Assembly: GCA_048887225.1 (NCBI GenBank)
Contig: JBHLJY010000012.1
Coordinates: 1-64,000, forward strand
Origin: Candidatus Hodarchaeota archaeon
GTDB taxonomy: Archaea > Asgardarchaeota > Lokiarchaeia > Sigyniarchaeales > SOKP01
Direction of reading: 5' to 3'
Length of the DNA stretch: 64,000 nt
The notes under the pieces: model-generated
Seen by the model: only the letters and a program-made list of their open reading frames with translations
The model's database searches: none
Told to the model about the DNA's origin: nothing
Part shown: positions 1 through 64,000 of the stretch, one piece after another
How positions within the stretch are numbered: position 1 is the stretch's first letter
Layout: every line of letters starts with the position of its first letter
Position numbers and translations under genes: made by a program

Positions 1-150
1 AATCCCTTTAATAATTCTATTATGTATTTTAGGTCTAGTTTTAATAAGTGTTAAAATTAAAAAGAGCATATCAAAAGAAAGAAAATGGGGTTTAAAAATA
101 CATTAAGGAATTAAACCAAATCATTCTTTTGAATTATTAAATACTTTAAA

Positions 151-1017
151 TCAATATAAATTTCTGAGATATTTAAGCAATATATAATATGCCATATCAG
201 CAATTCTTTTTGGAATAATCTTTTTTATTTTAAACTTTTTCAAAGCATAAATAATAAGACAGAAAGCAATTGAAGTTACCATTTTTAAAAGTATAACATA
301 AGAAACTCCAAATTTTCGTGGATTCACAGTTATAGGAATTTCTATAATTCTTAGATTATAATAAGCTGCTTTAAATAAGATTTCTGTACAGAAAGTAAAG
401 GTAGAATAAATCATATTTTTAAATATCTTTAAACTCCTTTTGGAAAACGCTCTAAATCCACTCTGATTATTACCCACTTTTTGATGAAAAAAAAACTTTA
501 AACAATTATTAATTATAAATTCACCTACTCGTGTATGAAGAGGGACTTTATAAATAGAATTACCTTTATATCTTGAGCCAACTACTATATCGGCATCGTT
601 ATTAATAATTGGTTTAATTAGTTTTGTAATCTCTTCAGGATTATGTTGTCCATCAGAATCCATAGTTATTAAAATATCCCCAGAAGCATGTTTGATACCA
701 GTTTGTATTGCTGCGCCATATCCTAAATTATAAGGATGTTTTACTATATGAACATTTTTGTTTTTTACTTCTTTTATTTGTTCTATACTTTTATCTATCG
801 AACCATCGTCGATTACAATGATTTCTTGTTGGTATAAATTAGGTATTCTCTCAAGTATATCTTTAATAGTAAATTCCTCGTTGAATACAGGAATTATAAT
901 AGAAATTAGTAAAGAATTCTCATCTTTTTTCAATTTAGAGTGCTCTTGCTCTTTACTGACTGTTATTATTTCGGAAGAGCTATCTTTTTTTCTTTTAAGG
1001 AATGAATTCCCTGTCAT
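151..1017 (-). CDS. Glycosyltransferase family 2 (DPM1-like)
   Basis: IIIPVFNEE, IDDGS, DSDGQH and QSGFRAF motifs. Confidence 0.9.
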   Translation of the reverse strand: MTGNSFLKRKKDSSSEIITVSKEQEHSKLKKDENSLLISIIIPVFNEEFTIKDILERIPNLYQQEIIVIDDGSIDKSIEQIKEVKNKNVHIVKHPYNLGYGAAIQTGIKHASGDILITMDSDGQHNPEEITKLIKPIINNDADIVVGSRYKGNSIYKVPLHTRVGEFIINNCLKFFFHQKVGNNQSGFRAFSKRSLKIFKNMIYSTFTFCTEILFKAAYYNLRIIEIPITVNPRKFGVSYVILLKMVTSIAFCLIIYALKKFKIKKIIPKRIADMAYYILLKYLRNLY

Positions 1018-1134
1018 AACTACTATAATAAAAATTAATATATTATAAATTACTCCAGCATACTCATACTGTATAAGCTATTTAAATTTTACCACTAATT
1101 ATTAATATTTTCATTTTAACATTTTTGAGGAAGA

Positions 1135-1437
1135 TTATAAATCTTCCCTTGGTACTGGGAATTCATCTGTCTCTTCTTCTCTTACTTTAGAGAATATTGA
1201 AGTATATTCTAATCCTGACCATTTTGTATTAACGATTATACTTGCAACTACTAAACCTGCAGCTATAATAATGTATAACCATAGCATATTATATGGAAAT
1301 AGATTTAACAAGAAATTTATCACTATTAATATCATTTCACCTATAAAAATTAAAATAATAATAAGAAAATTTAAAATAAAGCCAATAATATCTGTAATTG
1401 GTTGTATCCAGTCATATCTCACATACTTAGATATCAT
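1135..1437 (-). CDS. Hypothetical membrane protein
   Basis: Two hydrophobic segments; co-oriented with upstream ORFs; GAGGT-type RBS. Confidence 0.65.
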   Translation of the reverse strand: MISKYVRYDWIQPITDIIGFILNFLIIILIFIGEMILIVINFLLNLFPYNMLWLYIIIAAGLVVASIIVNTKWSGLEYTSIFSKVREEETDEFPVPREDL

Positions 1438-1456
1438 TTTTTTTAAATCAACCTCA

Positions 1457-1972
1457 CTATTTTCCTCTTTTAAATCTTATATCATCTCTATTTACTATAT
1501 AGTAAATCAAATTATAACTTTTAATGATAATTGTAAAAAAGTAAACTCCAAGATAAACAATAATTAATTGTGTTAAGTTTAAAGCAATTATTCCGAAATC
1601 TATTAATTCTATATTTAGATCGAGAGCACCTGAATATTGATATGACCAAATATAAAGGAAATTTAAAATAATTTGAATCAATGATAAAATGCCTTTTCTA
1701 ATTGACTGTAGAGGGGAAGAATGTGTACAAAAAGCTGTTGCTGTAATAATAGAGCCCAGAGCAATTATCCAATATATTATTTTGTTGTATTGAGAAGCAG
1801 TAATCTCTATTTCTGCGCCTTCGATTTCCAATGCCATTAACCATGTAAATGTTAAATAGGGGATTAAAACTGTAGCTATAAAATATAATGAAGCGAATAA
1901 AGTACCCCTTAGTATATTACTTACACCTCTTGGTCCAAATTTTCTTTCCAATTTTGTCCTTATATAACTCAT
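1457..1972 (-). CDS. Hypothetical multi-pass membrane protein
   Basis: About 4 TM segments; AGGAGG RBS. Confidence 0.75.
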   Translation of the reverse strand: MSYIRTKLERKFGPRGVSNILRGTLFASLYFIATVLIPYLTFTWLMALEIEGAEIEITASQYNKIIYWIIALGSIITATAFCTHSSPLQSIRKGILSLIQIILNFLYIWSYQYSGALDLNIELIDFGIIALNLTQLIIVYLGVYFFTIIIKSYNLIYYIVNRDDIRFKRGK

Positions 1973-1987
1973 TATTTTCCTCCTTTT

Positions 1988-2545
1988 TTAGAAGAAATAT
2001 GTACCTAAATCAGTATCTTCTAATTCTACTTTAAAAGACAAAAGGCTATAAGAGTATGTAGCTGAAATTACAATAGTTTCTGCTGTAAAAAGTATGTCAT
2101 AAGCTGGTTCAGCATTTAATAATATATCATTCCAATTTACATTAGTTATATCCTCATATTTAATTTTAAATGATCTTGTTTCCTCCTTACCCGCTTTAAT
2201 TGCATCGAAACTTTCATCATCATCAAAAATGGTAACTTCCACAGGTTCTCCGATTCCATCATTATTAGTATCTCTCTGATAAACCATCAATAATTCAATT
2301 TCAATAGTAATATCTTCTAAATCAGAATAACCTTTATTATCTATGGTAAAATCTATCTCTATTTCAAACAAACTCGGATTAACCATTATATCACCAACGA
2401 AATTCGCTTCTAAATCAATATTATCCTCATCTTCTAGTATTAATAAAGCGGAATACCCCCCTATGAAAGCAACATACGCCAACATTGAAGCAATTATTAA
2501 AATAAACGCCTGAATGCTTAGTTTTGCGTACCGTAATTGTTTCAT
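1988..2545 (-). CDS. Hypothetical membrane-anchored acidic beta-rich protein
   Basis: N-terminal TM helix followed by an acidic beta-strand-like domain. Confidence 0.7.
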   Translation of the reverse strand: MKQLRYAKLSIQAFILIIASMLAYVAFIGGYSALLILEDEDNIDLEANFVGDIMVNPSLFEIEIDFTIDNKGYSDLEDITIEIELLMVYQRDTNNDGIGEPVEVTIFDDDESFDAIKAGKEETRSFKIKYEDITNVNWNDILLNAEPAYDILFTAETIVISATYSYSLLSFKVELEDTDLGTYFF

Positions 2546-2756
2546 TTAATTTTTCCCTCAAAAAATCGTGTTATATTAATTTTGTTTCAGTTTAAATGTA
2601 AATATAAGTATTTTTCTCTTTGATCTTATTTAAATTTTATATATATTTAAAACTATTCACTCAATTCTTAACCATATGTCAAGATCATGATATTTAAAAT
2701 TTTGAGGGAGATTTTTTAAATAATAAATAAAACGAGTATTAAAAAAATAAAAGCTA

Positions 2757-3566
2757 TTAAACAGCAATAAAAAGTCGACCATTTGTCTCTTTCTCTACAG
2801 AATGATCTCCGCTATATTCAACAAATTTCCCTCTTATTACCTCATCGTTTGGTAATGCGATTTCTTTTACTTCACCTATTTTTTTAAAAGAGGGAAGTTT
2901 TCTTTTTACTTTACCTTTTATTATTATTATTCCCCATGCTTGATCAGCTCCAGCACAGCGATCGACATCGCCGTCAATTATTATAGTCCCTCCATGATTA
3001 TGAATCCCTAAGAATGCGCCAGCTTCACCGCAGATTAGCATTGGAAATTTTTTTGCGCCTTTTGAACTTCTTGCCCATAACATTGCTTCATGTCCAACTT
3101 TACCATTTACTTTAATAATACCGTTTTCCATACCTTTCCAAAATCCTCTATAAGCAGCTCCAACATAATTCCCCGCATCTCCATTAATTTCTAATTCTCC
3201 ACCTTTTAGCATGGCACCTGCCCAGTCATCAGCATCTCCATTAACCACTATTTTACCTCCTTTCATCTGGTTTCCAACATGCATACCTACATTTCCATTT
3301 ATTACTATTTCCCCTCCCGACATTTTTTCTCCAATTCTCTTAACGTTGGAAAGATCACCATCAATAATAATTATTAATTCATTAGCATCTCCCGATTTTC
3401 CTGATACATCAAAATAAGCACCTATTGTACTTTGCTCATTTCCATGGTATACGATTAATTTCTTTATTTCGTTAATTGTTTTTCCAGCAAAATGGTCAGG
3501 AGAAATTGATTCTGCTTCTAAAGGAAAAATTGTTTGTTTTTTCAATTTTAATTTAACTTCGGCCAC
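2757..3566 (-). CDS. fwdC: Formylmethanofuran dehydrogenase subunit C
   Basis: PLEAESISPD start, GxxMxGGxIxxxG beta-helix repeats, operon with fwdB/D. Confidence 0.93.
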   Translation of the reverse strand: MAEVKLKLKKQTIFPLEAESISPDHFAGKTINEIKKLIVYHGNEQSTIGAYFDVSGKSGDANELIIIIDGDLSNVKRIGEKMSGGEIVINGNVGMHVGNQMKGGKIVVNGDADDWAGAMLKGGELEINGDAGNYVGAAYRGFWKGMENGIIKVNGKVGHEAMLWARSSKGAKKFPMLICGEAGAFLGIHNHGGTIIIDGDVDRCAGADQAWGIIIIKGKVKRKLPSFKKIGEVKEIALPNDEVIRGKFVEYSGDHSVEKETNGRLFIAV

Positions 3567-3570
3567 GGCG

Positions 3571-4893
3571 TCATTCCCCCTTTCTTTCTCTTACTTTTTC
3601 GATTAATTTTTCTAATATTTCTCTATCAGTTAATAAATCATTAGGTGCATCTTTAACTTTTCTCAATCTTAATGGCACGTTGTCCATACGATACGCAGTA
3701 CCTTCACATTCAATTCCAGCATATGCGGCCGGTAAAATAACATCGGCATTTACAGACGTTGGTGTTACATGAGGTTCTATAACAATTAATGGATGCTTTA
3801 ACATATTCTTTACAGCAGCTGCAGGAAAATTGCTGGCAGGGTCAGAAGCAACTATTAATGATAAATCTATTTGGTCTTTCAAAAGCAATTCAACCGAAGA
3901 AAATTCTCCAGGATTATATCTGGGATATCCTCTTGAAAAATCTATTGAATAAGGATAACCAGTATTCCATGTAAAAACTTGATTTGCACCAGTAACATTA
4001 TAATGACCTCGCATGGGTGTTATTAAAAATTTAGTATGGTCGTTTAATTCTCGAGTCAAACAAATAGCAGCATCTATATTTCGGTGGTGAGCTAAAGATT
4101 GAGTTAATCCCATACCAAAAAATATTACACCAAAATTACATGATTTTACAATATCTACCAATTCTTTAATATTTTCTATAGGAACGCCTGCTACCTCCTT
4201 CTCATCTAATTCAACTCCTCTAAGCATGGCTCTGATTGCGTTCAATAATTCATAATCTTCACTTGGATTTACTTGAACAAATAAATCCGCAATTTGGGCA
4301 GTATGAGTATTCCGTGGATCTATAACAACGATAAATCTATCATTTCTTCCATCCTTTCTAAAATATCCTCTTACAAATTCGCTATATCTCCCAAGATGTC
4401 TTGGATGAGCATGGACGGGATTACATCCCCAGAATATTACTAAATCAGCTCTATTTTTATATTCTCCTAAAGTTGATGTTGGCACTCCTACATCTTGTTC
4501 AGCTAAAATAGTAGGGCCGTGACAAACAGATGCGGTATTGTCTAAAATACCTCCAACTAATTCAGCTAATTCTACACCTTTACTCTGTGCTTCGCATTCT
4601 GTACTTGAAAATCCATAAAGTAATGGTCGTTTTGCCTTCGCTAAAATTTCAGCAGCTTTGTCGATCGCTTCTTCCCATGATGCCTCATTAAAAGAACCTT
4701 TTTTTTTAATCAAGGGTTTTTCATATCTATGTTCACTAGGATTAGAAGCGAAAAACTTTTTTGTACCAATTTGACATCCATTCCTAACTTCAATTACCTT
4801 ATTATCAGCTATATCAACCTCTAGATCATCACAAAGCGTACCACAAAATGGACATATAACGTCATAGACAGTTCTTATTTTTTTTACTGCCAT
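3571..4893 (-). CDS. fwdB: Formylmethanofuran dehydrogenase subunit B (Cys form)
   Basis: CPFCGTLCDD, NTASVCHGP, PMRGHYNVTG and GTAYRMDNVP motifs. Confidence 0.95.
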   Translation of the reverse strand: MAVKKIRTVYDVICPFCGTLCDDLEVDIADNKVIEVRNGCQIGTKKFFASNPSEHRYEKPLIKKKGSFNEASWEEAIDKAAEILAKAKRPLLYGFSSTECEAQSKGVELAELVGGILDNTASVCHGPTILAEQDVGVPTSTLGEYKNRADLVIFWGCNPVHAHPRHLGRYSEFVRGYFRKDGRNDRFIVVIDPRNTHTAQIADLFVQVNPSEDYELLNAIRAMLRGVELDEKEVAGVPIENIKELVDIVKSCNFGVIFFGMGLTQSLAHHRNIDAAICLTRELNDHTKFLITPMRGHYNVTGANQVFTWNTGYPYSIDFSRGYPRYNPGEFSSVELLLKDQIDLSLIVASDPASNFPAAAVKNMLKHPLIVIEPHVTPTSVNADVILPAAYAGIECEGTAYRMDNVPLRLRKVKDAPNDLLTDREILEKLIEKVRERKGE

Positions 4894-4895
4894 TT

Positions 4896-5291
4896 TTAAG
4901 CCTCTACTAACGTTTTTATTAAATCTAAAGCGTCTAATACTTTTCCATCTTTTAACACTTCTACTTTTGCTTTCATTCCTTTATATGTTGGAGTCCCACT
5001 AGATTGCGAATCAGGATTAACAACTTGATTTGCCCAAGGGCCCATTGGTATAAAAATTATCCCTGGATGAGGTCCTTCCTCTGAGATGGTTGAATATACT
5101 ATTACTTCACCATGATCCGTTGTAACTTTAACTGGTGTTCCAGGAAGAATATCTAATTTTTTAAAATCTTCACCATCAAAAATGCAAATTGCTGCTGCGC
5201 GAACATTTTCTTTAGTGGTTTTTCCACCTTCTAAAGCAACACCTTGATTAATAGTTCGCCCTGTTAATAAAATTAAATTATCTATACTCAT
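4896..5291 (-). CDS. fwdD: Formylmethanofuran dehydrogenase subunit D
   Basis: LLTGRTINQG, FIPMGPWAN and GTPTYKG motifs. Confidence 0.93.
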   Translation of the reverse strand: MSIDNLILLTGRTINQGVALEGGKTTKENVRAAAICIFDGEDFKKLDILPGTPVKVTTDHGEVIVYSTISEEGPHPGIIFIPMGPWANQVVNPDSQSSGTPTYKGMKAKVEVLKDGKVLDALDLIKTLVEA

Positions 5292-5294
5292 TTT

Positions 5295-6002
5295 TTACTC
5301 CTTCACATTGCTCCATTTTAAGGTTTTTAATCTCTCTATAAGGTCAGGCCAGAAAGGGTCTTTAAAATCTCCAGAGTATTTTACATCAGTAATCTCTAAT
5401 TTAATCGCCCCTGTAGGACAACCATTATCGCAAGCTCCACAGAATACACATTTTTCTTCATCAACAACAACGTTAGGTATTTTTTCCCATCCTTTTTTTT
5501 CAGATTTAGAAGGTACAGTGATAGCTTCAGATGGACAAACTTCTGCGCACGTCTGACATCCACCAGGACACTCTTCGTCCACTATACTAATTTTACCATC
5601 AGCATATTGTTTGACTATTCTACCATTATCTAATGTCTTTGTCTCAAAATCAAGTTTTGGCATTGCTTTTTCTTTTACTAAAGTAAGATCTTCTAGATTA
5701 ACTACTTCCCCGTTAATTTTTAGAGTTAAAGCGCTAAATGGACACATATAAACACACGTACCGCACATTACACATGCGTTAGGATCGTAAACTTCTGGAA
5801 TTATATCTTCCGTAGTTGGAAATCTTTTAGAAGCTCCCACAGGTCCACGTGAAATGGCTTCTTTAGGACAAACCCTGGCACAGGTGCCGCAGCCAACACA
5901 TTTCTCACGGTCCAAAATTAATTCTAGACTTTCTGTAAGATATTTAACAGTAACATGTTCTTCTTTTTTACTAATTGACCTTGATATTTTGGGAAATGAC
6001 AT
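5295..6002 (-). CDS. Polyferredoxin, FwdF-like (4 x 4Fe-4S)
   Basis: Four CxxCxxCxxxCP-type motifs; in the fwd operon. Confidence 0.85.
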   Translation of the reverse strand: MSFPKISRSISKKEEHVTVKYLTESLELILDREKCVGCGTCARVCPKEAISRGPVGASKRFPTTEDIIPEVYDPNACVMCGTCVYMCPFSALTLKINGEVVNLEDLTLVKEKAMPKLDFETKTLDNGRIVKQYADGKISIVDEECPGGCQTCAEVCPSEAITVPSKSEKKGWEKIPNVVVDEEKCVFCGACDNGCPTGAIKLEITDVKYSGDFKDPFWPDLIERLKTLKWSNVKE

Positions 6003-6009
6003 ATCTTCT

Positions 6010-6267
6010 TCACTCCACTTCTAAAATTTCAATTTGTATAGCATTCTGAGGACAATTTTCTATACAAATACCACATCCATCACAGTTTACATCTCGAGTT
6101 TCTTGAAATATATCATATGCTATTCCATTTTTAACTAATAAAACCGCATTTTCCCGCGTGAGTTGTCCTTTTTCTTTTAATTGATTAAAGTTAATTGGAC
6201 AAGAGACGACACAAACGTTACAACCTGTACAAAAGTTTTTATTAATTTTAAGTCTAAAAATCTGCAT
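6010..6267 (-). CDS. fwdG: 2x[4Fe-4S] ferredoxin, FwdG-like
   Basis: CTGCNVCVVSCP and CDGCGICIENCP; first gene of the fwd operon. Confidence 0.8.
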   Translation of the reverse strand: MQIFRLKINKNFCTGCNVCVVSCPINFNQLKEKGQLTRENAVLLVKNGIAYDIFQETRDVNCDGCGICIENCPQNAIQIEILEVE

Positions 6268-6485
6268 ATTCTTTTTCTTATTCTATTATCGACTTAAGAC
6301 TTTAAAAGTATTGTTTTATAAAAAATTTGTTATAGGATTTGTAAGGCTAAACTCTTAAATAGTTTTTCAAAAAAATTGAAATTTAGAGTTATAAGGATTA
6401 GATTTTTATATTCAACAAATTCAATGTTCTATAACTAAATTCTATTTTATTTCAGAAAAATATCTTAGGAAGGTATGAAAGTAAT

Positions 6486-8141
6486 ATGGAAAAAGGAATT
6501 TTCACGTTTTTAATTGGTGGTAAAGCAGGTGAAGGGGTTAAAAAAGCTGGATCAGTAGCATCCCAGATTTTTAACAACCGTGGGCTCCGAGTTTTTCAAA
6601 TGGATGATTATATGAGTTTAATTAGAGGCGGTCACAATTTTTCTGTTGTATCTACAACTAACAGATGGATAAGTAGCCATTATATGAAGGCAGATTTGAT
6701 TGTAAATTTTGATAAAAGAAGTTGCGATATCCATAAAAAACACCTCTCAGAAGGAGGATTAAATGTATATAACTCAGATGAGATTAAAGGAATTGGAGGT
6801 ATTGGAGTTCCTTTGACTTCCCAAGCCAAAAAATATCCCGCAGGTAGATTAATGTTTGGAGTCGGAGCTATTGCAATTTTAGCGGCCTCAATTGGATTAG
6901 AAAAAGAAGAATTAAATTCAATGATTAAAAAAGAATACGGAACTGGTTTGGAAGATAATCTTTCTTATGCTAATATAATATATGAATTAATCTTCCCCAA
7001 ATTAGGTAATAGGTTTAGTATTAAAAATGATGGTAAAAAGAGACCTATAATCACAGGCAATCAAGCAATATGTTTAGGGGCAGTTGCTGGCGGATTAGAT
7101 GTATATTATGGATATCCTATGACCCCCGCTTCATCTATTTTACATTACTTGGCATCTCAAGCTGAAAATTTTGGATTAGCTGTTGTTCATGCTGAAAGTG
7201 AGATTTCGGTTATCAATATGGCGATAGGATCATCGTTTACTGGAGCTAAAGCCATGGTTGGGACCAGCGGAGGTGGATTTGCTCTTATGGTTGAAGGACT
7301 TTCATTAGCAGGAATGGCAGAGGCTCCTGTATTATGCGTATTGTCAATGAGACCTGGACCTGCAACCGGCGTTCCAACATATACAGAACAAGCAGATTTA
7401 TTTTTTGCTCTTAATGCGGGTCATGGAGAGTTTTTAAGAATTGTTGCTTGTCCTAGCACAGTCGAAGAAGCTTATTACTTAACCGCTGAAATGCTTGATT
7501 TAATTTGGAAGTTTCAAACACCTGGTATTTTACTTACCGAAAAGCATCTATCAGAAAGTTGGATGACAGTTGATATTAATGTAGAAAAAGCGGTATGGGC
7601 TGAACCAATAATGCATACTGGAGGTACATATAAAAGATATCTTGACACCCCCGATGGTATTTCACCTATGCTCTTTCCTCCTTCGAAAGAAACTATTAAA
7701 TGGACAAGTTATGAGCATGATGAGTTAGGTATTACAACAGAAGAACCCGAATTAATTGCGAAAATGCATGAAAAGCGAGATAAAAAGAATCAGGCAATAG
7801 TAGAATATTTGAGAAAAAGAAAAACTCTCAATGTCTATGGGGATAAAGGACCAGTTATAATTTCTTATGGTTCGACAACAATGAGCGTGCTGGAGGCCCT
7901 TAATTATGGAAGTATTGAAGCAAAAGTCATTCAACCAATATATCTTAATCCATTTCCAGTCTGGGAACTCGAGAATTTTAAAGATGAGTCAATTATAACC
8001 GTTGAATTAAGTAAGGAAGGGCAATTCACACGATTAATTAAAGAAAAATGTGGTATAAAATCTAAAGCACTGATTAACCAATATGATGGGAGACCATTTG
8101 ATCCTATTGATTTATCAAATAAAATTAAGGAGGTAATCTAA
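6486..8141 (+). CDS. 2-oxoacid:ferredoxin oxidoreductase alpha subunit (gamma-alpha fusion)
   Basis: GGKAGEG, IRGGH, GYPMTPAS, TSGGGFALM and RPGPATGVPT motifs. Confidence 0.93.
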   Translation: MEKGIFTFLIGGKAGEGVKKAGSVASQIFNNRGLRVFQMDDYMSLIRGGHNFSVVSTTNRWISSHYMKADLIVNFDKRSCDIHKKHLSEGGLNVYNSDEIKGIGGIGVPLTSQAKKYPAGRLMFGVGAIAILAASIGLEKEELNSMIKKEYGTGLEDNLSYANIIYELIFPKLGNRFSIKNDGKKRPIITGNQAICLGAVAGGLDVYYGYPMTPASSILHYLASQAENFGLAVVHAESEISVINMAIGSSFTGAKAMVGTSGGGFALMVEGLSLAGMAEAPVLCVLSMRPGPATGVPTYTEQADLFFALNAGHGEFLRIVACPSTVEEAYYLTAEMLDLIWKFQTPGILLTEKHLSESWMTVDINVEKAVWAEPIMHTGGTYKRYLDTPDGISPMLFPPSKETIKWTSYEHDELGITTEEPELIAKMHEKRDKKNQAIVEYLRKRKTLNVYGDKGPVIISYGSTTMSVLEALNYGSIEAKVIQPIYLNPFPVWELENFKDESIITVELSKEGQFTRLIKEKCGIKSKALINQYDGRPFDPIDLSNKIKEVI

Positions 8142-8142
8142 G

Positions 8143-8982
8143 ATGGAAGAATTAAGAACTCATGCTGAAATTACTTGGTGTCCTGGGTGCGGTAATTTCG
8201 CTATTCGTAGTGCTATTGAAAAAGCAATAATAAAATTAGAGACAAAGGGTATAAAAAGAGATAATATAATAATTTCTGCTGGTATTGGTTGTCATGCTAA
8301 GATGTTTGATTATCTTAATTTAAGCGGTCTATATTCCTTGCATGGCAGAGATATTGCGACTCTTCAAGGAATGAAAATCGCAAATCCAGATTTAAAAGTG
8401 ATAACATTTTCAGGAGATGGTAATGGACTAGGAGAAGGGCTTGCACATACGTTGTTTGCGGCTAAAAGAAATCAAGATATGACACTAATCCTGCACAATA
8501 ATAGTGTCTATGCTCTAACTACAGGACAATTCACACCTCTTACAGAAAAAGGCTGGGAAGGACCGTCAACTCCGAAAGGAAGCATAGAACAACCGTTTAA
8601 TCCTATATCTTTATTAATAGAAGCTGGAGCAACATTTGTAGCAAGATGTTTTTCGGGAGAGATTGATCATCTTGCTGATATTATTGTTCAAGCTGTTGAA
8701 CACGAAGGTTTCTCTTTTGTGGAAGTATTGCAACCGGCTATACCTTATCATTCTTGGAAAGAATATAAAGAAAAAATCGAATTTCTTCAGAATACGCCTA
8801 AGACCTTTGAGGAAGCGATAATAGCTGCGAGAAAAAAAACCAAATTCACGTTAGGAGTGTTTTATCAAAATCAAAGACCTGTTTTTCATAAAGAACTACT
8901 TGGCAATCATAATCCTGTTATGAAAAAACAATCCCAGGCGGAACGCTGGAAAAAAATAAGTGCCTTATTGAGTACAAAGTAA
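8143..8982 (+). CDS. 2-oxoacid:ferredoxin oxidoreductase beta subunit
   Basis: WCPGCGN, GIGC, TPP-binding GDG motif, YALTTGQ. Confidence 0.93.
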   Translation: MEELRTHAEITWCPGCGNFAIRSAIEKAIIKLETKGIKRDNIIISAGIGCHAKMFDYLNLSGLYSLHGRDIATLQGMKIANPDLKVITFSGDGNGLGEGLAHTLFAAKRNQDMTLILHNNSVYALTTGQFTPLTEKGWEGPSTPKGSIEQPFNPISLLIEAGATFVARCFSGEIDHLADIIVQAVEHEGFSFVEVLQPAIPYHSWKEYKEKIEFLQNTPKTFEEAIIAARKKTKFTLGVFYQNQRPVFHKELLGNHNPVMKKQSQAERWKKISALLSTK

Positions 8983-9131
8983 GAGAGATTTATTATAAAA
9001 ATTAGATAAATTGTAGAATTTCTTTTTATTAATTTATAGTCTAAGTTTCTTAAGATATTTAATCAAGGATTAGTGAAAATTAATAGAATATAATCCTTAG
9101 ATTGATATTTTTTTTTTAATATTTTTAAACT

Positions 9132-9701
9132 ATGGAAGTGAAAGATGCAATTGAAAAAAGAAGGGCTTATAGATCACTTGATAATATTGAAATAGGAAAG
9201 GATTTAATTGATGATTTAGCTAAAACTGCTAAGTTAGCACCTTCCTGTATGAATAAGCAACCTTGGAGATTTATTTTTATTGAAAGTAAACCTCAATTAG
9301 AAAAAATATTTACTACGCTTACTCCTGGAAATAAGTGGGTAGAGAGAGCTTCTCTAATAATAGCAGTCTTTAGTGAACCACAAAACGACTGTATAATTGG
9401 TGAACGTTTATATTATTTATTTGATACCGGAATGGCCAGTGCCTTCATTATCTTAAGAGCAACAGAATTAGGATTGGTTGCGCATCCAATTGCGGGTTTT
9501 AATGAAGAAAAAGCAAAGGAAATTCTAGGAATTCCAGATAAAATGAGATTAATTACATTGATAAACATTGGCAAGCATTCAAGCGAAATTAATCCTATAC
9601 TCTCAGAACCAATGAAATTAGGAGAAAAACAGCGCCCTCCTCGTAAGAAGTTAGAGGAATTTGTTTATATCAATGAATATGGTAATAGTATAAAGGAATA
9701 A
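9132..9701 (+). CDS. Nitroreductase family protein
   Basis: [17 protein letters not shown] and ATELGL motifs. Confidence 0.9.
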
Positions 9702-9709
9702 TTAAAAAA

Positions 9710-11788
9710 ATGAGTAGTCAAAATCAATCTTTTAAAAATGAGTTAGTAAAAGAAAAAAGTCCCTATTTACTTCAACATGCTAATAATCCTGTAAATTGGT
9801 TTCCTTGGTCGGAGGAAGCTTTTAATAAAGCAAAAGACGAGAATAAACCTATATTCTTGTCGATAGGATATTCAACATGCCATTGGTGCCATGTTATGGC
9901 TCACGAATCCTTTGAAGACGAAGAAATCGGAAATTTAATGAATGAGGTATTTATCTCAATTAAAGTTGATAGAGAGGAGCGTCCTGATATAGATAAGATA
10001 TATATGACTGTCTGCCAAATGATGACTGGATCAGGAGGATGGCCTCTAACTATTATTATGACCCCCGATAAAAATCCTTTTTTCGCAGGTACATATTTCC
10101 CAAAGGAAACTCGATTTGGTCGGATTGGACTTATAGATTTAATCAAAAAAATTAAAAAGATTTGGAATAATAATAAAAGCGAAATATTTAATTCTTCAGA
10201 GCAAATTAAGTTTGCTTTACAAAATGTAACTCAAGAATCTCCAGGGGATAAATTTAATATAGAAATGCTTAAAAGGACTTATAATCAACTTACTCTTCAA
10301 TTTGACTCAAAAAATGGTGGATTTGGTGAACGCCCTAAATTCCCGACACCTCATAATCTTTTATTTTTACTAAGATTTTGGAAACGTACAGGATCAAAAG
10401 ATGCTTTAAAAATAGTAGAAAAAACACTTCAAGCAATAAGGAAAGGTGGAATTTACGACCAAATTGGATTTGGAATTCATCGATATTCTACTGATTCGCA
10501 TTGGTTAGTACCTCATTTCGAGAAAATGCTTTACGACCAAGCATTAGTGTCTATTGCCTATTTAGAAGCATATCAAGCAACAAAAAATGAATTTTATGCG
10601 AATACCGCAAGAGAAATATTTACTTATGTTTTAAGAGATATGACTTCTCCAGAAGGAGGATTCTATTCTGCTGAAGATGCGGATAGTGAGGGTGTCGAAG
10701 GTAAATTTTATGTTTGGTCAAAGAAAGAAATTGAAAAATCTTTGAGCTCCAAAGATGCTGAATTTATTTTAAAAATTTTTAATATTGAGGATTCTGGCAA
10801 CTATTTAGAGGAAGCTACTCAAGATAAAACGGGGAATAACATTTTGTATATTGATAGTTTAGAGGATAGCATAATACCAAAATTAGAAGAAATACGAAAG
10901 GAATTATTTAACATTAGAGAGAAAAGAATTCATCCACATAAAGATGATAAAATATTATCTGACTGGAATGGATTGATGATTGCTGCTTTAGCGATTGCTT
11001 CTCGAGTTCTAAATGAACCAAAATATTTGGAAGCTGCAAAAAATGCGGTTAAATTCATTCTCTCGGTAATGAAAAATTCTGAGAATCGCTTACTTCACAG
11101 CTATAGAGAAGGCAAAGCCGAAATTGACGCTTACTTAACTGATTATGCATTCCTAATATGGGGATTAATTGAATTATATGAAGCTACCTTTAATGTTTTT
11201 TATCTCAAGTCTGCGTTGGAATTAAATAAAATTCAGATAGATCATTTTTGGGATAATATTATTGGAGGATTTTATTTTACAGCTGATGACAGTGAAAAAC
11301 TTTTAACAAGACAGAAAGATATTTACGATGGAGCTATACCTTCAGGCAATTCTGTAGCGATGCTAAATTTACTACGTCTAAGTTATATTACTGGTGATTA
11401 TACGTTAGAAGAAAAAGCAGACATATTAAGCAGAGTTTTCAGTGAGAAATTATATAATACCCCTATAGCTTATACTCAATTTATGGTAGCAGCAGATTTC
11501 GCAGTAGGACCGTCTTATTCAATAGTAATAGCAGGAGATACGGGAGCCAACGATACAAATGAGATAATTGAAGCAATATTTAATGAATATATCCCAAATA
11601 AAGTCCTTATTCATAGACGTACTGATCAAAATCCTCCCGATATTGATGAATTTGCTAATTTTGTTGAATATTTTGATAATTTAAAAGGAAAAGCTACAGC
11701 TTATATTTGTATCAATAAAATGTGTAAGACACCTACGAGTGATGTAAATATAATGCTGGGATTTTTAAATCCGAAATGGAAAAAATAA
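9710..11788 (+). CDS. YyaL/SSP411-like thioredoxin + six-hairpin protein
   Basis: [30 protein letters not shown] and PHFEKMLYD motifs. Confidence 0.93.
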
Positions 11789-11814
11789 GAGAGTTTGATT
11801 AAGAACTTAAGGTT

Positions 11815-12006
11815 TTATCTTCTTTCCGTAATCACATCAATCATAGATAGAGGTATATATGTTATATTATTCCTGGGATCCTCCAATATTACAATATCAT
11901 CTTCGGTGATAGATTTAATAACTCCCGCAAATTCTTTATTGATACCTTTAATAAATATGTAAACTCCATTATTTACTAGCTTCTCAATTATTTCTTTTGG
12001 AATCAT
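11815..12006 (-). CDS. Small protein, possible Sm/LSm-like fold
   Basis: 63 aa; helix then beta pattern V.I..K...F.G.I......V.L...N...IP...I..I. Confidence 0.55.
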   Translation of the reverse strand: MIPKEIIEKLVNNGVYIFIKGINKEFAGVIKSITEDDIVILEDPRNNITYIPLSMIDVITERR

Positions 12007-12053
12007 TTTTATCTTAATTTTATTTTAATTTTAAATATGTCTTACTCATAATA

Positions 12054-12464
12054 TTAACTTTTTCCAGAAAATTTTTTAAGCTTATTAGTAACTAATTCTT
12101 TCAGTTCCTCAATAGATTTAACATTATTCATTACATCTTGCGATATAAATAATTCCAATCCAGAATCAGTTATCATATACGCTGACGGGAATTTAGCATC
12201 TTTCATGTTATATTTTTCTTTAAATTCGTCTTTATGCAGAAACTCAAATGAAACATTATTATTTTTCAAGGGAACAACATCCTTATCTTTAACAAAATTT
12301 TTCCACTCTTTTTTCATACCAAAGGTGCCATAGGTCACTGCGCAAAGATTACATTGATATGTACTTGGTTTAAATGCTTTATGAAAGTAATCTTTAATTC
12401 CCGTTATCACTCCCGATGTTGCATTATAAACAAAAATTAACTTATTTTCCTTATCTTTACTCAT
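12054..12464 (-). CDS. Conserved hypothetical protein
   Basis: LIFVYNAxSG...YQCNLCAVTYG...FLHKDEF pattern. Confidence 0.75.
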   Translation of the reverse strand: MSKDKENKLIFVYNATSGVITGIKDYFHKAFKPSTYQCNLCAVTYGTFGMKKEWKNFVKDKDVVPLKNNNVSFEFLHKDEFKEKYNMKDAKFPSAYMITDSGLELFISQDVMNNVKSIEELKELVTNKLKKFSGKS

Positions 12465-12606
12465 AATATCACTAAATTATTATTGGTACAAATTTTCCAA
12501 TCGCTTTTTTGAGTTTACTTTTGGAGAGTAATTTATCAATCATATGCAAAAAAAAGATAAAATAGAAAGTTAATGAGATTTTATATTTGAATGATTATTT
12601 CTCTGC

Positions 12607-13284
12607 TTATTCTTTTAGTCTTTGGATAAGATCTGGCCAAAACACTTTTTTAAATTCCCCTGAGTAATTGACTTTATCAATTTTCAATTTTATTGCGCTT
12701 TTTGAACAGGCATTTACACAAGTACCACAACTTATACATTTAGACGGATCTAAATCTGTTTTTAGCTTTTTTCCTTGGTCATTTACTCGCTCTTTATCAG
12801 ATTTATAAAAAGCTCCAGTAGGACATACTTCGGCACACGACATACATGAAATGCATTTATTCCAATCTACAGTAATATTACCTTCAACATAGACTTTTGC
12901 TTTTCGTTGGATTTTTTCGCAGTTTACTATCTTATAATCTAATTTTGGCACGACCTTCTTCACAACAATATCTAAATTATCTAATTCAACGCCCTTCCCA
13001 TCTTTTTTTAAAGTTATCGCAGAAAATGGACACATATAGGCACAAGTTCCACAGTACGAACATTTAAATGCATTAGGGATATCTGGGATTAAATCTTCAG
13101 TCGTTACCCTTATCTTACCTTCCAGATTTGGATCACAAATAGCTCCTTTAGGACAAACTTTAGTACACGTTCCACAGCCAACGCAATTTTCTAAGTTAAA
13201 TTCTATTGCCTGATCTTTAGTAAAAAAGTTCATAGCAATTTCGTTAATTTTTTCGTTTCTTAATTTTTTAACTCTTGGATACAT
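12607..13284 (-). CDS. Polyferredoxin (paralogue of 5295-6002)
   Basis: Four Fe-S motifs; shares the FWPDLI.RLK C-terminus. Confidence 0.87.
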   Translation of the reverse strand: MYPRVKKLRNEKINEIAMNFFTKDQAIEFNLENCVGCGTCTKVCPKGAICDPNLEGKIRVTTEDLIPDIPNAFKCSYCGTCAYMCPFSAITLKKDGKGVELDNLDIVVKKVVPKLDYKIVNCEKIQRKAKVYVEGNITVDWNKCISCMSCAEVCPTGAFYKSDKERVNDQGKKLKTDLDPSKCISCGTCVNACSKSAIKLKIDKVNYSGEFKKVFWPDLIQRLKE

Positions 13285-13289
13285 TTTCT

Positions 13290-13715
13290 TTATACCTCCG
13301 TTTTTAGTGGATTAGGTCCTAATTCCTTTAATTCTTCCACGTATTCCTTGACGATTTCAGTTAATTCGGCACCTTCAGAAGCAGATACAAAGGTATATTT
13401 TACCCTTTTTGGATTTATCCCGAATTGTTCTAAATATCGATGAAGAATTGGCATTTTTCGAACTGTTTTATAATTACCTTCTACATAATGACAGTCGCCA
13501 GGATGGCAGTGACTAACTAAAACACCATCAGCCCCGTTCATTAGAGCATCAATTACGAATTGAGGATCAACACGTCCTCCGCACATGACTCTAATGATTC
13601 TCAAATTTGCCGGTCGTTGCATACGAGATGTTCCTGCTTGATCCGCTCCTGCATAACTACACCAATTGCAAAAAATTCCCAATATATATGGATTAAATTC
13701 TGTTTGACTCGCCAT
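13290..13715 (-). CDS. mvhD: MvhD [2Fe-2S] subunit
   Basis: FCNWCSYAGAD, RVMCGGRVDP, CHPGDCHY and SASEG motifs. Confidence 0.93.
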   Translation of the reverse strand: MASQTEFNPYILGIFCNWCSYAGADQAGTSRMQRPANLRIIRVMCGGRVDPQFVIDALMNGADGVLVSHCHPGDCHYVEGNYKTVRKMPILHRYLEQFGINPKRVKYTFVSASEGAELTEIVKEYVEELKELGPNPLKTEV

Positions 13716-13717
13716 TT

Positions 13718-15706
13718 TTATTCACCTCTAGGATTAGATTCTTGTTTGACCGCGGTTTTTATCATAGGTAAGATCTGTGAATCTCCAAATTGATTTTGGA
13801 CGATTGCTTTATTAGGACATGCTGATACGCATGTTCCACATCCTTTACATAATATTTCATTTATCTCAGCAATTCTTTCATATTCATTAAATGTTATCGC
13901 ATTAAAAGCACATAAGCTTAAACAACTTTTACATCCAGAACATAAATGACTAAGAACATAGGAGTAATAGGGTTCAATTTCTACTTCTCCTTGCGCCATT
14001 AATGCTGCTGCACCAGAGGCAGCACCTTTAGCCTGTGCGACTGTATCTGGAATATCTTTAGGTCCCTGAACAGTTCCTGCAACAAAAACACCATCTGTGA
14101 GAGTATCGACTGGGCGTAACTTTGGATGAGCTTCCATAAAGAAACCATCTTCAGATCGTTGTACATTAAATAATCTCGCTACATCTTCGGCATCACATCG
14201 CGGTTCAAGACCAATTGACAGAACTAACAAATCCGCTTTAATTTCCACTTGTCTCTGGAGTAAAGTATCTTCACCACGCACAATAACATTATGTTCATCA
14301 TCCTCGTAAACTTCTGCAAGTCTTCCACGAATAAATTTAATTCCGTAGTTTTTTCCTGCTGATTCATAAAATTCTTCGTATCCTTTTCCAAAAGCTCTTA
14401 CATCCATGTAAAATATATGAATATCTGCTTTTGGATGTTTTTCTTTATATTGGCGTGCTTGTTTTACAGCATACATGCAACATACTCTTGAACAATATTT
14501 ATTGCCTTTTTTTGTAAAATCTCTACTACCAACACATTGAAGAAAGACTATACTATGAGGATCTTTCAAATCTGAAGGTCGTTTGGGCTTACCTTCTGTA
14601 GGTCCAAATGAGCTTAAAAGACGTTCCATCTGAAAACCTGTAATTACATTTGGATATTTACCGAAACCATATTGTTTTAATACTGTTGGATCGTAAGGAT
14701 CCCAGCCAGTGGCTAATATAATAGTCCCAACTTTAACATCTAAATATTCTGGTTTGTCATCATATCTAATAGCTCCAGCAGGACAAACTTCAGCACAAAT
14801 ACCGCATCTAATACAATGATCCATGTCTATTGTATATTCTCCTGGAACTGCCTGGGGGAAAGGAATATAAATAGCTTTGCGATCTTTCATTCCTAAATCA
14901 AATTCATTTCCACATACCACAGGACATTCTTCAGCACATGTACCACAGCCAGTACATGTTTCTTGATCAATGTAATGTGGTTTTTTCATAATAGTAACGT
15001 CAAAATTTCCGACATAACCAGAAATATCAGTTACTTCTGAATAAGTTAAAAGTTCAACATTTTTAGCATTTGCTACTTCAGACATTTTTGGGGTAATAAT
15101 ACAAGCACTACAATCCATTGTAGGGAAAGTTTTATCAAGTTGTGCCATATGCCCCCCAATAGTCGGAGTCTTTTCTACTAAATATACTTTAAATCCTTGA
15201 TTTGAAAGATCTAAAGCGGCATTCATACCAGCAATACCAGCACCTACAATTAAACAAGCGGGTTCGACTTTTACCTTGGTTACCTCTAAAGGTACTAATT
15301 TACTGACTTTCGCCACGGCCATTCTAATATGGTCCTTAGCTACCTCAGTCGCACCTTCAGTATCATATAAATTGACCCATGTACAGTGTTCTCTGATATT
15401 TGCCATTTCAAATAAAAACTGGTTTAAACCGGCTTCTTCACATGTTCGTCTGAAAGTAGGTTCATGCATCCTTGGTGAACACGATGCAACAATAACTCGA
15501 TTAACTAACTCATTTTTTATATCATCCTTGATCATATTTTGACCTATATCGCTACACATAAATTTATACTCGCGTGCGATCACGACATTTGGCAAAGTTT
15601 TGGAATACTCTATTAAATCAGGAACTGAAACGATCCCACCAATATTAATCCCACAATGACAAATATATACACCTATTTTTACATCAACTTCACCCAACTT
15701 CCTCAC
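13718..15706 (-). CDS. hdrA: Heterodisulfide reductase subunit A (Cys form)
   Basis: GVYICHCG, GAGIAG, LDKTFPTMDCSAC, CSRVCC and EAHPKLRPV motifs. Confidence 0.95.
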   Translation of the reverse strand: MRKLGEVDVKIGVYICHCGINIGGIVSVPDLIEYSKTLPNVVIAREYKFMCSDIGQNMIKDDIKNELVNRVIVASCSPRMHEPTFRRTCEEAGLNQFLFEMANIREHCTWVNLYDTEGATEVAKDHIRMAVAKVSKLVPLEVTKVKVEPACLIVGAGIAGMNAALDLSNQGFKVYLVEKTPTIGGHMAQLDKTFPTMDCSACIITPKMSEVANAKNVELLTYSEVTDISGYVGNFDVTIMKKPHYIDQETCTGCGTCAEECPVVCGNEFDLGMKDRKAIYIPFPQAVPGEYTIDMDHCIRCGICAEVCPAGAIRYDDKPEYLDVKVGTIILATGWDPYDPTVLKQYGFGKYPNVITGFQMERLLSSFGPTEGKPKRPSDLKDPHSIVFLQCVGSRDFTKKGNKYCSRVCCMYAVKQARQYKEKHPKADIHIFYMDVRAFGKGYEEFYESAGKNYGIKFIRGRLAEVYEDDEHNVIVRGEDTLLQRQVEIKADLLVLSIGLEPRCDAEDVARLFNVQRSEDGFFMEAHPKLRPVDTLTDGVFVAGTVQGPKDIPDTVAQAKGAASGAAALMAQGEVEIEPYYSYVLSHLCSGCKSCLSLCAFNAITFNEYERIAEINEILCKGCGTCVSACPNKAIVQNQFGDSQILPMIKTAVKQESNPRGE
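15387..15481. repeat. 95-nt exact repeat, copy 1 (in first hdrA)
   Basis: Identical to 21578-21672 while the flanks are diverged. Confidence 0.85.
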
Positions 15707-16686
15707 CTATTTTCTTTAAAAAAGGTTCCAAGGAAATAAATGGAGGTACTCCACTCAAATCATGCTTTTTTACTAGACCAAGGCTTTCAGGTTCCATACC
15801 TAATGCCAGACCTAATAATTGTGTGTAATAAATTACAGGTATTTTAAAAGGAGCATCAATTTTATCTTTAAAAATGTTATTTATTTCTACTTGTCCTAAA
15901 TCTAGTTGTAAATGACAGAATGGACAAACAGTTATTATTGCATCGGCCCCAGTTGCAACAATGTTCTCTAATTTTTCTCTTGTAAAATCCAAAGAAATTT
16001 CTTTAAACGCTCCCCTTACACCTCCTCCTGCTCCGCAACACATTCTTTTATCTTTGTAATCTAAACTTTTGCAACCAGTAGCCTCTACTAGTTCGTCTAA
16101 AAAGCGTGGATCTTCAACTTCAAGATCCCATGGTCTAATTTCTCCAGGTTTTAAAAGATGACACCCATAATGAACAGCTACATTTAAATCTAATTTTTCT
16201 TTTCGACCGTATTTTGTTCTATTTTTTATTTTTTCAAGTCCTATATCGTGATATAAAACTTCGATAATATGTTTAATATCAATTTTTCCCTTATATTCTC
16301 GACCGATTTTAGCGAGATGTTGATTAACCATTTTCCTTTTTTCTTTATTGTGCTTTAATGTATGATTTACTTCAAGCAAACTTCCATAACACCCATTACA
16401 CATTAATGCAATATCAGTACCATTTTCTTCTGCAATTGTTATATTTCTGGCTCCAATTACTAACCATGTGGTGATATCAAATCCTCGGAAAACTCCTGGG
16501 GCGGGACAACACGAGGCACCCTCCATATCGACCAATTCAATGCCTAATTTCTCAAATACATTTCGAGTAGCCTGCTCTATAAAAGGGTAACGATTAGGAA
16601 TTGTGTCTAATTATCTAAATGATAAATTAGTTTACACATCCTAAAAATAAGCTGTATGTCAGTTTTTTATTCTTTGATTTTCTCAT
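15690..16686 (-). CDS. hdrB: Heterodisulfide reductase subunit B, intron-split (exon 1 16686-16632, exon 2 16600-15690; 321 aa spliced)
   Basis: CCPAPG, HYGCH, CCGAGG and CPFCHLQ motifs. The missing N-terminus MRKSKNKKLTYSLFLGCV lies upstream in another frame, and removing 31 nt gives LGCVIPNRYP, matching the paralogue's LGCIIPNRYP. Confidence 0.9.
16601..16631 (-). other. Putative 31-nt BHB-type intron in hdrB mRNA
   Basis: Minus strand reads TTAGGA T GTGT AA^A CTAATTTATC ATTTA GATAATTAG ACAC AA^T TCCTAA: a 4-bp GUGU/ACAC helix, two 3-nt bulges and flanking stems. Confidence 0.8.
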
Positions 16687-16830
16687 CTTATTCGATCTTA
16701 TTAGTTTGATTAACTTAGAGTTGTAAATTAATGAAATTTTAAAAAATTTGTCTTTATTATTTATGCTCTTATTGGACTCTTACTTTAAATTATAAAACTT
16801 TAAAATAAAATATTATAATATAATTATAAT

Positions 16831-17121
16831 TTATTTTATTAACTCTAATATCTTTCTACCCAGTTTTTTCATAACTGGGACATGTCCTTGAGAGAATAAA
16901 AAATCATTAAGAAATATTACTGGTGGATCAAGTTCCCCATACTTTTCAATGACTTTTTCTGATGTAATTTTTTCTTGTTTTAAATTAACCTTATCCTTTA
17001 TATCTGAAAATTCAGTCACTAATCTTTCAACGATACTAAGAGTTCTACAACATTTAGAACAAGTATTTTCTGGATCTTCAGAGACTAATATTAAAATTTT
17101 AATCTTATCTTTTATAGCCAT
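16831..17121 (-). CDS. Thioredoxin/glutaredoxin-like small redox protein
   Basis: CSKC motif and YG...PP...F.N.....GHVP thioredoxin-fold tail. Confidence 0.75.
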   Translation of the reverse strand: MAIKDKIKILILVSEDPENTCSKCCRTLSIVERLVTEFSDIKDKVNLKQEKITSEKVIEKYGELDPPVIFLNDFLFSQGHVPVMKKLGRKILELIK

Positions 17122-17427
17122 ATTTCTTTAAATTATTTATTGTTCTAAAAAACAAAATTCAAGAATGTCCTTATAACTATATAATATAAATTATTATAAA
17201 ATGTTTATGTAATTTTTGTAAATGATCAAAAAGTTTCATTATTTTATAATTTTGATATAAATTTTAATAAAGAATTTTGTTATATATTAAATTTTTTAGT
17301 TTATCGAAAATATTGATTATTGATCCTTGAAAAAAAAAAGTTAGATTTTAATAATCTGATTAATTTTCTTATCATAGATTTATATCGAAAAACATAATCA
17401 TAAATATTGAGGAGTTGAATATAAAAA

Positions 17428-18093
17428 ATGGTAATTATAACTACTAAAAAACCTTTAAATGAAATTTTGAACGTTATTGAGGGACATGAAAGAATCGCGA
17501 TAATTTCATGTGGATCTTGTGCCGCTTTATGTCAAACAGGAGGAACTGAAAGCGCTAAAGAGATGGAGGAAATTTTGAAAAAAGAAGGTTATAAAGTTAT
17601 TATTACACTGGTATCTGAAGATGTTTGCGATAATAGAGTTATGAAGAAAGATTTAAGACGGATCGATGCAGATATCAGCAATTCAGACGCAATTTTAACA
17701 TTAAGTTGTGGATTAGGTACCCAATCTATAACAGAGGTGATTAAAGATAAATACCCAAATATGCCCATTTTTGTTAGTACGAACACAGAATTTATGGGTA
17801 TGACAGAGAGGATTGGTAGGTTTTATATGAGATGCCTAGGTTGTGGTGATTGTTTATTAAACGAAACAGCAGGCATTTGTCCAATTACAACGTGCGCTAA
17901 ATCACTTATGAATGGTCCATGTGGGGGCCAGGTGAAGGGTAAATGCGAAGTTGGGAACTATGAAAAGGATTGTGGATGGATATTAATTTACAATCGATTA
18001 AAAGAATTAGGAAGATTAGACGCATTCTCTAAATTACGAAAACCTAGAGATTGGAAAGAAACTGGACATCAAAGAGTATTAGTATGGAGGTAG
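17428..18093 (+). CDS. metV: Methylenetetrahydrofolate reductase small subunit MetV
   Basis: CGSCAALCQTGG, CLGCGDC, GICPITTCAKSLMNGPCGG and CGW motifs. Confidence 0.9.
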   Translation: MVIITTKKPLNEILNVIEGHERIAIISCGSCAALCQTGGTESAKEMEEILKKEGYKVIITLVSEDVCDNRVMKKDLRRIDADISNSDAILTLSCGLGTQSITEVIKDKYPNMPIFVSTNTEFMGMTERIGRFYMRCLGCGDCLLNETAGICPITTCAKSLMNGPCGGQVKGKCEVGNYEKDCGWILIYNRLKELGRLDAFSKLRKPRDWKETGHQRVLVWR

Positions 18094-18101
18094 AATAAAA
18101 C

Positions 18102-19031
18102 ATGGAAGTAAAACCTATTTATTCTAAGTTAGGTGATAAATTATTAAATGGTGATTTTATCTTAACTGGCGAATTGGAGCCAGAAAAAACCTGTGATCTG
18201 TCACATACTATCCAAGAAGCCAAAGAGATAGCACCTTATGTTATTGCAGCTAATGTTACAGACAGCCCTTTAGGAATTGTGACTATTAATTCAATGGCAG
18301 CGTCCCATATTATCCAAGAGGAAACTGGTTTAGAATGTGTTTGGCAATTAACTGTACGAGATGTGAACAAATTAGGTATTGCTGGAATGATCATGGGGGC
18401 TCATGCTTTAGGGATTCGCAATATTCTCTCACTTACAGGTGATCACCCAAATATGGGAGATATGCCAGAATCAAAACCAGTATTCGATCTCGATTCTGCA
18501 AATTTAATAAAGCTTGTAAAAGATATGGTGGAAAAACAAGCGATAAACGGCAGTAAAATAGAGAGCCCTCCAAAGATACACGTCGGCGCAGCAGCTAATC
18601 CGAATGCAGATCCTATGGAGGCTGAAATCTTGAAGATTGGTAGAAAAGCTGAAGCAGGAGCAGAATTTTTACAAACTCAAGTTGTATACGATATTGATCG
18701 AACTATTGAATTTTTAAGAGGGATTCAGAAGTATAAAGTACCAGTACTTCTTGGTATCTTTCCAATGAAATCATATGCAATTGCAAAAGGATTTGATATG
18801 TTTGTTCCTGGAGTTGACGTACCAAAAGAGGTTCTGGAGAAATGGAAAAAAGTTAAAACAGATATTGTTAATAAAAAAGAAAAGAAGCAAATATATGATC
18901 AGTTAAATTATGAATTTTTCAAACCATTTATTACAGAACTTAAATCAAAAAGATTATTAGCTGGTGTTCATTGTATGGCCGTTCATTATACAAGAATCTT
19001 TCCAAAATTGATTGAGGTAATCAAAGTTTAA
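18102..19031 (+). CDS. metF: Methylenetetrahydrofolate reductase MetF
   Basis: NVTDSP, RD.N, LTGDHP, PVFDLDS and AGAEFLQTQ motifs. Confidence 0.92.
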   Translation: MEVKPIYSKLGDKLLNGDFILTGELEPEKTCDLSHTIQEAKEIAPYVIAANVTDSPLGIVTINSMAASHIIQEETGLECVWQLTVRDVNKLGIAGMIMGAHALGIRNILSLTGDHPNMGDMPESKPVFDLDSANLIKLVKDMVEKQAINGSKIESPPKIHVGAAANPNADPMEAEILKIGRKAEAGAEFLQTQVVYDIDRTIEFLRGIQKYKVPVLLGIFPMKSYAIAKGFDMFVPGVDVPKEVLEKWKKVKTDIVNKKEKKQIYDQLNYEFFKPFITELKSKRLLAGVHCMAVHYTRIFPKLIEVIKV

Positions 19032-19135
19032 GATCGGAAATACGAATTATATAAAAACAGGGAAATTTCTTCATAAAATGGCGAAATATCAAAAATCTCT
19101 TTTTCTTTTAATTGTATTATCTGAAGCGGGATCTT

Positions 19136-19837
19136 CTAGATTTTATTATTATTTTTAAGTATTTTGAGTCTTTCAATAATATTTGACCAAAATGGGTCTA
19201 AATATTCCCCTGAATATTTAACCTCTGTAATTTCTAATTTTAAGGCTCCAATAGGACAGGCATTATCGCATGCTCCACAGAATACACATTTTTCCTGATC
19301 AACTATAACATTAGGAATCTTCTCCCAACCTTTTCTATCCAAATTGGAGGGTACGGTAATTGCTCCAGAAGGACAAATTTCTGCGCATGTTTGACATCCT
19401 CCTGTACATTCATTATCAGCAATATTTATTTCTCCATCCATATATTGTTTTACAATCCGTCCGCTTTCTAAAGTTTTGACCTTATATTCAAGTTTAGGAA
19501 GTGCTTGTTCTTTAACCAATGTAAGATCTTCTAAGCTAACGACATTTCCATTAATTTTCAAAGTTATTGCGTCAAACGGACACATATAAACACATACCCC
19601 ACACATTACACATACATTGGGATCAAAAATTTCTGGAATTATAGTTTCAATAGTTGGAAATCTTTTAGAGGCGCCTATAGGTCCGCGAGAAATAGCTTCT
19701 TTAGGGCATACTCGAAAGCAAATTCCACATCCAACACATTTATCCTTATCTAAATTAAGCTCCATATTTTCTTTTAAAAATTGAAAAGTTATAGATACGT
19801 ATTGTTCTCTAATTTTTCTAGAAATTTTTGGAAACGT
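19136..19837 (-). CDS. Polyferredoxin (close paralogue of 5295-6002); homology extends 24 codons upstream of the first ATG (19765)
   Basis: Four Fe-S motifs; the upstream in-frame FPKISRKI matches the paralogue's MSFPKISRSI. Confidence 0.85.
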   Translation of the reverse strand, partial: TFPKISRKIREQYVSITFQFLKENMELNLDKDKCVGCGICFRVCPKEAISRGPIGASKRFPTIETIIPEIFDPNVCVMCGVCVYMCPFDAITLKINGNVVSLEDLTLVKEQALPKLEYKVKTLESGRIVKQYMDGEINIADNECTGGCQTCAEICPSGAITVPSNLDRKGWEKIPNVIVDQEKCVFCGACDNACPIGALKLEITEVKYSGEYLDPFWSNIIERLKILKNNNKI

Positions 19838-19842
19838 CTTTC

Positions 19843-21918
19843 TTACACTTCCGCAGAATCTTTTACTAATCCAATACTACGATCTGAATCATACTTCTTC
19901 TCATCTATAATGAGAATTTCTTCTACTTCTAATTTCTGAATGTTGATCATAGCTCCGAGTTGATTATTTGTAAAATGGTTTTGAATTAATGCTCCAGAGG
20001 GACACGCAGCAACACAAGTTCCGCATCCTTTACAGAGTGCAGGGTTTAGAACGGCAATCTTTTTGAATATATCAAAATCAATCGCACCAAAGGGACATAG
20101 AGATTGACAACTCTTACATCCTGAACAAATATGATCAAGGACATTTGTGTAGAATGGTTCTATTTCGAATTCCCTATTTGCCATTAATACAGATGCGCTA
20201 GAAGCTGCGCCTTTCGCTTGAGCAACTGTATCAGGAATATCCTTTGGACCTTGAGCAACTCCAGCAACAAATATTCCATTCGTTAAGGTATCTACCGGTT
20301 TTAATTTTGGATGAGCTTCCATGAAAAATCCGTTCGAAGATCTCTGAATATTAAACATTTGAGAAACCTTATTGGCATCCGCTCTTGCTTCTAAAGCGGT
20401 AGATAAAATTAACAATTCTACCTTTACTTCAATTAAATGTTGGTATAATGTATCTTCAGCTCTAATAATTATATTATGATCTTCATCTTCGCTAACTTCA
20501 GCAATTTTTCCTCTAATGTAATTAATACCATACTCTCTTGCAGCAGATTCGTAGAATTCTTCGTAGTCTTTACCGAACGCTCGGAGGTCGATATAAAAAA
20601 TATATATTTCAGCCTCTGGATGTTTCTCTTTATATTGTCTAGCTTGCTTTGTCGCATACATACAACAAACTCTAGAACAATATTTATGACCTCCTTCTCT
20701 GAAATTTCTACTGCCCACGCATTGGAGGAATGCAATACTATGGGGAGCTTTGAGATCAGAAGGTCTGACTGGTTTTCCTAATGTTGGACCATACGAACTT
20801 AATAAACGTTCCATTTGAAGTCCCGTGATTACGTTAGGACACGTGCCATATTTAAATTGTTCGAGTTCTGATGGATCAAATGAATCCCATCCAGTCGCAA
20901 TAATAATTGTTCCAACTTGAATATCTAAATATTCAGGTTTTTCATTAAAATTAATGGCTTGAGCTTCGCAAACATTAAGCTTCGCGCAAATCCCACATTG
21001 AATGCATTTTTCCATATCAATTGTGTACTTTCCCGGTACCGCTTGTGGAAATGGTATATAAATGGCTTTCCTTGTACCCATGCCTAATTCAAATTCATTT
21101 CCACAGATTATGGGACAAGTATCAACACAAGCACCACAAGCATTACATTTTTCTTGATCAACGTAATGCGGTTTTTTCTTTATGGTAATATTAAAATTTC
21201 CCACATATCCTGCCACATCCACAACCTCAGAATAGGCCATTACTTCAATATTTTCATTTCTTGCTACATCAACCATTCTAGGGGTTAATATACAAGCAGA
21301 ACAATCCATTGTAGGGAATGTTTTATCTAATTGGGTCATATGACCTCCTATTGTAGGACTTCTCTCAACTAAATAAACTTTATAACCTTCATCAGCAAGA
21401 TCTAAAGCAGCATTCATACCTGCAATTCCGCCACCTACAACTAAACACGCAGGGTTTACTTTTACCTTTGTTACCTCTAAAGGTTCCAATTCTCTTGCCT
21501 TCGCAACTGCCATATTGATATGATCTTTTGCTATCTCATAGGCGCCTTTAGGATCTTTCATATTAACCCAAGAAGCATGTTCTCTGATATTTGCCATTTC
21601 AAATAAAAACTGGTTTAAACCGGCTTCTTCACATGTTCGTCTGAAAGTAGGTTCATGCATCCTTGGTGAACAAGCAGCAACAACAACTCGATTAATAAAA
21701 CCAGCCTCAATATCTTTTTTAATTAGTTCTTGTCCAATATCACTACACATGAATTTATATTCTTGTGCTAAAATAACGTCAGGAAGGCTTAATGCATAAT
21801 CTTTTAGTTTGAATAGATCTATCACTCCAGCAATATTAATACCACAATGACAAATATAAACACCGATTTTAGGTTTTTCCTTATTGCTAATTTCTATTTT
21901 TTCCTTAATTTCTGTCAA
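19843..21918 (-). CDS. hdrA: Heterodisulfide reductase subunit A (Cys form)
   Basis: Same motif set as 13718-15706. Confidence 0.95.
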   Translation of the reverse strand: MTEIKEKIEISNKEKPKIGVYICHCGINIAGVIDLFKLKDYALSLPDVILAQEYKFMCSDIGQELIKKDIEAGFINRVVVAACSPRMHEPTFRRTCEEAGLNQFLFEMANIREHASWVNMKDPKGAYEIAKDHINMAVAKARELEPLEVTKVKVNPACLVVGGGIAGMNAALDLADEGYKVYLVERSPTIGGHMTQLDKTFPTMDCSACILTPRMVDVARNENIEVMAYSEVVDVAGYVGNFNITIKKKPHYVDQEKCNACGACVDTCPIICGNEFELGMGTRKAIYIPFPQAVPGKYTIDMEKCIQCGICAKLNVCEAQAINFNEKPEYLDIQVGTIIIATGWDSFDPSELEQFKYGTCPNVITGLQMERLLSSYGPTLGKPVRPSDLKAPHSIAFLQCVGSRNFREGGHKYCSRVCCMYATKQARQYKEKHPEAEIYIFYIDLRAFGKDYEEFYESAAREYGINYIRGKIAEVSEDEDHNIIIRAEDTLYQHLIEVKVELLILSTALEARADANKVSQMFNIQRSSNGFFMEAHPKLKPVDTLTNGIFVAGVAQGPKDIPDTVAQAKGAASSASVLMANREFEIEPFYTNVLDHICSGCKSCQSLCPFGAIDFDIFKKIAVLNPALCKGCGTCVAACPSGALIQNHFTNNQLGAMINIQKLEVEEILIIDEKKYDSDRSIGLVKDSAEV
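21578..21672. repeat. 95-nt exact repeat, copy 2 (in second hdrA)
   Basis: Identical to 15387-15481. Confidence 0.85.
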
Positions 21919-21930
21919 ATCTTATCACTC

Positions 21931-22881
21931 CTAAATTAATTGCTCTTTTACGATATTTACGAATGGTTCGATGGACATAAAAGGAGACACGTTCTTTAAA
22001 TCATGTGTTTTTTCTAATCCTAATCTAATTGGATTTAGTCCCATTGAAACTCCAAATAATTGAGTAATATATATAACAGGGATTTTAAATGGTTCTCCAA
22101 TCTCATCTTTAAATAAGTTATTTACTTCAACTTGCCCCAAATCAAATTGTAAATGACAGAACGGGCAGCAATCTACGATAATATCTGCGCCTGCATCTCT
22201 CATATTCGTTAACTTTTCGCGCGTAAAATCTGCTGCAATCTCTTTAATCGCACTTCTTACTGCGCCACCCGCACCGCAACACATAAATTTATCCTTGTAG
22301 AATATGCTTTTCGCACCAGTTAATTCAACAAGTTCATCAAGGAATTTTGGGATATTAGCTTTACAGTTCCAAGGTCTTTTATCGGAAGGTTTAACAATAT
22401 GGCACCCATAATGAACTGCAACCTTTAAATCTTTAAATTTATATTTAATATGATCCTCAACATAGTCCTTACCCATATCTAAGTATAATGCCTGAACAAT
22501 ATGTTTAGGCTCTTGACTACCCTTAAACTCACGACCAACTTTAGCAAGAAGCTCATTTACTTGTTTCTTTTTTTTAAGATCGTGTTGAAATTCATACCAT
22601 GCATCTCTTAAACTACCATAACAGCCATTACATCCTGTAATAGGATCAACCCCCAATTCTTCTGCAATTGATAAATTTCTCGCTGCCATTAATTCCCATG
22701 TAGGAATATGAAATGCTCGAAACACTCCAGGTGCGGGACAACACGACGCCCCCTTTATTTCTAATAATTCCGCTCCAAGCTCACAGAATACATCTCTTAT
22801 ACTTGTTGAAATCATAGGGTATCTGTTGGGTATTATACATCCTAAAAAAAATCCATACCTAAATTTTCTTTCTAATATCAT
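21931..22881 (-). CDS. hdrB: Heterodisulfide reductase subunit B (intronless paralogue)
   Basis: FLGCIIPNRYP, CCPAPG, HYGCH, CCGAGG and CPFC motifs. Confidence 0.94.
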   Translation of the reverse strand: MILERKFRYGFFLGCIIPNRYPMISTSIRDVFCELGAELLEIKGASCCPAPGVFRAFHIPTWELMAARNLSIAEELGVDPITGCNGCYGSLRDAWYEFQHDLKKKKQVNELLAKVGREFKGSQEPKHIVQALYLDMGKDYVEDHIKYKFKDLKVAVHYGCHIVKPSDKRPWNCKANIPKFLDELVELTGAKSIFYKDKFMCCGAGGAVRSAIKEIAADFTREKLTNMRDAGADIIVDCCPFCHLQFDLGQVEVNNLFKDEIGEPFKIPVIYITQLFGVSMGLNPIRLGLEKTHDLKNVSPFMSIEPFVNIVKEQLI

Positions 22882-22922
22882 TATTTCAACCCAAATATTA
22901 ATATAGAAATATAAAATAAAAT

Positions 22923-23504
22923 TTAAGCAACCATTATTTCCACTTCTTTTAATCTCTTGATTTTGTCTAATAACTCTTTAAAACCACTTAATTTCATGAG
23001 AGTTTGACATTCCTCAAGTTCTTTCGGAAATGAATGAATTGTAGGTGGTAAAGCAGGTAACCCTAATGATTCTCGTAAATCTCTCCAATTTTTATGAGCT
23101 GGAGCATTTACCGGTACTCCATGACCTGTTTCATAGAATAATGCGGATAAATTAAAATGTGATTCTAAAAGGTCACCTTCCTCCACAGCAATATTTCTTA
23201 ACTTTATTATTATGTCCGTAATTGGAATATTTCTTGGACAGCGTTCATAGCACGTATAACAAGTTGAACAAAACCAGATTTTAATATCTTTTAGAACGCT
23301 CTCATCACCTAATAAGGCTCTTCTAACTACAGAACGCGTACTCATAGCAGTTCTTCTACCTGATGGACACCCCCCCGAACATGTCCCGCAGTTTATGCAT
23401 GAGCGTATTTGCTCTAAACCAGCATCTACAAATTTCTGCGTAATTTTTGAATTAATTGTGTTGTATATCTTACGTATAATGTACTTCTCTACATTATCGC
23501 TCAT
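22923..23504 (-). CDS. hdrC: Heterodisulfide reductase subunit C
   Basis: CINCGTCSGGCPSGRRT, WFCSTCYTCYERCPR and GHGVP motifs. Confidence 0.94.
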   Translation of the reverse strand: MSDNVEKYIIRKIYNTINSKITQKFVDAGLEQIRSCINCGTCSGGCPSGRRTAMSTRSVVRRALLGDESVLKDIKIWFCSTCYTCYERCPRNIPITDIIIKLRNIAVEEGDLLESHFNLSALFYETGHGVPVNAPAHKNWRDLRESLGLPALPPTIHSFPKELEECQTLMKLSGFKELLDKIKRLKEVEIMVA

Positions 23505-23554
23505 TTATACCTAAATCGCTCCTGTTATTAGTTCAATAACGATTAGTTTTATCA

Positions 23555-23722
23555 TTATGGTAAAATCCAATCGTTTGCATTAATTAAATCAAGCTCATTT
23601 TTCTTTTTTTCCTCTACTTCTTCTTTTTCATCTTCATCTTTAAAGATCAAATGGATTTTTGAACCACATAGAGGACAAACTTCATATTCTTCATTTTTTA
23701 TAATTTTTTTTGAAATTAACAA
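23555..23722 (-). CDS. Small CPxCG protein (55 aa), not in ORF track
   Basis: GGAGTGA RBS, TTG start, LISKKIIKNEEYEVCPLCGSKIHL followed by an acidic tract; leads the hdrCBA operon. Confidence 0.6.
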   Translation of the reverse strand: MLISKKIIKNEEYEVCPLCGSKIHLIFKDEDEKEEVEEKKKNELDLINANDWILP

Positions 23723-23790
23723 TTATTTCACTCCTTTTTTTTCTTTAATTTTGTTTTATTTTTTTGTAAAAAACTAATTTTGATTTTTTT

Positions 23791-24229
23791 TTTCGATCAT
23801 TTTCTTCATATTTCTCTATAATTATAATATTAATTATGATTAATAAATGTTTTGATTACGGCATCGGACTACTAAATACATAAATGATGAGTCTGAGATT
23901 GATCAGAAAATGAATTCTAATTAAATTGATTATCACTCTTGATCATTTTTGTTTATAAAAGAAATAAAAAAGTAAATGTGATCTTTAAAAGCAATGACTC
24001 AAAACCAAAATTGTGATCTACGTTAAAAATTTGAGTAATTTTTAACTTAATTTAAATAAAAGTTAAATAATTATTATTTTGAGACATTGTTTTTTTTGAT
24101 CACATAAATATGATTAATATTTGTCATTAGGGATATGATCGAAAAAGTACATAATAATATGAATAAAGCATGATTATTACTGATCCCGATATCTAACCTC
24201 ACAAAAGCGATCACTCAATATCGAAGATC
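23791..24229. promoter_or_regulatory. Divergent promoter region with ten GATC sites (two are TGATCGAAA)
   Basis: GATC at 23795, 23901, 23941, 23980, 24015, 24098, 24137, 24182, 24209 and 24226 in very AT-rich DNA. Confidence 0.5.
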
Positions 24230-24334
24230 GCAACACTTTTATATCAGAAATCATATACAATTATTGGAATTGAACTTAAAAATTTATCATTTCCAAAATA
24301 TAAAAAAAATAAATATTAAGAAAGGTGGATTAAA

Positions 24335-24937
24335 ATAGAAGATCTGGTATTTGATAAGTTTATTGGTAATCATGTTTCAATATATTTAATGAGAAATCAT
24401 GAAGTTGATGTTCAGCGTAAAGATGTTAGGATCTTTATGGACTATATCAATCATATCCCGATCGACTTTGTGTTAATAGATTCTGGTAGCGATCCAGTTG
24501 AAAATTTTAATCATAGCTCTTATGCAAAAGTATTAGAAGCCTTAGAGATTCCATATTTTATAATAAATTTGCCCGATCATATAAAAGATCACTATTCAAA
24601 AGCGCTTGGTGAAATTAATTACAAACTTGAAGAATTGACATCATGCTATTCTGGGTTAAAAGATAAAAGCACTCCTGAAGCCCAAGAATTAAAATTTCTA
24701 ATAGATAGATATACGAAAGACATCCAGGAAACAGAGAAATATCTCAATTTTAAATATAGACCTCAGGCCATAATTAAAAAAATTCTAAGTATTGTAAGGA
24801 ATCGAGGAGAAGAAATCACTTTTGCCCATATCGGTGATCAGAAGACTTTTCCAAGCATAATGAAACTTTTAAAAGACAATGATATAAAATCTAATGTACT
24901 ATTTGTACATAAAGCACCGACAACAGGATTGATTTAA
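24335..24937 (+). CDS. Uncharacterised protein, paralogue of 28392-29033 and of the N-domain of 26707-28404; probable ATA start
   Basis: Shared LE.LEIPY....P motif, coiled coil and RP..I.KKI...F.H; homology extends to ATA 24335 behind a GGTGG RBS (first ATG at 24389). Confidence 0.75.
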   Translation: MEDLVFDKFIGNHVSIYLMRNHEVDVQRKDVRIFMDYINHIPIDFVLIDSGSDPVENFNHSSYAKVLEALEIPYFIINLPDHIKDHYSKALGEINYKLEELTSCYSGLKDKSTPEAQELKFLIDRYTKDIQETEKYLNFKYRPQAIIKKILSIVRNRGEEITFAHIGDQKTFPSIMKLLKDNDIKSNVLFVHKAPTTGLI

Positions 24938-25033
24938 AATAATTGAGGATACATTAAATTTAATAATAATTTTTGAGATTTTAGGAAGCAAATCAATTAT
25001 TAGGGATATTATAAGAATTTCCATAATTTTGGA

Positions 25034-26590
25034 GTGAATAGTATGCAAGAAAAATTAAACAATTTTCAATATGATTTGGCTGTTATAGGTGCTGGACCAG
25101 GGGGTTATCCCGCTGCAATAAGAGCGGCTCAATACGGAGCAAAAGTTGCATTAATTGAAAAAGACAAATTGGGGGGTACATGTTTAAATAGAGGTTGTAT
25201 TCCTACAAAAGCACTTCTTGCGTCTGCAAATCTTATAGAAAAAATTAAGCACTCCGAGGAATTTGGAGTAGAAATAAAAAATTTTAAAGCAGATTTCATT
25301 AAAGTTGTTGAGCGAAAAAATAAAATTGTCCAAGAGCTATGTGATGGTATAGGAGGTTTACAGAAAGCTTGGAAAAATGATGTTTTTATGGGCCATGGAA
25401 AAATAATTGGAGGCGATGCAGACTCTGGATTTAAAATCTTAATTATAGGAGAAGATGAGAAAATTATTGAAGCAAAAAGGATAATTATAGCTACGGGCTC
25501 ATCTCCTGCTTTAATACAAAATTTCAATGTCGATCATAAGAGAATTATAACGAGTGATGATATCTTAGATCCTAATTTTAAAACTATACCAGAGCGTTTA
25601 TTAATTATTGGTGCTGGAGTAATTGGTTGTGAGTTTGCGGAAATATTTGCCAATTTTGGGAGTAAGGTAACTATGTTAGAGATGCTTCCCACTCCTCTTG
25701 CGACAGAGGAACCGATAATTATCAAGCAACTAGAAAAAAAATTCAAAACCCTGGGAATTAAGATATTTACTTCTGAGAGAGTATTATCTATTGAAAGAAT
25801 AGATTCCGGAGTTAGAGCAATTACTTGTGACGTATCTACTCCTGAAGATCAAATTGAGGATGTGGAAAAAACTTTCTTTGAGGCTGATCTATGTCTGATT
25901 TCTATAGGGAGAAAGAAGGAAACTGATAATTTAGTAGAAAAAGAAATTGGAGTGAATTTTAAAAGAGGAGCTATTGAAGTGGACCGTTCTACATTAGAAA
26001 CATCTGTGAAAGGAATATATGCAATCGGAGATGTGACTGGAGGTATGATGCTTGCTCATGTTGCAACTTATGAAGGATTTATCGCAGTAAAAAATGCATT
26101 ATCTAGTTTAGATAACTTCCAGATTAGTCCTCAAAACGCAAGTTATAGAGTTGTTCCTGCTACAATATTTACTCATCCTAATATTGCCTCGGTGGGGCTT
26201 AAAAGAAAACAAGCAAAAAATTTAGGAATAGAAACATTAGTAGGGCAGTTTCCATATCAATCTCTTGGAAAAGCAAAATGTATGGGGGAGGAAGGGCTTT
26301 TAATTATTTTAGCTGATAAAAACACCCTTCAAATTATTGGTGCTTCATGTATCGGTGAGGGGGCTCCAGAATTAATTTCGGAAATTACCCTCGCGATGCA
26401 AAATGGTTTAACTATTGAAGATATTTCATCTACGATACATAGCCATCCAACATTATCAGAAATGGTATTAGAAGCTGCTGAAGCAGTTGTAGGAAAATCT
26501 ATTCATAAAAAAGGTCGTCCAATATTACCTAGTATCCGAGAATTGTTGATAGGACCATTAATTTATGAAATAGAGAACTTATCATCTTAA
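25034..26590 (+). CDS. lpdA: Dihydrolipoamide dehydrogenase
   Basis: GAGPGGY, GGTCLNRGCIP, GAGVIG.E and HPTLSE motifs. Confidence 0.93.
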   Translation: MNSMQEKLNNFQYDLAVIGAGPGGYPAAIRAAQYGAKVALIEKDKLGGTCLNRGCIPTKALLASANLIEKIKHSEEFGVEIKNFKADFIKVVERKNKIVQELCDGIGGLQKAWKNDVFMGHGKIIGGDADSGFKILIIGEDEKIIEAKRIIIATGSSPALIQNFNVDHKRIITSDDILDPNFKTIPERLLIIGAGVIGCEFAEIFANFGSKVTMLEMLPTPLATEEPIIIKQLEKKFKTLGIKIFTSERVLSIERIDSGVRAITCDVSTPEDQIEDVEKTFFEADLCLISIGRKKETDNLVEKEIGVNFKRGAIEVDRSTLETSVKGIYAIGDVTGGMMLAHVATYEGFIAVKNALSSLDNFQISPQNASYRVVPATIFTHPNIASVGLKRKQAKNLGIETLVGQFPYQSLGKAKCMGEEGLLIILADKNTLQIIGASCIGEGAPELISEITLAMQNGLTIEDISSTIHSHPTLSEMVLEAAEAVVGKSIHKKGRPILPSIRELLIGPLIYEIENLSS

Positions 26591-26599
26591 CTTATAACC

Positions 26600-26640
26600 T
26601 TTAATTTAATTTTTTTCCTTTTTTTTTTAAAAAAAAAGAG
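26600..26640. terminator. Possible bidirectional oligo-T terminator between convergent genes
   Basis: Long T run followed directly by an A run. Confidence 0.4.
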
Positions 26641-26706
26641 AAGAGGAATTTTAGTTAATAATTAAAATGTCGCACGCTTCATCTTTCCATTACTGTTTTA
26701 ATGGCT

Positions 26707-28404
26707 TTATTCTGAGATAAATTGTAAAATTTCTACTTTTTTTCCGAATAATATCTTCTTCGCAATATCAAAAGCATAATTATAGTCAAATATTTTTTTG
26801 CCTTTTGTATTTGCAGCCTCTTTTAGAATTGACGCCTCAATATTAGATTTGAGATGTCCTAAAACTAATGCTCCTAAGCCATAAATTTCAGGATAAATTT
26901 CTTTATTATTATCTTTAGGTTTTAGTCCTTTAATTCCATAAGGTGGAACCAAATTGATATCGACGATTAATTTTTTTCCTTCAAGATTAGCCATGATCTT
27001 TTCAGATAAAACTTCAACGCCAGCCCCTGCTAAAGACCAAATTATATCAGCATCTTTGACAATATTATATCTTTGCTCCTCTTTTGGAGCATAAATACCT
27101 TCTATAATTGTGGCATTTTTGCCAGCTTCTTGAGTTAATTCTTTTGTAAGTGTTTTAACATACTCCTCAGTTGATTTATCCCACGTCTCAATTATCAAAG
27201 TCTTACATTTGAGTCTTGCTGCTAAGATCGCAGCAATTTTCGCTACTGGTCCTGCTCCCATTATTAATACTTTTTTACCCTCTAAACTATCTATTCCATG
27301 TTCTTGTGCAATTTCCATGGTTTTTGCTACTATTGCAGAGGCAGTAGTATGAGACCCTCTAGGGTCTACTATAACAGGGCACTCAAATGGAGGAACCAAT
27401 GACTTCATTACTTTTTTCGCTATTTTCTCGGCTTCTTTAACTTTGGCACCCCCGATAAAGAACGTTGTAGGAGCTTTAGGTTTACGAGAAAAAATAGCAT
27501 CTTGAACTAATTTTGGAACTTGATCAGCTGTCATTTTGCTAATAGGTATAACTATATCAAATCCAGCATCATACGCCATGTTAATGTCAAATGGAGACGC
27601 ATTATCATCTGTATCAAAAAAATAACAAATTTTGTCTAAATCATCTTTTTTCTTCACTTTGATAGGGGTAATTTCAAGCATGGATTTATTTAAAAAATCT
27701 TCTAGTGAACTATTTCCTGAATTATTAGTGATTAATGCCGCTTTTTTAATTTTAATAATTTCAGTTTCAATACCCAACTCTTCAGCTAATTGATTAATAC
27801 CTTCAAAATGTCTTGAATCACATAAAAATAGAGCTTTTAATTTCTTATCTTCTTGCTCACTCCCAAAAGCTAATATTTTCATCATCATCCACGCTTCTCG
27901 AACTTTATATCTTACCTCATCTTCTCGTTCGTTATATTCTTGTTGTAAATATTCTTTCCATACAACTAAATTTTCGAGATTATAGTCATTTACAGGATTT
28001 GATAATTCATTCTTAATCATGTTTTTTATTTTAGTGGATATTTGCTTTAAAAGAGTTCTATGGCTATCTAAAGCAGCTGATAAATATCCCTCAGCATTTT
28101 CAGAAATGTCAACCTTTAGATAGGGTATATTCCTTTCTCTGAATAATGCTACTAATGGATCATCATCCGGGATAGTATCATCCCAGCGGCTTCCTTTTTC
28201 CTCAACTACAAAATTTGGTTCATATTTTTCTATAAGATCTTCGATGACTCTGAGATATTCCGTTGAAATTATCTGGAGATTCCATAATATATCGTGGTTC
28301 TCTTGGGCTGGAGCATCAAACCACCAATCTATGGGAAATTCACTCTCAACTAATATCAATGTTAAGGTTTTTTTCTTTAATGGTTTTAATTCTAAAACTT
28401 CCAT
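26707..28404 (-). CDS. NAD(P)-dependent methylene-H4MPT/H4F dehydrogenase (MtdA/MtdB-like) with an extra ~240-aa N-terminal domain
   Basis: SPFDINMAYDAGFD, QDAIFSR, FIGG, DPRGSHTTA, G.GPV and DINLVPPYGI motifs. Confidence 0.85.
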   Translation of the reverse strand: MEVLELKPLKKKTLTLILVESEFPIDWWFDAPAQENHDILWNLQIISTEYLRVIEDLIEKYEPNFVVEEKGSRWDDTIPDDDPLVALFRERNIPYLKVDISENAEGYLSAALDSHRTLLKQISTKIKNMIKNELSNPVNDYNLENLVVWKEYLQQEYNEREDEVRYKVREAWMMMKILAFGSEQEDKKLKALFLCDSRHFEGINQLAEELGIETEIIKIKKAALITNNSGNSSLEDFLNKSMLEITPIKVKKKDDLDKICYFFDTDDNASPFDINMAYDAGFDIVIPISKMTADQVPKLVQDAIFSRKPKAPTTFFIGGAKVKEAEKIAKKVMKSLVPPFECPVIVDPRGSHTTASAIVAKTMEIAQEHGIDSLEGKKVLIMGAGPVAKIAAILAARLKCKTLIIETWDKSTEEYVKTLTKELTQEAGKNATIIEGIYAPKEEQRYNIVKDADIIWSLAGAGVEVLSEKIMANLEGKKLIVDINLVPPYGIKGLKPKDNNKEIYPEIYGLGALVLGHLKSNIEASILKEAANTKGKKIFDYNYAFDIAKKILFGKKVEILQFISE

Positions 28405-29033
28405 AAATTTATTTCCTCCTGGCTTGTGATTATATTAAATTCTGTACCTTTTTCCATATCATTAAGAGCGATAACTTGCATATCTAAGTCTTTAAAAATT
28501 CTCGCTATTTTCATAAATATATCTTTTTTTGTAAAATGGACAAATAAAACTTTTTCAGACTTAACATTTCTTATAAGGTCTACGATTTTTTTAGCAATCC
28601 ACTTAGGTCTTACATATAACGAGAAAGTGCTCTTTTTTTCTTTTATCTCTTCTTCGATCAGATAGATCCAAGATTTTAAATTTTGTCCTTTAATAGATTC
28701 TGTGTCTTTCATTCTTAATAATTCTTCTATTAATTCAGATAACTGTTCTTCTATTTCTATGATTTCATATTCCAAATAACCCTTTGCATATTCAGGTATA
28801 TCTAATAGATAATAGGGTATTTCTAATTTTTCTAGTGATTTTCCTAATCTTGTGTTTAAAAATTCTCTAAAATTTTCACTTTCAACATCAATAGTTATGA
28901 ATTTTAACTCATTCGTGTTTAAATAATCAGTGAGACAATTTATTTTGTTTATTTCTATATCTACTTTAGGAACTGTAATTAAATAGACCGTGACATTTTT
29001 ATTGTTTATAGGTTTAATTTCTAATACTTCCAT
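28392..29033 (-). CDS. Uncharacterised protein (same family as the Mtd N-domain)
   Basis: Begins MEVLEIKP like the next gene (MEVLELKP); overlapping coupling. Confidence 0.8.
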   Translation of the reverse strand: MEVLEIKPINNKNVTVYLITVPKVDIEINKINCLTDYLNTNELKFITIDVESENFREFLNTRLGKSLEKLEIPYYLLDIPEYAKGYLEYEIIEIEEQLSELIEELLRMKDTESIKGQNLKSWIYLIEEEIKEKKSTFSLYVRPKWIAKKIVDLIRNVKSEKVLFVHFTKKDIFMKIARIFKDLDMQVIALNDMEKGTEFNIITSQEEINLWKF

Positions 29034-29377
29034 ATTAATTTATACCACCTCTCAGATATTTTTATAAATCTATTTAATTCTATGTGAATAGTCAAAAGAC
29101 TTGAATATAAAAAATTTGATAAGAAAAATTTTTGTCTTTTTGACAATCCTTCTTGTCATTCATCAATTTTTAGCAAAATAAGTTATCAGTAGGATTACTA
29201 ATTCTTAATTGAATTATAAATCAGGTTAAGAATGGTTATATTTATGCTATGAAAATTTTTTTTGTCAAAATTTTTGAAAGAAAATTAAAATATTTCTACA
29301 AAGAAAAGAATTTTATTTATTAAAACTTAAATTTTTTTCGATATAGTAATGAATACAATACATTTCGTATTATAAAT

Positions 29378-29575
29378 GATCTATACTGATCGATAATATG
29401 AATAATTTCGGCGTTATTATTAATCTAGATTGATCGCAAAATCAAATGATTTTGATCTTTTGACCGATTCTTGGAATTTAATTATGCTTTTAGATCAGCA
29501 AATGGAGAAATCAGTAGATTTAAATAGATTAATCGCTACTTTTTATATAGAAAAGCATAAAAATAATGATCGAAA
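29378..29575. promoter_or_regulatory. Promoter with TATA box (~29541-29550) and GATC/TGATCGA cluster
   Basis: Six GATC sites; TGATCGATA at 29387 and TGATCGAAA at 29567. Confidence 0.45.
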
Positions 29576-29651
29576 AAAAAAAATTAATTTATATAAATTC
29601 TTAAAATAAAAAAACCTGCAAAAAAAATCTTAAAAGGGGTATGATATATTG

Positions 29652-29813
29652 ATGGAATTAAAAGTAGATCTAAGGGTGTGTGAGAATTGTGGTGTAGCTT
29701 TGGAAGCAAGAGATTATTTCTATCGACATAAAACGCCAAATGCTCCAGGAGGATATATTTGTCATAGCTGTGGCTATTATTTGATTCGCTCTAAAAAAAT
29801 TCGAAACAAATAG
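29652..29813 (+). CDS. C4 zinc-finger microprotein (53 aa), not in ORF track
   Basis: MELKVDLRVCENCG-x22-CHSCGYYLIRSKKIRNK; GGGGT RBS; first gene of the hdrD-like operon. Confidence 0.75.
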   Translation: MELKVDLRVCENCGVALEARDYFYRHKTPNAPGGYICHSCGYYLIRSKKIRNK

Positions 29814-29833
29814 ATATTAACAAAAAAACGAAA

Positions 29834-31069
29834 TTGGGGATCGGTGATTCAAATATTTATTTCTCACAAGAATCAATTAAAGACATAAAGTCTTATATAA
29901 ATTATTGTTATCACTGTTATCGATGTATTAATGTCTGTCCATTATCCCACTTAGGTGTTTTCTTTCCACAAAGGTTAATTGCAGATTTAACCTTCTCTTC
30001 AATGGAAGATGGTTTAACAAATAATAACATATGGGAATGCCTCACCTGTGGTCAGTGTTCAATTTATTGTCCAATGACATCTAATTCTTCGGGTGTGAGA
30101 ATACCTGAATTAATTTTAGAATTAAGAAAGAAATCACGAGAGAATAAAAAACAATCTGAAAAAATGTTGTATTGTGAAACGCACAACAATATATTTCCAT
30201 TGCTTACGAGATTAATGGCGGATAATCCGTTGAATCCGAACAAATTAGATTTTTTAAATGGGACAAAATTGAAGACGGCAGAAACAGGTCCAATAGCGTA
30301 TTTTGTTGGATGTTCACCATTATTACAAGATATTTTTTATAATTTTGATATAAAATATACTGATTCAGCCATTACAATAATCGCATTACTTAATGAAGCT
30401 AATTTTGTTCCAGTTGTTTTAAATGAAAAATGTTGTGGACATGATATATTGTGGGGTCTTGGAGATATTAAAAGGTTTAAAAAACTAGCTGAATATAACG
30501 TAAAACTCTACAGAGATGCAGGCATTAAAATAGTTATCATAAGCTGTGCCGAAGGATATAGAACATGGAAGTTCGATTATCCAAAAGTGATTGATAATTT
30601 TGATTTTGAAGTATTACATTTTTCAGAATTTTTATTAAGAGAGAAAATTCTTGAAAACAAGCGATTTCCCAAAGTACATAAAATTAAAGTTACTTACCAC
30701 GATTCTTGTCGACTTGGTCGCTTAAGTGATAAATTATATGATCCTCCACGGGAATTACTAAGACAAATTCCAAATGTTGAATTAATTGAGATGGAAAATA
30801 TTAGAGATAACGCTCAATGTTGTGGGGTTTCAGCTTTCCGAGGGTGCAATGAATTTACTCACTTTTTAATCCAAAAGCGTATCAACGAAGCAATTGAAAC
30901 GGGTGCAGATTATTTAATCGTTCCATGCTCAAAATGCCAAACACATTTCACTTGTTATATGAATGAACCCTCTATTAATAGAGAGAAGGGAGATTTGAGA
31001 GATAAAATAAGAATAATTGATTTAGCTAGTTTTATAGGGAGGATGTTATTTATTTTCCAAATGAATTAA
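29834..31069 (+). CDS. HdrD/GlpC-like Fe-S oxidoreductase (2 x 4Fe-4S + 2 CCG domains)
   Basis: CYHCYRCINVCP, WECLTCGQC, CCGH, YHDSC.LGR and CCG motifs. Confidence 0.88.
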   Translation: MGIGDSNIYFSQESIKDIKSYINYCYHCYRCINVCPLSHLGVFFPQRLIADLTFSSMEDGLTNNNIWECLTCGQCSIYCPMTSNSSGVRIPELILELRKKSRENKKQSEKMLYCETHNNIFPLLTRLMADNPLNPNKLDFLNGTKLKTAETGPIAYFVGCSPLLQDIFYNFDIKYTDSAITIIALLNEANFVPVVLNEKCCGHDILWGLGDIKRFKKLAEYNVKLYRDAGIKIVIISCAEGYRTWKFDYPKVIDNFDFEVLHFSEFLLREKILENKRFPKVHKIKVTYHDSCRLGRLSDKLYDPPRELLRQIPNVELIEMENIRDNAQCCGVSAFRGCNEFTHFLIQKRINEAIETGADYLIVPCSKCQTHFTCYMNEPSINREKGDLRDKIRIIDLASFIGRMLFIFQMN

Positions 31070-31090
31070 AAATTGCGATATAGGAGAAGA

Positions 31091-34000
31091 ATGCAAAAAT
31101 TACAATCAAGTGTTTTAGTCATAGGCGGTGGGATTGCGGGCATCCAAGCATCTTTAGATCTCACAAAACTAGGTTTTAAAGTATATTTAGTTGAAATAAA
31201 ACCTACCATTGGAGGAACAATGGCACAATTAGACAAAACTTTTCCAACTCTTGATTGTAGTTTATGTATTTTAGCCCCCAAAATGGTCGAGATATATAGA
31301 AATCAAAATATTGAGTTATTTACCAATTCCTATATTGAAAAAATTGAAGGAGCTGCGGGAGATTATCGAGTAACGATGATAAAAATGCCGAGATATGTAA
31401 AAGAAGATGTTTGCAATGGATGTGGAGATTGTGCAAATATTTGCCCTGTAAGAGGTATTCCAAGCAAATTTGATATAAATCTAAAAACCCGTGGAGCTAT
31501 ATTTATCCCTTTTCCATCTTCAGTACCGCCTACTTATATAATTGATGAAACAAAATGTTTACTAATAAATTATGGAATTTGTAATTTATGTGCGAGAGTT
31601 TGTACCACCAATGCTATAGATTTTTTTCAAAAGAAGGAAGAAATAGTTTTAAATGTTGGAGCTATTGTCATTGCTACCGGTTATATCCAAAATATGCCAG
31701 GGATATATGAGAATCTTGCTGGAGAATCACGAAATGTATTATCAAGTATGCAATTTGAACGTTTATTATCCGCAAATGGTCCAACAAATGGAAATATTAT
31801 AAGATTGGATAATTATGAACGTCCAAAGTCAATTGCTTTTTTACAATGTGTTGGCTCACGAGATTTTCATCATCCTGAATGTAAGAAATATTGTTCTTCG
31901 ATATGTTGTATGGCTTCTGCTAAACAGGCAATCATCGTTAAAGAACATAATCCAGAAATTGAATGTTATATATTTAGTACTGAAATCAGAGCTAAGGGGA
32001 AAAACTTTTATGAATTTATTGAAAGAAGTAAACATGAATATAATGTTATTTATATAAATGGTAAAGTTTCTCTTATTAAGAATTGTTCCGAAAATGGAAA
32101 ATTAAAACTGTTTTATGAGGATATTGATGAGGGGATTGTGAGGACCTCAAAAGTAGATATGGCGATATTAGCAAGTGCGTTATTTCCACCTAAATCTTAT
32201 TATGATCTTTTAAACCAGTTAAATGTAAGATATAATGAATTTGGTTTTATTAGAGATGATGATTTATATAGTCTCGAAAAGAAAAATATCTTTTTTATAG
32301 GTTATTCAAGAAATCCAAAAGATATTCCTTCCACTGTTGCTGAAGCCTCAGCGTGTGCTGCAAAAATTAGTGAAAGATTACACATTGTTAGATTTCAGAA
32401 TGTAATCGAGTCCAAATATCCCCCTGAAATCCCTGTAAATCCTCAAGATGACCCGCGGGTTGGAATACTAATTTGTCGTTGCGGATCCAATATTGGAGGA
32501 ATTGTAGATGTTAAGAGAGTAGTTGATTATGTTTCAAAACTTCCTTACGTTGTTTATGCTGATGAAAATATGTATTCTTGCAGTTCTGATTCCCAGAAAC
32601 TGATTAAAGATATGATTTTGAAACATAATCTTAATAGATTTATAGTAGCTTCATGTACTCCTCGTACACATGAAAATCTCTTTAGAAATACACTCCGAGA
32701 GGTCGGATTAAATCCATATTTATTTGAATTAGTAAATATAAGAGATCAAGATTCTTGGGTACATCAAAATGAACCTGAACAAGCGACTAAAAAAGCTTGT
32801 GATTTAATTAGAATGTATCTTGCGAAAGTAATTAATTTGAAACCATTACAAAAAATTAAAGTTGAAGTCGAAAAGTCAGTATTAATTATAGGAGGTGGAA
32901 TTGCAGGGATTTTTTCTGCTAAAAATTTGGCAAATCAAGGTTTTGAAGTATACCTAATTGAAAGGGAGTCAATTTTAGGAGGCAGAGCTCTAGATTTTAT
33001 AGATTTATATCGTTTACCTTATATTAAAAATGACGTAATGAATACCATTAATGAATTAAAAAAAAAATCAACTGTACATATCTTATTAAATTCTGAAATA
33101 AGAGAGATACGAGGATATGTCGGCAATTATAAAGTTATAGTAAAAAGCCATTCAAATGGAGTGAAAGAACATAAATTGAATATTGGTACAATAATAGTAT
33201 CTATAGGTACCAAGCAAAAAAGAGTTGAGAGATGGCATGATATATCAGAAAAAAATCCTATGCATGTCTTTACTCAATCAGATTTCATAAAAATTAATGA
33301 TGAAAATATCCCTAGTTTTAAAGATGCCACTATAATATTATGCGTAGATCAGAGAAAAAATGAATATAATAATGGAAATGACTCAAAGACCTATTGTTCT
33401 AATGTTTGTTGCAATATAGCATTAATGAACATCGAAAAATTGTTCCGATTGAATCCAAGAGCCCATATTCATGTTTTATATAGAGAATTGCAATTTTCAG
33501 ATTTACATGCCGAAAAAATTGGGCGTGATATAAGAAAGAAAGTTCTTTTTGAAAGATATAGTTCAATTGATAATATAAAAATTTCTAAGAATACGAATCG
33601 TTTCAAGATAAGATATTATAATGTTGGCGCTCAAACAGACATAGAATTTATTACTGATTTATTAATATTAGCAACACCGGCAATTCCAGAAAGGGGTACA
33701 GAAGAATTAGCAAAAATTTTAAAAGTTCCTACTACGAAAGATGGTTTTTTATTAGAGGCCCATGTAAAATTAAGACCAGTAGATTTCTCTACAGATGGTA
33801 TATTTTTATGTGGTGGAGCTCATTGGCCAAAATGGATTGACGAGAGTATTATTCAAGCATATGCAGCATCTGGAAGAGCAACAATGTTAATGGCAAATGG
33901 AGGGATAGACACTGAATGTGTAACTGCTTATATGAATGAAGAAAAGTGCTTAGGGTGCGGCAGATGTGCTGAAATTTGTCCTTACAAAGCAATCGAACTA

Positions 34001-34204
34001 ATTGATAAAACCAAACAAATGGGATTATACACAATTAAAATGAAAAAAGCCCAGATTAATAGTGCCATTTGTAAGGGTTGCGGGTTATGTGTGGCAGAAT
34101 GTTCGCTAGGGGCAATTGACCAAAACTTTTTTAGTAAATTGCAAATTAATAAGATGATTGAATTGTTGATTGGATTGGAAACAAAAGCAAAAGAATTTAA
34201 TTAA
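31091..34204 (+). CDS. hdrA: Large two-FAD-module HdrA-like protein
   Basis: Two GGGIAG motifs, LDKTFPTLDCSLC, CSSICC, internal ICRCG module, EAHVKLRPV; AGGAG RBS before ATG 31091. Confidence 0.9.
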   Translation: MQKLQSSVLVIGGGIAGIQASLDLTKLGFKVYLVEIKPTIGGTMAQLDKTFPTLDCSLCILAPKMVEIYRNQNIELFTNSYIEKIEGAAGDYRVTMIKMPRYVKEDVCNGCGDCANICPVRGIPSKFDINLKTRGAIFIPFPSSVPPTYIIDETKCLLINYGICNLCARVCTTNAIDFFQKKEEIVLNVGAIVIATGYIQNMPGIYENLAGESRNVLSSMQFERLLSANGPTNGNIIRLDNYERPKSIAFLQCVGSRDFHHPECKKYCSSICCMASAKQAIIVKEHNPEIECYIFSTEIRAKGKNFYEFIERSKHEYNVIYINGKVSLIKNCSENGKLKLFYEDIDEGIVRTSKVDMAILASALFPPKSYYDLLNQLNVRYNEFGFIRDDDLYSLEKKNIFFIGYSRNPKDIPSTVAEASACAAKISERLHIVRFQNVIESKYPPEIPVNPQDDPRVGILICRCGSNIGGIVDVKRVVDYVSKLPYVVYADENMYSCSSDSQKLIKDMILKHNLNRFIVASCTPRTHENLFRNTLREVGLNPYLFELVNIRDQDSWVHQNEPEQATKKACDLIRMYLAKVINLKPLQKIKVEVEKSVLIIGGGIAGIFSAKNLANQGFEVYLIERESILGGRALDFIDLYRLPYIKNDVMNTINELKKKSTVHILLNSEIREIRGYVGNYKVIVKSHSNGVKEHKLNIGTIIVSIGTKQKRVERWHDISEKNPMHVFTQSDFIKINDENIPSFKDATIILCVDQRKNEYNNGNDSKTYCSNVCCNIALMNIEKLFRLNPRAHIHVLYRELQFSDLHAEKIGRDIRKKVLFERYSSIDNIKISKNTNRFKIRYYNVGAQTDIEFITDLLILATPAIPERGTEELAKILKVPTTKDGFLLEAHVKLRPVDFSTDGIFLCGGAHWPKWIDESIIQAYAASGRATMLMANGGIDTECVTAYMNEEKCLGCGRCAEICPYKAIELIDKTKQMGLYTIKMKKAQINSAICKGCGLCVAECSLGAIDQNFFSKLQINKMIELLIGLETKAKEFN

Positions 34205-34210
34205 TAACGA

Positions 34211-34684
34211 GTGATTAATATGTCAAAATCCAGAACGAAAAAATATGAAGAATTTGAACCAAATATATTAGTTTTTTGTTGTAATTGGTGTAGCTATGCA
34301 GGAGCGGATCTAGCTGGGGTTTCGAGGTTCCAATACCCATCAACTATTCGTATTGTTAGAGTCATGTGTTCGGGCAGAGTTGAGCCTGCATTTATCTTAA
34401 GAGCTTTTTATAATGGAATTGATGGTGTTATAGTTACAGGATGCCATATAGGTGATTGTCATTATATTAAAGGTAATGAACATGCATATATTCGTTTGGA
34501 ACATTTACAAAATCTATTGAAAAAAATTGGAATTGAAGAGGAAAGATTTCTAATCCATCCTATTTCAGCCAGCGAAGGAAAGAAATTTTCTGAATTAATA
34601 AAAGAATTTACAGAAAAAGTCAAGAAAGAAGGGATTTTAAAAATTGCTAAAAAATTAGGGCTTTTAGAGTTTCAGTATAGTTAA
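34211..34684 (+). CDS. mvhD: MvhD [2Fe-2S] subunit
   Basis: CCNWCSYAGAD, RVMCSGR and GCHIGDCHY motifs. Confidence 0.93.
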   Translation: MINMSKSRTKKYEEFEPNILVFCCNWCSYAGADLAGVSRFQYPSTIRIVRVMCSGRVEPAFILRAFYNGIDGVIVTGCHIGDCHYIKGNEHAYIRLEHLQNLLKKIGIEEERFLIHPISASEGKKFSELIKEFTEKVKKEGILKIAKKLGLLEFQYS

Positions 34685-34706
34685 AAAAAAAACACACCTG
34701 AAATAA

Positions 34707-34868
34707 TCAACGCTTTTTCTTTTTTATTTTTTGTGTGATCCTTTCATTAAGACCTGACAACGGAGATCTGCATTTATTAAGTTTGAATAAATCGTCTTTA
34801 AATTTTTTATTTAATTCTTTTTCCAACTCCTCCTCTAACTTAATCATATTAATTTTTTTACCTTTCAT
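34707..34868 (-). CDS. Small basic hypothetical protein (53 aa), not in ORF track
   Basis: AGGAGGAG RBS, ATG...TGA; C-terminus LNERITQK resembles LDAKITHK of the upstream small ORF. Confidence 0.55.
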   Translation of the reverse strand: MKGKKINMIKLEEELEKELNKKFKDDLFKLNKCRSPLSGLNERITQKIKKKKR

Positions 34869-34909
34869 TTTAGTTCTCCTCCTATTATGTCAAGTACTTT
34901 AATCGACGA

Positions 34910-35104
34910 TCAATCCCCTTCTCTATTCTTCTTATGCGTTATTTTTGCGTCTAAATTTCCCTTATTTATAAAATGATAATTTCTATCCTTTATATTCCAA
35001 CTCATATTTTTATTGTCAATTTCTGAGATAGGACGGTCATTATATAACGAAATTATTCTTAATCGTTTCTTTATTTTTCTTAAAATGACATCTTTTTCAA
35101 GCAT
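34910..35104 (-). CDS. Small basic hypothetical protein
   Basis: GGAGGG RBS; directly follows the FrhB-like gene. Confidence 0.55.
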   Translation of the reverse strand: MLEKDVILRKIKKRLRIISLYNDRPISEIDNKNMSWNIKDRNYHFINKGNLDAKITHKKNREGD

Positions 35105-35116
35105 ACTTTATCCCTC

Positions 35117-36598
35117 CTAACAGTTTTTTAGTATAGTTGGTTTACAATTATTCTTTTTTTCCATTGCGAGTTTTTCGATTAATAATTGACGTTTTCTTAC
35201 ATCTATTTTAGGATTTAATTTTACCAAACCTTTATCAATCGCTCTATGAAGAAGAAGCTCTCCTTTTTTGGTTCTAGTAATAACTGAAGACCATCCAGAA
35301 TCTGAACCAATCGCTCCTACAGAAATATCTGCAAATTCTGCTGTTAAATCAGAGCAATAATTACAAAAATTCGCAAAGTAAGATCGGCATTCTTTTAATG
35401 AAATAGATATAATTTCTCCATTAATTAGATTTAGAAATAACCTACCTTTTTTGATATCCATTTTAACGACATCATCAAGCTCTAAATTAAACTTATATTT
35501 AATTAAATTCATCAAATTCTCATAAGTGAATGTTTTCATACAGAATAGACCAATTTTATATTTGATGTTGTCGAACATCCCCAAATTTAATGGCAAATGT
35601 TCTGCTTTTGCAAGAGCTCTAATTTTACATGGAAGTGCAACTATAGCGATTTTCTTATACTTTTTTGTTTTATTAAGTACAGATAGAATCGGAGCATTTG
35701 AATAAATGCTACCTTGGGTTTTATCCAAATATAGCTTGTTCTTAATGATTGCAATCTTAGGTTTCCAAAATTTTCTCGAATGTTTAACAGTTATAACAGC
35801 GTCAACTAGTTTCTCATCTAATAAATAATAAAGTAATGAACTAATTATGCCTCCATCCTGCTTTTTTTCGTTAAATTCATCTATTAAAGTCTTTGCTGAA
35901 TATATCTTTTTATAGTATCCAAGGTTTTCCGTATAATTTAAAGAACTTTGAAAACTTTTTTTATAATTATATAATGGCTGATATGGAACTGAATGAGGAC
36001 AAACACTATAACATAAACCACATGTAATACATTCACTCTCATCTACATATACATAATTATCAGTTTGTTCAATAATATCAATTGGACAAATTGATAAACA
36101 TAGCCCACATCTGGTGCAAATACCACTATCATCAAATGTTAAAATCGATTTGAAATAATTTTCTTGAATTAGGTTTGCGTTGCGTTTGATCTGATATTTT
36201 TTTTCTAGTTTCTGTTCCAAAATCGAACTTCTCTCATCATTGTCCAATATAACCTCAGATTCAATGCTCTCATTAATTAATCCTTTATCTTTTAGATTTA
36301 AAATCTCATAAATCGTATTAATGGAGGGAAAATCAAAAATTTCAACAATTCCCTCCAATGATAATGGTTGTTTTCCTTTTAACTTCTGAATGATGTATTT
36401 TCGCTTTGCTGCTTCATCTAATATCGATTTTAAAATTAAATTGAGGGTTTTTTCATCAAATTTCCCGTGTTCTAAAATACGTTTCCTTGCTTTAAATAAA
36501 GATCTAAACTGAAAGTCATTTGAAGCCTTAAGGAAAGAAGTTTTCATCTTATCTGGTGGGATTCCTTTATAATTATAGAAATCACTTATTTTAATCAT
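35117..36598 (-). CDS. FrhB/FdhB-like F420-binding protein with ferredoxin and an N-terminal putative wHTH region
   Basis: QDGG, LPC, IGLFC, CNYCSDLTAEFADISVG..GS..GWS motifs; two Fe-S motifs. Confidence 0.85.
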   Translation of the reverse strand: MIKISDFYNYKGIPPDKMKTSFLKASNDFQFRSLFKARKRILEHGKFDEKTLNLILKSILDEAAKRKYIIQKLKGKQPLSLEGIVEIFDFPSINTIYEILNLKDKGLINESIESEVILDNDERSSILEQKLEKKYQIKRNANLIQENYFKSILTFDDSGICTRCGLCLSICPIDIIEQTDNYVYVDESECITCGLCYSVCPHSVPYQPLYNYKKSFQSSLNYTENLGYYKKIYSAKTLIDEFNEKKQDGGIISSLLYYLLDEKLVDAVITVKHSRKFWKPKIAIIKNKLYLDKTQGSIYSNAPILSVLNKTKKYKKIAIVALPCKIRALAKAEHLPLNLGMFDNIKYKIGLFCMKTFTYENLMNLIKYKFNLELDDVVKMDIKKGRLFLNLINGEIISISLKECRSYFANFCNYCSDLTAEFADISVGAIGSDSGWSSVITRTKKGELLLHRAIDKGLVKLNPKIDVRKRQLLIEKLAMEKKNNCKPTILKNC

Positions 36599-36628
36599 AT
36601 TTTTTCATTCCTTCCTCTTTTTTAATTA

Positions 36629-36780
36629 GATCCTATTTATTGTAAAGAATTTTTTTTTTTACTTGATCCAAAATCGGCATTTTTTTATTAAATATCACAA
36701 TAAATATATATGAGTTCGATCATTTAAATTTTAGGAAGCGATCATTTATTTTTTCATGATCGATAACATTCATGATCAAT
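36629..36780. promoter_or_regulatory. Divergent promoter with six GATC sites
   Basis: TTCGATCA at 36715, TGATCGATA at 36757, CATGATC twice. Confidence 0.45.
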
Positions 36781-36817
36781 AATTATAAAAATTTAAAGAA
36801 AATTTGTGGTTTGAAAA

Positions 36818-38254
36818 GTGTTAACAAAAGAAAATATGATAGAATATTTAGAATCTTATAATATAGGGTATGGGTTTCAGGATTTATGTGATTTAGTAAT
36901 TAACAAAAAAAATTGTATATTTTGTGGAACATGTGCCTCACTTTGTCCCCGTATTGGGATTATAAAAAATAAACCGACCCTTTTAGAAAGCGATCCAGAA
37001 TGTTCATTATGTTCAAGATACTGTGCGAGAACTTACTTCCCTGAAGAGGTGTTTGAAAGAGAGATTTTCAATAATCAAAATCATCGGGATTTTATCTTAG
37101 GTTATTATCAAAAAGCAATAATAGCAAAAAGTACTGATGAAAGCATATTAAAGGTTGCCCAGAATGGTGGAGTGATAACAACATTACTTATTTATGCTTT
37201 GAATAAGGGATTAATTGATGGAGTATTGCTTACTAATAGAGATGAAAATTGGTTACCCAAACCTTTTGTTGCGAGAACACCAGAAGAAATACTATCATGT
37301 TCAGGTTCAAAATATACTATAGCCCCTACCTTAATTTCATACAGTGATGCAATTCATGAATATGAACTTGAAAAACTTGCATTTGTAGGTATGCCTTGTC
37401 AAATTCTAGCAGCAAGAAAACTCCAATTATGTCCTCCATTATCAGATAAATTAGGTCAATTTAAAATAATTATTGGAATTTTTTGTTCAGTAAATTATAA
37501 ATATGATTTAATAGAAAAGATTTTTGTACAGGATTTAAACAAAAAATTGGAGAATGTTAGTAAATTTGATATTTCAGATGGAATATTGTCAGTTATTTCA
37601 AAAGATGGTAGTATAATAAAACTCTCAACTAAATATATTAAAGAATTCATTTGGCCCAGTTGTCGATATTGTAAAGATTTTACTTCCGAATATGCTGATA
37701 TCTCAGTTGGTAATGTAGGTGCTCCCTCTGGAGATTTTAATAGCCTTATTGTACGTTCTGATATAGGTAAATCTTTACTGGATAATGCCATCTCTGAAAA
37801 GAGAATTATAACAACTAATACAATTGATCTTGCAAAAATTAAAATGGAATCTTTAAGAAAGAAATCAGAAATAACTAAAGTTGATAAAAAGATTATTTCT
37901 GCCTTGAGATTTTTTAATATCCCTGATCTTGAAGCAAAAGTTTATGCCACGTTAATCTCTTTAGGATATACTAATATTGCTCTGCTTAGTGACGTAATGA
38001 AAATGGAGTATAAAAAAATCTACAAAGCTTTGGAAAAGTTAAAGCGACGTAAATGGATTGTTGAGTTTAATGGTGGCTACAGAACAATTAATCCAATTCA
38101 AGTTATGAAAAATGAAATAACTAAATTCAAAGCCAATTTAGAAAAAAAAATTAATAAATTCAAATCTGAGGTTTTAAAAGAGTTAGAGATCCTTTTTTTA
38201 CAAAACAATATTCAGCATATAAAATATAATGAATACAATGATTTTTTCTACTGA
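36818..38254 (+). CDS. FrhB-like protein fused to a C-terminal TrmB-type HTH
   Basis: AQNGG, GSKY, GMPCQ, GIFC and DFTSEYADISVG motifs; C-terminal L..F.I...EAKVY..L...G......LS.......KIY.ALEKL.RRKW. Confidence 0.85.
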   Translation: MLTKENMIEYLESYNIGYGFQDLCDLVINKKNCIFCGTCASLCPRIGIIKNKPTLLESDPECSLCSRYCARTYFPEEVFEREIFNNQNHRDFILGYYQKAIIAKSTDESILKVAQNGGVITTLLIYALNKGLIDGVLLTNRDENWLPKPFVARTPEEILSCSGSKYTIAPTLISYSDAIHEYELEKLAFVGMPCQILAARKLQLCPPLSDKLGQFKIIIGIFCSVNYKYDLIEKIFVQDLNKKLENVSKFDISDGILSVISKDGSIIKLSTKYIKEFIWPSCRYCKDFTSEYADISVGNVGAPSGDFNSLIVRSDIGKSLLDNAISEKRIITTNTIDLAKIKMESLRKKSEITKVDKKIISALRFFNIPDLEAKVYATLISLGYTNIALLSDVMKMEYKKIYKALEKLKRRKWIVEFNGGYRTINPIQVMKNEITKFKANLEKKINKFKSEVLKELEILFLQNNIQHIKYNEYNDFFY

Positions 38255-38371
38255 AAATAAAAAATATACAAAATTCTTTATAATAATAAATAATCTAATC
38301 AACAGTAGTTGCTATAGAATTTTCTTTTAGTAAGATTCCAATTTGATATGGCAAAAATAATTGATATAATC

Positions 38372-38791
38372 CTATTTAATTATATCTGTTATGAAACAAG
38401 TTTCTACAATATGTATACCTTCTATTTGGCTTATTTTCTCTTCAAGTAAAGGATTGAATTGCTCTAACGAGGGGATTTCAACCATTATAAATAGACCACA
38501 ATCTCCGCTTAAACGCCAAATATTATTTATCTCATCTATTTTTTTCAATTCTGTTAAAATCCTCTTAATATCCTTGAAGTTTGGCTCAATTTTTACTGTT
38601 GCCCTAGTTTTAGGTTTCGAATTAACCTCATAATCTATTGTAAATCTTATAATTATTCCATCTTCAATTAATTTTTTCACACGACGACGAACTGTAGCTT
38701 CTGTTTTCCCTATTTTGTGAGAAATTTCATTAAAGGAAATTCTACTATCTTGTTTTAATTCCTCAAGTATTTTAAGATCTATTATATCCAT
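38372..38791 (-). CDS. Lrp/AsnC family transcriptional regulator
   Basis: D.IDLKIL..L..DSR.S..EI....G..EATVRRRVKKL...GII and LSGD motifs. Confidence 0.93.
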   Translation of the reverse strand: MDIIDLKILEELKQDSRISFNEISHKIGKTEATVRRRVKKLIEDGIIIRFTIDYEVNSKPKTRATVKIEPNFKDIKRILTELKKIDEINNIWRLSGDCGLFIMVEIPSLEQFNPLLEEKISQIEGIHIVETCFITDIIK

Positions 38792-39115
38792 TTTTCACTA
38801 CCTAATATTTTTTTTTATAATTTGGAAATAATTCGAGTAATATTTAATAAAACTGTTATTTCTAATTATAAAAAGGTAAAACAAATTATTAAATTTTATC
38901 ATTTCATTATCTGATGTAAAGATCTTTTTATTAGAAATAAAAAAAATATCTGAAAAATAAAAATTAATTTCTGAATTTGAAAATTTCAAATGATGAAATG
39001 AATTTATTTAGAACACAATTTATAATTTTCAGTCAATACTTTCAAAAAAAAATTAATATTTTTTAAGATCTAATTTTGAGATTATTAATGAATATTTTAG
39101 AATTGCCAATTGATT

Positions 39116-40207
39116 TTAAAAATCTTGATATCGCTTTATTTTTAAACGTGAATATTTTATAAGTAGATCTTTCATTTCATTTTTTTTTGATGCCTCTAGA
39201 TCTATGCACTTAATCACTCCTGTCTCTAATGCTTTTGAAATAAGATCTGCGCCTTTTTTAGTACGAGTTAAAACTGTTGTAAATTTATCTGATGATGCTA
39301 ATCCTCCAAATGAAATATCTGCATAGATATTAGTAAAATCATAGCAAGAATAACAAGCAGCGCGCATATAGGTATTTAATCGATGAAAAGGAATATGAAG
39401 GATTTTTTGCCCATTATTATTTAATTTGAGTCTTAAATCTTCTTTAATGTTTATCTTTTCAATTTTTTCAAATTTAATATGAAATTCTTTTTCAAAATTC
39501 TTTATCTTGAGTTTATCAAAAAAGAAATTTTCATAGCAAAATAATCCTAAACAAATCTCAATGTTTTGTGAAGGCACAACTCCTAAATTTTGCATGCATC
39601 TAATAGTATAAATTTGACATGGTGTCCCCACAACTGCCAATTTTTTAAATTTATAATGATTTAATTTAGGAATTGATTGAGTATAAGTATTAAATTCTTT
39701 TATTTTATCCAATTGTGAAGAAATATCTAGTTTAATACCCGATGCCTCGATTAAGTCTTCCTTATTTTTAGCAAGTATAGCTTCTCGGGAAAAGGGGGAC
39801 TTAGAATTTGCTACAATTGCACCATCAATTATTTTCTTTTTTATTAAATAATCTATAATTGAATTTACAACACCGCCATCAGTTCCGTATTTTAAAAAAT
39901 CTCTGTCCATGGCTTGACAAGAATAGATATCGCGAAAAAATCCAATTGGCATGGAATAAAACTCTGAAAAATTATGTATTTTATTTAAGTCATCATCTAA
40001 AATATGTGTTTGTGGACAAATGCAATAACAAATCCCGCATTCGAGGCATTTTTCTTCATTTATAAATTTTGGAGGTGAGTTTAAATCTTTAAATTCAATA
40101 ATATCATAGTCCGCTGAACTACAAAAACTTACACACCCCCCACATTGTTGACAAATCCCTAAATCATGAACTTCTTTAATCAAATCTTTAAATCCTTTTG
40201 GGTTCAT
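39116..40207 (-). CDS. FrhB/FdhB-like F420-binding protein
   Basis: CQQCGGC, TDGG, VGTPCQ, GLFCYENF and DFTNIYADISFG motifs. Confidence 0.88.
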   Translation of the reverse strand: MNPKGFKDLIKEVHDLGICQQCGGCVSFCSSADYDIIEFKDLNSPPKFINEEKCLECGICYCICPQTHILDDDLNKIHNFSEFYSMPIGFFRDIYSCQAMDRDFLKYGTDGGVVNSIIDYLIKKKIIDGAIVANSKSPFSREAILAKNKEDLIEASGIKLDISSQLDKIKEFNTYTQSIPKLNHYKFKKLAVVGTPCQIYTIRCMQNLGVVPSQNIEICLGLFCYENFFFDKLKIKNFEKEFHIKFEKIEKINIKEDLRLKLNNNGQKILHIPFHRLNTYMRAACYSCYDFTNIYADISFGGLASSDKFTTVLTRTKKGADLISKALETGVIKCIDLEASKKNEMKDLLIKYSRLKIKRYQDF

Positions 40208-40253
40208 TTTTGAAAAACCTCCAAATGAGTTTAATTATATTTTTTACTTATTT

Positions 40254-40324
40254 TCCGAAAGCCCACACTAAGGGCTAGTTCCCTTTCAACTAAGATTTAT
40301 TTGGAAGGGGCATTCTATTTCGGA
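40254..40324 (-). promoter_or_regulatory. GC-rich structured 3'-UTR element, candidate SECIS for the UGA-containing hdrA
   Basis: UCCGAAA...UUUCGGA closing stem enclosing CCCUUCCAA/UUGAAAGGG and GCCC/GGGC hairpins, about 15 nt after the stop codon. Confidence 0.5.
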
Positions 40325-40339
40325 TTAAATCTATTGAGA

Positions 40340-42391
40340 TTAGTTAATTATTTCACCTTTTCTTTTAATTTCATCAATAATTTCTTCCGATTTCTTTTTT
40401 AAGCTAATATGATCTATAGTGTCAGCATATTCGACGTCATAACTACAAATACCCTTAATTTCTTCTACTATTTGATTATCTCGATAATATATAAGATCGA
40501 TAGCTCTTGACGGACAGGATGTTACTCAAATCCCACAGCCCTTACATTTTAACTCGTCAACTATAGCTGCATTATCAGGACCTACTTTTATGGCTTGATA
40601 TTCACATAATTTTTCACACCTATGACAACCCATACATAGATATGAGTTAACTTCTACGATAATTAACTCCTGTATTATCGAGTCCTTCGAAAATAAAGTT
40701 GCTACCTTACTTGCTGCTGCTAATGCCGTCGATACAGAATATGGTATATTTTTTGGTCCAACCGCACATCCACATATATATATGCCAGTATTCTTTGTTT
40801 CTTGAGGTTTTAAACACCCATGTATTTCTGTTATAAATCCATTTGGATCTTTTCCTAATCCAAAGATCTCAACAATTTTATCTGTCGTTATTGATGGAAC
40901 TATTCCTGTGGATAAAATAACTAAATCCACGTCAAGATTAATCATATCACCAGTTAAAGTTGAAGATGCATGAATCTTTAATTGGTTTGTTTCTGGATCC
41001 TCCTTGATTTCTCCTACTTTTCCACGAATCATTAAAATACCTAGTTCTCTTGCTTTTCTATAGTATTCTTCATTTCCTTTATCAGGTGTTCTTATATCTA
41101 TATAGAAAATGATAATTTCCATTTCAGGGTATTCTTGCTTTAACAATTGAGCATTTTTAAGAGCAACACATCATCAAACAATTGAACAATACGGATTCCC
41201 TTTTAAAGATCTCGAACCTACACATTGTATCATCGCAACCTTTTTAGGTGCCTTTCCATCAGAAATTCGACATAATTTGCCTCCTGTTGGTCCAACAGGA
41301 CTTAACATTCTCTCCAATTCTATTTGTGTAATAACATTAGGATAAATTCCATAGTTATAGTCATTATTTTCATTAATTTGATATTCATCCCAGCCAATAG
41401 CTACGATTATTGCTCCAATATTAACATTAATGTATTCAGGTTTTTGATTGAAATCAATTGCATCAGCTACACAATTTTTCTGGCAACTTTTACAACCAAT
41501 ACATGCATCTTTATCGATAAGAGCAACTTTTGGGACAGCTTGAGGGAAGGGAACATAAATAGCGTTCCTTTTCCCTAAACCCCTATCAAATTCATTAGGG
41601 ATTTTTATCGGGCATTTTGTTGTACATAAACCACAGCCAGTACATTTTCTTTCTTTTACATAACGAGGATTTTTTCTAATTTTCACATTGTAATTTCCTG
41701 GAATCCCACTGAATTCAATAATTTCGCTATAAGTAAATAGATTTATATTTGGGTGTTTATAAGTATTAACCATTATTGGAGCAAGAACTCAAATCGCACA
41801 ATCGTCTGTAGGATAAATCCGATCTAACTGTGCCATTTTTCCTCCAATGGTAGGTTCTTTTTCAACTAAATAAACAATAATTCCTTGATTCGCTAGATCT
41901 AAGGCAGCATTCATACCAGCTATTCCAGCACCTATGACTAACGCTGCTTTTTTTACTGAAATTTTTTTACAAGGGATGATTTCTAAATTACGAGCTCGAT
42001 TTATACCTGCTTTTACTAATCTTTTTGCTTTTTCTGTCGCACTTTCTGGATCATCTGAATGAACAAATGAACACTGTTCTCGAAGATTAACCATTTGAAA
42101 ATAGTATGGACTTAATCCAGTTTCATCCAAAACACTCCTATATGTTTCTTCATGAATTTTTGGCGTACAAGCAGCAACAACTATTCTGTTTAAATCTAAT
42201 TGTAATATATCTTTTTTAATGATTTCCTGCCCTGGATCACTACATGTAAAATCATTACATCTAGAAATAATTACATTGGGTAATGTTATAACAAAATCCC
42301 TCACGATAATACAATCAATCGTTGCACCAATATTAACACCTCATCTACAAATATATACTCCAATTCGAATATTGGTCTGTTCTTCAGACAT
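40340..42391 (-). CDS. hdrA: Heterodisulfide reductase subunit A, selenoprotein with five in-frame UGA codons (683 aa)
   Basis: Single frame from ATG 42391 to TAA 40340. UGA at 42341, 41789, 41174, 41171 and 40526, each aligning with a conserved Cys of the paralogues. Confidence 0.9.
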
Positions 42392-42962
42392 TTACTCCAC
42401 CCTTGTAAAACATCACCGTTTTTTAAAATTTATAATAAATTATTAAAAAATTTGTACAATTGAGGTTTTTTGTAAAAAAAATGGTCAAATTTAAATTATC
42501 ATTATCTTGACTAATCAATTAATCTTATTGTAGTAAAACTTTAACAGATAACTCAATTAATTTACCCTGATTGTTATACTTAAGATATCTATGTTTTTAA
42601 ATCGTAATTTTTTCCCTAATTTCATCAATTTAATACCAATTAGATCTCAATATGACAGAAATATAAATTATCTGATAAGAAAAGTTTTAATTCGTTTGAT
42701 AAATTTATTTGTCAAATCTATTCAAAATTTCTATAGAGTAAAAAACCTAAATGATAGACCTCTCTTTTCACCATTCAGATATGAAAAAATTTATGTTCAA
42801 TATGGTACATAAATTGATCGAAACCATACATATGTTTATATAATATGACATCTATATTTATCTTGTGGATCATAAAGTTTGCTAAATTAGTCATTGAATT
42901 TTTATTTTTGATCATTTATTGATTTAATAATAAATTCAAAGGAAGAGAGAGGTAGATCAAGT

Positions 42963-45512
42963 TTGGATATTTATTCTATAATTTCTCATCCATTTAGGCG
43001 AAAAATTCTATTACTTTTAGAAATTGAAGGCTATATTCCTTATAGTGACTTAATGGAAAAATTAGGATTAGATACAACGGGGCAGCTTAATTTTCATCTG
43101 AAAAAATTAGGAACCCTCATCAATAAGGATAGAAAATCCTACTATCTTACTGAAGATGGAAAAAGAGTAATTAAAATAATGAATATAAATAAGCGTATTT
43201 TATTTGGAGAGAATATGGATGAATATTTAAATTCGAAAGGAAGCGAGATAACCCGTGTAGGAGTTATAATTTGTAATTGTAATACAGAAATTTCAAATGT
43301 TTTTAATATCATATCACTTCAGAATTATATCAATAAATTAAAGAATGTAGTATCTGTAAAGGTTTTTGAAAATTTATGTCAAGAGAAGAACTTTAAGAAG
43401 ATTACAGATTGGGTGAGGGAGAACTTCTTAAATAAAATAATTATTGCTGCGTGTTCCCCAAAAACACATCAGCATCTTTTTGAACGAATTTTTGATGATG
43501 TTATTGACCATTCAAATATAGAAATCGCTAATATAAGAGAGCAATGTGCTTGGGTGCATCAGTCTAACTCTGATCATATCGATACCGCTCTTACTTTAGA
43601 AAAAGCTCGACTACTAATTGAAGCGGCAATTGAACGAGTTACATTGCAAAAAATCGTAAAAGTTAAGAGAGTAGAAGTAGAAAAAAGTTGTGCCATTTTA
43701 GGAGGAGGGATTGCAGGAATGACTCTTGCTTTAAATTTAGCACGCGCAGGCATTAAAGTACATCTTATTGAAAAATCACCTACATTAGGAGGTAAAGTCG
43801 CTAGATGGCACCGAATATCAAATATCGGGGATTGTTCAATATGCTTTATCTCGGAATTAATAGGAGAATTAGTGAATGAAAAAAATATAAAAATACAAAC
43901 AAATACGGAATTTGTTGATGTATCAGGAGGAGTTGGAGATTTTTCTATAGAGTTGATTAAAAAACCTCGATATGTTGATGTGAAAAAATGTACTGGTTGT
44001 AAACAATGTATCGATGTTTGTAGTATAGAAAAACCTAATCAATATGAATATGGTTTAACAAATCGAAAAATCATCTATATTCCTTTTATTCATTCTTACC
44101 CATACGCTCCATTAATTGATGAAGCTGACCTTAAAAATTGTCTCAACTGTAGAATATGTGAAAGAGCATGCGTAAATAAAGCAATTGATCTGGATCAAAA
44201 ACCAAAAAGAGTAAAAATCAAGGTTGGTGCAAAAGTTATAGCAATTGGTTCTGATCTTTACTTTGATTTAGAAAAATATCATTATAATCCTCAGAATGAT
44301 ATTATAACAACACCTGAATTCGAGCGAATGCTTTCATCAGATGGTTTTACCGATGGCGAGATATTAAAGGTCTCTGATAAAATCCCTCCAAAAACTATTT
44401 CAATTATCCAATGTGTGGGACCTTCAGATAGCAAATGTGAATTTAATTATATCTTGGCGTTAAAATATTTAGAATCTATTAAACAGAAAATTCCTAATTG
44501 TATAGTTAATGTCTTTTATGATTTGAGTCAATTAAGAGAAAATAATAATTTTTTATTTAAATCTACAGATCCTAGATTTCACTATATAAATAAGCTTGAA
44601 ATTATTGATAGAAATAATCAAAAATTTGTTAAAGCAGATGCAGAGGAATTTCAGAGTGATTTAATAATTCTAAATATAACGATGGTACCAAATAAAGATT
44701 TAAAATCACTGCGAAAAACAATGGATTTTACATTGGATGACTATGGCTTTATGAGCGAAGATACATTAACATCTGGAATCTATGGAGTTGGTACGATTTT
44801 TGGCCAATTAAATTATAATTCTACGATATCAACTGCGAACAATGTAGCTTTAAAAATAATTTCATTATTATCGAAAGATTTTTTAATCGCGGAATTTAGT
44901 GGAATTGATATCAACGAAGAATTATGCGGTTTATGTGGATTATGTTTGAAAACATGTCCATATAATGCTCTAACTATCGAATCAGATGTTATTACTATTG
45001 ATAAATTTAAATGTAAAGGATGTGGCACTTGTGTAAGTGTTTGTCCTACAAATGCCATTGAAATGAATCTTGATACTTCTGAAAAAATTATTAAAACTAT
45101 AGAAGTTTTTTCAAAATTTAAAAAAAGACCAAAAATTATCGCTTTTTGTTGTCGTTCATGTGGTTATGCTGCTGCTGATGATGCGGGTTTAAAAAAAAAA
45201 TATTATATTCCAAATACATTTATCGTTCGAGTGCCATGTACCGGTCGTATTGATACAAATTTTATCATTAAATCTTTCGAAAATGGTTTTGATGGAGTAA
45301 TAATTATCGGTTGTAGAAAAAATTCTTGTAGATACATTGATGGAATACAAAAAGCAAAAAAAAAAGTTCAATTATTAAAGAATATACTAAGATCGGGGTA
45401 TAAAGAACGAATACTTCTTGAACATATGAATGCTGTTGAGGGGAATAAATTTGCTGAGATTGTTAATGAATTTTATGATAAAATAAAGGAGGAGATTAAA
45501 TTTGAAGCCTAG
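42963..45512 (+). CDS. ArsR-type wHTH - HdrA-like - MvhD fusion protein
   Basis: SHPFRRKIL...YSDLM..LG....GQLNFHLKKL...YYLTEDG, then ICNC, CSP, NIREQC, GGGIAG, ferredoxin motifs, then FCCRSCGY, RVPCTGR. Confidence 0.88.
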   Translation: MDIYSIISHPFRRKILLLLEIEGYIPYSDLMEKLGLDTTGQLNFHLKKLGTLINKDRKSYYLTEDGKRVIKIMNINKRILFGENMDEYLNSKGSEITRVGVIICNCNTEISNVFNIISLQNYINKLKNVVSVKVFENLCQEKNFKKITDWVRENFLNKIIIAACSPKTHQHLFERIFDDVIDHSNIEIANIREQCAWVHQSNSDHIDTALTLEKARLLIEAAIERVTLQKIVKVKRVEVEKSCAILGGGIAGMTLALNLARAGIKVHLIEKSPTLGGKVARWHRISNIGDCSICFISELIGELVNEKNIKIQTNTEFVDVSGGVGDFSIELIKKPRYVDVKKCTGCKQCIDVCSIEKPNQYEYGLTNRKIIYIPFIHSYPYAPLIDEADLKNCLNCRICERACVNKAIDLDQKPKRVKIKVGAKVIAIGSDLYFDLEKYHYNPQNDIITTPEFERMLSSDGFTDGEILKVSDKIPPKTISIIQCVGPSDSKCEFNYILALKYLESIKQKIPNCIVNVFYDLSQLRENNNFLFKSTDPRFHYINKLEIIDRNNQKFVKADAEEFQSDLIILNITMVPNKDLKSLRKTMDFTLDDYGFMSEDTLTSGIYGVGTIFGQLNYNSTISTANNVALKIISLLSKDFLIAEFSGIDINEELCGLCGLCLKTCPYNALTIESDVITIDKFKCKGCGTCVSVCPTNAIEMNLDTSEKIIKTIEVFSKFKKRPKIIAFCCRSCGYAAADDAGLKKKYYIPNTFIVRVPCTGRIDTNFIIKSFENGFDGVIIIGCRKNSCRYIDGIQKAKKKVQLLKNILRSGYKERILLEHMNAVEGNKFAEIVNEFYDKIKEEIKFEA

Positions 45513-46266
45513 ATTTCTAATTTCTTCTTTAACTAGTTGTAGTGGTTGTATTTCTTCATTAGTAACATTAGATATTTTCCCACAATTTCTGGAAAGAACA
45601 AAAGTTCAATATTTTAATTTTATCTCAGATACTAAAGAAATTAAAGAATGTGATATCGCATTAATCGAGGGATGTGTGAGTGAACCTCCACAGATTAGTC
45701 TCCTTAAAATTATTAGGAAAAATGCGAAAAAAATTTATAGTCTGGGTTCTTGTGCTGCGTTTGGAGGTATATTAAGTCTTTCAGAAAAAAAATCCGCAGA
45801 ACCAATATCCGAATATATTGAGATTGATGGTTTTTTCCCAGGGTGTCCACCTCCCTCTAAATTATTAGGTAATACTTTAATAAAATTAATTGAAAATATC
45901 GAGAGCCCTATAATTCCGCCTAAAAAGAATCTATGCGCAACCTGTCCATTGAGAGATATTAATAACTTTAATTTTGAAACAGAAATAACAAAAATATACC
46001 CTAATCCTAATGAGATTATTACGCCTGAAGAAAATTTAATTTGTTTTTTAAAAAATGGGATTTTGTGTTTAGGACCAATTACACGAGAAGGATGTGAAAA
46101 TATTTGTATTGCACATGGTATTCCATGTGAGGGCTGTATGGGTTCTGTTTCAAAAGATTTTTTTGCGGATATAATCAATTTTTTAAGCTTAATTAAAATT
46201 TCTGATAAATTAAAGAATTATAAGGGTATTTTTTATAGATTTTCAAAACCCAAATTTAAAGAGTGA
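45502..46266 (+). CDS. Group 3-like NiFe hydrogenase small subunit (MvhG-like)
   Basis: CSGC, EG, GSCAAFGG, PGCPP and CLGPITREGC...PCEGC motifs. Confidence 0.88.
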   Translation: MKPRFLISSLTSCSGCISSLVTLDIFPQFLERTKVQYFNFISDTKEIKECDIALIEGCVSEPPQISLLKIIRKNAKKIYSLGSCAAFGGILSLSEKKSAEPISEYIEIDGFFPGCPPPSKLLGNTLIKLIENIESPIIPPKKNLCATCPLRDINNFNFETEITKIYPNPNEIITPEENLICFLKNGILCLGPITREGCENICIAHGIPCEGCMGSVSKDFFADIINFLSLIKISDKLKNYKGIFYRFSKPKFKE

Positions 46267-47573
46267 AATGGTTGAAAAAAGTAATTGATATTTGTACGAG
46301 AGTTGAAGGTCATGGCAATGTAAACATTTTTCTCGAAAATCAAAACGAAGAAATTTCGGAAGTAAATTTTGAAATCTCTATATTTCGAGGATTTGAAAAT
46401 ATATTATTAAGAAAAGAATTATTAGACATTCCTAAAATAATATCACGCGTGTGTGGGTTATGTTATGCATCTCAATCAATTGCTAGTTGTAAAGCTATAG
46501 AAAATTTATATGATATAGAAGTTCCAGAGCAGTCTATTCTTTTAAGACGGCTATTATTAACTGGTGAATTAATAAAATCACATTCCATGCATTTCTTTTT
46601 TCATTCATTACCAGATTTATTAGAAATTTTTAATATTTTAGAGAATACACCATCGCCATATGAAATAATTAATTACGATCTCCATTTGACAACAAATTTC
46701 TATGAATTAATAAAAATCGGAAATGAAATCAATAAAATATTTGGTGGAAGGGCAGTTCATTGTATTACTCAAGTTCCAGGAGGAAATCTTTATTTCCCTT
46801 CCAGAAAAAATATTACTATTGCTCGGAAATATTTACAAAAAGCAATTTTTAGTTTGGAATGGATAATTGAAAAGTTTATTGAATTGTTTTCAGCACAAAC
46901 TCCTCCTATTGACTATGAACTTCCAAATTGTACGTTTTTTGGATTACATAGCCATGGTAAGTATGACAGATATTCTGGAATTTTAGGAATAAAGCAATTT
47001 AATCACAAAATCATTAATTTTTTAGATAAAAATTATTCAAAATATTTAGATAAAGATCCAGATCTACGAGGTATTAATTTTTTTATGGGAAAAAATATTT
47101 TAGTTGGACCTCTTGCTAGACAAAAAATAATTGAGGATTATGGAAAACCAGAAATTTCAACATACTTGAGTTATTTTGATAATTCGTGGCAATATAATAT
47201 TTTATTTTCAACCTTCATTAAATTATTGGAAATGTATATGGAGGCGAAACTAGGTTTAGAAATTTTACAAAATCCTATGTTAGATAATAAAATTTCCTTA
47301 CCTACGCTTAAATCGATAAAAAATTCAGATGGCATTGGGGTTGTAGAAGCCCCAAGAGGGACATTAATGCATCATTACACATTAAACAGAAATAACGAAA
47401 TTGATGAAATAAAGCTTTACATTGCTACTGAAATCAACTTACCGCTTATAAATATAATGATTACTGATTACGCAAGGAAATTATATGAAAAACATGATAT
47501 TAATTTAGTAAAGGAAAAAATCCAGAAGATAATTAGAGCTTTTGATCCATGTATTTCATGTGCAACACATTAA
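46263..47573 (+). CDS. Group 3-like NiFe hydrogenase large subunit, no C-terminal extension
   Basis: RVEGHG, RVCGLC, EAPRG and DPCISCATH followed directly by stop. Confidence 0.92.
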   Translation: MKWLKKVIDICTRVEGHGNVNIFLENQNEEISEVNFEISIFRGFENILLRKELLDIPKIISRVCGLCYASQSIASCKAIENLYDIEVPEQSILLRRLLLTGELIKSHSMHFFFHSLPDLLEIFNILENTPSPYEIINYDLHLTTNFYELIKIGNEINKIFGGRAVHCITQVPGGNLYFPSRKNITIARKYLQKAIFSLEWIIEKFIELFSAQTPPIDYELPNCTFFGLHSHGKYDRYSGILGIKQFNHKIINFLDKNYSKYLDKDPDLRGINFFMGKNILVGPLARQKIIEDYGKPEISTYLSYFDNSWQYNILFSTFIKLLEMYMEAKLGLEILQNPMLDNKISLPTLKSIKNSDGIGVVEAPRGTLMHHYTLNRNNEIDEIKLYIATEINLPLINIMITDYARKLYEKHDINLVKEKIQKIIRAFDPCISCATH

Positions 47574-47603
47574 CTTATTATTAATAATTAATGGTAATTC
47601 GAA

Positions 47604-48626
47604 ATGATTGATTTTTTTACTAAGAATGAAACAAAAGACGACAAACTCGAAGACATCTGTGAAGTATATCTTCTTTATTTTGATGAATCTAAAGGTCCAA
47701 TCCCAATTCTTATCTATCCTGATGAATCTATAAAAAATAATCCTGAAAAAATGCGATTAATTAATATACATCCAATTTGGTTTTTGGATATAAAAAAGCA
47801 TGAAAATTTTAATCGCATCGATTTAGAGTATGAAGGAAAAATGTTTTTTGCTAAAAAATTCTTTGTAAATTCGAAAAGAAAAAAGAAAAGAGCTGGATTA
47901 GGAACTACTACTCCAGAAACAATTATCTTAATTATTGCTCTTTCTAATGATATTGACTTATTTGGAAATTTGCTTCTAAATAAAATTACTGAGGCTATTA
48001 TTACAAATTTTGGTAGTAATTTATATCAGGTGATTGAATCGGAAATTGTTAAATATAATTTGGTGAAAACTCCAAAATTAAGAGAAATTGTTACTAAAGG
48101 AGATTACTTAAAGATGAGGCTTTCCAATTTAATAAAGAAAATTTGTAATGAATTCTTCCTATCTTTCATAGAACAGATTGATGCTACATCTATTAAATTG
48201 CAGAAAGCTTTATCGTATTTCATGTTAAAAGGGATTTTTTTAAACAAAAGATTATTAAATAGAGAAAAAAAACAGTTTTCAATCACAGAGCTTTTTGAAT
48301 CGACAAAAAATGATATTAACAAAATAGGACAGCAAACTTTATTTAAATTTATGAATTTCAAAATTATTCAAGATTCAAGCGAGATAGAGATTAAAGTAAA
48401 AAACATCTCCAAAAAATTTATAGAAAATTTGAGAACCAAAATCACGTACGTAAAAGAATTTTTTGAAGATGATCTTTTAAATGAAAAAATAGATTACTGG
48501 CATCCCGAAGAGGAAATTCTTATAATCTTTCCAATTATTCCTGGAATTAGTGATTACATATTTTATATTATTGGAAATGCCGATAGAAATATATTATTTT
48601 CAAAAAAAATTGAAATAAGAAGATGA
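47604..48626 (+). CDS. Uncharacterised protein with a longin/uDENN-like N-terminus
   Basis: VYLLYFDESKGPIPILIYP N-terminal motif; beta-rich C-domain. Confidence 0.6.
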   Translation: MIDFFTKNETKDDKLEDICEVYLLYFDESKGPIPILIYPDESIKNNPEKMRLINIHPIWFLDIKKHENFNRIDLEYEGKMFFAKKFFVNSKRKKKRAGLGTTTPETIILIIALSNDIDLFGNLLLNKITEAIITNFGSNLYQVIESEIVKYNLVKTPKLREIVTKGDYLKMRLSNLIKKICNEFFLSFIEQIDATSIKLQKALSYFMLKGIFLNKRLLNREKKQFSITELFESTKNDINKIGQQTLFKFMNFKIIQDSSEIEIKVKNISKKFIENLRTKITYVKEFFEDDLLNEKIDYWHPEEEILIIFPIIPGISDYIFYIIGNADRNILFSKKIEIRR

Positions 48627-48764
48627 TATAATTTTATCTTTTTGCTTGATTCTGGGCTTTTTTAAACTATAAATAAATTATAATATTTCTATAAACCGAG
48701 TTAAATTATTAATTTAAATTCATATTCTCATATTTTTATCATTCTATTAAGAATGCCTTCTCGA

Positions 48765-49544
48765 TTATACCCTCCAAACCATAAATTTTACAAGAATAAT
48801 TATACCTAACATTATAGCAATACTTCCTATTAAAAATCGTGCCTTACTCTGATTTTTAATTTTACTAGTTCCAAACGCTCCGAAAAAAGCAGCAAAAGTT
48901 CCACTAATGACTAATAGCTTTAATAATGTATAATCTGAAATTCCATATATAATATAAAATGTAAAAAATCCAGCAATAGATATAAGAAACTTGGCTGCTT
49001 TAGTTACTCCTATAGCTTGTTTGGCGTCTCTGCCTGAAATGATCTGACCTGTGGTAAGAATTGGTCCGAAACCGCCTCCTGAAATTGCCTTATTAAAGGC
49101 ACTAATAATACTAAAAATCTCTAATTTTTTCCAAGAAAATTTGAAACTTTTTATAAATAATAAAACAAATCCAACAAAGATTATTGAAATTCCGATGTAT
49201 ATCTCGATAAAAACCTTTGGTATTTGTAATACAATAATTATAGAAATTATCATGGTAATGACACATAATATAGTAAAAAGAAAAACAACTCTAATATTTT
49301 TTTCTTTTAAACCTAAATTACAATTACCCATCTCATGATGGAAAATGGTAGCACTTAAACTTGTTAGCATTTCTGAAAATAAAATTGACGGAATTACTAA
49401 AAACACATCAAAACCTAATAGTAATAATATAGGACACATTAAAGTACCATACCCCATTCCAAGCGAACTATCTAGAAATTCACAACAGAATGCCAGAAAT
49501 AAAATTATAATAATTATTGTAATGTCGATAAAACACCACTCCAT
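48765..49544 (-). CDS. TauE/SafE family sulfite exporter-like membrane protein
   Basis: DSSLGMGYG..P.L and SGGGFGP motifs; about 8 TM segments. Confidence 0.88.
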   Translation of the reverse strand: MEWCFIDITIIIIILFLAFCCEFLDSSLGMGYGTLMCPILLLLGFDVFLVIPSILFSEMLTSLSATIFHHEMGNCNLGLKEKNIRVVFLFTILCVITMIISIIIVLQIPKVFIEIYIGISIIFVGFVLLFIKSFKFSWKKLEIFSIISAFNKAISGGGFGPILTTGQIISGRDAKQAIGVTKAAKFLISIAGFFTFYIIYGISDYTLLKLLVISGTFAAFFGAFGTSKIKNQSKARFLIGSIAIMLGIIILVKFMVWRV

Positions 49545-49574
49545 TTCTTTTGACTCCTATTGGTAATAATGATT

Positions 49575-50387
49575 TTAGATAATTATTGTATAAAGGATGT
49601 ATACTCCAATTCCTATAGCGTAGGTTGGTATAATGAATTTCCATACTGTATTAGGAACTACTCGTACAATATAAGGAGTTATTAATGCTCCAAAGAAAGC
49701 GCCGGTGAAAATCCATGGTAGAAGGATGAGTTCAACTTTTACGCCAATTGCTGATACAACGAGAAATGAAAAAGTACCCGCTACGGATACCATTGCCTCT
49801 GAAAAAGAAACAATAGCGGTCGCACTTTTTTCATATACCCCGCTAGAAACTTCTCCTAAAGTAATAACTGGACCATAACCTCCACCACCTACACCTTTAT
49901 TAAAACCAGCAAGAACAGCAAAACCTATCATTAATTTCAGATTAGGATTTAACTCTTTTTTTTTCGTAATTTTTGCTCTGAAAACTCCAAATATACCCAT
50001 GAAAAGAACTAAAATTGCTACATATAATTTAATAAAAGCTTTTGGTAGCTTCAACGCAGCATAAGTAAGATAAATCGAAAACACAATAGATAAACATCCA
50101 AAAAAGGCAATAATAAAAGCTAATTTCGTACTATCACTCATAGGCCGGAATTTAAATTCAACATTTTTAAATTCATTATCAAAATAAGAATCAACAAAGC
50201 CCGTTACTGATTCCGAAATTAAAATTGTGGGCACTATTTGTAAAGGATCAAATCCCATCAATAATAATATCGGTGCCATTCCTGTTCCAAAACCCATTCC
50301 AGTACCAGAATCCATTATTTCAAAAAGAAATGCTATTAAAATTATTAATATAATTAATTCTAACGTTAATGTAACCATTTCACTCAC
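49575..50387 (-). CDS. TauE/SafE family membrane protein
   Basis: DSGTGMGFG and GGGGYGP motifs. Confidence 0.88.
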   Translation of the reverse strand: MSEMVTLTLELIILIILIAFLFEIMDSGTGMGFGTGMAPILLLMGFDPLQIVPTILISESVTGFVDSYFDNEFKNVEFKFRPMSDSTKLAFIIAFFGCLSIVFSIYLTYAALKLPKAFIKLYVAILVLFMGIFGVFRAKITKKKELNPNLKLMIGFAVLAGFNKGVGGGGYGPVITLGEVSSGVYEKSATAIVSFSEAMVSVAGTFSFLVVSAIGVKVELILLPWIFTGAFFGALITPYIVRVVPNTVWKFIIPTYAIGIGVYILYTIII

Positions 50388-50431
50388 TCAAAGAAATATA
50401 ATAATTGGAAATAATAATAAATTGAGAGATT

Positions 50432-50587
50432 TTAAAGAAACACTGTAAAAAGTATCATAAAAGCGATGTAAATTAATAGTGCTACAAGGATTTTCTTAAT
50501 AGACCGACTTTCGATCTTCATTCTTTCTTTTATATTTTTATCATCTAATAATCTTGCTCTTTCTCCAATATTCCGTTGCTTTGACAT
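50432..50587 (-). CDS. Small single-pass membrane protein (51 aa), not in ORF track
   Basis: MSKQRNIGERARLLDD...KKILVALLIYIAFMILFTVFL; upstream of the tauE pair. Confidence 0.55.
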   Translation of the reverse strand: MSKQRNIGERARLLDDKNIKERMKIESRSIKKILVALLIYIAFMILFTVFL

Positions 50588-50865
50588 TTTTCAACAACTA
50601 TATTTTTTAATTACTGGTAATTATATATCGATAATAATTAATTACTAGTAATTATTCGATGATATTTAAATATTGGCCTTTTCTATCCTCAAATTTAAGA
50701 AATTTATTTTATCAGTAATAATAAATTATTTAATCATAAAAAAAAAGTTAAATCTTTACCCAGAATTCAGAGAAATTTAAACTTTAAAATTTCTATACAC
50801 TATAAAAAAAATAAAAAACCAAAGAAGTGAAGAGCTTTTTAAATTTTTACCATATTTTTAAATTA

Positions 50866-51432
50866 TTATTTATTATTTATGCTTGCTATATCCTCCTTTT
50901 TTTCATAATCACCAATACCTACAAGTTTATCAAACTCAGTACTCTTTAACAAAGTTCTAATTTCTTCTTCAGCTTCGGGGGAACGATGAGTTGTAGGGGG
51001 TACTCTACTCAGATTATATGATTCTCTCAGGTTATTCCACTTCTTATCATTAATAGGAACTCCATGCCCCCATTTATAAAGAAATCCGCATAAAGCTTTA
51101 TGTGGGCCTTGCATGATACCCTTTTGAACTGCTAAATTTCTCAAGAAAATAATCATATCTGTAACTGGCACACCTCGAGGACATCTTTCAAAGCAGGTAT
51201 AACATGTCGAGCAAAACCACAATTCTTTATCTGAAAGTACTTCATCAAGTCCTAATTGAGCTTTTCTTATTAAAGATCTTGTTCTCAAAGCAGTCCTTCT
51301 TCCCGAAGGACATCCTCCAGTACAAGTACCACATTGAATACATGACCCAATTTCTAATAATCCCGCGTCTCTCAATAAATTAGCTAATTCATCAGTGAAT
51401 TCTGTAATTTTATCAGACTTTAATTCTTCCAT
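50866..51432 (-). CDS. hdrC: Heterodisulfide reductase subunit C (orphan)
   Basis: CIQCGTCTGGCPSGRRT, WFCSTCYTCFERCPR and GHGVP motifs. Confidence 0.94.
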   Translation of the reverse strand: MEELKSDKITEFTDELANLLRDAGLLEIGSCIQCGTCTGGCPSGRRTALRTRSLIRKAQLGLDEVLSDKELWFCSTCYTCFERCPRGVPVTDMIIFLRNLAVQKGIMQGPHKALCGFLYKWGHGVPINDKKWNNLRESYNLSRVPPTTHRSPEAEEEIRTLLKSTEFDKLVGIGDYEKKEDIASINNK

Positions 51433-51739
51433 TATTCTTCCTTTTTATTTACTTTTCAAATTAAAATTATAAATAATAAATCAAAAGATGAAAAAGTATT
51501 TTTTAATAAAAACTTATTCTTTAAGATTTAGAACTAATCTGGGCACAAATTTTAATTCATATACATAGATTTTTTAAAAGGAGAATCCATTATTTTTTGA
51601 TTTTTTTCCCTTTCTTTTTAAATTCTTTCGATATATAATTGCGTCTTTATTTTTTGGTTCTATTTTTATACAAAAGAAAAGAAAAGCTTAGAGATCTAAG
51701 TCAGAATGTGCTGATTACAAGTTAATTTTAAATGAGAAA

Positions 51740-51973
51740 TTACACATTCTCAAAAATTTTATTCCAAATAATAAACAACTCATCAAGATATTCAGTTTGC
51801 TTTTCCTCGTTCAGAAAAGCTAATTCTTTTAATAAAATTTTTTTTTTTTCTTCAGAAACATTTAAATTCTTCAATCTTTCTCGAATTTTTGCGTCTAAAA
51901 CTGTATATATTCTTGAAAAATACTTTTTAACAATGTCAAGCTCTTCAAAATTTTTATCGTTAACTTTTATCAC
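51740..51973 (-). CDS. Small helical hypothetical protein
   Basis: 77-aa ORF co-oriented with its neighbours; plausible composition. Confidence 0.55.
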   Translation of the reverse strand: MIKVNDKNFEELDIVKKYFSRIYTVLDAKIRERLKNLNVSEEKKKILLKELAFLNEEKQTEYLDELFIIWNKIFENV

Positions 51974-52053
51974 CTATTTTATAAAAAATTAGCCTTCCAT
52001 ATAAAAATATAGGAGTTCAATTCTTCAAAATAACGAGTTTCAATTATTTAATT

Positions 52054-53103
52054 TCAAAGTGCTTCTACTCCAACATTTCTTATTAATTCTTTCATTTCAT
52101 CCGCAGTGCTAGCAAAAACTCCAACATTGCCAATCCTGACGTTTTTTAAACCGATTTTTTTTATCGCTGTATAAGTTTCTAATATTTCTGATAAATTTGG
52201 GGATCGATAATCTTTCAATTTATATTGCGGGAAGAACGCTAATATATGAAAAGGAAGAGTCTCATCTAATTCTACAATTAATTCAGCAATCTTCTCAAAC
52301 TGATCAATTTCTACTAGATTCGGAATGTAAACTGTTAGAATTTCTAAAACAAAATTTCTTTTTAAGATCTCTTTTGGAGAATTTAATACAGTTTTATTAG
52401 GAGTTCCGCATAGTTTTTTGTAAATATCAGCATCGAAGGCTTTAATGTCTAACCAATATGAGTCTAAACTAGCTTTTTGAAAGAGATCTAAATTTTTTGG
52501 AGTTAAACCATAACCATTAGACTCTAATAAAACCCATATATTATCACACTTTTTTTTTATTTTTTGTGTTACTTCCGCATAAAATTTTGCTTGGCATGCA
52601 ATATCACCTCCAGTAAACGCAACGATATTTCTTGCGGGTCCCCAACCCTGGGGACTTAATACTATTTCATCTCTTGAGACTTTATTTGGGCATAAAGGAC
52701 TTCTCTTATTAAAATAAATACATGATCCGCAATGTTTGCACAAATCAGTGGCGTAATACATTAATGCTCGTTCTCTTGGTTCAAAAATAGTAACTTTTTT
52801 CTCGTATTGCTTACAAAGTTCAGCAATTTCTTCTGTAGAATACCATTCACCGTTAAAATTTTTGGAAAATTCCCATGAATGACATTTCAAACAATTATGA
52901 TTACACCCTGATTGATAGATTGAAAAATAATCTTCTGGTCTTGATAAATGCATTGATTTAATAACTCGATGAAATTGACCCTTATCATATTTCAATGTAG
53001 AGATACATGCCGAGTTTGTAGAACCGTTTTTTAAAGAGACTTCACACGCACCTTTAGAGTATCCTTGCTTCACCATTCTACATGATATGGCTCTATTTTC
53101 CAT
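52054..53103 (-). CDS. Radical SAM protein (PFL-activating-enzyme-like)
   Basis: CNHNCLKC, FTGG, ESNG and DIKA motifs. Confidence 0.88.
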   Translation of the reverse strand: MENRAISCRMVKQGYSKGACEVSLKNGSTNSACISTLKYDKGQFHRVIKSMHLSRPEDYFSIYQSGCNHNCLKCHSWEFSKNFNGEWYSTEEIAELCKQYEKKVTIFEPRERALMYYATDLCKHCGSCIYFNKRSPLCPNKVSRDEIVLSPQGWGPARNIVAFTGGDIACQAKFYAEVTQKIKKKCDNIWVLLESNGYGLTPKNLDLFQKASLDSYWLDIKAFDADIYKKLCGTPNKTVLNSPKEILKRNFVLEILTVYIPNLVEIDQFEKIAELIVELDETLPFHILAFFPQYKLKDYRSPNLSEILETYTAIKKIGLKNVRIGNVGVFASTADEMKELIRNVGVEAL

Positions 53104-53128
53104 CTTTTAAAGAAAAAAAAAATTTATT

Positions 53129-55843
53129 TTAAATTATTGGAAGAGAAAAGTAAAATCTGCTGCCTTTATCTTTCCCTTCAGATTCTGCCCAAATTTTTCC
53201 ACCATGCAATTCCACGATTTTTTTAGAAATATATAATCCAAGTCCAGATCCTTTTATATCAATATCCCAACCTTCACCATATCTTTCAATCTTACCAAAT
53301 TGTTTAAATAATTTGCTTTTCTCCTCTTTGGTGAATCCAATTCCTTTATCTTCTATACAAATTACATAAAATTTTTCTTTTATTTCTGATTTAATCGTTA
53401 TCTCTCCACCAGGAGGAGTGTATTTAATGGCGTTTGTTAATAAGTTTGAAACAACTTCATACATTTTCTCTTTATCGAACGAAGCTGTTAAATATTCGTG
53501 AATATTTAATATGATTTTCTGATTTCTAAGTTCCAACATTCCCCGCAAATCTCGCAAAACAAATTTAATTAGAAAAGTTAAATCTTCTGTTGATTTATTT
53601 AACTCAAGAAGTCCTTGTTCTAATCTCGAACTTTCAAGAAGTGCATTAATATTTTCTTCCAAACGTATGCCTCCTTCCTTTATATCTTCTATAATTGAGA
53701 TCATATCTGTATCTAATTTGGAAGAGTGGAGTGTGAGTAAGAGATCAGTAAAGCCTTTAATTGCGATAAGAGGTGTCTTTAGTTCATGTGAGGTTCTAGA
53801 TAATAACTCCGTCTTAAGCTTATTTTGTTCCTCTAAATGTTGTTGTACTTGCCATCTTCTCTGCTCTATCTCAATTGCGTCGGATATTAAAAATAATACT
53901 AATACATCTTGGTGGTCTAGATATGGATTTTCTCGATGAAAAACACATATTCCACTATTATATTCTTCTTCTTGTGACTTAATTAATTTACCAAAACAAC
54001 CTTTTGCTTTTTTCTCTTTAATATATCGATCAGTCATAGCATAGTTAGTTTCATTTATATTAATAAATGTTTGAGTATAATCGTGATCTGCTTGAAACAA
54101 TTCGCTAATAATGAAATGATTTTCAAATTCTTCAGAATCTAAAATTAAACTCTCTTTATCACTTGACATTAATTGGTATTTTTCAATTCCATTTTGTATT
54201 TGTCGATAACAATATAATACAACTTCTGCATTTAATAATTTACAACAAGTTTCAAGTAACATTTCAATATTGTTTTGGACATCTGTGGTGAAATTCAAAA
54301 AATTTACATTTAATTCGTAAATAAGCCTCTCATACATCTTTTTCTCTGTGATATCATCCAGCCACATAACAAAACCTATTAATTCTCCTTTATCGTTGTA
54401 TTGATTCAATCTGTTGCCTTTGACCCATTTTAGATTTCCATTTTTATCATATAGTCTAAATTCAACTTCTTCAGTCTCAGTTGCTTTATAAAACGTTTTA
54501 ATATCTTCAGGATGAATGATCTTTTCAAAAATCGTTTTATCTAAAGTTTTTTCTTTCTTGTAGCCCAGAATATTTAATAACTTAGGGTTAGTATATTTAA
54601 TATTTTTCACTCTAAAATCATATTCCAATATTCCCATTAATGATTGCTCCGTAATCATTCTAAATTTTTTTTCAGAATCTTTTAGTTTTTGTTCAGTGAT
54701 CTTTAAATCTGTAATATCTGTCCACGAACCAATAGTCTCTATTGGGTTTCCGTTTTCGTCTTTAATTAGTTTAGCTTCATCACGCATCCAATGATAAGTT
54801 CCGTCTTTAAATTTAAAGCGATAGTCGTAGATTATATTTCCCTTTTCAGGTAATATTGAGAGTTTTGATAAAACTTCTTCTGTATCTTCTGGATGAATAT
54901 TATTTAGCCAAAAATCTGAATATTTTATGAAGTCTTCAGATATATAACCTGTTTGAGCCTCTACATTTTCACTAATAAATGTAGCACTGTAATCCCCTGA
55001 TGCTTTAGAAGTATAAATCATCATTGGACTTGATGAAATAAGATATTTAAATCGTTCTTCAGATTCTTTTAATTTTTGATCCTTCATTTTTCTTTCAGTT
55101 ATATCTCTTGAAATAGTAAGACCTTTTACTAATCCATCCTTATTTCTAAATGCTCTGCCTCTAACTTCTATCCAAATATAAGTCCCATCTTTCTTTCTAT
55201 ATCTTAATTCTGCCTTTCCTTCACCATATTTTAAACGTTCTTTTATAAGATTTGCTATCTCGTTTGCATTGTCAGGATGGATAAATTTTAAAAATGGCTT
55301 CCCCATTAAATCCTTTTTTGAATATCCTAATACTCTTTTGTGAACTTCTTCATTAATAAATTCAAATCTTAATTTCTCGTTAAAAACTGCAATCAAATCG
55401 TTTGCGTGTTCTGAAATTACTCTATAAGTCTCTTCACTTAGTTCTAAATTCTTGTATTTGGATAGATCTTTTAGAATTAAAAGCAATTTTTTTTGGTGAT
55501 TATCATCTCTGAATGGTTTTATTTTACATTCAAACCACTTAAATTCACCGTTTATGTTTTTAATTCTCAGTTCTTCGTAAACAGCTTCAATGTCTACGCT
55601 TTTCTTTAATACGGTAAGAAATTTATTTGAATCATCTGGATACATAAAATCCAAAATCGATTGTTCGATTAAATCTTTGCTTGAATATCCTAATGATTTC
55701 AGAAATAGCGGTTCATTAATATATTCAAATCTGAAAAAATCGTGGGATTCAACGATAGCAATTAAATCGTTGATATTTTCAATAATTAATGGATATATAT
55801 TAAAAGTGTTAGGTTTTAAACCAATCATAGTTTTCTCTTCCAC
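53129..55843 (-). CDS. Multi-PAS sensor histidine kinase
   Basis: Four PAS/PAC repeats (HPED...W...), SHELKTPL, NAIKY, D.GIG and GSGLGL motifs. Confidence 0.94.
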   Translation of the reverse strand: MEEKTMIGLKPNTFNIYPLIIENINDLIAIVESHDFFRFEYINEPLFLKSLGYSSKDLIEQSILDFMYPDDSNKFLTVLKKSVDIEAVYEELRIKNINGEFKWFECKIKPFRDDNHQKKLLLILKDLSKYKNLELSEETYRVISEHANDLIAVFNEKLRFEFINEEVHKRVLGYSKKDLMGKPFLKFIHPDNANEIANLIKERLKYGEGKAELRYRKKDGTYIWIEVRGRAFRNKDGLVKGLTISRDITERKMKDQKLKESEERFKYLISSSPMMIYTSKASGDYSATFISENVEAQTGYISEDFIKYSDFWLNNIHPEDTEEVLSKLSILPEKGNIIYDYRFKFKDGTYHWMRDEAKLIKDENGNPIETIGSWTDITDLKITEQKLKDSEKKFRMITEQSLMGILEYDFRVKNIKYTNPKLLNILGYKKEKTLDKTIFEKIIHPEDIKTFYKATETEEVEFRLYDKNGNLKWVKGNRLNQYNDKGELIGFVMWLDDITEKKMYERLIYELNVNFLNFTTDVQNNIEMLLETCCKLLNAEVVLYCYRQIQNGIEKYQLMSSDKESLILDSEEFENHFIISELFQADHDYTQTFININETNYAMTDRYIKEKKAKGCFGKLIKSQEEEYNSGICVFHRENPYLDHQDVLVLFLISDAIEIEQRRWQVQQHLEEQNKLKTELLSRTSHELKTPLIAIKGFTDLLLTLHSSKLDTDMISIIEDIKEGGIRLEENINALLESSRLEQGLLELNKSTEDLTFLIKFVLRDLRGMLELRNQKIILNIHEYLTASFDKEKMYEVVSNLLTNAIKYTPPGGEITIKSEIKEKFYVICIEDKGIGFTKEEKSKLFKQFGKIERYGEGWDIDIKGSGLGLYISKKIVELHGGKIWAESEGKDKGSRFYFSLPII

Positions 55844-55976
55844 CTTTTTTTATTCCAATGCGAATTTTTCTTTAAGATCTAATTAATATTATAGAAGAAT
55901 ATGATTTATTTATTTTATTTGCAACACTGAGAGAGTGTGAAAATAATTAAATAATTTATCATCCTAATTTGTATTT

Positions 55977-56405
55977 ATGGAATTAATAAGTAATGATTTT
56001 AAGCATAATGAGTTGATGGATAAAAAATTTTCATATCGAGCAGATAATAAATCGCCTCATTTAAAATGGAGTGATCCACCAAGCAGCACTAAAAGCTTTG
56101 CCATCTCGTGTAATGACCCAGATGCTCCTGTAGGCGATTGGATCCATTGGTATGTTATTAACATCCCGAGGGATGTAATAGAAATACCACAAGGAGGTCC
56201 CATTCCAGGAAAAGAATTAGAAAACGATTATGGTCAAAAAGGTTATGGGGGGCCTGCTCCTCCAAGTGGAACGCATAGATATTTCTTTAAAGTTTACGCT
56301 CTTGACATTGAAAAGTTAGAGGGTGTTAATAAAAGAAATTTTAAAGAAAAGATAAAAAAATATACTCTTGATTCGGCAGAAATTATAGGTTTATATAAAA
56401 GCTAA
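55977..56405 (+). CDS. YbhB/YbcL (PEBP) family protein
   Basis: SPHLKW, DPDAP, HW and GPAPPSGTHRY motifs. Confidence 0.92.
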   Translation: MELISNDFKHNELMDKKFSYRADNKSPHLKWSDPPSSTKSFAISCNDPDAPVGDWIHWYVINIPRDVIEIPQGGPIPGKELENDYGQKGYGGPAPPSGTHRYFFKVYALDIEKLEGVNKRNFKEKIKKYTLDSAEIIGLYKS

Positions 56406-56457
56406 TGAATATCCCTTTCTAACTGGCGCTTTTTAGATGAAATAAAGAATAAATTAT

Positions 56458-58173
56458 TTAGGCATTTATTACCTTAATTTTTGGTGTATAATAATTTCCA
56501 ATAGCATAGTTGTTGAAATTTATACTATAATGTTCTCTCCAATGCGCCTTAACATCGTCTAAAACAGCGTTATATATGCTTTCTTTAATTTTACCTTTAG
56601 AAACAAGCGTCTTGCTAATAAGTGAGGTCATTATTTCACCATCCTTAACTACAATTTGACCATCTTTTATTGTAAATGTTGCGTTAGAAAACGCTTTCTC
56701 GATGGAATTACCATCCATTTTATTCGGATCTAATTTGAATATTGAAACATCTCCTATCGCTCCTACACCTAAATGACCTCTATCTGTCATACCTAAACAT
56801 TTCGCTGTACCCGCTCTCGAGACTATACATAATTCGTTTAAAGTTAGTTCTCGATCAATGTCCCTCAGTTGCGTCTGTGAGTTTGCTTTTGGAGAACAGA
56901 CATTATCGAGCATATCAATTCTCGTTTTTTTATCCATTAACCATCTAATGATTTTTGGATAATAAATGAAAGGACCTCCGTTCGGATGATCAGTTGTCAT
57001 GTAAATTTGATAAGGATTTTTAATTAAAAGCAATAATTCAAGACCAATGGCCCATTGAATAGCATTAACGCCTACTTTAGGAGAAAAGAAATATGGTACA
57101 ACTCCAGAACCAGATTCCCCTTCAACTTGACCATTTATCCATTTTATACCTGGTTTAGACCCCCATGCTGACATTCCACCAAGGTGGTGGAGAGCGAATT
57201 CCCAGGGACCATCTGCAGTCATAGTTGTTGTTGCTGCTTTGGCAAAAATCACTTGTCCAACATCAATAGTAATATGTTTATGCGTGTTAAGATAATCTGC
57301 TATTTGAGCGGCTCCTGAACTAAAATTACCCCAATTTGTTCCTGCGTAAGCATTAAATTGACAATGTGTCAAGTGAAAAGTGGTTTCACGTCCTTTTTTA
57401 GGTTTAATCTTTTCCGAAGCTTTAAATGTTTCGATGGTATGTTCAAAATTTCCTGGATGTCCAAGATTATTTGCGTGGACATGAATTGTGTGAGGTAATT
57501 CTAATATTTCATTTACTTTTGCTAATCCTTCGATAATCTCTCTAGGGGTTACTTCAAAATGAAAAACGTGATCATCTAAAGATTCAACATTTTTACCCCA
57601 TGCCCAATTTTCAACCCCTCCGGGATTTACAATTTTAACAGCATATCCTTTTGTGGCTTCTAAAATCCATGATACATATCCCGCCAATTTATCATAATCC
57701 CTATCTTTGATATATTTCATTACAAACCAATTATTTCCAAATAATGGAAAAGCAGCTTTATCAATTATAGGAATCTCTAAAAATTCTTCATGAGTATGTC
57801 GTGCTTCAAGTAATGGCATAGCGGGTTCAACTACAGTTGTATAACCAAGTTTAGCATATCGATATCCAGTAATCCAAGTCGAAGGAACAGAATATCCAGT
57901 CCCACTACGAGCTAATTTTGACTTTTGAACAGGATCGATGTAATGATCTTCTGGTCGAAAAATCCTTCCAGCATTGACTTTTGCTCCAGCGATATGAGAA
58001 TGTATATCAACACCTCCAGGCATAACAATCATTCCCGAGGCATCTATTATTTTCGCATCCTCATTTACTTTATCTACTACAATACCGTCTTTAATGTGGA
58101 TTTCTTTTTTTTCACCCTCAATGCCATTTAAGGGATCATAAACCAAGCCATTTTTAATAATTAGATCTTTCAT
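56458..58173 (-). CDS. fwdA: Formylmethanofuran dehydrogenase subunit A
   Basis: IKNG.VYDP.NG, DIHSHIAG, KIVNPGG and TTDHPNGGP motifs; ATG 58173 preferred over TTG 58200. Confidence 0.95.
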   Translation of the reverse strand: MKDLIIKNGLVYDPLNGIEGEKKEIHIKDGIVVDKVNEDAKIIDASGMIVMPGGVDIHSHIAGAKVNAGRIFRPEDHYIDPVQKSKLARSGTGYSVPSTWITGYRYAKLGYTTVVEPAMPLLEARHTHEEFLEIPIIDKAAFPLFGNNWFVMKYIKDRDYDKLAGYVSWILEATKGYAVKIVNPGGVENWAWGKNVESLDDHVFHFEVTPREIIEGLAKVNEILELPHTIHVHANNLGHPGNFEHTIETFKASEKIKPKKGRETTFHLTHCQFNAYAGTNWGNFSSGAAQIADYLNTHKHITIDVGQVIFAKAATTTMTADGPWEFALHHLGGMSAWGSKPGIKWINGQVEGESGSGVVPYFFSPKVGVNAIQWAIGLELLLLIKNPYQIYMTTDHPNGGPFIYYPKIIRWLMDKKTRIDMLDNVCSPKANSQTQLRDIDRELTLNELCIVSRAGTAKCLGMTDRGHLGVGAIGDVSIFKLDPNKMDGNSIEKAFSNATFTIKDGQIVVKDGEIMTSLISKTLVSKGKIKESIYNAVLDDVKAHWREHYSINFNNYAIGNYYTPKIKVINA

Positions 58174-58317
58174 AACAATATTCTTAAAATTTAGCCACAA
58201 TTTTCAGAGAAATTCTAATATTTTAAAGAATCTATTATTTTTATAAAAATTTATTATTAAATTTAAGTCAACTAATTTTTATGATTTTAAAGCATAAAAG
58301 CATTTAAATAAAAAGAA

Positions 58318-58692
58318 TTAATCTTGCCCAAACATATCTCCAAATGCACCCATCATTGCTTCAATCATTTTCTTAAGAAAATCTCCGAAAAATAAATCGT
58401 TCAATAAATTATAGACTTTTTTGAAATCTTTTTCCTCCTTAAACTTTAATAGCATAGTTCTTTTTTTTTGATTAATTTCGATATCACAGTCTAAAGGTTC
58501 TTTCTTGCCTAGAAATTGTCCGAGAGATTGTTTCATTTCATCTCCGTCTCTGAGCATTCCACCAACCATCTGATTCTCTTCAATGTTTGATTCAAGTATT
58601 GAGATTTTTATCGATAAATCCTCCTCTTTTTTTTCAAGTTTAACAGCTTTTTGGAGTTGTTCTTTTATCTCTTCCCAATCAAGATTTTCCAT
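58318..58692 (-). CDS. Hypothetical protein
   Basis: 124-aa ORF with normal composition. Confidence 0.7.
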   Translation of the reverse strand: MENLDWEEIKEQLQKAVKLEKKEEDLSIKISILESNIEENQMVGGMLRDGDEMKQSLGQFLGKKEPLDCDIEINQKKRTMLLKFKEEKDFKKVYNLLNDLFFGDFLKKMIEAMMGAFGDMFGQD

Positions 58693-58906
58693 TTTTTAAT
58701 CTTCCATTTAAAAATAAGTATTTATTAAATAATTGAAAGATCCTTTAAAATATAAAACTCGTTAATTTTAGTTATTCTAAAAAGAAATAGATTGAAATTT
58801 CTTTATTTAAAATTTTTCAATGATAAAATGGTATCTTATAGCTAGATTTATATATAACAAAACATCAAATTTATCATAACAACTTAACAAAATATGGTGT
58901 AATTCT

Positions 58907-59425
58907 ATGAATACTGGACAAATATTATGTGTATTAGCTGCAATTATCACTCTCATTGCGACCTATATATTCTACTGGTTTTCATATATCTATTTGGATC
59001 TTTATTACATTAATGGTATTGGATTTTTAAAAAATTACTTGGATCTGTGGATGAATCCAAATACTAATGCTTTATTTTATGGATTACCATTAATATTTTA
59101 CTATGCTATTGTAGTCCTGTTCACTATTTTCATGATTTCTCCAATTCTACAACTAGTTGGCTTGAAAAAAAAATTTGCTCCTTATGTAGGGGGTGTTATG
59201 CCTTTAGTTATCGGTGTTTTTATATTATTATATGCTTTGATTGGGTTTGCTCCAAGCTTCATAAAATGGCTTCTAATGTTTGGTGATACAGAGCCTTTGA
59301 TTGAAGGTGCCTTTCCCTTAGTATTAGCAATTGAGGGACGCTTTGAATTTTGGGGAACCTACGTATTGATTGCAGCAGGGATCTTAAGTCTTATCGCCGG
59401 AAAAAAAAGCGGGGAGGGACTTTAA
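58907..59425 (+). CDS. Hypothetical 4-TM membrane protein
   Basis: Four hydrophobic helices. Confidence 0.75.
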   Translation: MNTGQILCVLAAIITLIATYIFYWFSYIYLDLYYINGIGFLKNYLDLWMNPNTNALFYGLPLIFYYAIVVLFTIFMISPILQLVGLKKKFAPYVGGVMPLVIGVFILLYALIGFAPSFIKWLLMFGDTEPLIEGAFPLVLAIEGRFEFWGTYVLIAAGILSLIAGKKSGEGL

Positions 59426-59563
59426 ATAACAACATTTTTTTTTTTAAATTTAATTAGGAATATCATCACCGATATTCAATCTTTATACGAAGCCATAGAA
59501 CTTCTACTTTTTCCAACTTTTACAATAGTTTTTTCCCTCTATAAATAATTGAGGATTTAAAAA

Positions 59564-60085
59564 ATGGAAACTGAAAATGTAAAAGAAAGTGAGGAAAAAA
59601 AATCAAAAGCTTTCGATGTGAGACCTCTAAGCCTTAGAATTTCCTTAATTGCTATAACAGCTGCCTTATATATTGCTCTTGGATATATATTTCAACCTAT
59701 AAGCTTTCTAGGAGTACAATTTCGAGTAGCTGAATTAATAGTAGGAATGTGTATCATTTTTCCTTTAGAGGGGTTAATAGGAAATGTCATTGGGGTATTT
59801 TTCGTCAACCTATCTTCACCGCTTGGTCCGATCGATTTAATTAGTTGTATAGTTAATGTGCCGGCGCTATACTGTATAATATATTTTAGAGATAGAGGGA
59901 GGTTAAAGTACTTAGGAGGTGTATTATACGCAATTATAATATCGATTTATGTAGCGATAATTTTAAATATTGTGTTAGCACTGCCAATCTGGCTTATGTT
60001 CATTCAAGTTCTAATCTCTGAAATCATATTAGCAACTCTGGGAATATTTCTATTTGATAAAATTAAGAAAAAGTTAGAGATTTAG
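59564..60085 (+). CDS. queT: QueT-family ECF S-component transporter
   Basis: AALY..L.....PISF..VQFRVAE and SPLG.ID motifs. Confidence 0.85.
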   Translation: METENVKESEEKKSKAFDVRPLSLRISLIAITAALYIALGYIFQPISFLGVQFRVAELIVGMCIIFPLEGLIGNVIGVFFVNLSSPLGPIDLISCIVNVPALYCIIYFRDRGRLKYLGGVLYAIIISIYVAIILNIVLALPIWLMFIQVLISEIILATLGIFLFDKIKKKLEI

Positions 60086-60118
60086 CCCTAATTAGTCAAA
60101 GAAAAGATATATAATTAA

Positions 60119-60793
60119 TCATTGCTGGTAAATTTTCATTAGTTTTTCGAGATCAATAGGATCATTTATATTGATGAAACTAATTAACTTCTCATCTATA
60201 GGGTGGATTGCGTTTTCTATAGATATATAGTTAATGTTCCAATCATTATCTAGTAAATTTGTTAACTTATACGATTTATTCCTTAAATTCTCTTTTGCTA
60301 TTTGAAACGCTTTTTTAATTGGATAGATGGCAAATAGAGGTTCTAAATATCCATTATTCCATCTTGGAATACAACAATCAAAAACTTCAGATTTTTTAAT
60401 TATTAATTCAACTATTTCATGCTTAATTAAAGGTGTATCACAAGATAATATGAAAACCATATCGTATCCTAAGTTATCAAGTTCTTTGAAAGCTGAATAC
60501 ATCCCAATCATCGGAGTACGAAATTCTTTGTCAGAAATGATCTCTTTATCGTCCAAAATAAAACCTTTTATGTTTTCAGTATTAATCTTGATTTTATAAG
60601 TCTGAACCTGATCTTGGGAATGAGCCACTAAAAAAATATCGAGCTTAAATTTTGATAATGTTTCAATTTGATATGATATTAATGGTTTTCCAAGGAATTC
60701 AAAAATTCCTTTATCACTTCCAAAACGAGTGCTTTTTCCACCAATTAAAATTGCAAATGCAAGATATTTGTTGTTATTGCTTATCTTTGACAT
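60119..60793 (-). CDS. mobA: Molybdenum cofactor guanylyltransferase
   Basis: ILIGGKSTRFGSDK, SCDTP, EPLFAIY and NIN.P.D motifs. Confidence 0.9.
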   Translation of the reverse strand: MSKISNNNKYLAFAILIGGKSTRFGSDKGIFEFLGKPLISYQIETLSKFKLDIFLVAHSQDQVQTYKIKINTENIKGFILDDKEIISDKEFRTPMIGMYSAFKELDNLGYDMVFILSCDTPLIKHEIVELIIKKSEVFDCCIPRWNNGYLEPLFAIYPIKKAFQIAKENLRNKSYKLTNLLDNDWNINYISIENAIHPIDEKLISFININDPIDLEKLMKIYQQ

Positions 60794-60828
60794 CTTTCTT
60801 TATTAATTGGATACTTTCAGGTTAACTC

Positions 60829-62226
60829 CTATTCTACGCCATCCCAGCAATAAGTGCACAGTTTTTCTTTTGGTAGACCAATAGCTTTAACTAAATCTTC
60901 GAGTCTCTGGTATTTTAATGTCGTCAATTGCAATTTTTTACGGATAACATCAACCATGGCTTTATAATTGTCAGATTCTGGGTCGGTATACTCGGCAGGA
61001 TCGTCGTTATCACTTCCAGTGAGTTTTTTAATGGCCCATCGTCCCGCCAAATCTAACTCAGAACGAGACCGGGAGAAATTAAGGAATTTACAGCTATAAA
61101 TAAGCGGAGGGCATGCTGGTCTCATATGAACCTCCTTGGCACCTGAATCATATAGTCTTTGAATTTGTTTTCGAAGTTGCGTCCCTCTCACGATTGAATC
61201 TTCACAGAAAAGTAAACGTTTATCCTTAATGAGTTCTTTAATCGGGATGAGTTTCATTTTCGCAACTAGGTCCCTAATAGATTGTATGTGAGGCATGAAG
61301 CTTCGAGGCCACGTCGGGGTGTATTTTACATAAGGTCGTGAATAAGGAATTTTTGCTTCATTTGCATAACCCACACCATGCGCAGTTCCAGAATCTGGGA
61401 TGCCCGCCACGAGGTCAATTTCCACATTATCATTCTTTGCTAAATATGAGCCGCATTTATAACGGACAGCTTCCACATTAATTCCCTCGTAATTAGATGC
61501 GGGATATCCATAATATACCCATAAAAAAGCACAAATTTGCAATCGGTTGCCAGGAGCGATTTTCTTTTCGACCCCCTTCTCACTTAATAAAATTACTTCA
61601 CCTGGTCCGAGGTATTCTGTTATTTTATACCCGAGGTTAGGGAATGCACAAGTTTCCATTGCAATGGCATAAGACCCAGGTTTCTCCCCTATGATGAGGG
61701 GTGTTCTACCGAGTTTATCTCGCGCTGCATAGATACCTTCCTCTGTTAAAATAAGCATGGTACACGAGCCATCAATTATATTTTGGGCTTTCTGAATTCC
61801 TTCTTCAAAGGTAGCATTTTGGCCAATTATCATTGCTATCATTTCTGTGGGATTTATTTCCCCTCCACGCATTTCTGAGAAATGTGATCCGCCTTTTAAT
61901 GCTATATTTGCTAGCTCATCTAAATTATTAATTTTCCCAACTGTGGTAATGGCAAATACACCTAACCGTGAGTTGATTATTAAAGGTTGATCTTCATAAT
62001 CACTGATCACACCAATACCTTTATTCCCGTGCATTTTTATAATATCTTTCTCGAATTTTGACCTGAATTGAGTTGTTGTGATGTCTTTGATGAATCTTTG
62101 AAAACCTCCTTCGTTCTTTACTGCCAATCCACCTCTTCTGGTTCCCAGATGAGAATGATAATCTGTCCCATAAAAAAGATCCTTTAAACAATCTTTATCT
62201 GAAAAAACTCCGAAAAGGCCACCCAT
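60829..62226 (-). CDS. purF: Amidophosphoribosyltransferase, variant lacking the N-terminal Cys
   Basis: RD..GRTPL, IPDSG, EDSIVRGT, GAKEVHMR and CTYCW motifs; starts MGGLFG. Confidence 0.9.
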   Translation of the reverse strand: MGGLFGVFSDKDCLKDLFYGTDYHSHLGTRRGGLAVKNEGGFQRFIKDITTTQFRSKFEKDIIKMHGNKGIGVISDYEDQPLIINSRLGVFAITTVGKINNLDELANIALKGGSHFSEMRGGEINPTEMIAMIIGQNATFEEGIQKAQNIIDGSCTMLILTEEGIYAARDKLGRTPLIIGEKPGSYAIAMETCAFPNLGYKITEYLGPGEVILLSEKGVEKKIAPGNRLQICAFLWVYYGYPASNYEGINVEAVRYKCGSYLAKNDNVEIDLVAGIPDSGTAHGVGYANEAKIPYSRPYVKYTPTWPRSFMPHIQSIRDLVAKMKLIPIKELIKDKRLLFCEDSIVRGTQLRKQIQRLYDSGAKEVHMRPACPPLIYSCKFLNFSRSRSELDLAGRWAIKKLTGSDNDDPAEYTDPESDNYKAMVDVIRKKLQLTTLKYQRLEDLVKAIGLPKEKLCTYCWDGVE

Positions 62227-62289
62227 ATCTCATCCACTATATATCTAATTAGAACAATTTCATTTAAATAAAATTATTAATGGATTATA

Positions 62290-62919
62290 TTATTTTCTAC
62301 AATATTTTATAAAGTTCTTATATATCTGAATTCCGTACTTGCTTGATTTTTCTGGGTGGAACTGAGTAGCAATAATATTATCTCTACCAATAATTGAGCA
62401 ATATTCAACTTCTCCATATTTAGTAAGGCCTATAATGAGATCTTTATTTTCAGGATCCGCGTAAAAACTATGGACAAAATAAAAGTAAGAATTATTAGGA
62501 ATTCCTTGAATTAGAAAATTTTCCTTTGTCAAAAATTCGACACTATTCCAGCCAATTTGAGGTATTTTATCTACTTTTGAAATATCAAATGGAATGATGT
62601 CTCCTTTAATCAGATTTAAACCTTCGTGCTCACCCATTTCATAACTTTTTGAAAAAATTAATTGTTGTCCTAAACAAATGCCAAATAATGGTTTTTTCTC
62701 ATTTACTATTTGAGTTATCACAGGAATAAGGTTCTTTTCTTTTAGGTGTCTCATTGCATCGCCAAATGCTCCAACTCCAGGCAAAATCACACCATCAGTA
62801 TCTAATATTACTTTCGAATCATCAGTAATAATGGTATCCACATTCAAATGTTTTAAACATTTATAGATGCTTTTTAAATTCCCCATTTCGTAATCTATAA
62901 TAGCGATATTAAATGGCAT
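62290..62919 (-). CDS. hisH: Imidazole glycerol phosphate synthase glutaminase subunit
   Basis: LPGVGAF, GICLG, YFVHS and QFHPEKS motifs. Confidence 0.95.
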   Translation of the reverse strand: MPFNIAIIDYEMGNLKSIYKCLKHLNVDTIITDDSKVILDTDGVILPGVGAFGDAMRHLKEKNLIPVITQIVNEKKPLFGICLGQQLIFSKSYEMGEHEGLNLIKGDIIPFDISKVDKIPQIGWNSVEFLTKENFLIQGIPNNSYFYFVHSFYADPENKDLIIGLTKYGEVEYCSIIGRDNIIATQFHPEKSSKYGIQIYKNFIKYCRK

Positions 62920-62921
62920 AA

Positions 62922-63737
62922 TTATAACCTCATTGGGATTCCCGCATTTTTACATTGTTCCTTTATAATCGGAATTGGATATTCATTATAATGAAAAATA
63001 GAAGCGGCCAATGCCGCATCTGCTTTACCGATTTTAAAAGCGTCAATAATATGTTGAGGTTTTCCAGCACCTCCAGAAGCTATTATTGGAACGCTTAATT
63101 TTTCACTAAATGTTCTAGTAAGCTCTAAGTCGAAATTATCTTTTGTCCCATCTTTATCCATTGATGTTAATAAAATCTCTCCACTTCCTAGTTCAGTAGC
63201 TTTTTCACCCCATAATACAGCGTCTTTACCAGTGGGCGTTCTACCACCATTGATATAGACTTCCCACCAACAATACTTATCTTCGATTTGAATCACCACT
63301 TTATCCCTTGCTACTTCTGGAGATTCAACATATACTCTTTTTGCGTCAATAGAAGTAACAATACATTGGGATCCAAAAATTTTTGCTCCTTCTTTAATAA
63401 GATCTGGTGTAGTAACTGCAGCAGTATTTAATGAAACTTTATCCGCACCTGCTCTTAAAATTTCTTTAATATCCTCAACATCCCTTAAACCCCCACCAAC
63501 AGTAAATGGGATAAAGACTTGTTCTCCAGTCCTTTCAACCAAATCGATTAGAATTTTTCTTTTATCTGAAGAAGCGGTAATATCTAAAAAAACTAGCTCA
63601 TCTGCTCCCTGATCATCATAAAATGCGCCTAACTCTACAGCATCTCCAGCATCTCTAAGATTAATAAATTTAGTTCCTTTCACAACTCTACCTTTTGTTA
63701 CATCTAAACAAGGAATAATGCGTTTTGTTAAGGGCAT
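62922..63737 (-). CDS. hisF: Imidazole glycerol phosphate synthase cyclase subunit
   Basis: [25 protein letters not shown] and ASGGAG motifs. Confidence 0.96.
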
Positions 63738-63870
63738 ACTTATTTTTCTTCTCTTTTTTATCTAAATAAATATATCACGCAAATTATTTAGGATTTACTC
63801 TGATATCGATTAAAGTATACCATCTTAATTGATATGACTTGAAAAACTATAAAAAAATAGTTTGTTTTAT

Positions 63871-64000
63871 TTATATTCTCATTGGTACTCCATTTTTCGC
63901 ACAATATTGTTTAACTTCTCTTATAGATATTTCTCTAAAATGAAAGATCGAAGCTGCTAAAGCTGCTGCTGCTTTACCTATTGTAAATGCTTCAAGGATA
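63871..64000 (-). CDS. hisF: C-terminal part of a second HisF paralogue (partial at window edge)
   Basis: [42 protein letters not shown] aligns with the C-terminus of 62922-63737. Confidence 0.85.

What the first reader, a model, noticed from the sequence alone, without database searches (positions are those of the whole stretch)
16594..16644. tRNA-type bulge-helix-bulge intron inside a protein-coding metabolic gene (hdrB)
Seen: the hdrB ORF lacks its N-terminus, which is encoded upstream (ATG 16686, ...YSLFLGCV). It is separated by a 31-nt insert (16631-16601) that contains stops and shifts the frame. The insert and flanks fold as TTAGGA/TCCTAA (exon-exon stem), GTGT/ACAC (4-bp helix), 3-nt bulges AAA and AAT, and an intron stem CTAAT(T)TATC/GATAATTAG. 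One extra U makes it a slightly relaxed BHB. Established: the archaeal splicing endonuclease EndA cuts after the second nucleotide of each bulge and RtcB ligates. Those cuts give GGA TGT GTA ATT CCT AAT = GCVIPN, matching the intronless paralogue (GCIIPN, 21931-22881). BHB introns are typical of tRNA/rRNA, and the well-known mRNA case is crenarchaeal cbf5. Inference: this is an EndA-spliced mRNA intron in a probable Asgard archaeon. It sits next to the first Fe-S ligand Cys and may gate expression of the hdrB-hdrA-mvhD operon, reminiscent of HAC1/XBP1-type non-spliceosomal splicing.
Basis: partly seen in the sequence, partly recalled or inferred. Interest (0 to 1): 0.95.

Follow-up and report, generated by a model that had tools for sequence, protein, structure and literature searches.

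The report
tRNA-type mini-intron in Asgard hdrB
A 31-base insert that breaks the heterodisulfide reductase gene hdrB of an Asgard archaeon has the shape of the introns that archaeal tRNA-splicing enzymes remove. It is conserved and co-varying in related genomes, so the mRNA very probably has to be spliced, which published work shows for only one other archaeal protein gene (cbf5).

Summary
On the minus strand, hdrB runs ATG 16686 to 16632, then a 31-nt insert (16631-16601), then 16600-15690. The insert folds as outer helix, 4-bp helix GUGU/ACAC, bulges AAA and AAU, and an inner hairpin.

Cutting after the second nucleotide of each bulge gives ...LGCV-IPNRYP..., a 321-aa HdrB with its first CCG-motif cysteine.

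I found 13 hdrB loci, in MAGs and metagenomes, with a homologous 29-, 30- or 31-nt insert at the same codon.
- All fold the same way: 89% of cells are paired against 32-43% in slid controls, and 10 of 19 pairs show changes on both sides.
- The same cutting rule restores the frame for all three lengths.
- Intron-bearing genes have dN/dS of 0.06-0.13, and exon 1 changes are mostly synonymous.
- Close relatives lack exactly the insert.

The genome encodes a catalytic and a non-catalytic EndA paralogue, and RtcB. I checked similar inserts in rtcB itself, uL11 and cspA.

No RNA data could be obtained, so splicing is inferred, not shown. The regulatory "gating" idea is untested.

Earlier notes of this scan report the same phenomenon on other DNA, in this and other Asgard genomes. 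The papers I could search describe it only for crenarchaeal cbf5.

The parts
16632..16686 (-). hdrB exon 1: ATG 16686, 18 codons (MRKSKNKKLTYSLFLGCV) plus the first base of the Ile codon
   Evidence: In intron-bearing relatives the last eight codons differ by six synonymous changes and one Ser-to-Gly change.
16601..16631 (-). 31-nt BHB-type intron. It carries TAA and TAG stops in the exon 1 frame and shifts the frame.
   Evidence: The intronless relative L056 (95% protein identity) lacks exactly these 31 nt.
15690..16600 (-). hdrB exon 2, with two CCG domains and the stop codon included. The spliced product is 321 aa.
   Evidence: Pfam PF02754 E 6.5e-37; dN/dS 0.06-0.09 against relatives
16639..16644 (-). 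Outer helix h, 5' strand UUAGGA (Leu and Gly codons)
   Evidence: In relatives, third-codon positions on the two strands co-vary: A-U, G-C, G-U (pairs 8-54 and 11-51).
16594..16599 (-). Outer helix h, 3' strand UCCUAA (Ile, Pro and Asn codons)
16634..16637 (-). Central helix H, 5' strand GUGU (Cys and Val codons). The U at 16638 is unpaired, or pairs with A16602 to give a 5-bp helix.
16603..16606 (-). Central helix H, 3' strand ACAC (last paired part of the intron)
16631..16633 (-). 5' bulge AAA; predicted cut between 16632 and 16631
   Evidence: Invariant in all 13 loci; cleavage rule from PMC2738675
16600..16602 (-). 3' bulge AAU; predicted cut between 16601 and 16600
16607..16630 (-). Inner helix h' and loop: 5 bp, a 1-nt bulge, 4 bp, then a 5-nt loop
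   Evidence: Eight of its nine pairs show changes on both sides across relatives.
13718..15706 (-). hdrA-like gene, overlapping the end of hdrB by 17 nt
13290..13715 (-). mvhD/FlpD gene
   Evidence: PF02662 E 3.3e-50
21931..22881 (-). Intronless hdrB paralogue (clade B) of the same genome; reads GCIIPN at the homologous site

Best explanation
The 31 nt at 16631-16601 are a bulge-helix-bulge intron in the hdrB pre-mRNA.

Proposed mechanism:
1. In the primary transcript, codons 13-24 fold into outer helix, 3-nt bulge, 4-bp helix, 3-nt bulge and inner hairpin.
2. The heteromeric splicing endonuclease EndA (one catalytic and one non-catalytic paralogue) cuts after the second nucleotide of each bulge.
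3. RtcB joins the exons, and probably circularises the intron.
4. The spliced mRNA encodes a 321-aa HdrB whose first CCG-motif cysteine (exon 1) is joined to the rest of the domain.
5. Unspliced mRNA would give only a 19-residue peptide, or an HdrB lacking that cysteine.

Shown: the structure, its conservation and covariation, exact presence or absence of the insert, purifying selection, and the presence of the enzymes.

Inferred: the cleavage and ligation themselves.

The intron belongs to one sequence family found patchily in two hdrB paralogue clades of this Asgard family, so it has been gained, lost or moved repeatedly.
For: 1. Geometry: the geometry is correct, with helix then bulge 5' to 3' on both strands. 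The fold is much more stable than shuffles.
2. Recurrence: 13 loci from MAGs and metagenomes carry a homologous insert at the same codon, in lengths 29, 30 and 31 nt.
3. Same fold: every one gives the same architecture as its minimum-energy fold.
4. Frame rule: one rule, cutting after bulge nucleotide 2, restores ...GCV-IPNRYP... in all of them. The 30-nt versions are in frame but carry a stop. Frameshifting therefore cannot explain all three lengths, while excision can.
5. Covariation: 89.4% of cells are paired against 32-43% when partners are slid. Ten of 19 pairs change on both sides, and 0 of 500 shuffles reach the observed score.
6. Selection: pairs in which both genes carry the intron have dN/dS 0.059 (G000 vs L057, dS 1.67) and 0.078 (G006 vs G002).
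7. Exon 1: in the last eight codons, exon 1 keeps its ATG and frame, with six synonymous changes and one Ser-to-Gly change.
8. Exact indel: L056 (95% protein identity) lacks exactly the 31 nt. G137 lacks exactly the 29 nt of its close relative G128.
9. Codon choice: all nine intron-bearing alleles found without a sequence pattern use UGU GUA, the codons that build the helix and bulge. Of the 17 intronless alleles printed, only 4 do.
10. Enzymes: the genome has an EndA paralogue closest to crenarchaeal catalytic subunits (3p1z_B, E 5e-35) and a second paralogue without the catalytic His. It also has RtcB. Asgard EndA is described as the (alpha-beta)2 type with the L1 loop that permits relaxed motifs (PMC5829648).
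11. Other genes: the same genome has BHB inserts in rtcB, uL11 and cspA, which I checked myself.
12. Single copy: the intron sequence occurs only once in the genome, and no Rfam family or tRNA lies there.
Against: - There is no transcript evidence. The exact spliced junction was not found in JGI metagenome contigs. No protein in the 90% identity cluster is the spliced product of this genome.
- The motif is relaxed here: one unpaired U lies opposite the 3' bulge, or read the other way, a 5-bp helix with a 2-nt bulge.
- In four relatives (G128, G082, L108, L059) the central helix has a G-A mismatch, leaving 3 bp.
- In some metagenome copies the inner stem is weak when folded alone (L109, L111, L118).
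- The genome has an intact paralogue, so loss of this copy might be tolerated.
- rtcB, the ligase needed, is itself interrupted.
Confidence: 0.85

Rival explanations
1. Truncated protein: the insert is never removed. HdrB is made from an internal start (TTG 16535, or the Met of ...DMEGASCC) without exon 1, and the hairpin is only a 5' leader structure.
For: Gene callers do exactly this. The deposited annotation starts at MPNRYPF (303 aa, P0123), and several relatives are called from MEGASCC. Purifying selection on exon 2 alone would fit.
Against: Exon 1 keeps its ATG, its frame and the YSLFLGCV motif, with mostly synonymous changes in all intron-bearing loci. The truncated product would lack the first Cys of the C-X31-CC motif that every intronless homologue keeps. 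The structure co-varies at synonymous exon positions, which a mere leader would not need at exactly the splice-compatible register.
Confidence: 0.06
2. Translational bypass: ribosomes hop over the 29-31 nt, as in phage T4 gene 60 or the mitochondrial byp elements.
For: A short insert with a hairpin and an early stop codon (GUA AAC UAA) looks superficially like a bypass element.
Against: No matching take-off and landing codons exist. GUA is followed at the 3' end by ...ACACAA/UUCC, with no GUN before AUU. The conserved feature is the two bulges around a 4-bp helix, which bypass does not need. The inserts in rtcB, uL11 and cspA obey the same BHB rule.
Confidence: 0.04
3. Decaying pseudogene: a chance insertion broke one of two hdrB paralogues.
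For: An intact paralogue lies 5 kb away (21931-22881). The distribution of the insert is patchy.
Against: dN/dS is 0.06-0.13 between intron-bearing genes, even at dS above 1.5. There is no other stop or frameshift in 302 codons, and exon 1 is preserved. The insert is homologous and structurally conserved across at least three GTDB genera.
Confidence: 0.03
4. Assembly artefact or multi-copy mobile insertion (MITE-like).
For: MAG assemblies can contain chimeric joins.
Against: An independent Logan contig is 100% identical through the insert. Homologous inserts occur in many independent assemblies. nhmmer finds the intron family only once in the genome.
Confidence: 0.01

Closest known systems
cbf5 pre-mRNA intron of Crenarchaeota (Desulfurococcales, Sulfolobales; Watanabe 2002, Yoshinari 2006, Yokobori 2009 = PMC2738675)
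   Same: A BHB-like motif inside a protein-coding gene, with predicted cuts between the second and third bulge residues. It needs a hetero-oligomeric EndA. It interrupts the region of a functionally essential residue. Its phylogenetic distribution is patchy, with inferred gain and loss.
   Different: The gene is different (hdrB, energy metabolism) and so is the phylum (Asgard). The intron is found in two paralogue clades. It is one of several such inserts in the same genome, one of them in rtcB. Splicing here is not shown experimentally, whereas cbf5 splicing was shown by cDNA and in vitro cleavage.
Archaeal tRNA/rRNA BHB introns, including the intron-rich tRNA genes of Asgard archaea (bioRxiv 10.64898/2026.10.13.758758; PMC5829648)
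   Same: The same recognition motif and enzymes. The genome is rich in tRNA introns (15 of 32 ARAGORN tRNAs) and has two EndA paralogues.
   Different: The host RNA is an mRNA. Exon parts of the motif are made of codons, so the structure constrains synonymous sites.
HAC1/XBP1 unconventional splicing (IRE1 plus tRNA ligase/RtcB)
   Same: Non-spliceosomal removal of a short frame-changing intron from an mRNA by an endonuclease, followed in metazoa by RtcB ligation.
   Different: The endonuclease and the RNA motif are different, and the process is regulated by stress. Nothing here shows regulation, so the resemblance is only an analogy.
Translational bypass elements (T4 gene 60; byp elements of yeast mitochondria)
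   Same: Short inserts with hairpins that interrupt reading frames in functional genes.
   Different: These need matched take-off and landing codons, which are absent here. They need no BHB geometry.

Membership tests
Archaeal BHB intron (EndA/RtcB-spliced) | [quoted passage not shown] | tested here: met
   GUGU/ACAC with AAA and AAU. It is a relaxed form: one extra U lies opposite the 3' bulge. The G023 homologue is fully canonical (GGGU/ACCC, UUU, GUGU/ACAU, AAA).
Archaeal BHB intron (EndA/RtcB-spliced) | Cuts after the second nucleotide of each bulge give a functional joined RNA | tested here: met
   The frame and the conserved GCV-IPNRYP are restored in all 13 loci, with introns of 29, 30 and 31 nt. 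The rule is taken from PMC2738675.
Archaeal BHB intron (EndA/RtcB-spliced) | Structure maintained by compensatory change in homologues | tested here: met
   89.4% of cells paired against 32-43% when slid; 10 of 19 pairs with double changes; 0 of 500 shuffles as high. Caveat: the sequences are related, and the structure was derived from them.
Archaeal BHB intron (EndA/RtcB-spliced) | Host encodes a splicing endonuclease able to cut relaxed motifs, and an RtcB ligase | tested here: met
   There are two EndA paralogues. One is nearest the crenarchaeal catalytic subunits, and the other lacks the His. RtcB is present but itself split by a 29-nt BHB insert. The L1 loop was not examined directly.
Archaeal BHB intron (EndA/RtcB-spliced) | Spliced RNA and excised (circular) intron exist | not testable with these tools
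There were no hits to the spliced junction in JGI contigs, and no spliced product in the protein cluster.
Translational bypass element | Matching take-off and landing codons flanking the gap | tested here: not met
   The take-off would be GUA, and no GUN precedes AUU CCU at the 3' end.
Pseudogene | Relaxed selection and further disabling mutations | tested here: not met
   dN/dS is 0.06-0.13, exon 2 is open for 302 codons, and exon 1 is preserved.
Multi-copy mobile insertion (MITE-like) | Several copies in the genome | tested here: not met
   nhmmer with the intron profile finds only the hdrB site in 3.27 Mb.

The most novel reading that the evidence does not exclude
The hdrB intron is a mobile BHB element. 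The same intron family sits at one codon in two paralogue clades, and has been gained or lost at least four times. In G128 and L108 it arrives inside a 5' cassette (upstream region, exon 1, intron, first codons of exon 2) that matches a different genus. That pattern would fit homing-like spread with co-conversion of flanking exons. Together with the intron in rtcB, it could make expression of an energy-metabolism operon depend on the cell's tRNA-splicing capacity.
Probability: 0.2. Interest if true: 0.9.

Novelty: new member of a known kind. Interest (0 to 1): 0.72.

Why it matters
In the papers I could search, endonuclease-spliced introns in archaeal protein-coding genes are documented only for cbf5 of Crenarchaeota.

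This case puts one in a core energy-metabolism gene of an Asgard archaeon, the closest prokaryotic relatives of eukaryotes. It is conserved across several genera, and the same genome has similar inserts in rtcB, uL11 and cspA.

If splicing is confirmed, three things follow:
- Gene callers systematically truncate or split such genes. The deposited annotation of this hdrB starts after the intron.
- Asgard mRNAs are regular substrates of the tRNA-splicing machinery.
- Intron gain, loss and possible mobility can be studied in a protein-coding setting, where exon codons must also build the RNA motif.

Tried and rejected
- Spliced junction: an exact 30-nt spliced-junction search in JGI metagenome contigs gave 0 hits.
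- Protein clusters: the members of the 90% identity protein clusters are the unspliced calls or intronless relatives. None is the spliced product of this genome.
- Genome-wide census: I scanned for BHB motifs that fuse two ORFs. In this 30% GC genome the strict motif is so common that the counts at the true cut (1358) equal those with the cut shifted by 1-2 nt (1220-1356). Ordinary gene boundaries give the same signal; 45470-45500 is one, with an RBS and a TTG start. No census could be made this way. The strict scanner also misses real relaxed cases (uL11, cspA).
- False positive: the covariance-model hit in G051 is not hdrB.
- Pattern scans: most hits in genome and metagenome collections were chance matches in bacteria. 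Only the Asgard hdrB hits were kept.
- Negative searches: the Rfam and tRNA searches of the region found nothing.

Full report
**Observation.** The minus strand of the window reads ATG (16686) MRKSKNKKLTYSLFLGCV, then N and a stop. A second frame is open from 16598 to the stop at 15690. It carries two CCG domains (PF02754, E 6.5e-37). Downstream lie an hdrA-like gene (15706-13718), mvhD/FlpD (13715-13290) and a polyferredoxin.

The two pieces are separated by 31 nt (16631-16601). RNAfold places these 31 nt in a structure with these parts:
- a 6-bp exon-exon helix, UUAGGA/UCCUAA;
- a central helix, GUGU/ACAC, extendable by one U-A pair;
- a 3-nt bulge, AAA, on the 5' strand;
- a bulge, AAU (or AU), on the 3' strand;
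- an inner hairpin.

The energy is -14.5 kcal/mol with z = -3.66, and no shuffle folds as well. On both strands the order is helix then bulge, 5' to 3'. This is the order in pre-tRNA BHB motifs.

Cutting after the second bulge nucleotide is the rule stated for cbf5 in PMC2738675. It joins GUA-A to UU-CCU and gives ...LGCVIPNRYP... and a 321-aa protein. The intronless paralogue at 21931-22881 reads ...LGCIIPNRYP....

**Chance.** In this 30% GC genome a strict motif is common. I defined it as a 4-bp helix with at most one G-U, plus at least 4 contiguous inner pairs, in BHB geometry. It gives 433,646 hits over about 9.7e8 position-by-length combinations, or 4.4e-4 each. A BHB-like fold somewhere therefore means little. 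Here, however, the protein alignment fixes the position and the length, and the motif sits exactly there with a 6-bp outer helix on top.

**Assembly.** An independent Logan contig of run SRR30758827 is identical over 2391 nt, insert included.

**Relatives.** I searched 41 related genomes with exon 2. Two same-genus genomes (G006, G002) carry a 29-nt insert at the same codon of an hdrB gene. A covariance model built on these was run over 151 genomes of the order. Full-length hits occurred only in hdrB of G000, G002, G006, G082, G128 and G023. Intronless sites appeared as 35-nt hits. One weak hit, in G051, was a false positive.

A protein search showed truncated gene calls starting at MEGASCC. 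Their contigs revealed further intron-bearing genes: L057 and L058 (31 nt) and L059-L061 (30 nt, with a quite different 9-bp inner stem). Pattern scans of genome and metagenome collections added L108, L109/L111/L125 and L118. They also gave names to the relatives: Promethearchaeota archaeon AMARA_1S, DZ3M.322, CSMAG_1226 and Bin_204, and Candidatus Thorarchaeota archaeon QM1B.325.

In total 13 distinct loci carry an insert of 29, 30 or 31 nt at this codon. All 13 give the same architecture as their minimum-energy fold. In all of them the same cutting rule restores GCV-IPNRYP. The 30-nt inserts are in frame but contain a stop, while the 29- and 31-nt inserts shift the frame in opposite directions. 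Only removal of the whole insert explains all three.

**Covariation.** On the 13-sequence alignment (A3) the proposed 19 pairs are formed in 89.4% of cells, against 32-43% when partners are slid by 1-3 columns. Ten pairs show changes on both sides, and none of 500 shuffles reaches the observed covariation score. Eight of the nine inner-stem pairs co-vary. In the outer helix the third positions of the Leu/Gly codons co-vary with those of the Ile/Pro codons (A-U, G-C, G-U). The sequences are related and the structure was derived from them, so these figures are supportive rather than a formal probability.

Nine intron-bearing alleles were found without a sequence pattern, and all nine use UGU GUA for Cys-Val, the codons that make the helix and the first bulge bases. 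Only 4 of the 17 intronless alleles printed use these codons.

**Not a pseudogene.** Pairs of genes that both carry the intron give dN/dS of 0.059 (G000 vs L057, dS 1.67), 0.094 (G000 vs L058), 0.078 (G006 vs G002) and 0.131 (G128 vs G082). Across clade-A intron-bearing loci the last eight codons of exon 1 differ by six synonymous changes and one Ser-to-Gly change. The ATG is kept.

The cysteine in exon 1 is the first Cys of a C-X31-CC spacing, which I counted from the translation. This fits the published CCG motif of HdrB, C-X31-39-CC-X35-36-C-X2-C, which I cite from my own knowledge of the family. A protein started downstream would lack a cluster ligand that every intronless homologue keeps.

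**Exact presence or absence.** L056 has 95% protein identity to exon 2. Aligned with the window, it shows a single gap of exactly 31 nt at the predicted borders. G137 lacks exactly the 29 nt of its close relative G128 (exon 2 dS 0.197).

**Distribution.** A tree of exon 2 has two well-supported paralogue clades.
- Clade A (SH-aLRT 98) holds the window's gene with intronless G022 and G020.
- Clade B (SH-aLRT 100) holds the window's own intronless paralogue next to the intron-bearing genes of its congeners G006 and G002.

The intron needs at least four changes on well-supported branches. The introns of both clades are alignable. L118 has clade-B exons but the 31-nt form otherwise seen in clade A.

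In G128 and L108 the upstream region, exon 1 and the intron match G006: 55 of 60 and 30 of 30 identical. Their exon 2 matches G137 at about 95% and G006 at about 77%. This mosaic suggests recombination that carries the intron with its flanks. It does not prove mobility, because repeated loss plus selection on exon bases that pair could contribute.

**Machinery and context.** The genome has two EndA-family ORFs of 201 aa.
- One is closest to the catalytic subunits of Aeropyrum, Sulfolobus and Pyrobaculum EndA (3p1z_B, E 5e-35). It has Tyr and His at the 10-residue spacing of the catalytic pair.
- The other aligns to it at 31% identity and has no His there.

This fits the (alpha-beta)2 enzyme described for Asgard and TACK archaea, the type that cuts relaxed motifs (PMC5829648; bioRxiv 10.64898/2026.10.13.758758).

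RtcB is present, but its own gene is split between ...ISPGGVGY and DINCG... by 29 nt. These form UUGG/CCAA, bulges AUA and AAA, and an 8-bp inner stem. The same cutting rule gives GYDIN. I found this before reading the scan's notes.

Following those notes I checked two more genes:
- uL11 has a 28-nt insert with GGACC/GGUCC, GGCU/GGCU, bulges GUA and UAA and an 8-bp stem, giving GPAVGPTGIN.
- cspA has a 30-nt insert with GUGA/UCAC, giving TGHVKWFDY.

ARAGORN finds introns in 15 of 32 tRNA genes. The hdrB intron sequence occurs once in the genome, and no Rfam family or tRNA lies at the site.

**What is missing.** I could obtain no RNA evidence. The exact spliced junction is absent from JGI metagenome contigs. 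The protein clusters hold only unspliced calls and intronless relatives. A genome-wide census by motif plus ORF fusion failed because gene boundaries give the same signal. The idea that the intron gates expression of the operon is untested.

**Comparison and verdict.** The closest known case is the cbf5 pre-mRNA intron of Crenarchaeota (PMC2738675). It shares the motif, the cutting rule, the need for a heteromeric EndA, the position at a functionally critical residue, and patchy gain and loss.

I found no paper describing such introns in Asgard protein genes. The Asgard tRNA-intron preprint does not mention mRNAs. Earlier notes of this scan report the same kind of insert in other genes of this genome and in other Asgard genomes, some with claimed RNA-derived contigs. 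I did not test those claims.

I rate the BHB-intron reading at 0.85. It is a new member of a known kind. Interest is high because of the lineage, the gene, the number of such inserts in one genome, and the hint of mobility.

Noticed in passing
L024:1646-1674 (G000 C13:33458-33486, + strand): rtcB, the RNA ligase needed for this kind of splicing, is itself split by a 29-nt BHB insert (UUGG/CCAA, bulges AUA and AAA, 8-bp inner stem). The Pfam RtcB profile positions 1-47 and 47-426 lie in different frames, and the predicted junction gives GYDINCG. Production of the ligase would then depend on the ligase.
   Followed up: partly
L131:1619-1646 (G000 C4:65567-65594, - strand): The uL11 gene carries a textbook 28-nt BHB insert (GGACC/GGUCC, GGCU/GGCU, bulges GUA and UAA, 8-bp stem) giving GPAVGPTGIN. 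A second insert with stops lies about 35 nt upstream, between VTGG and PNASGGPP.
   Followed up: partly
G000 C2:11573-11602 (- strand): A cold-shock protein gene is split by a 30-nt insert (GUGA/UCAC, bulges AAA and UCU). The junction gives TGHVKWFDY. The Pfam CSD match starts only at profile position 7.
   Followed up: partly
L027:1501-1664 and L108 compared with L008 and L048: Mosaic genes: in G128 and L108 the upstream region, exon 1 and intron match G006 of another genus (30 of 30 and 55 of 60 nt). Exon 2 matches G137 at about 95% and G006 at about 77%. The intron seems to travel in a recombining 5' cassette.
   Followed up: partly
L118:1875-1934: A clade-B hdrB (exons like G137/G128) carries the 31-nt intron form otherwise seen in clade-A genes. 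This hints at exchange between paralogues.
   Followed up: no
window 15690-16601 (- strand): The deposited annotation of this gene (P0123, 303 aa) begins at MPNRYPF, directly after the intron. Gene callers elsewhere start at MEGASCC. Such introns are silently annotated away.
   Followed up: yes
whole genome G000: ARAGORN finds only 32 tRNA genes, 15 of them with introns, in a 98% complete genome. More interrupted tRNA genes are probably missed.
   Followed up: no
window 45470-45512 (+ strand): A BHB-like motif that would fuse an 849-aa and a 254-aa ORF is an ordinary gene boundary (AGGAGG, TTG start at 45502, overlapping stop). It is an example of the false positives of motif-plus-ORF scans.
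   Followed up: yes

Follow-up and report, generated by a model that had tools for sequence, protein, structure and literature searches.

A conserved archaeal cassette of a winged-helix–HdrA–MvhD fusion and a tail-less [NiFe] hydrogenase: a candidate self-repressing regulator

PutA, a trigger enzyme, couples flavin chemistry to gene control: this flavoenzyme has a DNA-binding domain of its own and represses its operon depending on the redox state of the flavin. Among hydrogenases, the bacterial group 2b sensory enzymes have very low turnover and O2-insensitive Ni-C/Ni-SI states. These H2 sensors (HoxBC/HupUV with HoxJ-HoxA; PMC5665086) have no C-terminal extension and carry an L1 Gln, a residue described there as characteristic of H2-sensing hydrogenases and as seemingly unnecessary for H2 sensing itself. 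In the MvhAGD-HdrABC complexes of methanogens (5ODC, 8RVU; PMC12350162, PMC13580544), MvhD is the adaptor to a group-3 [NiFe] hydrogenase, and in HdrA2/type Ia proteins (Methanosarcina HdrA2B2C2; PMC12054007) HdrA carries a C-terminal MvhD.

Here we analysed a 64,000-nucleotide stretch of contig JBHLJY010000012.1 from Candidatus Hodarchaeota archaeon (the window), which holds a three-gene cassette resembling each of these systems in part. It shares with MvhAGD-HdrABC the HdrA fold with its N-terminal Fe-S domain, FAD, two ferredoxin domains and Cys pair, the MvhD adaptor and the three small-subunit clusters. Unlike those complexes, it has an N-terminal winged helix, a fused MvhD and no hdrBC in the operon, it is without the thioredoxin-reductase-domain cluster and the AHPKLRPV loop, and its hydrogenase belongs to a separate clade, tail-less and with an L1 Gln. 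The HdrA with C-terminal MvhD is common to the HdrA2/type Ia fusions, whereas the winged helix, the link to a hydrogenase instead of HdrB2C2, the lost cluster and an NF040770 score below the model cut-off set the cassette apart. Group 3c enzymes (Mvh/Vhu) match it in L1/L2 Cys ligands, three-cluster small subunit and MvhD partner, but it falls in a separate clade with a low VhuA score and no protease-removed C-terminal extension. With group 2b it shares the missing extension and the L1 Gln, but no HoxJ/HupT kinase lies in the cassette; the proposed output is a DNA-binding domain in the partner flavoprotein in place of a histidine kinase and response regulator. As in PutA, flavoenzyme and DNA-binding domain form one chain with a candidate operator at its own promoter, whereas the folds differ throughout and the proposed input is H2 via the attached hydrogenase. 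The same three-gene cluster was presented for Helarchaeota as a 'possible energy-transferring complex' (Seitz et al. 2019, PMC6478937, Fig. 5), read as membrane-associated electron transfer, with neither winged helix nor operator described.

Architecture of the fusion protein and its hydrogenase

The cassette comprises the following features:

42963..45512, + strand: wHTH-HdrA-MvhD fusion protein, 849 aa; TTG start at the ortholog start position
42963..43193, + strand: predicted ArsR-type winged helix, residues 1-77; recognition helix TGQLNFHLKKL
43194..43244, + strand: flexible linker, residues 78-94; pLDDT <50 in the full-length AF2 model
43245..45107, + strand: HdrA-like body, from alignment to solved HdrA
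45126..45491, + strand: MvhD domain, [2Fe-2S] adaptor; FlpD 126.8 bits
45502..46266, + strand: [NiFe]-hydrogenase small subunit, 254 aa; 12 conserved Cys for three clusters
46263..47573, + strand: [NiFe]-hydrogenase large subunit, 436 aa; tail-less, L1 His replaced by Gln

A preliminary description of this DNA had proposed a winged helix fused to an HdrA scaffold and MvhD, followed by overlapping hydrogenase genes, and both points were borne out. Residues 2-72 of the fusion match the Pfam winged helix DUF7347 (42.6 bits, cut-off 27.6), residues 98-843 match the HdrA2-like NCBIfam model NF040770, and residues 725-843 match FlpD/MvhD (126.8 bits). NF040770 was the best NCBIfam model, at 575 bits against its cut-off of 1100. 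HdrA (TM 0.72-0.83) and MvhD (TM 0.85-0.90) were the best structural matches of the full-length AF2 model (pLDDT 84), and MvhD chains aligned to the C-terminus with E about 1e-26. All three ORFs overlap on the + strand (42963-45512, 45502-46266 and 46263-47573).

Alignment of the HdrA body to 8rvu/5odc (residues 95-715, E about 1e-108) agreed with the same description on what is kept and what is gone. The N-terminal Fe-S domain, FAD site, both ferredoxin domains and DCSIC pair are retained, the Cys motifs of the retained clusters are invariant, and the bifurcation-linked flavin residues K409 and E356 are kept (ILALK and PEFERM present). The thioredoxin-reductase-domain [4Fe-4S] motif (QCVGSR...YCSxxCC) is replaced by QCVGPSDSKCEFNY, so that YCSRVCC of solved HdrA (CSxxCC in the description) reads EFNY with one Cys remaining, and the AHPKLRPV loop (its EAHPKLRP motif) has disappeared through an 8-residue deletion. 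By elimination, the lost cluster is HA4, the exit to HdrBC. No hdrBC occurred in the cassette operon at any of 20 loci; in this genome hdrCB adjoin Vhu on contig C35.

The winged-helix profile matched the ArsR-family entry 1y0u (E 2e-6) and also PagR. Its AF2 model (pLDDT 89) has the secondary structure a1-a2-a3-aR-b1-b2-a5 of the ArsR/SmtB-type fold, and the top-50 Foldseek matches were all ArsR/MarR-type regulators, including BigR, NolR, CadC, PagR, HlyU and SmtB (TM 0.5-0.76). The recognition helix is near-invariant across families despite 37% overall identity. Sequence and predicted fold together support a DNA-binding domain of the ArsR/MarR type, and the fusion would be expected to contact DNA through this winged helix of its own.

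In the hydrogenase, the Ni-Fe ligands (RVCGLC, DPCISC) and all relay clusters are intact. The large subunit ends on the His of DPCISCATH, whereas MvhA (5odc_F) extends 25 residues further, and its L1 motif reads RVCGLCYASQ. Both peculiarities had been pointed out earlier for this one protein and extend to its relatives: the end falls at the same position in 120/120 orthologous large-subunit clusters, and the L1 Gln occurs in 118/120. This comparison supports the view that two hallmarks of bacterial H2 sensors, tail loss and L1 Gln, are combined in one large subunit. The best sequence matches were group-3 enzymes, and the group 2b-like traits therefore appear convergent. Fusion-linked large subunits formed one clade (support 91/89) apart from canonical Mvh/Vhu. 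This clade is fast-evolving: for one and the same pair of genomes its path is ~2.5 times as long as the Vhu path. Against the VhuA model (cut-off 800), the cassette subunit scored 140 bits versus 326-447 for canonical Asgard copies. Two ordinary Vhu hydrogenases, with Sec-VhuU, tail and hdrCB, are encoded elsewhere in the genome. No histidine kinase was present among the cassette genes at this locus or the compared loci. The cassette hydrogenase may have low turnover.

Conservation and stepwise trait loss

The winged-helix domain is present in more than 120 clusters of about 849 aa. Of 301 Asgard genomes, 71, belonging to seven families, encode the fusion or three-gene cassette, and Bathyarchaeia encode it as well. 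Twenty loci were fetched; the twentieth ends at a contig end before all three genes, and the cassette was present in 19/19 loci spanning them. The domain-architecture check that had been suggested earlier thus found the fusion conserved, and the data support its being old.

The individual traits were lost stepwise. The cluster motif is gone in families f1, f3 and f21 and retained in f9, f14 and f18, while the L1 His and a tail of 7-13 residues are retained in f9, f14 and f21; f9 and f14 retain all three. Since deeper-branching relatives keep cluster, His and short tail, the ancestor was probably catalytically active and a regulator as well, and these retained traits make the fusion compatible with a working enzyme. 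Judging from these alignments, the sensor-like traits are derived within this archaeon's family.

A palindrome at the fusion-gene promoters

In families f1, f3, f21, f14 and f9 the fusion gene is preceded by the palindrome TGAYAA-N6-TTRTCA. Exact copies occurred in 17/34 non-redundant upstream regions (shuffle mean 0.02), and copies with at most one mismatch in 25/34 (0.48 shuffled). It was not found in the upstream regions of f18 or Bathyarchaeia. Proximal palindromes usually sit 2-4 nt behind a TATA-like box. To judge by its sequence and position, this element, newly described here, is a candidate 18-bp operator. A palindrome at its own promoter is also an ArsR/SmtB-style trait, present here in silico. 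The sites in the window are as follows:

42673..42690, no strand: degenerate site/half-site TGATAAG..., directly behind the TATA-like box 42662-42669
42697..42714, no strand: distal candidate operator TGATAAatttatTTGTCA, exact palindrome match, cassette promoter
42835..42863, + strand: proximal promoter; TATA-like TTTATATAA (42835-42843), then degenerate palindrome TGACATctatatTTATCT (42846-42863)
29141..29158, no strand: perfect palindrome TGACAAtccttcTTGTCA, set in the same TATA/half-site module ahead of the hdrD-like operon
29834..34684, + strand: probable second target operon, encoding HdrD-like (CCG domains), HdrA with two flavin domains (1043 aa) and MvhD

The half-site at 42673-42690 is part of a distal module recurring across genomes. 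The proximal palindrome of this genome has 2 mismatches, and exact orthologous sites occupy the same place in L007, L011, L013, L019, L047 and L048. Near the site at 29141, a 1-mismatch palindrome was found at 29250-29267. The preliminary description had supposed that the cassette may control the divergently transcribed Sec-hdrA. This is not specifically supported: the operator modules face the fusion gene, and the second target located is the hdrD-like/hdrA/mvhD operon at 29.1-34.7 kb.

Genome-wide, the palindrome is specific. G047 and G276 each have a single site, ~100 nt upstream of the fusion gene; two of three sites in G144 are placed likewise, and G000 has only two sites, both at hdr promoters. 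Pooled over 24 genomes, 24/68 sites preceded the fusion gene by no more than 2 kb. Genomes without the fusion had no site (G210, G038) or sites inside genes only; G038 is congeneric with G047, whose one site is exactly at the gene. Sites travel with the locus, so this co-occurrence is not independent proof of the binder.

Proposed mechanism, alternatives and meaning

We consider it somewhat probable (roughly 55%) that the complex is a self-repressing regulator responsive to H2 or redox state. The three genes would encode a soluble complex, in which the [NiFe] hydrogenase docks via the fused MvhD onto the HdrA-like flavoprotein and the winged helix is tethered by a flexible linker at the flavoprotein N-terminus. 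An HdrA-type dimer would set two winged helices on TGAYAA-N6-TTRTCA, and binding just downstream of the TATA-like boxes of its own operon and the 29.1 kb hdr operon would cause repression. Electrons from H2 would fix the redox or conformational state of the flavin/Fe-S body and so decide the grip of the winged helices on DNA. In this it would resemble trigger enzymes of the PutA kind, H2 being the input. A stricter version, which we put forward tentatively, makes the hydrogenase itself a transcription factor: H2 oxidised at the Ni-Fe site would reduce the body and thereby move the HdrA swinging arm, to which the N-terminal domain belongs in solved Mvh-Hdr complexes; the two tethered winged helices would move with it and either let go of the operator or clamp it. 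Within the family of this archaeon, sensing is probably the module's main role, given the loss of the cluster feeding HdrBC and the sensor-like hydrogenase traits; K409, E356 and all relay clusters are kept, however, a costly machine for sensing alone. The earlier idea of a repurposed Mvh-Hdr electron wire stands in part: the lost exit cluster, the operon without hdrBC and the sensor hallmarks agree with it, but these traits are derived and the ancestor was probably an enzyme.

The cassette could instead encode mainly an enzyme, a hydrogenase-flavoprotein that catalyses H2:ferredoxin turnover or produces H2 by confurcation with a second partner, whose winged helix merely autoregulates dosage and reads neither H2 nor redox state. 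Intact relay clusters, FAD site, K409/E356 and Ni-Fe ligands speak for this, as do the deeper relatives with cluster motif or L1 His and tail, and an operator placed mostly at the cassette's own promoter suits simple self-control. We regard it as unlikely, since the family of this archaeon has lost the exit cluster and has no hdrBC partner, sensor-type large-subunit traits are fixed in about 120 orthologs, canonical Vhu/Hdr are present for bulk catalysis, and a site also lies at the second hdr operon.

That another transcription factor binds the palindrome, so that the winged helix would serve an enzyme complex in a structural role or through protein-protein contacts, seems improbable to us. 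Winged helices can mediate protein contacts, and regulators are encoded nearby (Lrp/AsnC at 38372-38791 and an FrhB-TrmB fusion). In the loci checked across the five palindrome families, however, only the three-gene cassette is common and no neighbour, regulators included. The near-invariant recognition helix, the DNA-binding repressors that make up all structural and sequence neighbours of the winged helix, and the congeneric pair G038/G047 argue the same way. Least credible is the membrane-associated complex proposed for the Helarchaeota copy, which would transfer bifurcated electrons across the membrane. PMC6478937 reports predicted membrane motifs in the three proteins and does not mention the winged helix. 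In our three proteins every 19-residue window stays below Kyte-Doolittle 1.6, hydrophobicity peaks at the FAD Rossmann motif and the proximal-cluster motif, and the fold resembles soluble HdrA and MvhD.

H2 partial pressure determines whether growth is possible for syntrophic Asgard archaea. To our knowledge, no H2-sensing route has been described in archaea; our literature search found none, and no paper describing a hydrogenase-linked winged-helix cassette. The cassette is a concrete archaeal H2-sensing candidate, with a defined 18-bp putative operator and a small predicted regulon. Enzymes with a second role as regulators would gain a member coupled to a hydrogenase, and hallmarks of bacterial sensors (no tail, L1 Gln) would have arisen independently in a group-3 enzyme. 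Metabolic reconstructions counting these genes as ordinary MvhADG-HdrABC or as a membrane complex would be corrected. If the stricter version of the mechanism is true, a direct, kinase-free path leads from H2 to a promoter in the archaeal lineage closest to eukaryotes, and during syntrophy it would determine which electron-bifurcating complex is chosen.

Architecture and conservation of the fusion cassette

The window is AT-rich (G+C ~30%) and carries a cassette of three genes encoding the fusion protein P0001 (849 aa) and the small (P0002) and large (P0003) subunits of a [NiFe] hydrogenase. The following features were assigned:

42963-47573, + strand: three overlapping ORFs (ORF reading)
P0001, residues 2-72: DUF7347 winged helix (Pfam, 42.6 bits against a cut-off of 27.6)
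P0001, body: HdrA2-like (NF040770, 575 bits)
P0001, C-terminal: FlpD/MvhD domain (126.8 bits)
P0002: small subunit (Oxidored_q6)
P0003: large subunit (NiFeSe_Hases)

The preliminary description of this locus proved correct throughout. P0001 matched solved HdrA (8rvu and 5odc) with E about 1e-108, and alignment to both confirmed that the FAD-binding and ferredoxin motifs are kept. This included the GGGIAG FAD site, the DCSIC pair, both ferredoxin domains and the N-terminal domain. The described losses of CSxxCC and EAHPKLRP were also borne out, the YCSRVCC motif being absent and AHPKLRPV having been taken out by an 8-residue deletion common to all fused forms.

The architecture of HTH, HdrA and MvhD was conserved in Asgard archaea and occurred also in Bathyarchaeia. 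Using P0001 residues 1-240 as query, the fusion (matches starting at residue 1-2) was detected in 71/301 Asgard genomes, comprising 51 of the 69 genomes of its own family as well as members of families f3, f4, f21, f18, f14 and f9; all remaining matches started near residue 90 and correspond to plain HdrA. Over 120 clusters (66-78% identity), originating from Lokiarchaeota/Promethearchaeota MAGs, were nearly all ~849 aa long and nearly all carried DUF7347. Among 1.84 billion cluster representatives only ~6 full-length clusters had the fusion, one of them from Bathyarchaeia with the same three-gene order. The order fusion-small-large occurred in each of the 19 retrieved loci long enough to span the cassette, the twentieth (L046) ending at a contig edge. 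The Bathyarchaeia cassette (L089:6001-10443) adjoins NuoE/F/G-like and Oxidored_q6 genes, has a different recognition helix (TGKFNYHLSKI), and encodes a large subunit with the L1 His present and a 7-residue tail.

Several neighbouring genes in the window were also inspected. A 340-aa protein (47604-48626, + strand) begins 30 nt past the hydrogenase and has a homolog after the cassette in two loci of the same family (L053 and L055); it had no Pfam/NCBIfam match, and no homolog was found behind the cassette in the distant families examined. The divergent hdrA (40526-42304, - strand) forms a single frame interrupted by TGA only, and reading through TGA places Sec at conserved Cys positions (DCAIU, tandem UU in CSIVUUC, CGIU). 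Another redox module with a fused winged helix lies at 36818-38254 (+ strand) and 35117-36598 (- strand), where two FrhB-like proteins are encoded: one carries a TrmB HTH at its C-terminus (34.6 bits, cut-off 25.6) and the other a long N-terminal extension, and an Lrp/AsnC gene adjoins the pair.

The winged helix and a candidate operator

The profile of the P0001 winged helix matched an ArsR-family entry (1y0u, E 2e-6) and PagR. An AF2 model of the isolated domain (pLDDT 89) had the order a1-a2-a3-aR-wing-a5, and its top 50 Foldseek neighbours were all ArsR/SmtB or MarR-type regulators (TM 0.5-0.76), including BigR, NolR, CadC, YodB and SmtB. Profile and model thus both predict a winged helix of the DNA-binding kind. 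Residues 78-94 were disordered in the model of the whole protein (pLDDT 84), so that the winged helix would hang on a flexible tether, and the remainder matched HdrA (TM 0.72-0.83) and MvhD (TM 0.85-0.90). The literature searched yielded nothing relevant on an HTH-HdrA fusion, DUF7347 or archaeal H2-sensing winged helices, and the proposed DNA-binding role for the fusion is new relative to it.

Upstream regions of 50 loci were compared for a shared motif. TGACAA/TTGTCA was the most enriched hexamer (26/39 proximal regions versus 6/39 control regions). This hexamer makes up the halves of a palindrome, TGAYAA-N6-TTRTCA, which occurred exactly in 17 of 34 non-redundant upstream regions (shuffles: mean 0.02, maximum 1) and with at most one mismatch in 25/34 (shuffle mean 0.48), with representatives in families f1, f3, f21, f14 and f9. 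Proximal copies follow a TATA-like box at a distance of 2-4 nt; ~100-150 nt further upstream, a distal module combines a TATA-like box with the half-site TTGAYAAGAA, after which comes the full palindrome. If these boxes are correctly assigned, the site would fall between TATA box and transcript start, where archaeal repressors usually bind. In f18 loci L043, L045 and L046 the N6 palindrome was absent, and it was not found in the 371-nt region upstream of the Bathyarchaeia cassette. L046 instead has TTGTCA-N19-TGACAA. The following predicted operators were located in the window:

42697-42714: distal operator, exact match
42846-42863: proximal operator, two mismatches, behind TTTATATAA
29141-29158: second-operon operator, a perfect palindrome in the same module, upstream of an operon encoding an HdrD-like protein, a two-flavin-domain HdrA and MvhD

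A 54-aa zinc-ribbon ORF (CxxC...CxxC; 29649-29813, + strand) separates the perfect palindrome from the hdrD-like gene; its TFIIB-zinc-ribbon match is weak and below cut-off.

A pattern with both halves TGATAA/TTATCA gave four further matches in the source genome, at least three of them inside ORFs, and was dropped as too AT-rich to be specific; the pattern was therefore tightened to require a GTC half on at least one side. In this form, 42697-42714 and 29141-29158 were the only two sites in 3.27 Mb. Genomes G047 and G276 each had one site genome-wide, ~100 nt ahead of the fusion gene, and two of the three sites in G144 had the same position. In the 24 genomes of the family whose gene coordinates were known, 24/68 sites fell in the 2 kb preceding the fusion gene, and several others were 5-11 kb upstream of it on its contig, a position that fits the second operon. 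G210 and G038 (congeneric with G047), both without the fusion, had no palindrome site genome-wide, and other fusion-less genomes checked had sites only inside genes. Mean strand-hits per genome were 3.0 with the fusion versus 1.2 without, a difference that is not independent evidence, since sites and locus travel together. The earlier suggestion that the cassette may control the divergent Sec-hdrA was not specifically supported: no site with at most one mismatch occurred near its start, and both nearby operator modules face the fusion gene.

Lineage and stepwise divergence of the linked hydrogenase

P0003 stops at the His of DPCISCATH, ~25 residues short of MvhA (5odc_F) and the A. mobile subunit (7t2r_D), in agreement with the tail-less large subunit first described; the altered sequence after L1 was likewise present (RVCGLCYASQ). 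Sensory hydrogenases lack a C-terminal extension. The sensor-type Gln lies four residues past the second L1 Cys. Gln replacing the otherwise conserved L1 His is characteristic of H2-sensing regulatory hydrogenases and is apparently not needed for sensing itself (PMC5665086).

The source genome (G000) has two more genes for large subunits, both of the ordinary Vhu type with L1 RICGICPIPH. Outside the window, on G000:C12 (~74.3-74.5 kb), the gene after the canonical VhuG-VhuA pair encodes a VhuU that contains Sec (FDCULSCAAH) and has a tail of 21 residues; the second VhuGA copy (G000:C35:3435-7573) precedes hdrC and hdrB and has no vhuU. HypD, HypE, HypF and one HycI-like protease are also encoded.

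Hydrogenases were classed by NCBIfam scores and an Asgard-only large-subunit tree, built without named reference sequences of groups 3a, 3b and 3d. In this tree the fusion-linked large subunits formed a single clade (91/89) separate from canonical Vhu/Mvh, with branching order (f9,f14),(f18,(f21,(f3,f1))). Path lengths between the same two genomes were ~2.5 times those of Vhu, and VhuA model scores were 95-200 bits versus 326-447 for canonical copies. Cluster-motif, L1 and tail traits change stepwise along the tree order: f9, f14 and f18 retain the cluster motif, which f21, f3 and f1 have lost, the L1 His became Gln in f3 and f1, and the 7-13 residue tail was lost in f1 only. Two f18 large subunits (L043:4959-6308, - strand; L045:6381-7739, + strand) have L2 altered to DPCISCSSV, replacing the His, and L1 KICGFC. 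G210 encodes one Vhu-type large subunit; if this genome is MK-D1, as is probable, its published MvhADG-HdrABC ('only hydrogenase') is a different, Vhu-type enzyme, and the MK-D1 literature does not concern the fusion-linked family.

A proposed self-repressing regulator and its alternatives

Solved structures of Mvh-Hdr complexes have the high-potential electron exit FAD via cluster HA4 to HdrBC, and a swinging arm is made up of the HdrA N- and C-terminal domains, MvhD and the hydrogenase (PMC12350162, PMC13580544). The cluster lost from P0001 is the sole one in the thioredoxin-reductase domain and so by elimination would be HA4, whose loss would cut the path to HdrBC; the cassette operon contains no hdrBC. 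The winged helix is tethered to the HdrA N-terminal domain, itself part of this arm, and an HdrA-type dimer could offer two winged helices to the palindrome. H2, acting through the hydrogenase, would set a redox/conformational state that decides operator occupancy, with repression of the cassette's own operon and the second hdr operon as the outcome. The closest functional analogy is a PutA-type trigger enzyme.

Binding of TGAYAA-N6-TTRTCA by the P0001 winged helix is likely, and its recognition helix, TGxLN[FY]HLKKL, hardly varies even at 37% overall identity; that some other factor binds the palindrome while the winged helix is structural appears improbable. A catalytic enzyme with redox-blind autoregulation is a somewhat stronger contender, still an unlikely one. 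Equivalents of K409 and E356, HdrA residues linked to flavin-based bifurcation (PMC12054007), are apparently kept in P0001 (ILALK and PEFERM). A membrane 'energy-transferring complex' was proposed for the Helarchaeota copy (PMC6478937), whose contig is probably our locus L050; hydropathy gave no membrane helix, and we rejected this very remote alternative. Overall, we favour a self-repressing, H2/redox-responsive regulator (probability about 0.55), and consider a pure low-turnover sensor less likely than not. In families that branch off deeper, the complex probably remains an enzyme with regulation as a second role, and in the cassette's own family it looks specialised for signalling.
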